From positions 1 through 17,437 of the forward strand of contig JBGCDR010000096.1 of NCBI GenBank assembly GCA_045105515.1: 17,437 bases of DNA, read 5' to 3'. Source of the DNA: Oligoflexales bacterium (lineage in GTDB: Bacteria; Bdellovibrionota_B; Oligoflexia; Oligoflexales; Bog-1112). Of this stretch, positions 1 through 17,437 are shown piece by piece. The translations under genes and the position numbers were made by a program. The number at the start of each line of letters is the position of its first letter. Position 1 is the stretch's first letter. The notes under the pieces are model-generated. The model saw only the letters and a list, made by a program, of their open reading frames with translations, did not search any database and was not told the DNA's origin.

Positions 1-135
1 CGCAGCTTCTTCAAAGTTAAGAGTCAGAATTGATAAGCTTCGTGATGAAATAGGTTACGCAGCAGCAGGTCTTTGGAACTATAAAATAACATAAATTAAG
101 CTACCAAAGGGTTTTATCAATTGTTAGACAACTCT
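1..135 (+). mobile_element. Probable right end of an IS5-family (ISL2/IS702-like, DDE_Tnp_4) insertion sequence
   Basis: Contains a transposase-like C-terminus (2..94), then about 40 nt ending TTGTTAGACAACTCT followed by A, reminiscent of the ...TCTA ends of this IS group. Similarity to the sigma54 activator starts abruptly at 136. Confidence 0.6.
2..94 (+). CDS. C-terminal fragment of a probable IS5-family transposase (partial, runs off the left edge)
   Basis: Frame from base 2 reads AASSKLRVRIDKLRDEIGYAAAGLWNYKIT* (TAA at 92-94). The R..R....D.+...A.GLWN pattern resembles the end of DDE_Tnp_4 transposases. Not in the supplied ORF track. Confidence 0.55.
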   Translation, partial: AASSKLRVRIDKLRDEIGYAAAGLWNYKIT

Positions 136-984
136 ACTGGAACGGGAAAAGAACTTGTAGCAAAAGCTGTTCACATGCTGTCCGGCAAGAGATCTAAAAA
201 ACCTATGATATCTGTAAATTGTGCCGCATTTTCTCAATCAATTCTGGAAGCTGAGTTATTTGGAGTTAGGAAAGGAGCCTTTACCGATGCAAAAGAAGAT
301 CGGAAAGGAATTTTTGAAGTAGCTGATCAATCTACACTGTTTCTTGATGAAATCAGCGACTTGCCTCTGAATCTTCAAAGCAAGTTATTGAGAGCAATTC
401 AGGAACAAGAAATTTATCCTGTTGGCTCTACGAAACCAATAAAAATAGATATAAGAATCATAGCAGCAACAAATAGTGATCTAAAAAGTGAGATAAAAAA
501 CGGTCGATTTCGACAAGACCTATACTATCGTCTTTCCGTGCTTACACTATATACTCGACCATTAAGGGAAAGGAAGGATGATATAAAAGAGCTGTCAAAT
601 TTTTTCCTCAATAAATTTTCGCAGAACTTCAAAATACAGCATTTACGATTCACAGATGCTCAGCATAAGGCCCTGCAAGGATACAGTTGGCCAGGAAATG
701 TGAGAGAATTGAGAAATGTAATTGAACGATCTGTGTTAATGTCTGACGATAACTTGATTCTTAAGATGGAAAATGAAGAGGATGCTGTATCAGAGTTTGC
801 TCACCCAAAGCAAATCAATAAGTCTTTAAATTACACTGATTTTAAACTTAAAAGCGAACATGCGTATTTAAAAATGTTAATGGAGGCTTCGAAAGAAAAT
901 TTTGCAGAGGCTGCTCGAATTTCTGGCTTGCATAGGCCATCTATTTATAGAATGTTGAAAAGGGTTAAAGATATAAAGTATTAA
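136..984 (+). pseudogene. 3' part of a sigma54-dependent (NtrC/Fis-family) enhancer-binding protein, 5' end missing
   Basis: TGTGKE (Walker A lacking its first Gly), VNCAA, ELFG, GAFTDA, LFLDEI, RIIAATN, FRQDLYYRL, WPGNVREL and a C-terminal Fis-type HTH (AEAARISGLHRPSIYRMLK). There is no N-terminal strand or sensor domain, and the TTG at 121 lies in the putative IS end. Confidence 0.8.
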
Positions 985-1054
985 AATAAAATGAAAAGAT
1001 AGTGAATTTTAAGCTTTGCTCTTCAATTTAGGCTGCACTAAGCTCTATCAGGGC

Positions 1055-1090
1055 AAAATAAAAAAAACCTACCTAAAAGTAGGTAGGTTT
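1055..1090 (-). terminator. Intrinsic terminator between convergent genes (best oriented for the lipase gene, possibly bidirectional)
   Basis: Perfect 11-bp stem AAACCTACCTA (1065-1075) / TAGGTAGGTTT (1080-1090) with a 4-nt loop. The A-tract at 1055-1064 gives a U-tail on the minus strand. Confidence 0.8.
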
Positions 1091-1130
1091 ATAAAAACGA
1101 CTTTTATGTAGGTAAAACTCGAAGCAGGAG

Positions 1131-2054
1131 TCAGAAGCCTTTTCGTGCTAGTTCACTGGCAATTTTTTGGAAAAATAACAGATGCCTATATTTTGGCGAA
1201 GTAGCTCCCCACCAAAATCCAACCTGATCCAGGTGATCAGCGGGGATCATTCCTCTATAGTGTCCCCATCTGGCTGAATCCACTGTCACAAGACCATCAT
1301 TATTTCCGTTTCGCTTTTTTAATATCCAGTATGGTAAAAAGAAAAGCGGTCCTACCTTATCAGCCTTGCTGGAACCTTTTTCTGCCCGTGCTGATGTTAC
1401 CCCCGCCCAGGACTGATAATAGACGGCAGCATTGTTGGCAATCCGCTCGTTAAATGTCGTTAAAAATTTCTCAGAATTATTGGAAATTGCTTCCAAGGCC
1501 TTAGCAATCAAGCCTTTCTTTTTAGGGACTCCAATTAGATTAAGTACAGCTTCACGAACTTTTTTGTGGGCACCGAAGGCCTTAACCACGATATCAGCAA
1601 TATAAGACCCACGATTAGGGGTAGAAATCATGGATACGCTTGCAACTTTATCTTCATAGCCAAGCTCCGACACCAAATACCGAGAATCAAGCCCACCCAT
1701 GGAGTGAGCAATGATATTCACCTTATTTTTACCGGTAATACGCAAAATCTCATCAATTTGTGCTCCAAGTTGTTTGGACCGCTCAGCAATGCTACCTATA
1801 GGATTAACCTTGGTGACAAAAACTTCGTATCCCAGGTTTCTTAAGGTTTCAGGCACTTTGTAAAAATACTCCAAAATGAGTATCTTTTTAAAACCAAACA
1901 CACCATGATGTAGGATTATTGGATAATGCGACGCATAGGTAACTTCACTTTGGTTTAATCCAACCTGTTCGCTTAAAAATTCTGATTTCGATAAGGCTAT
2001 TTTGGTGACGCCGAGAAGCATCATTAATGCAAAAATAATTCGTGCTCGTCCCAT
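1131..2054 (-). CDS. Secreted triacylglycerol lipase/esterase (alpha/beta hydrolase)
   Basis: YPIILHHG oxyanion region, AHSMGG nucleophile elbow, ISTPNRGS, NDGLV (Asp) and DHLDQVG (His). ATG at 2054 is preferred over 2096 because it follows GGAAAAGGGG and begins a signal-peptide-like segment (MGRARIIFALMMLLGV). Confidence 0.9.
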   Translation of the reverse strand: MGRARIIFALMMLLGVTKIALSKSEFLSEQVGLNQSEVTYASHYPIILHHGVFGFKKILILEYFYKVPETLRNLGYEVFVTKVNPIGSIAERSKQLGAQIDEILRITGKNKVNIIAHSMGGLDSRYLVSELGYEDKVASVSMISTPNRGSYIADIVVKAFGAHKKVREAVLNLIGVPKKKGLIAKALEAISNNSEKFLTTFNERIANNAAVYYQSWAGVTSARAEKGSSKADKVGPLFFLPYWILKKRNGNNDGLVTVDSARWGHYRGMIPADHLDQVGFWWGATSPKYRHLLFFQKIASELARKGF

Positions 2055-2280
2055 AGGTATCCCCTTTTCCACAAGACACGGAGCGAAGCCTGGCATGCCG
2101 GTTCTTCACAAACCAGCTAATCGCTCTTTGCCGAAAATTAATTAGATTTTAATTTATTCAAACATACCAAAGGCTAATGGTATTAGCAATAATCCGAGAC
2201 TTATTTTTTCCATTGATTTCAGGAAGATACATACTTTCTACGAAGTATTTAATATGGCATATCATTGTATGGTATTTGAC

Positions 2281-3150
2281 TTACCTTCTGTAATTTAAGC
2301 GAAATTGTTGTTGTAGAGTCAAAGAGAAAGAGCCTGGTTTACCCATAGATACCATAATCCCGCCCACCATTGTAACTGGCAGAACTTCTGACAAAGTACC
2401 TGCAAGAAATACCTCGTCAGCGGCAAGGAGCTGTGATTTTGAAAAGTGCTCTAAGCAAACTGGCAAGTCCAGCTCAGCGCATATACTCAGAACCAATTTC
2501 CGAGTGATACTTGGAAGAATTTGATTCGTTAAAGGTGCTGCAAATACCTTGCCATCTTTTACCATAAACACACTTGAATGAGGAGCCTCAGTAATCAGAT
2601 CGTTTTCATCATAAAAAATGGCTTCATCAAATCCTGACTCTTTGGCTTCCATCAATGCCAAAACATTGCCAAGGAGATTTACAGTCTTGATATCACACCT
2701 TCGCCATCTAATCTCGGGATGTAAGTAAGCTTTAACACCAACTTTACGTAAATCAACGTAAGGATCGAGGGGAGTTTCTTTACAAAAAATTAAGCAATTT
2801 GGTTCGAGAGGCTTAGTTGGGACATGAACTCGTTCACCAGTTCCTCTAGAAATCTGAATGTAAATCATCCCATGTTTCAGCTGCGACGCCGACAACAAAT
2901 CAAGGATACGTTCTTTTAATAACCTAGAATTATAGGTAATTTTAATCTCTTTTAAGCTTCTTTCCAGCCGTAGCATATGCTGATCCAGCATCACTGCTTG
3001 CTGATTGCAAACCTTAACAACTTCATAAACTGCATCACCAAAGAGAAAGGCCCTATCTAAGGCAGGTATCATCAAGGTTTCTAAGTTAGATTTTTCTCCA
3101 TTCCAACTAGCATGGATCACAGGCAAGCTCCTTTGTCTTTTGGGTATCAT
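2281..3150 (-). CDS. dat: PLP-dependent class IV aminotransferase, most like D-amino-acid (D-alanine) aminotransferase
   Basis: DRAFLFGDAVYEVV, H..RL..S, IYIQISRG, RWRRCDIKTVNLLGNVLA (PLP lysine, D-AAT-type context), ILPSITR and ADEVFL. Confidence 0.8.
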   Translation of the reverse strand: MIPKRQRSLPVIHASWNGEKSNLETLMIPALDRAFLFGDAVYEVVKVCNQQAVMLDQHMLRLERSLKEIKITYNSRLLKERILDLLSASQLKHGMIYIQISRGTGERVHVPTKPLEPNCLIFCKETPLDPYVDLRKVGVKAYLHPEIRWRRCDIKTVNLLGNVLALMEAKESGFDEAIFYDENDLITEAPHSSVFMVKDGKVFAAPLTNQILPSITRKLVLSICAELDLPVCLEHFSKSQLLAADEVFLAGTLSEVLPVTMVGGIMVSMGKPGSFSLTLQQQFRLNYRR

Positions 3151-3186
3151 TCTGATAGCTGCTGGCTGTAGGATGTCACCAGGAAA

Positions 3187-6100
3187 TTACTTTCGTATCA
3201 AGCTTTTTTTGATTTCTTCGAGGACAAGACCTTCTTGCTCGATCAGGTCATGGACAAAACAGAATATAGGATTCAAGCTAGGTTTCGCTCTTTGAAGTTG
3301 AAAGTAATAATCAATTACTTCATCAGCAGCCTGATCACCTGGAGCAAAGCAGCTTATATCCTTAATGCATAGGGACTTACCATCAAAACCAGGCTTTTTA
3401 TGACTAAGGATAAGGTCCACAGCATATTTAGGATTGCCAACAGTCTCACTATACTGAGCATGGAAGTTCTTCTTAATTAAGTCTTCTTGCAGCTCTCCTG
3501 AATCTCTATCCCAAAGAAACTTCACAAGTGAAAGCATCAGCTGACCACTTCCGCGATTAATTGGATGATCTTCTGTGGGCTCCTCTCTACGCATCTGCAT
3601 TTTAACGGCTTCTTCTTCATTCTGATTACCTTGAAAGGTACTCCACAAATAGTCTGATATAGAAGCTTTACCATGTGCTAAGTCACCAAAATTTTGATGG
3701 AGATAGTGGTATGCGCGCACTTTAGGCCGACTCATCAAAACATTTAGCTCACCTTTTCGTTTACTTTCATCATCCCCTTGCTTAAATGAAGCAAAATTGC
3801 CTTTGTAGCAGTCCCAGAAATAGAAAATAAAATCGCGTTCCTTTCCTTGCAAAGCAGCGCCAGCACCACTTAATATATCTCGTCCACGCTTCAATTTAGC
3901 TAGAAATTTTGATTTATTGTCATCGAAGTAAGCATTGTTTTTGAGCAAGAAATAGCAAATAGCCACATCTGTCTCTACGTTCACCTTCTTACCGAATTGT
4001 CTTTCAATTTGTTTAATTTCTTGGACAATAAACTCAAGAAAACGCTCGATCATATCAACATCAAGCCCCTTATAAGGACCTGAACTTGGTTTCTTACCTG
4101 CTTCTGCTTCCTTTTCACTATAATCAACGTACACTGCAGGGTAAGCGCCTTTTTTAAGCCACTGCATAATCTTAAGTTGGTCATTATAAACATACCGATT
4201 TGAATAAGAGATTATATCAGGAGGACAGCGGTAATGTTCATCCAGAAGCACCGAAGCTTGTTGAATATTCTTAAGCAAACCAAAAATATGGGAACCACCT
4301 CCCTTGATACTTGTGGCCTGAGCAGCTGCAAGATGCTCAGCAAGGTTAAACTCTTTGTAGAGGTAGTCATCCACTGCAGACTCTTTAGAAAGGACTGTCT
4401 GCTTATCATCACCTACGACCATGAGTTTCTCTGCTCTCAGTAGGAGGGGCAGCGTATCTTCAACACGACACTGAGTGGCTTCGTCGACAACAATTAAGTG
4501 AACTGACTTTTCTTTACAAGGCATAAGCAAAGGAACCACTTGTTTTCTGCAAACCCAGATTGGATAAGCTTCCCAAAGGCTTTCTTGCAACTGTGTTAAA
4601 GCATCTTGGCAACTTGCCAAATTTGGTGCTGCAGCAACTTGATCGCACAAAAAACTAATTTTTGTTTTTAGCGGGGTACGATCTCCCGTAAGAGTGCTGC
4701 TGAGAGTTTGACCTATGGTACCCAGGGCTTGAAAGACTTTTTCAGTAACCAAATGATCTTTCTTTTTTTGCAGCTGACTCAGTTCATTCAGTAGTTGAAA
4801 AGGAGTTTTACGATAAGCTCTGGGTTCCTGTCTTTTTAGCTTTTTCTTTAAGGCAATTTTATAGAGGCATAATTCAAGAACTAAAGGAAAAGGCTCAGTA
4901 TGTGGATTAGGATCTAAAAAACGGTGAACTTTTTTAAATTCCTTTTTAATGGCATGCTCAAGAGGCTCTAGGGCATTTATAAGAAATTTATGTTCAAGCA
5001 TTTTTTCGTTTAGCAATTGTACATTCCGATGCAAAGGATACTTAAAACCTCTTTTAAGTTTTTCTTTGAAGGCCTTGAACCATGACTGATTCGGGGGGCT
5101 CAACTCGTTGAATAAATCTGCAAAGACTTTAGTGAGGTATTCATTTCCCAGCTCGGTGAGAGCATCAATTAACTCTTCACAATTTGTTGGTCTTAGGGTT
5201 TCAATAGTCATTATAGCTTTTTCTAGAATTTCAAAACTATGCTTTTGCTCGCTACCAGAAAAATTAAATTGAAAATAACGGTAATATGGTTTGCCTTCTT
5301 CCGTGCACAACCAATTACGCAACTTTATAAATCGTTCCGCAACCTCGACACCCGTCGTTTTTTTCTTGGTATAAGCATCGCGAAAAGACGAATCTAAAAA
5401 CTCAATAAAGCTCAGGAGATCATCAATATCCTTACGACTAGAAGGCTGCCCTCTTCTGGTTGCGGAACCGATCATTGCAGTTACTTCAGGATTGAGCTGA
5501 TCTTCCAAGAGTTCACCAAGCTCTTGTTTTACCTGCGTCCACTTATCGAGAATCTTCTCAAATTCCTGATCAATATCTTTAATTTTTGATGATTTTGGCC
5601 TTGGAGCAACTTCTGAGTCCAGGACTAATTGACTTTTTATTCTTTTCATCAGACCATCAAGGTTAAAAGAATCTTCTGGCAACTCTCCAATGCAAGGAAG
5701 GCAGCTCGTCCACAGCAGCTTCATTTCTTCTTTTTCACTTTCAGACTTTGCATAAGACAAAAAATACTCATGGAGTTTATCTACCAGGGCTTCTACTGCC
5801 GAAGCCCGATCACTGACCACCATCAGTCTTTTACCACTGCATAGAGCATCTATAACTAAGTTACGAATAGTATGGGTTTTACCAGTACCTGGAGGTCCTT
5901 CTAAAACTACCAGGTCATAAAGAGCAAGTCGGTTCATTAATTTCTTCATGCTTGGAGGGAGTGCTCCTGGCATCCAAGCTGCCTCGGGTTTGGGAGCTTC
6001 TTTGGACTCAAACGTCGATTGACCTTGAAGAAATAAACCTAAGAGAGAAGCATCAAAGCGGGGAATTTCATCCAGTGCTAGCTGCCAAATCTGATTAAGG

Positions 6101-7506
6101 TCAGTTTCTAGGGCCTGAGAAAGGACACTCAGATGCTTTTTACTTTTATAAAGGAAGACATCTTCAATATCACATTCAATGCCAATAACTTTCAAATCTG
6201 CAAGGATTCCCCGTTTGCCATCAGCACCAGCATCCCCCATAAGAATTTCTCTAGTTCGGGTAAAATACTCCTCGGCAACAGGAAAGCTGCGAGATAAGTA
6301 GACACGACTAATCTTTCCTCCAACCTCCATGTTCTGAGCCAATAGCGTCGAGAAAAATTGCTCGAGATTGTCTTTACTTGTCGATTTATTAAAAGTTTCC
6401 ACCAGATTAGCGAGTGCAAGATGATTAAGGTAAAACCTTCCGTCTTCAACTGGTTCAATATAAAGGATCCTATTTGCCTGCTTAAGTCCAACCTTCATAT
6501 AGTACAAGGGAAAGGTAAAGGACTTAAACTTTTTATCCTTCTTAAAGACTGCTTGTACCATTTCAAAACCAAGATAAAACTCGCTTTCCGCATCATTTAA
6601 GAAGTTTTTTCTCAGATTAGCAATTTCATCTGGATTAAACTCGCATTCGAGTGGATTCCCATCAAACTGCTTGACGGTCGAAGTTGTTAGAGTGAGTGGA
6701 TATTGGGAAACCGGACTGGTGCTAATTAGTTTTTCTTCTTTTTTTAAAGGGCTCTTACCAGCATGTGCTTGAGCTTGTAGGAGTGTTTCATAATTGACCT
6801 CATAGGGGCTACTTCCCGACCTCGCTCCTAATTTTGTTTCGAAATTTTTGACAGTTCCTGTCTTTTTTGTTGAAGCTTTTGTCCCCGAAGTTGGCAGAGG
6901 TGGCAACTTTGCCCCTTTCTTTAAGCTTGGGAGCTTCTGCTGTGGGACATCTCCTTCTTTTGCCAAACGTGGAGAATAGGAACTTATATGACTGAGAATT
7001 TCTTTACGCAGGGCTAAGTCACTATTCATGCTTTCCTGATTATCGATAAAAGTAAACTGAAATATCTTATGATAAGCAATAATACGATTTAATAGATCAT
7101 GAGGTTCCTTTAAATCTTTGTGATACAAAAGCTCAGCTAACTTGCCTAGTGATTTCTTGCTTATAGTCACAAAGCCAGTGGACGGTGTTCTAGGTGCTAT
7201 GTCATTGATGACAAATAACTCTGAATCATGACGATCTTGGTGAAACGAATATTTTTGCGTTTGTTTGTAGGAAAGGTACCGTATGCTGGCCGTTTTTTTT
7301 TCATCGGTAGCAAAATCTCTGACAAATGCACGAAACTTTTCAAATATAAACTTTTGTATCACAATTGCTTGGCGTTTGCTGAGATTTTCGAGAACAAAGA
7401 ATGCAAATCCAGCTTCGTCATGATTCTTAGTCAGCTGAAAGTTGGAAGCTCGATCAATCCTCATGGAAACTTTCTGCACTTTTTTCGATTTCTTCCAAAA
7501 ATTCAT
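3187..7506 (-). CDS. 1439-aa superfamily 1 (Upf1/DNA2-like, AAA_11/AAA_12) helicase with DUF4011-like region and degenerate C-terminal REase-like domain
   Basis: GPPGTGKT (5875-5898), IVVDEATQ (D at 4483-4485), VVGDDKQ, LDEHYRC, II.YSN.YVY, QGKERD and NVLMSR. The DUF4011-like and REase-like assignments are by-eye inferences. Confidence 0.85.
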   Translation of the reverse strand: MNFWKKSKKVQKVSMRIDRASNFQLTKNHDEAGFAFFVLENLSKRQAIVIQKFIFEKFRAFVRDFATDEKKTASIRYLSYKQTQKYSFHQDRHDSELFVINDIAPRTPSTGFVTISKKSLGKLAELLYHKDLKEPHDLLNRIIAYHKIFQFTFIDNQESMNSDLALRKEILSHISSYSPRLAKEGDVPQQKLPSLKKGAKLPPLPTSGTKASTKKTGTVKNFETKLGARSGSSPYEVNYETLLQAQAHAGKSPLKKEEKLISTSPVSQYPLTLTTSTVKQFDGNPLECEFNPDEIANLRKNFLNDAESEFYLGFEMVQAVFKKDKKFKSFTFPLYYMKVGLKQANRILYIEPVEDGRFYLNHLALANLVETFNKSTSKDNLEQFFSTLLAQNMEVGGKISRVYLSRSFPVAEEYFTRTREILMGDAGADGKRGILADLKVIGIECDIEDVFLYKSKKHLSVLSQALETDLNQIWQLALDEIPRFDASLLGLFLQGQSTFESKEAPKPEAAWMPGALPPSMKKLMNRLALYDLVVLEGPPGTGKTHTIRNLVIDALCSGKRLMVVSDRASAVEALVDKLHEYFLSYAKSESEKEEMKLLWTSCLPCIGELPEDSFNLDGLMKRIKSQLVLDSEVAPRPKSSKIKDIDQEFEKILDKWTQVKQELGELLEDQLNPEVTAMIGSATRRGQPSSRKDIDDLLSFIEFLDSSFRDAYTKKKTTGVEVAERFIKLRNWLCTEEGKPYYRYFQFNFSGSEQKHSFEILEKAIMTIETLRPTNCEELIDALTELGNEYLTKVFADLFNELSPPNQSWFKAFKEKLKRGFKYPLHRNVQLLNEKMLEHKFLINALEPLEHAIKKEFKKVHRFLDPNPHTEPFPLVLELCLYKIALKKKLKRQEPRAYRKTPFQLLNELSQLQKKKDHLVTEKVFQALGTIGQTLSSTLTGDRTPLKTKISFLCDQVAAAPNLASCQDALTQLQESLWEAYPIWVCRKQVVPLLMPCKEKSVHLIVVDEATQCRVEDTLPLLLRAEKLMVVGDDKQTVLSKESAVDDYLYKEFNLAEHLAAAQATSIKGGGSHIFGLLKNIQQASVLLDEHYRCPPDIISYSNRYVYNDQLKIMQWLKKGAYPAVYVDYSEKEAEAGKKPSSGPYKGLDVDMIERFLEFIVQEIKQIERQFGKKVNVETDVAICYFLLKNNAYFDDNKSKFLAKLKRGRDILSGAGAALQGKERDFIFYFWDCYKGNFASFKQGDDESKRKGELNVLMSRPKVRAYHYLHQNFGDLAHGKASISDYLWSTFQGNQNEEEAVKMQMRREEPTEDHPINRGSGQLMLSLVKFLWDRDSGELQEDLIKKNFHAQYSETVGNPKYAVDLILSHKKPGFDGKSLCIKDISCFAPGDQAADEVIDYYFQLQRAKPSLNPIFCFVHDLIEQEGLVLEEIKKSLIRK

Positions 7507-7536
7507 AAACTTACCTAAACCCTATTTTCCGTTGTC

Positions 7537-8175
7537 CTAGTGGACTAAAATTGAAACTCTTCTATTTGCTGCTCTAGCTTGTTCTAGACGCTTATCTTTT
7601 TTACCAGCTATACTTACCTTTGGTCTTGTTGCAGCATAACCAACTATCCGTAGACGATTTTCTTCAAAACCAAACGCGATTAAGTGATGCAAAACAGAAC
7701 TTGCTCTCAGACCACTCAGGGACCAGTTAGTTTCTAGTAACTTCTCCCGGTAACGATAAAGCCCCTGATCATCGGTATGCCCTTCCACATCGAGGATATA
7801 CTTGGTGCCTTTTATTCGGCTAAGAATTGGTCCGAGAGGAGCTAGACCGTCCTCTCGGACAATAGCCGAACTCACCTCAAACAAGGCTGTAGTTTCCATG
7901 TTGATACGAACTCCATCTGAATCATAACTAATATTTACATCCTTAATGTCCTTTGCTATATCCTTAAGATCATCAGCTAATTCCACGAGACTACCTGCAG
8001 AAACACCAGTTAACTCTGTTCTCACCCGTTCAAAAGATCCAACATCAACCTTACTAATACTGTGAATCAACACAAAAAAGCAGCATAAGATCACCATCAA
8101 ATCGCCAAAGCTCATATAAAATGAGCTCGCTCCCAATTCTTCTCGATCTCGATCAACTAGCTCTGCCATCCTCAT
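7537..8175 (-). CDS. MotB/PomB/ZorB-like stator B subunit with OmpA-type peptidoglycan-binding domain
   Basis: TM segment SFGDLMVILCCFFVLI with the conserved ion-binding Asp, plug-like SKVDVGSFERV, EGHTDD, NWSLSGLRASSV, GYAATRP and NRRVSI. ATG at 8175 (1 nt after the upstream stop, GGAAGG upstream) is preferred over TTG 8208. Confidence 0.88.
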   Translation of the reverse strand: MRMAELVDRDREELGASSFYMSFGDLMVILCCFFVLIHSISKVDVGSFERVRTELTGVSAGSLVELADDLKDIAKDIKDVNISYDSDGVRINMETTALFEVSSAIVREDGLAPLGPILSRIKGTKYILDVEGHTDDQGLYRYREKLLETNWSLSGLRASSVLHHLIAFGFEENRLRIVGYAATRPKVSIAGKKDKRLEQARAANRRVSILVH

Positions 8176-8176
8176 A

Positions 8177-8953
8177 TTATGCAACCTTCCCAAGCTTGCC
8201 TTTTTCAATGCTACGTTCGAAACGTTTAATCAGTATCGCAACTTTGCTGAGAAGCTGTCGGTGGGTTTCCACAAATTGTTCATTGCTTTGTTCTACCCTT
8301 CCTGCAAGGGGACTAATAACCAGAGAGGACAAACCTGAGCCGTAAGCTGTCGTCAGTAAAGCAAGGGACATTGAGGGCCCAATTAACGTTGGATCACTAA
8401 GGGATTTAAGCAAGGTAACCAGACCGATCACGGTACCAAAAAGCCCTAGAGAAGGAGCGAGAACACTAGCTCTTTGCAGAATGACAACACTGGTCCTGCG
8501 TCTGAAAAATAAGTCCTGCACCCGAGAAGTAATAAATTCATCGATTTCTTCAAAGCTCAAATACTGCTTGACCATGTACACACAATCGTTAAGTATCTCA
8601 CCATTGATCTCAGTTGCTTCTCTCAATTCAGTTATATCGATCTGATTAACGATTGCATGGTCCAATTGTGATAGCGTTTCCAACATTTCTTTCTCTGGCT
8701 TGCCTCGGAACGACTGCAAAACATCAATCATACAGCGCCAGCAAGAAGCAAAATCATATTGAATGATTAGACTGGCTGTGGTTCCACCTGCCACAATGAT
8801 CAAACTTTTAAGATCCCAGAAAACCCTAAGATCTGCTCCGCCTGTAATCACATAAATCAAGTAACTTAGTAAGCCAGTTCCGACTAAAAAAGCCAATGGA
8901 TCAAATCGCTTTCGAGACGTATGAATGTATTTCTTCTGTTTTAAACCTTCCAT
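8177..8953 (-). CDS. MotA/PomA-like stator A subunit (MotA/TolQ/ExbB family)
   Basis: N-terminal TM pair with D..SLIIVAGGT, and C-terminal TM pair APSLGLFGTVIGLV...LSDP..IGPSMSLALLTTAYG...PLA. The 258-aa length is that of a stator subunit without a long tail. Confidence 0.88.
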   Translation of the reverse strand: MEGLKQKKYIHTSRKRFDPLAFLVGTGLLSYLIYVITGGADLRVFWDLKSLIIVAGGTTASLIIQYDFASCWRCMIDVLQSFRGKPEKEMLETLSQLDHAIVNQIDITELREATEINGEILNDCVYMVKQYLSFEEIDEFITSRVQDLFFRRRTSVVILQRASVLAPSLGLFGTVIGLVTLLKSLSDPTLIGPSMSLALLTTAYGSGLSSLVISPLAGRVEQSNEQFVETHRQLLSKVAILIKRFERSIEKGKLGKVA

Positions 8954-10062
8954 TAATTCACTTCCTTTAATCCTTCATATGAAGAAGGATTTTCCTCATT
9001 TTTCGAGTTTAAACTTTCCTGCAGCTGACTCGAGGCTATGGCTTCAGTCACCATATCCTTAGTCCAACTTTTTACTTGCTCAATTTTTTGAAATTTTATT
9101 AAGTCGTCTTCAAAAAAAGATAAAAGCATAAACTGCCCAACTTTAAGATCTTCAAGAAGATGGATTTCATATTCATTTGCGGGTTTGATTTGCCAATATC
9201 CAAACTCTTGAATTCTTACCTTCAAGATACCTTGCGAGTTAGTAGCCACCACAAGTCCTAGGTATTGTTTAAAAGAACCGATGTCATCCTGGGTAAAAAT
9301 AATATCAACTCCACTTTTTTTGGCCATTGTTCTAATTGCACATGGCTCACCTGTTTTGGGAAAACCCCGCAAAAAAACAAAAGGTACTTTAAAATGTTGT
9401 CTACCTGATTTAACCAGCAAGAAGCGCTGATCTAGTTCAATACGATGAACCGTTCCTACCCGAATATCGAGGTCTTTGTGATACTCTTGTTGAACATCTC
9501 CACCCCCTTCACCATCTTTTCTAGCTAGGACATGTTCCAAGTACTTAACTTGTTCGCTTAAGTCCTTAAGCTCTTTTTTCTGCTTGTCTATAAGTTGATC
9601 TTTTTCTTTTAATACCTTCACCTGCTCTTTGTCTTTTGGTCCGAGTTTTTTATCATCTAAGGACCTTAGCTCTTGGTAGAATAGGTCTAATAAAAATCCA
9701 GATTTTCCTTTAGACGGCATATAAAAGCTAATTGCAGGTAGAAAGCGCCTTGCATGCATATTTGGTTCAGGCCTATCCGATTTGGTTTGAACTATATTTC
9801 CAAACCATAAGCTATCTAGTGTAGCTAGGACATTTTCTATATTTAGATCGTAGCCATGTGCAGTGAGGATTTTTTTTATTAGAGCAATAGCACTTTTATT
9901 TTGTCCATAATCGATGCTTGCCCAAAAAAGTTGCACGTCTTTTTCATAGCTTGCTTTTGATAAGGATTGGTCAAACTGTGCAGAAGAAAAATCACAGTCA
10001 TCATCTTCTAATGCCAGATACAGATTTGGTCCTAACTTTCTGATAAGCACCCTCCAAGGCAT
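8953..10062 (-). CDS. Hypothetical cytoplasmic protein with central coiled coil and two putative OB-like beta domains
   Basis: 369-aa ORF whose stop overlaps the motA-like start (TAATG at 8955-8951). Heptad-rich KEQVKVLKEKDQLIDKQKKELKDLSEQVKYLEHVLARK, and no TM or signal segment is visible. Confidence 0.8.
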   Translation of the reverse strand: MPWRVLIRKLGPNLYLALEDDDCDFSSAQFDQSLSKASYEKDVQLFWASIDYGQNKSAIALIKKILTAHGYDLNIENVLATLDSLWFGNIVQTKSDRPEPNMHARRFLPAISFYMPSKGKSGFLLDLFYQELRSLDDKKLGPKDKEQVKVLKEKDQLIDKQKKELKDLSEQVKYLEHVLARKDGEGGGDVQQEYHKDLDIRVGTVHRIELDQRFLLVKSGRQHFKVPFVFLRGFPKTGEPCAIRTMAKKSGVDIIFTQDDIGSFKQYLGLVVATNSQGILKVRIQEFGYWQIKPANEYEIHLLEDLKVGQFMLLSFFEDDLIKFQKIEQVKSWTKDMVTEAIASSQLQESLNSKNEENPSSYEGLKEVN

Positions 10063-10138
10063 AAGAAAAACACTAGGTAAATAATGTGACCACGAATATC
10101 AGTAAATAGGTCAGATTAGACACCAGTCGCCGGAAAGG

Positions 10139-10166
10139 TAATCGACAGCTCACAAATCCAGCTTTA
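10139..10166 (-). promoter_or_regulatory. Candidate sigma28 (FliA/SigD)-type promoter for the minus-strand operon
   Basis: Minus strand reads TAAA (10166-10163)-N16-GTCGATTA (10146-10139), versus consensus TAAA-N15/16-GCCGATAA, about 77 nt upstream of the ATG at 10062. Confidence 0.4.
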
Positions 10167-10379
10167 ACTGCGCGTCCTTGATTAGATATTATCTATTTGA
10201 TATTATTGTATATTTTATCATATTGTCGCAGTTTTTAAGTTCATTTTTTAATAGTCTCCCATCGCGAAGGTGAAGTTTTAAAAAAGCGGCTACCTTCACT
10301 TCAAAAACCAACTTGCCTGCGTTATCTTCAGTGGAGTGGTTAAAATGCGACATGCAACTGTTGAGCGATTGGAAAAAAA

Positions 10380-11399
10380 ATGGCAAAAACTGGCGTCTTA
10401 CTGATAAACCTAGGTTCACCAAGCAGCCTAACAACCTCTGCTATAAGATCTTATTTGAAAGAGTTTTTAAATGACCCGCGAGTCATAGATATCAATCCAA
10501 TTGGGAGAAAGGCTCTCGTACATCTGATCATCTTGCCATTTAGACCACGGAAAACGATCAAATCCTATGCAAAAATATGGACAAAAGATGGCTCGCCTTT
10601 GATCATCAACACAAAATCTATAAAAGATAAACTTGCCCAAACCCTTGGAAGCGCTTATCAAGTAGATTTTGCTATGAGGTATGGGGAACCCAACCTTCCA
10701 GATGCCTTAGAGAGGTTTAAGGATTGTGATAAGCTCATCATAGTGCCTTTATACCCTCATTATGCAACATCATCGACAGGTTCAACCCTTGCAAAAGTGT
10801 CTGAGATATTTGCCAAAAAGTGGGATGTACCAAATTTTAAATCTGTCCATAGTTTCTATAATCACCCTGGCTTTATAGAGCCCACTGCAGTTAAAATCGA
10901 AAACGAAGCGAGTAGTTTTGCTTGGGACCATATATTATTTAGCTACCATGGAATACCTGAAAGGCATATTGAAAAAAGTGCATGCACTTATATCAAGGGC
11001 CCCTGCAAAAGTAAACCTTGCCCTGAGAATATTGAAAAGCCACAGTTTTGTTATCGTTACCAATGCTACCAAACTAGCAAATTAGTTGCTGAAAAATTAA
11101 ACTTAAAGGAATCTGAATTCTCAACTAGTTTTCAATCAAGACTAGGACGCACCCCATGGATCAAGCCCTATACTGATCTATATGTGGAAGAACTCCATAA
11201 AAAAGGGGTTCGCAATCTGATGGTAACCTGCCCATCTTTTACTGCAGATTGCCTTGAAACTACTGATGAAATCGGTAATGAACTCAGAGAACAGTGGCTA
11301 GCATACCAAGGAACCTCGTTTAAATTTGTTTCCTGTCTCAATGCCGATACGGCATGGGTAGAAGGCCTCAAGAATATTGTTCTTGAACACCAAATTTAG
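10380..11399 (+). CDS. hemH: Ferrochelatase
   Basis: GVLLINLGSP, YLKEFLND.RVID, AMRYGEP, PLYPHYA.SSTG, FSYHGIP, FQSRLGRTPWIKPYT and FTADCLET. Confidence 0.97.
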   Translation: MAKTGVLLINLGSPSSLTTSAIRSYLKEFLNDPRVIDINPIGRKALVHLIILPFRPRKTIKSYAKIWTKDGSPLIINTKSIKDKLAQTLGSAYQVDFAMRYGEPNLPDALERFKDCDKLIIVPLYPHYATSSTGSTLAKVSEIFAKKWDVPNFKSVHSFYNHPGFIEPTAVKIENEASSFAWDHILFSYHGIPERHIEKSACTYIKGPCKSKPCPENIEKPQFCYRYQCYQTSKLVAEKLNLKESEFSTSFQSRLGRTPWIKPYTDLYVEELHKKGVRNLMVTCPSFTADCLETTDEIGNELREQWLAYQGTSFKFVSCLNADTAWVEGLKNIVLEHQI

Positions 11400-11583
11400 T
11401 CTACAAATCTTGACAACCTAGAAGCAGTTTCCAGTAATATTTTTTAGCTACTTCCAATACCTTGTCTTTACAAATAAAAACCCTGATGCCATCAGTTCAC
11501 GTTTGAAAATTGCGATACCTTAGTTAATTGCTACAGGGCAAGGCAGAAAAAATAAACTTAGAGAAACGCAGGTTAAAATAAAG

Positions 11584-12618
11584 ATGAAGTTTAAAGACTA
11601 TAATCACAATTTCTTTTCGGAATTCTTTTATCCTATCAATCAGCAAGTAACCTACCACGAAATTCTATATAATAGAGTTTTTACCCCTGTACTAGATCAG
11701 CAAAACAGTGTAACCCTTATCAGACTTAACAAACAGGCCTTGGAAGGTTACCTCAATGTGGTAGGTAAAAAATTGGTATTTTGTTCCAGAGCAAACCCAA
11801 ACTTGCACTTTACTAGTGGTGAGACGGTAATAATTTCCATGTATTTTCAAGGGCAGACTTTCTACTGCCAGGCTCGGTTTGACTCAATTCAAAACCACGT
11901 CAATGGCAAATCCTTTGAACTAACCCTAGCTCCTCCCCATAGCTCACGCTACTACAAGCGATTCGAGCTGGAAGCACCTGCTGTTATCAGTGAGGTTCCT
12001 CTTAATGTGGTAGACAAACTGCTAGTAGGCACCCATAGATTGAGAAGGTTTAGGGGACGCAATAGTAAAACTAGTAAAAATTTTACTATCTGCGAGGATT
12101 ACCTTGCGGACAATAAAACCCATAATTTAAAACACATGGTGCAAAGAAATTCCCCTTTGCTTTCCGGAAAGATCGTCAATATTTCCCAGGGTGGTTGTCA
12201 AATTATTTTAGATGGTGAAAGTACTCAGTTTGCTAAGGAATTGAGAAATGATTCTATCATCTATATTCAGACTAGCTTGACATGGGGACGTCTCTCCTCA
12301 TCGATTCGAAGCCTAGCACATGTTAAAACATGTAAACAATTGCAAAATACTATCAAACTACATTGTGCGTTCATCGACAACCTACCGCGCATACCACATA
12401 AGCTAAAATATTTAGATTACCAATTCCTCCTCAGATTTGGTGAACCTGTATCCATAAAACTCAATAACAAACATAAATTGATACTCCAATCAGAAGGAGC
12501 GGTCAGACTTCCTTTAGGAATTCATGATATAGAGATCAGATGGTCCAGCGGGAGGATATCTAACCAACGCCTTGATTTACGTAACTACAACCACAACGTC
12601 TTGACTTTTAGGCACTAG
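11584..12618 (+). CDS. PilZ-domain protein (putative c-di-GMP effector, YcgR-like layout)
   Basis: RxxxR motif (RYYKR) after a beta-rich N-terminal domain, and (D/N)xSxxG motif (NISQGG). Confidence 0.65.
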   Translation: MKFKDYNHNFFSEFFYPINQQVTYHEILYNRVFTPVLDQQNSVTLIRLNKQALEGYLNVVGKKLVFCSRANPNLHFTSGETVIISMYFQGQTFYCQARFDSIQNHVNGKSFELTLAPPHSSRYYKRFELEAPAVISEVPLNVVDKLLVGTHRLRRFRGRNSKTSKNFTICEDYLADNKTHNLKHMVQRNSPLLSGKIVNISQGGCQIILDGESTQFAKELRNDSIIYIQTSLTWGRLSSSIRSLAHVKTCKQLQNTIKLHCAFIDNLPRIPHKLKYLDYQFLLRFGEPVSIKLNNKHKLILQSEGAVRLPLGIHDIEIRWSSGRISNQRLDLRNYNHNVLTFRH

Positions 12619-12634
12619 GATTAGAATTTTTCCT

Positions 12635-12784
12635 GGGAGACCCTCCTACTACGCTCGACTTCACTCAGGGTGACTCTTTGAATTCCTAATGAATTGTGTC
12701 ACCTCGATTTCTTCTTTACCATACTTCATCATCTCGACTGACTCTCCGTTGCTTAGCGAGGGAGGCGAATGGAGAGATCTCCTG
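12635..12784. repeat. Degenerate REP-like palindromic repeat cluster
   Basis: Unit A GGGAGACCCTCC...CAGGGTGAC (12635-12674), partial unit GTCACCTCGA (12698-12707), and oppositely oriented unit B ATCATCTCGACTGA...ATGGAGAGATCTCC (12728-12782). GC-richer than the flanks. Confidence 0.6.
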
Positions 12785-12880
12785 AATTTTCAATTGTAGA
12801 ATTATACCAATCCGTAGCTTATATTTGCTTTTGGCTTAAAAATGGTAAAAAACAGCAAGAAAATTCTTAGGAGAGTTCAA

Positions 12881-13744
12881 ATGAGCGGAGCACTAGAACA
12901 ACTATTAAGCATCTTAGACTTAAAACAAATTGACTCTGATCATTTTATGGGTGATAGCCAGGATCTGGGCTACCGCAGGCTCTTTGGTGGCCAAGTGTTA
13001 AGTCAAGCTTTGGTAGCAGCTTACCGCACTGTTGAAAATCGCTTTGCCCACTCTCTCCACGCTTATTTCCTCAGACCAGGAGACCCTGAAGAGAAAATCG
13101 AATATGAGGTGGACCGTATCCGAGATGGCCGTAGCTTCACCACACGTAGGGTTGTTGCAAAGCAAAAAAGCAGGCCAATTTTCAGCACATCTATTTCTTT
13201 TCAAATCAGTGAAGGTGGAATGGAACACCAAAGCCCTATGCCTACGGTACCAGGCCCAGATGGCTTGGAATCAGAGCTTGAAAGAGCAAGAAAGGCAGCT
13301 GAGAAAATCCCTGAGAAGCTTCGTTACAAAGCAACCTGCGAAAGGCCAATTGAGATTCGAGTGGTAAATCCAGTGAACTACTTTGCTCCAAAAAAGCGCG
13401 AGCCTTCTAATTATCATTGGATGAAGACAATTTCTAAATTGCCTGAAGATCCGATCATCCACCAATGCCTCCTTGCCTATGCCTCAGACTTTGGCTTGAT
13501 GGGGACTTCACTAAACCCCCACGGAATCTCTTTTCTCCAACCTGAACTGCAGGCTGCTAGCCTAGACCATGCAATGTGGTTTCATCGCGAATTTAAGATG
13601 GATGAATGGCTTCTATACGCCTTAGAAAGCCCCAATGCCAATGGTGCCCGCGGCCTAAATTTCGGCAAGTTTTTTAACAGAGAAGGAAAGTTGGTTGCCT
13701 CCACAGCTCAAGAAGGACTCATTCGCCTCCATAAACCCTCATAG
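12881..13744 (+). CDS. tesB: Acyl-CoA thioesterase II
   Basis: LFGGQVLSQAL.AA, HSLHAYFLRPGD, RDGRSFTTRRV, LLAYASDF, ASLDHAMWFHR, WLLY and QEGLIR. ATG 12881 is chosen because of the AGGAGAG RBS at 12869-12875 (the ORF track starts at 12842). Confidence 0.95.
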   Translation: MSGALEQLLSILDLKQIDSDHFMGDSQDLGYRRLFGGQVLSQALVAAYRTVENRFAHSLHAYFLRPGDPEEKIEYEVDRIRDGRSFTTRRVVAKQKSRPIFSTSISFQISEGGMEHQSPMPTVPGPDGLESELERARKAAEKIPEKLRYKATCERPIEIRVVNPVNYFAPKKREPSNYHWMKTISKLPEDPIIHQCLLAYASDFGLMGTSLNPHGISFLQPELQAASLDHAMWFHREFKMDEWLLYALESPNANGARGLNFGKFFNREGKLVASTAQEGLIRLHKPS

Positions 13745-13905
13745 TTGAACTCAATATCCAAGGCTTAAGCTTATAAGAAAAGATTTTAGTACGATTCTAC
13801 AATCTGTTGTAATCATGGGACTATTAGCTGTATCTGAGTCAATGACGTAATTTTTTTTTAATAATCCCTGCGGCTTCCGATAAGTGAATGTAGCGGAGAG
13901 GAAAT

Positions 13906-14424
13906 ATGGGGGAAGCTTTGAGCAAGGCACTCGAGCAAAAAATCGAAGACTCAGACGAAGACCTCCAGGGTAGGGCGGAACAGATTAGGTCTATCCGTAA
14001 GGAATTGGATAAAGAATTCCTCCAACTTCTAGGAGAAAAAGAGGTATCCGAGCTTGAAATGATTTCCCTATTCTCTGAGTCGGTAAAGAAAAAGCTTGCT
14101 AATCACTACGACGACATTTTCCCGAAAAAGTGCAATAACTGTAAAAAAATTTACACATCTATAGAAGAATACAATAAAGAAACCAAATCTTTAAAACGTA
14201 AAACCACCATCTTCGATGCAATAGGTCTGCAAGAATACCGTAATTGCATTTGCGGTTCTACTCTGATTGTCTGGACAAAAGAAAGGCGTGATGTAACCGA
14301 GTATGGTGTTGCGAGGAGAAAACTATTTGATGAGTGTTTAGAAAAAATCTCAAGAATTTCCTCTGCCAATGAAGCTGAAGTAAGAGAAAAGCTCCGCATC
14401 ATTTTTTCATCTTTTTCGGCCTGA
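13906..14424 (+). CDS. Hypothetical protein with putative Cys4 metal site
   Basis: 172-aa ORF, RBS GGAGAGG upstream, motifs FPKKCNNC and RNCICGSTL. Confidence 0.8.
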   Translation: MGEALSKALEQKIEDSDEDLQGRAEQIRSIRKELDKEFLQLLGEKEVSELEMISLFSESVKKKLANHYDDIFPKKCNNCKKIYTSIEEYNKETKSLKRKTTIFDAIGLQEYRNCICGSTLIVWTKERRDVTEYGVARRKLFDECLEKISRISSANEAEVREKLRIIFSSFSA

Positions 14425-14552
14425 ACTTTTATAAACCATTTAAAAATTTTTGTTACCTTAAAATGGTATACTTTTGTTACCAACAAAATATTTTTGTGTA
14501 TTTTTCAATCGTATCTTATTAGGCCTGCGAATATTGTATCGTATAAAAATAA

Positions 14553-14568
14553 TGGCACGGAGAATGCA
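14553..14568 (+). promoter_or_regulatory. Sigma54 (-24/-12) promoter
   Basis: TGGCACGGAGAATGCA matches TGGCACG-N4-TTGCW with one mismatch and exact GG-N10-GC spacing, 54 nt upstream of the metalloprotease ATG. Confidence 0.7.
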
Positions 14569-14622
14569 GTATCCAGTTAAAACTGACCAGTTAGCCAAGA
14601 ATATTTTTAATGGAGGGGAGCT

Positions 14623-16479
14623 ATGGCTTTTTGGAATGCTGGAAAATTGTGGCCATCTTGGAACCTAAGTTTATACCTTGCCATTGTCTTGCAACTTATT
14701 ATTTCCTGCGGTTCTTCTCCGGAAATGAACGTAGACTCACACTTAAATTGGAGTCAAAGCCGGCCAAATAATCCAAATTATGCCTATCTGGAAGAAAAAG
14801 ACCTCGAAGATACTTTCTACTTAGGCATGAGTGTAACTGCAACAGATGGCTTCAACTCGAATGCCCTCAACATGATGGTACAACCAATTGCTGTAAAACT
14901 ATTCCTTGAGGAGCAAAAAAAGCTCAAGGTCAAAAGTCAGTCTAATGATGGAACTTTAGAAACTCTATTGAGTTTCGATGTAAAACGTCAGCAAAACTAC
15001 TGGGAGATCGACTTTGCTTCATCTGGTAACGACATGGAATTTAATCAGCTCGTGCAATCGGTTGGTGGAATCCATACCGTTATGGATCAAAAAGGTAAAT
15101 GGATCAGTCAAAAACCTCCAAAAGTCCTTGCTATAGCTCAAGATCCAGACACTGTGGTCATCGACATGCGGTATACCGTTGAGCAAGTCATGCTTGAGAC
15201 CGATTCTTTGGGACAAACAAGAATGATAGTAGTGAGTGAAAAGGTCGGGAAAGTCAGGGTTCGCATGTGGCTAAAAAGACTTAAGTCGGCACCAAGTTTT
15301 TCAGACACTAGAACCGTGGGTCAGGGCAAAAAAATCAATATTGGTTATTTTGGCTCAAACTTTATGACCGATCCTGAAAAAGAAGATTTTATTCCTATCC
15401 AAAGATTTGCGGGGATTGATCCAATTGAAGGAAAGAAAGTTAGCTTTTACTTAAAAAATTTTCCCGACCAATATGTGGAAGTGGCAAAAAAAGCAGTAAC
15501 TTCTTGGAATGAAGCCTTTGGGTTCGAGGCTCTAGAAGCCAAAATTGCGCCAGCACATATAGACGTGGGTGATCCACGGTATATGGTTATAAAATGGTTT
15601 GATGGAACCGACCAAGGATTAAGATGGGCTGGTGTTGCTAAAATGATAACCATGCCAGACACTGGTGCTGTGGTAGGTGGAGGCATTTACATTCAAGGGG
15701 ATACCCGCGTTGATACTTACAAAAAAATTCACCAATACTCTCAGCTAGCTGCAGACTCTGTAAAGCTCAGTGGTAGCTTAGGTGGGCTTAGCTTTATCAG
15801 TGAACTTGGCGAAAATCCAGCAATACCCTTTTTAACTAATATAGAAGCTAATTTTGAGCAATATATGCAAGATTACTATTTAGAGACTATTGCTCATGAA
15901 ATTGGTCATGTTTTAGGCTTACGCCACAACTTTAAGGGCTCTACACAATTAGATACTTTGGGACACAGTGCTTCGGTCATGGACTACCTTCCACGAGCAG
16001 AACGGTCTGACTATATAGGCCCAGGTATGTACGATATCGCAGCAATTCGCTGGGGATATTTCGGGACTACTCCAGATTTTGAATTACCTTTCTGTACAGA
16101 TGAAGATCTTTGGACAGTATGGGACTGTAGCCAGGGAGACCACGGTGATCCAGTAAACTACGTAGTGAAAGGCCTGATAAATAGCTCAGATTTCTTGGCC
16201 AACTCATCAGTCCCTGTGACAGAACATTCCATCTTTGCAAGCGTTTCAGGAGTTATTGAAAACGCTTATAAAATGTGGATCTTGCGTGATCAAATGCCCT
16301 GGGATCAGAAATTAAAGCTAGAAAAAGAGCTCCCAAAGGCCTATAGCTATTTGAGAGAGGTGAAACCATCACTTGCTCTCAGTAGTCAAGACCAAGATGT
16401 GGCTGCAAAGAACATTGAGATCATGAGGTATTTTGTTAACCAAAAAGAAGAAATGCTCAGAAAAGAAGAAAGAATATAG
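14623..16479 (+). CDS. Lipoprotein zinc metalloprotease (metzincin, DUF4953/EcxA-like)
   Basis: RBS GGAGGGG, lipobox-like LIISC, WNEAF, GDPRY, HEIGHVLGLRHNF zinc motif, SVMDY Met-turn, G.YDIAAIRWGY and FCTD. Confidence 0.9.
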   Translation: MAFWNAGKLWPSWNLSLYLAIVLQLIISCGSSPEMNVDSHLNWSQSRPNNPNYAYLEEKDLEDTFYLGMSVTATDGFNSNALNMMVQPIAVKLFLEEQKKLKVKSQSNDGTLETLLSFDVKRQQNYWEIDFASSGNDMEFNQLVQSVGGIHTVMDQKGKWISQKPPKVLAIAQDPDTVVIDMRYTVEQVMLETDSLGQTRMIVVSEKVGKVRVRMWLKRLKSAPSFSDTRTVGQGKKINIGYFGSNFMTDPEKEDFIPIQRFAGIDPIEGKKVSFYLKNFPDQYVEVAKKAVTSWNEAFGFEALEAKIAPAHIDVGDPRYMVIKWFDGTDQGLRWAGVAKMITMPDTGAVVGGGIYIQGDTRVDTYKKIHQYSQLAADSVKLSGSLGGLSFISELGENPAIPFLTNIEANFEQYMQDYYLETIAHEIGHVLGLRHNFKGSTQLDTLGHSASVMDYLPRAERSDYIGPGMYDIAAIRWGYFGTTPDFELPFCTDEDLWTVWDCSQGDHGDPVNYVVKGLINSSDFLANSSVPVTEHSIFASVSGVIENAYKMWILRDQMPWDQKLKLEKELPKAYSYLREVKPSLALSSQDQDVAAKNIEIMRYFVNQKEEMLRKEERI

Positions 16480-16687
16480 ACACTTTTCAGGTCCAATTCC
16501 TACCTATATTTACATTGCCCAAAACACCTATCTGGGCACATTTACCTCCCTATGATCTCCGCTTTAAAATTGAGGTTCCTCCAGCTAGGCCCATGATAAA
16601 TAAGGATAATTATATTGCTTAAATATTACAATCAACCATGAGGTAAATCGAACCGAAATGCTAGCATATTAGAGGAGGGATTAGATA

Positions 16688-17362
16688 TTGGCCACAGCCT
16701 GCAAAAAAGCCTTAATATATTGTTACCTACTTGTTCTTATTGGCTGCAATGCAGATAATCTCGACACTCAAGATCTTGAGCAAAGCTTCCTTTTTGCCAA
16801 ATCAAATGGCGATTACCTAGTTGATGAGAGTCGGAGCCTAAGCATCACAGAGGTTCTAGCTAAGGAATCAGGATTTAGCCCAAGTTTAGAAATACCAAAT
16901 AAATTTATGGTAAATGCTGCGATTTGGCAAAGGTTTGAGGTAGAAAACCTTTTCCCAGAAGAAAAAAGTCTCATCTTAATTTACAAATACAATATAATCC
17001 ATCAGTTGTCTGCATACTCCTTTCCTTTAAATCAAAATATACCCAAATATTCCGGTACCACAGTTGACCCACAGCAACGGGACCTAAAAAATTGGAAAAT
17101 GGGATTTACATTCACCTTTAAGCCACATGAGAAAAAAACTATTCTTATAAAATCCACAACTTCTGACAGAGTGAATCTTTCCCATGAGTGGCTAACGCCT
17201 AAAGCTTACCAAACTCAATTGATGCAAAACCTAGCGGCACAGAACTTGTTCTATGGAGTGATGTTAGTTCTAATTTTGTATAACTTTTTTCTCTTTCTAT
17301 CTAGTGTCTGGTCGGAAACTAAATTCTTGCCTTTGCAACTCAGTTTTTTTTATCGCGGTTGA
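16688..17362 (+). pseudogene. Truncated 7TM-DISM receptor (extracellular 7TMR-DISMED2-like domain plus first TM helix only)
   Basis: RBS GAGGAGG before TTG. D.S.SLSI.EV, W.RF.V.N, SG....P..R and LFYGVMLVLILYNFFLFLS (typical first helix of 7TMR-DISM_7TM), followed by unrelated residues and a stop. Confidence 0.7.
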
Positions 17363-17437
17363 AATTAATTTTAAAAAATCTTCTTATTTTCCAGTGATAA
17401 GTGAAAAATACCATATTTTCGGCAATTAAATATCTTC
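17304..17437. mobile_element. Possible end of a second, unidentified insertion sequence
   Basis: Receptor similarity stops at CTAG (17301-17304), a common IS target, followed by TGTCTGGTCGGAAACT. No + frame continues the 7TM domain. Confidence 0.4.

Follow-up and report, generated by a model that had tools for sequence, protein, structure and literature searches.

The locus described here raises the question of what an ion motor of the MotA/MotB family is doing in one operon with a giant helicase, and whether the two together could protect the cell against phages. Ion-driven 5:2 motors power flagella, Ton and Tol transport, gliding and type IX secretion, and Zorya immunity. In Zorya systems a ZorA5B2 motor is combined with ZorC and the SNF2-type ZorD (type I), with the HNH protein ZorE (type II), or with ZorF and ZorG (type III). 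The original prediction read the locus as a system like these but distinct from them, made up of a short PomA-like A subunit, its B subunit, an adaptor of no known family placed between motor and helicase, and an SF1 Upf1-like helicase.

Organization and conservation of the operon

The window, by which we mean the whole 17,437-nucleotide stretch of DNA that was analysed, carries four co-oriented, tightly joined open reading frames (ORFs) on its minus strand between positions 3187 and 10062; all features given below lie on this strand. Read 5' to 3' they are gene 1 (369 amino acids), motA (gene 2, 258 amino acids), motB (gene 3, 212 amino acids) and the helicase gene (gene 4, 1439 amino acids). 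Gene 1 and motA overlap in a TAATG, motA and motB are separated by a single nucleotide (TAA-t-ATG), and the helicase ATG follows the motB stop after 30 nt; coordinates and junction sequences are exactly those first claimed. The predicted adaptor gene does exist, but its place between motor and helicase was not upheld, since it is the first gene of the operon, upstream of motA. In Pfam, gene 1 has no match, gene 2 matches MotA_ExbB, gene 3 matches MotB_plug and OmpA, and gene 4 matches AAA_11/AAA_12. As had also been predicted, none of the 13 window ORFs of at least 150 amino acids is a flagellar, TonB or Tol gene by Pfam. The cassette is flanked by an aminotransferase IV gene and ferrochelatase, a housekeeping context that is the same in a relative from the same genus.

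The motA, motB and helicase genes are syntenic in 9 of 9 relatives. Among 71 loci from Bdellovibrionota, Myxococcota and Gammaproteobacteria, 57 have motA and motB ahead of the helicase, and the remaining 14 are cut by contig ends, with a partial motB still visible in two of them. Of the 57 loci with these three genes, 51 also have a homologue of gene 1 upstream of motA. A reverse search starting from MotA returned 13 cassette-type loci, 11 with the helicase and two cut by contig ends. Across the family the median junctions are -1, -4 and +14 nt, and the flanking genes change from one family to another. All four genes are under purifying selection when compared with the same-genus copy (pN 0.06-0.10, pS 0.70-0.89). 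The adjacency of motA, motB and the helicase is far beyond chance, and the conservation across genomes that the original prediction looked for was found. The synteny supports, at the level of gene order, the view that the motor pair and the helicase form one conserved functional unit.

The motor pair

Gene 2 (8177..8953) encodes an A subunit of the MotA/PomA type, 258 amino acids long, with four transmembrane (TM) helices and without a long tail (PF01618, 4e-17). Its N-terminus is a family-specific cytoplasmic extension (residues ~1-25, positions 8879-8953) with the consensus KKYLxxxxKRFDP, and about 30-45 residues follow TM4, the MotA family ranging in length from 253 to 287 amino acids. The top PDB matches are flagellar MotA (8ucs/6ysf, 7e-22) and PomA (1.5e-17), with TolQ at 0.84 and no ZorA, so the A subunit is short and PomA-like as predicted. 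The top NCBIfam models are MotP and PomA, with scores far under their cut-offs. Equivalents of E. coli MotA P173 and P222 are present in 37 of 37 cassette MotAs.

Gene 3 (7537..8175) encodes a MotB-type B subunit of 212 amino acids, counted from its ATG, with a plug helix, a TM helix and an OmpA-like domain (Pfam MotB_plug 1e-7, OmpA 2.4e-11); its top PDB matches are PomB and MotB. The channel aspartate D25, the Asp of the 'SFGD' motif in the TM helix (8101-8103), aligns with E. coli MotB D32, a column that holds D in 58 of 58 cassette MotBs. The OmpA Pfam match places the peptidoglycan-binding domain at residues 98-193 (7597-7884). The channel Asp, both prolines, the plug and the OmpA domain are intact, and the cassette motor is thus predicted from its sequence to have a working ion path.

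In a quick tree the 37 cassette MotAs come together as a single long-branched clade (SH-aLRT 100) within the MotA/PomA half. The split between the MotA half, cassette clade included, and ExbB/TolQ has a support of 100, and the cassette MotAs group broadly by phylum. By sequence and tree the cassette MotAB belongs to the flagellar-stator lineage, its best relatives being MotAB, PomAB and MotPS. It is about as large as these and has, as they do, four TM helices and both prolines, together with a plug, a channel Asp and an OmpA-like domain. Unlike them it bears the extra N-terminal cytoplasmic extension, and it differs at the site of contact with FliG. In E. coli MotA this site is the conserved charged pair R90 and E98. 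An R stands in the R90 column in 3 of 37 cassette MotAs and all 37 have a gap in the E98 column, the loop alignment being uncertain by about one residue, whereas two paralogues in the window's own genome (C82 and C178) keep both residues. Two Microbulbifer genomes (G041 and G084) carry the cassette and have no FliG_C or FliM match, G084 being also without FHIPEP; no flagellar gene adjoins the cassette in any locus examined. The original prediction had treated grouping with flagellar stators, together with complementation of them, as a point against itself. The pair does group with the stators and not with ExbB/TolQ, but it does so as a separate, long-branched clade in which the R90-type residue is not conserved and which occurs without FliG and FliM.

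It might be argued that the pair is an extra flagellar stator set, with the helicase and gene 1 doing no more than sharing its transcript or regulating motility. The lineage of the pair would suit this idea, as would the fact that the window's genome is flagellated (FliG and FlhA are present) and that FliG is found in 4 of 5 named carriers and in all five Myxococcota carriers. However, two Microbulbifer genomes that give no FliG or FliM match carry the cassette, which indicates that it is not a flagellar stator, and the rarity of the R90-type residue, the separate long-branched clade, the lack of flagellar neighbours and the canonical R90- and E98-bearing paralogues already in the genome point the same way. 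We find an extra stator set scarcely credible; the cassette very probably encodes a non-flagellar motor-helicase machine.

The helicase

Gene 4 (3187..7506) encodes a Upf1-like (SF1B) helicase of 1439 amino acids whose N- and C-terminal regions are unique and in which some 380 amino acids are inserted between Walker A and Walker B. Pfam gives AAA_11 (2e-11) and AAA_12 (8e-4, under its cut-off), and a PDB profile search gives IGHMBP2 (1e-11), followed by Sen1, Upf1/NAM7 and DNA2, with coverage of the motif regions only. The SF1 Upf1-like partner named in the original prediction was therefore correctly recognized. Walker A, GPPGTGKT (residues 537-544, 5875..5898), is invariant across the family and Walker B, DEATQ (residues 1008-1012, 4471..4485), is invariant or nearly so; between them the family alignment shows a large, poorly conserved insertion in RecA domain 1 (residues ~600-980, 4567..5709). 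After Walker B come GDDKQT, HYRCPP, GAGAALQGKERD and NVLMSRPK, all invariant or nearly so. In 47 helicase sequences GPPGTGKT, DEATQ, GDDKQT, YRCPP, QGKERD and LMSRPK are invariant or near-invariant, which is the motif set of an Upf1-like SF1B helicase, and the full-length family alignment has a mean column identity of 50%.

The N-terminal 520 amino acids have no Pfam match at E up to 5. In an AF2 model of this region (mean pLDDT 78.4, pTM 0.76), residues 8-139 (7090..7485) adopt a Pur-alpha-like fold of the PUR repeat/Whirly class. VIA-align matched them to 3k44_A (Z 12.4, rmsd 3.0, 123/145 residues aligned), with the next match at 8.8, and Foldseek to human PURA (1.4e-4, TM on the target 0.54-0.61). 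The likeness to Pur-alpha is one of fold, with undetectable sequence similarity, and does not imply the same function or oligomeric state. Known members of the PUR-repeat/Whirly class bind single-stranded nucleic acid, and a predicted single-strand-binding, Pur-alpha-like domain at the helicase N-terminus is new in this analysis. It is followed by a low-complexity, predicted disordered linker (residues 182-263, 6718..6963, pLDDT <50) and by a well-conserved alpha/beta domain (residues 268-495, 6022..6705, pLDDT mostly 85-96). For this second domain no convincing structural match was obtained, the 520-residue model weakening single-domain matches. The combination of Pur-like module and second domain was found in just 58 proteins in a search of 1.84 billion representative proteins.

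At the other end lies a conserved C-terminal domain (residues 1300-1439, 3190..3609) with invariant D1364, D1383, F1402, Q1403 and R1406. A language-model search gave a lead to DUF559/MTES_1575 (score 0.90, 170 shared features). The Pfam models for DUF559/MTES_1575 matched the C-termini of 0 of 47 members at E up to 10, and a PDB profile search with the domain returned nothing relevant. The domain is possibly a diverged restriction-endonuclease-like (DUF559/MTES_1575) fold; a nuclease is not confirmed.

The gene 1 product

Gene 1 (8953..10062) encodes a 369-amino-acid cytoplasmic protein of no known family, here called the CC-OB protein, which has no match in Pfam, NCBIfam or PADLOC. An AF2 model built from 51 homologues (mean pLDDT 85.2, pTM 0.43) begins with an alpha/beta domain, continues through a long helix or coiled coil into two OB-like beta-barrels, and ends in a helix. 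The alpha/beta domain (residues 1-139, 9646..10062), in which N74, E76, N77, P116, G122 and Y129 are invariant in the family, gave no fold assignment from match lists that the OB domains filled. Residues 142-184 (9511..9639) form a long single helix by DSSP on the AF2 model and are a coiled-coil candidate. Residues 196-260 and 264-328 (9079..9477) form tandem OB-like or cold-shock-like barrels according to VIA-align and Foldseek. The top VIA-align match is EF-P 6s8z_A (Z 8.5, rmsd 6.2, 98 aligned); many CSD, SSB, ligase-OB and PAN N-domain chains match at Z 6-7.6 with an rmsd of about 2-3 over about 60 residues, and the top Foldseek match is Unr CSD1-2 (2.3e-3). With moderate confidence, and by fold likeness alone, we assign residues 196-328 of the model as two OB-like barrels. 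The PAN/Mpa N-domains likewise have a coiled coil followed by an OB barrel (2wg5_A, Z 7.0; 3fp9_A, Z 6.3), but this again is a likeness of fold with undetectable sequence similarity, implying neither function nor oligomeric state. The view of gene 1 as a coiled coil with two OB-like barrels, and so a predicted nucleic-acid-binding helper, is new in this analysis.

Relationship to known defence systems

The cassette resembles Zorya in having a MotAB-family pair in the inner membrane, with a channel Asp and with a B subunit of the peptidoglycan-binding kind, in the linkage of this pair within one operon to soluble nucleic-acid-binding and helicase proteins (here predicted), and in being a self-contained cassette of patchy distribution. 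Membership in Zorya was nevertheless rejected, as there is no ZorA match and no long A-subunit tail and the helicase is SF1, not SNF2. Gene 2 matched none of the PADLOC families, ZorA models included, at E up to 0.1, and neither gene 1 nor the helicase matched the PADLOC models of ZorC, ZorD, ZorE, ZorF or ZorG at the same threshold. Gene 3 does match ZorB models (4e-13 to 3e-6), but the flagellar MotD, MotB and MotS models score better (8e-28), and its channel Asp and OmpA domain are common to all MotB-like proteins, ZorB included. The ZorA tail, a coiled coil of ~70 nm, is described in PMC11946911 as present in all Zorya subtypes and needed for defence; the cassette A subunit is without it and belongs to the flagellar MotA/PomA branch. 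The Upf1-like helicase is also without an Mrr nuclease, nothing in gene 1 matches ZorC, and the gene order is another. The cassette appears to differ from Zorya in every protein, no ZorA, C, D, E, F or G model matches, and the original prediction was right to set it apart. The proposed comparison with PADLOC and motor-family models also agreed with it, in that MotA/PomA matched where ZorA did not and the cassette matched no Zorya type. We found no published description of the module in PADLOC or the literature searched, and the four-gene module appears to be undescribed.

The best PADLOC and NCBIfam results for gene 4 are partial matches (1e-10 to 1e-20) to the defence helicases MkoC (3e-20), PDC-S37, Hhe, ProA and PLuB. 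Hhe, Mokosh MkoA/MkoC, PDC-S37, ProA and PLuB have, like gene 4, an AAA_11/AAA_12 core, a large size and extra N- and C-terminal domains, but the partial matches span just the generic SF1 motifs and lie far under the family cut-offs. Assignment of gene 4 to Hhe, a helicase-nuclease defence protein with a DUF4011 N-domain and a C-terminal nuclease of the Vsr/DUF559 type, was rejected: the NCBIfam score is 61.6 bits against a cut-off of 2000, over motif stretches only, the N-terminal 520 amino acids have no Pfam match at E up to 5, and DUF559/MTES_1575 matches the C-terminus in 0 of 47. None of the Hhe, Mokosh, PDC-S37, ProA and PLuB systems is known to include a MotAB pair.

Distribution and neighbourhood

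The helicase is present at full length in 2 of 58 Microbulbifer species genomes and in 12 of 41 genomes of the window's own order, and the module occurs at ~36% identity across three phyla. Cultured carriers are Oligoflexus tunisiensis, Microbulbifer rhizosphaerae, Pleionea sediminis and Exilibacterium tricleocarpae. When the two nearest ORFs on each side of the cassette were scanned with PADLOC in 53 loci (175 of 179 ORFs scanned), a strong, specific defence neighbour was seen in only three, a raw count. These neighbours are MzaA (2e-76) and DRT UG29 (4e-44) in L075, a DpdE/ZorD-like protein (4e-117) in L048 and PDC-S05 (5e-84) in L040. NERD proteins adjoin the cassette in four loci (L045, L051, L062 and L072), and in L034 it lies between rpsG and fusA. 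No integrase or transposase was found in 18 loci scanned with Pfam. The defence-island context looked for in the original prediction is thus modest, with a strong defence neighbour in 3 of 53 loci and none in the other 50.

Proposed function

We suggest that the products of all four genes work as one machine. In it, MotA and MotB would form a peptidoglycan-anchored, ion-driven motor of the flagellar-stator lineage, probably of 5:2 type, which no longer acts on FliG and whose cytoplasmic face may instead serve the CC-OB protein and the Upf1-like helicase with its Pur-alpha-like N-terminus. A disturbance of the envelope might open the MotB plug and let the OmpA domain grip the wall; ion flow would then turn MotA, and the helicase and OB protein would be recruited or switched on at the membrane, where they could bind, unwind and clear the DNA or RNA of an invader. 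The analysis shows a rigidly kept gene set that is not flagellar, has intact motifs for the ion path and the ATPase, and is scattered patchily over several phyla; it also shows the folds of its domains. The likeliest role, to which we would give an even chance, is defence against phages or other incoming nucleic acid, argued by analogy with the logic of Zorya. The patchy presence (2/58 Microbulbifer, 12/41 own order), the same module in three phyla and the place between rpsG and fusA in L034 are defence-like, and modest support comes from the neighbours in L075, L048, L040 and the NERD loci and from the partial matches to defence helicases. Against it stand the count of 3/53 loci with a strong neighbour, the lack of an integrase or transposase in 18 loci, the housekeeping context shared within the genus, the lack of a confirmed nuclease domain and that of a ZorA-like tail for carrying a signal.

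The same machine could also serve outside defence, as a station anchored to the wall and driven by protons or sodium that handles nucleic acid, either the cell's own or imported, for example in membrane-proximal RNA processing or in the uptake or clearance of single-stranded DNA; the hosts are aquatic predatory and polymer-degrading bacteria. Pur-alpha-like, cold-shock/OB-like and Upf1-like modules are all typical of RNA and single-strand metabolism, most loci have a housekeeping context, the context is kept within the window's genus, 50/53 loci are without a strong defence neighbour, and sequence conservation over three phyla is high. The broad grouping of the MotA tree by phylum would also fit a long history of vertical inheritance and loss, such as an accessory function outside defence might have. 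Yet so patchy a presence would be strange in a core process, defence genes do surround the cassette in some loci, and none of the loci examined links it to a transport component, be it ComEC or a secretin; we regard such a role as unlikely. A further alternative is abortive infection, in which the helicase and OB protein would sense foreign nucleic acid in the cytoplasm and open the MotAB channel, the leak depolarising and killing or arresting the cell, so that the motor would be the effector and not the sensor. The conserved ion path and plug and the lack of a confirmed nuclease effector would suit this, but the conserved peptidoglycan binding and full stator-type cytoplasmic domain exceed the needs of a leak channel. 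According to PMC11946911, depolarisation was once proposed for Zorya as well, but that model was refuted in favour of direct defence, and we consider abortive infection distinctly unlikely here.

Within the defence reading, the cassette might represent a second, independent motor-coupled immunity, in which a flagellar-lineage stator was captured by a Upf1-like helicase. The coiled-coil/OB protein, in place of a tail like that of ZorA, would pass on the rotation, which would activate the helicase or help it mechanically in its work on nucleic acid that comes in at the membrane; its target may be RNA or single-stranded DNA and not duplex. This fuller proposal we offer tentatively, as possible but doubtful.

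The module would add to the uses of ion-driven motors a case in which the flagellar-type stator itself, and not the distant ZorAB branch, has been shifted from FliG to a helicase. If the defence role is true, the coupling of an envelope motor to a cytoplasmic nucleic-acid effector would have evolved at least two times, and the cassette would offer a tail-less system for studying the readout of rotation. Should the role lie outside defence, the cassette would point to an unknown use of membrane energy in the handling of RNA or DNA.

Gene organization

The cassette lies on the minus strand of a contig from an Oligoflexales metagenome-assembled genome. Gene 1 (8953-10062) encodes a 369-aa protein with no Pfam match, gene 2 (8177-8953) a 258-aa MotA-type protein (Pfam MotA_ExbB, 4e-17), gene 3 (7537-8175) a 212-aa MotB-type protein with Pfam MotB_plug and OmpA matches, and gene 4 (3187-7506) a 1439-aa helicase matching Pfam AAA_11/AAA_12. 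The junctions read in the sequence are those of the original prediction: a TAATG overlap, then TAA-t-ATG, then a 30-nt spacer. A Pfam scan of the window ORFs also agrees with its claim that flagellar, Ton and Tol genes are absent from the window. The remaining ORFs are ordinary, encoding a sigma-54 activator fragment, a lipase-like hydrolase, a class IV aminotransferase, a ferrochelatase, a weak PilZ-like protein, an acyl-CoA thioesterase, a Met-zincin and a 7TMR-DISM protein. The PilZ-like protein (344 aa, 11584-12618, plus strand, two genes from the cassette) is a sub-threshold match (1.1e-3, 19.6 bits versus a cut-off of 22.5). MotA is a binding partner of certain PilZ proteins in other bacteria; this neighbour was not seen beside the cassettes of other families. 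Promoter and terminator consensus scans of the window gave background scores only, and the sequencing runs listed as containing this stretch were three DNA runs of one study, from which it may derive, and no RNA runs.

Conservation of the cassette

Within the same order, the full-length helicase was found in 12 of 41 genomes. All nine relatives for which flanks were retrieved have motA, motB and the helicase gene adjacent, with a co-oriented ORF of 342-414 aa upstream of motA, and tblastn recognized this ORF as a gene 1 homologue in seven of them. Among 5.8 billion proteins there were 213 helicase matches, the best 120 of which are all 1385-1468 aa long and share 35-100% identity with the query across 97-100% of its length; named sources belong to Oligoflexales, Bdellovibrionota, Halobacteriovoraceae, Myxococcota and Gammaproteobacteria. 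When one genome per species was scanned by pattern search, 71 helicase loci came up, including those of the cultured carriers Oligoflexus tunisiensis, Exilibacterium tricleocarpae, Pleionea sediminis and Microbulbifer rhizosphaerae. The synteny on which the original prediction depended extends to these loci, since motA and motB immediately precede the helicase gene in 57 of the 71; at the other 14 the helicase match is cut short or starts less than about 250 nt from the end of its contig (partial motB in two). The reverse scan, from MotA, recovered at least 13 cassette-type loci at 35-53% identity, with gene 1 in 13/13 and the helicase in 11, contig ends cutting off the other two. Only the same four-gene form was seen among the listed matches of that scan, with no variants carrying other effectors. 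Junction medians across the family are -1, -4 and +14 nt. Compared with the copy in a same-genus relative (L024), all four genes have pN of 0.06-0.10 and pS of 0.70-0.89; in three of them pS exceeds 0.75, the value at saturation, so that dN/dS is not computable for these three. The synteny counts, the tight junctions and a pN far below pS together indicate that the four genes form one conserved, rigid unit. Chance adjacency of the four genes is ruled out by the synteny counts.

The proteins of the window's cassette and the L024 copy are 81-92% identical despite these synonymous differences, which point to either very deep divergence or a codon-usage shift inside one "genus". Many of the carriers come from metagenome bins and may be mislabelled, and cassettes occur on contigs labelled Polynucleobacter, Bacteroides and Exilibacterium (L039, L085, L133 and L027/L131). 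In a quick tree that took in neither L027/L131 nor L133, the MotAs of L039 and L085 group with Bdellovibrionota-type copies; the L027/L131 MotA is 51% identical to that of the window, and those of other Gammaproteobacterial loci are 41-44% identical. These oddly labelled carriers are explained either by transfer of the genes or by bin labels that cannot be relied on. Shortened helicase ORFs were found at L050 (1127 aa), L063 (455 aa), L071 (1304 aa) and L085 (1111 aa), and gene 1 of L027 is just 131 aa long. Frameshifts, gene decay or misassembly of metagenome bins could each account for such short ORFs. For P0140, the most divergent helicase branch, no locus was found among genome or metagenome contigs.

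Lineage of the motor pair

The PDB matches of the cassette MotA are led by MotA (8ucs/6ysf, 7e-22; 8gqy, 8e-20) and PomA (1.5e-17), with TolQ at E 0.84 and ZorA absent. Among NCBIfam models it comes closest to MotP and PomA, at 92-107 bits where the cut-offs are 341-394, and the nearest PDB relatives of MotB are PomB and MotB. We built the A-subunit phylogeny suggested with the original prediction as a quick maximum likelihood tree of 78 sequences. Of these, 37 are cassette MotAs; also sampled were paralogues encoded by the window's genome and by five carriers, together with MotA, TolQ and ExbB of E. coli. An ExbB/TolQ half was separated from a MotA half with support of 100, and the cassette fell inside the MotA half, its 37 MotAs forming a single clade (SH-aLRT 100) with a long branch of 1.74 leading to it. 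A Ton, Tol or gliding motor was rejected because the tree and the PDB scores place the pair with MotA/PomA. The Asp equivalent to E. coli MotB D32 is kept in 58/58 cassette MotBs and both MotA prolines in 37/37, so the ion path looks intact as judged by these residues. Cassette MotAs also have in common an N-terminal cytoplasmic extension with the consensus KKYLxxxxKRFDP.

Another MotA-like group (L141-L147) comes from bins of Marinamargulisbacteria, Neomarinimicrobiota and Lentisphaeria and shares 23-29% identity with the cassette MotA; MotB is near most of its members, and the helicase and gene 1 are near none. Elsewhere in the window's genome, a 398-aa protein (contig C95, 5836-7032, locus L170) has a weak MotA_ExbB match (7e-6). 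Considered as a possible true ZorA, it had no PADLOC match at E up to 1e-8, nor had its six neighbours.

The original prediction had held that a pair which grouped with and complemented flagellar stators would speak against it. By lineage the pair does group there, in both the tree and the PDB matches, and the genome that carries the window is flagellated (FliG, FlhA and ten MotA/ExbB-family genes); FliG is likewise present in four of five named carriers and in all five Myxococcota carriers. On a flagellar role the evidence points the other way. E. coli MotA R90 and E98, which we take to be residues of the FliG-contacting surface, are both kept in two canonical paralogues of the window's genome (C82 and C178), whereas among the 37 cassette MotAs, in a loop alignment that could be one residue off, the R90 column has R in only three and every sequence is gapped at E98. 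To judge from these columns, the FliG-facing surface is not kept in the cassette proteins. Moreover, FliG_C and FliM are absent from both Microbulbifer carriers, and FHIPEP is absent from one of them (G084) too. The altered FliG-facing columns and the carriers without FliG_C and FliM lead us to conclude that the pair, though of stator lineage, is not a flagellar stator; we regard a flagellar role for the cassette as very improbable.

Predicted folds of gene 1 and the helicase

All folds described here are monomer predictions. The gene 1 model (51 homologues, mean pLDDT 85.2) opens with an alpha/beta domain at residues 1-139 and a long helix at 142-184, continues with two beta-barrels at 196-260 and 264-328, and closes with a terminal helix. 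The barrels match EF-P (Z 8.5) and CSD, SSB, ligase-OB and PAN N-domains (Z 6-7.6) in structure comparison, the best Foldseek match of gene 1 being 2.3e-3, and we assign them with moderate confidence to predicted OB/cold-shock folds. Residues 1-139 gave no fold match in lists filled by other domains, which is therefore no sign of a new fold, and an atlas search with gene 1 gave no usable match.

In the helicase, all SF1 motifs are invariant across the family, and the nearest solved relatives, IGHMBP2, Sen1, Upf1 and DNA2, match in the motif regions only. PDB profile (E up to 10) and Pfam (E up to 5) searches with the N-terminal 520 residues were empty. The predicted fold of this region (47 homologues, pLDDT 78.4, pTM 0.76) has a domain at residues 8-139 that matches Pur-alpha repeats I-II (Z 12.4, rmsd 3.0, 123/145 aligned, the next match scoring 8.8; Foldseek 1.4e-4), followed by a disordered linker and a second conserved domain at residues 268-495. 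The latter had no structural match, again in lists dominated by other domains and so with no sign of a new fold. A profile of the N-terminal region retrieved just 58 representatives among 1.84 billion proteins; 28 are 1304-1461 aa long, and the 30 of 50-751 aa we take to be fragments. The C-terminal 140 residues contain invariant D1364, D1383, Q1403 and R1406, and a language-model search led from there to DUF559/MTES_1575 endonuclease-like domains (score 0.90, 170 shared features). With a limit of E 10, none of 47 members matched the DUF559 or MTES_1575 Pfam models; in a PDB profile search the C-terminus drew one irrelevant match (0.013). Since Pfam and PDB lend no support to a C-terminal nuclease, the label "helicase-nuclease" was dropped; a nuclease domain here is a lead only.

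Possible role in defence

Whether the cassette serves in defence is, in our judgement, evenly poised. Its patchy presence, in 2/58 Microbulbifer species genomes as well as in under a third of its own order, counts in favour, as do the spread of the module over three phyla, with identity staying at about 35-40%, and its self-contained nature amid flanking genes that change from locus to locus. The defence-island context looked for on the strength of the original prediction was found at few loci. Directly beside the cassette of L075 (9288-12939), PADLOC identified MzaA (2e-76) and a UG29 reverse transcriptase (4.5e-44); L048 (2-2335) has an adjoining DpdE/ZorD-like SNF2 helicase (4e-117 and 3e-100), L040 a PDC-S05 neighbour, and four loci, three of them in related Oligoflexus genomes, have NERD proteins. 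Strong specific matches occur in only 3/53 loci, a raw count over the two nearest ORFs per side (175/179 ORFs). Other observations count against defence: integrases were absent from the 18 loci scanned with Pfam, the context within the window's genus is conserved and housekeeping, and the MotA tree groups broadly by phylum. A nucleic-acid role outside defence seems unlikely to us, and an abortive variant in which the channel is the effector quite unlikely.

At L034 (2466-9173), in a Halobacteriovoraceae MAG (JACKAJ010000015.1), the cassette lies between rpsG (ribosomal protein S7) and fusA (EF-G), with an RpoC fragment upstream. This is within the str-operon region, whose gene order is normally conserved, so the cassette was probably inserted there; we count this locus, too, in favour of defence.

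Comparison with Zorya

Neither gene 1 nor the cassette MotA has a model in PADLOC 2.0.0. Our literature search, which covered main texts, found no paper in which a MotAB pair is linked to an SF1 helicase, though a supplement or a newer DefenseFinder model may describe one, and the word "helicase" does not occur in the accessible portion of a paper on stator evolution (PMC12505986). In Zorya, according to PMC11946911, ZorA5B2 has a pentameric tail of about 70 nm, long tails are found in all subtypes, and every tail truncation abolished defence. The cassette A subunit, in contrast, is a tail-less protein of 258 aa without a ZorA match, and searches with gene 1 and the helicase hit none of the ZorC, ZorD, ZorE, ZorF and ZorG models. 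MotB does match ZorB models (4e-13), more weakly than flagellar MotB-type models (8e-28). The distinction from Zorya drawn in the original prediction therefore stands, and the lack of a tail and of ZorA and ZorC-ZorG matches places this module outside Zorya. The cassette may still work on the same principle as Zorya.
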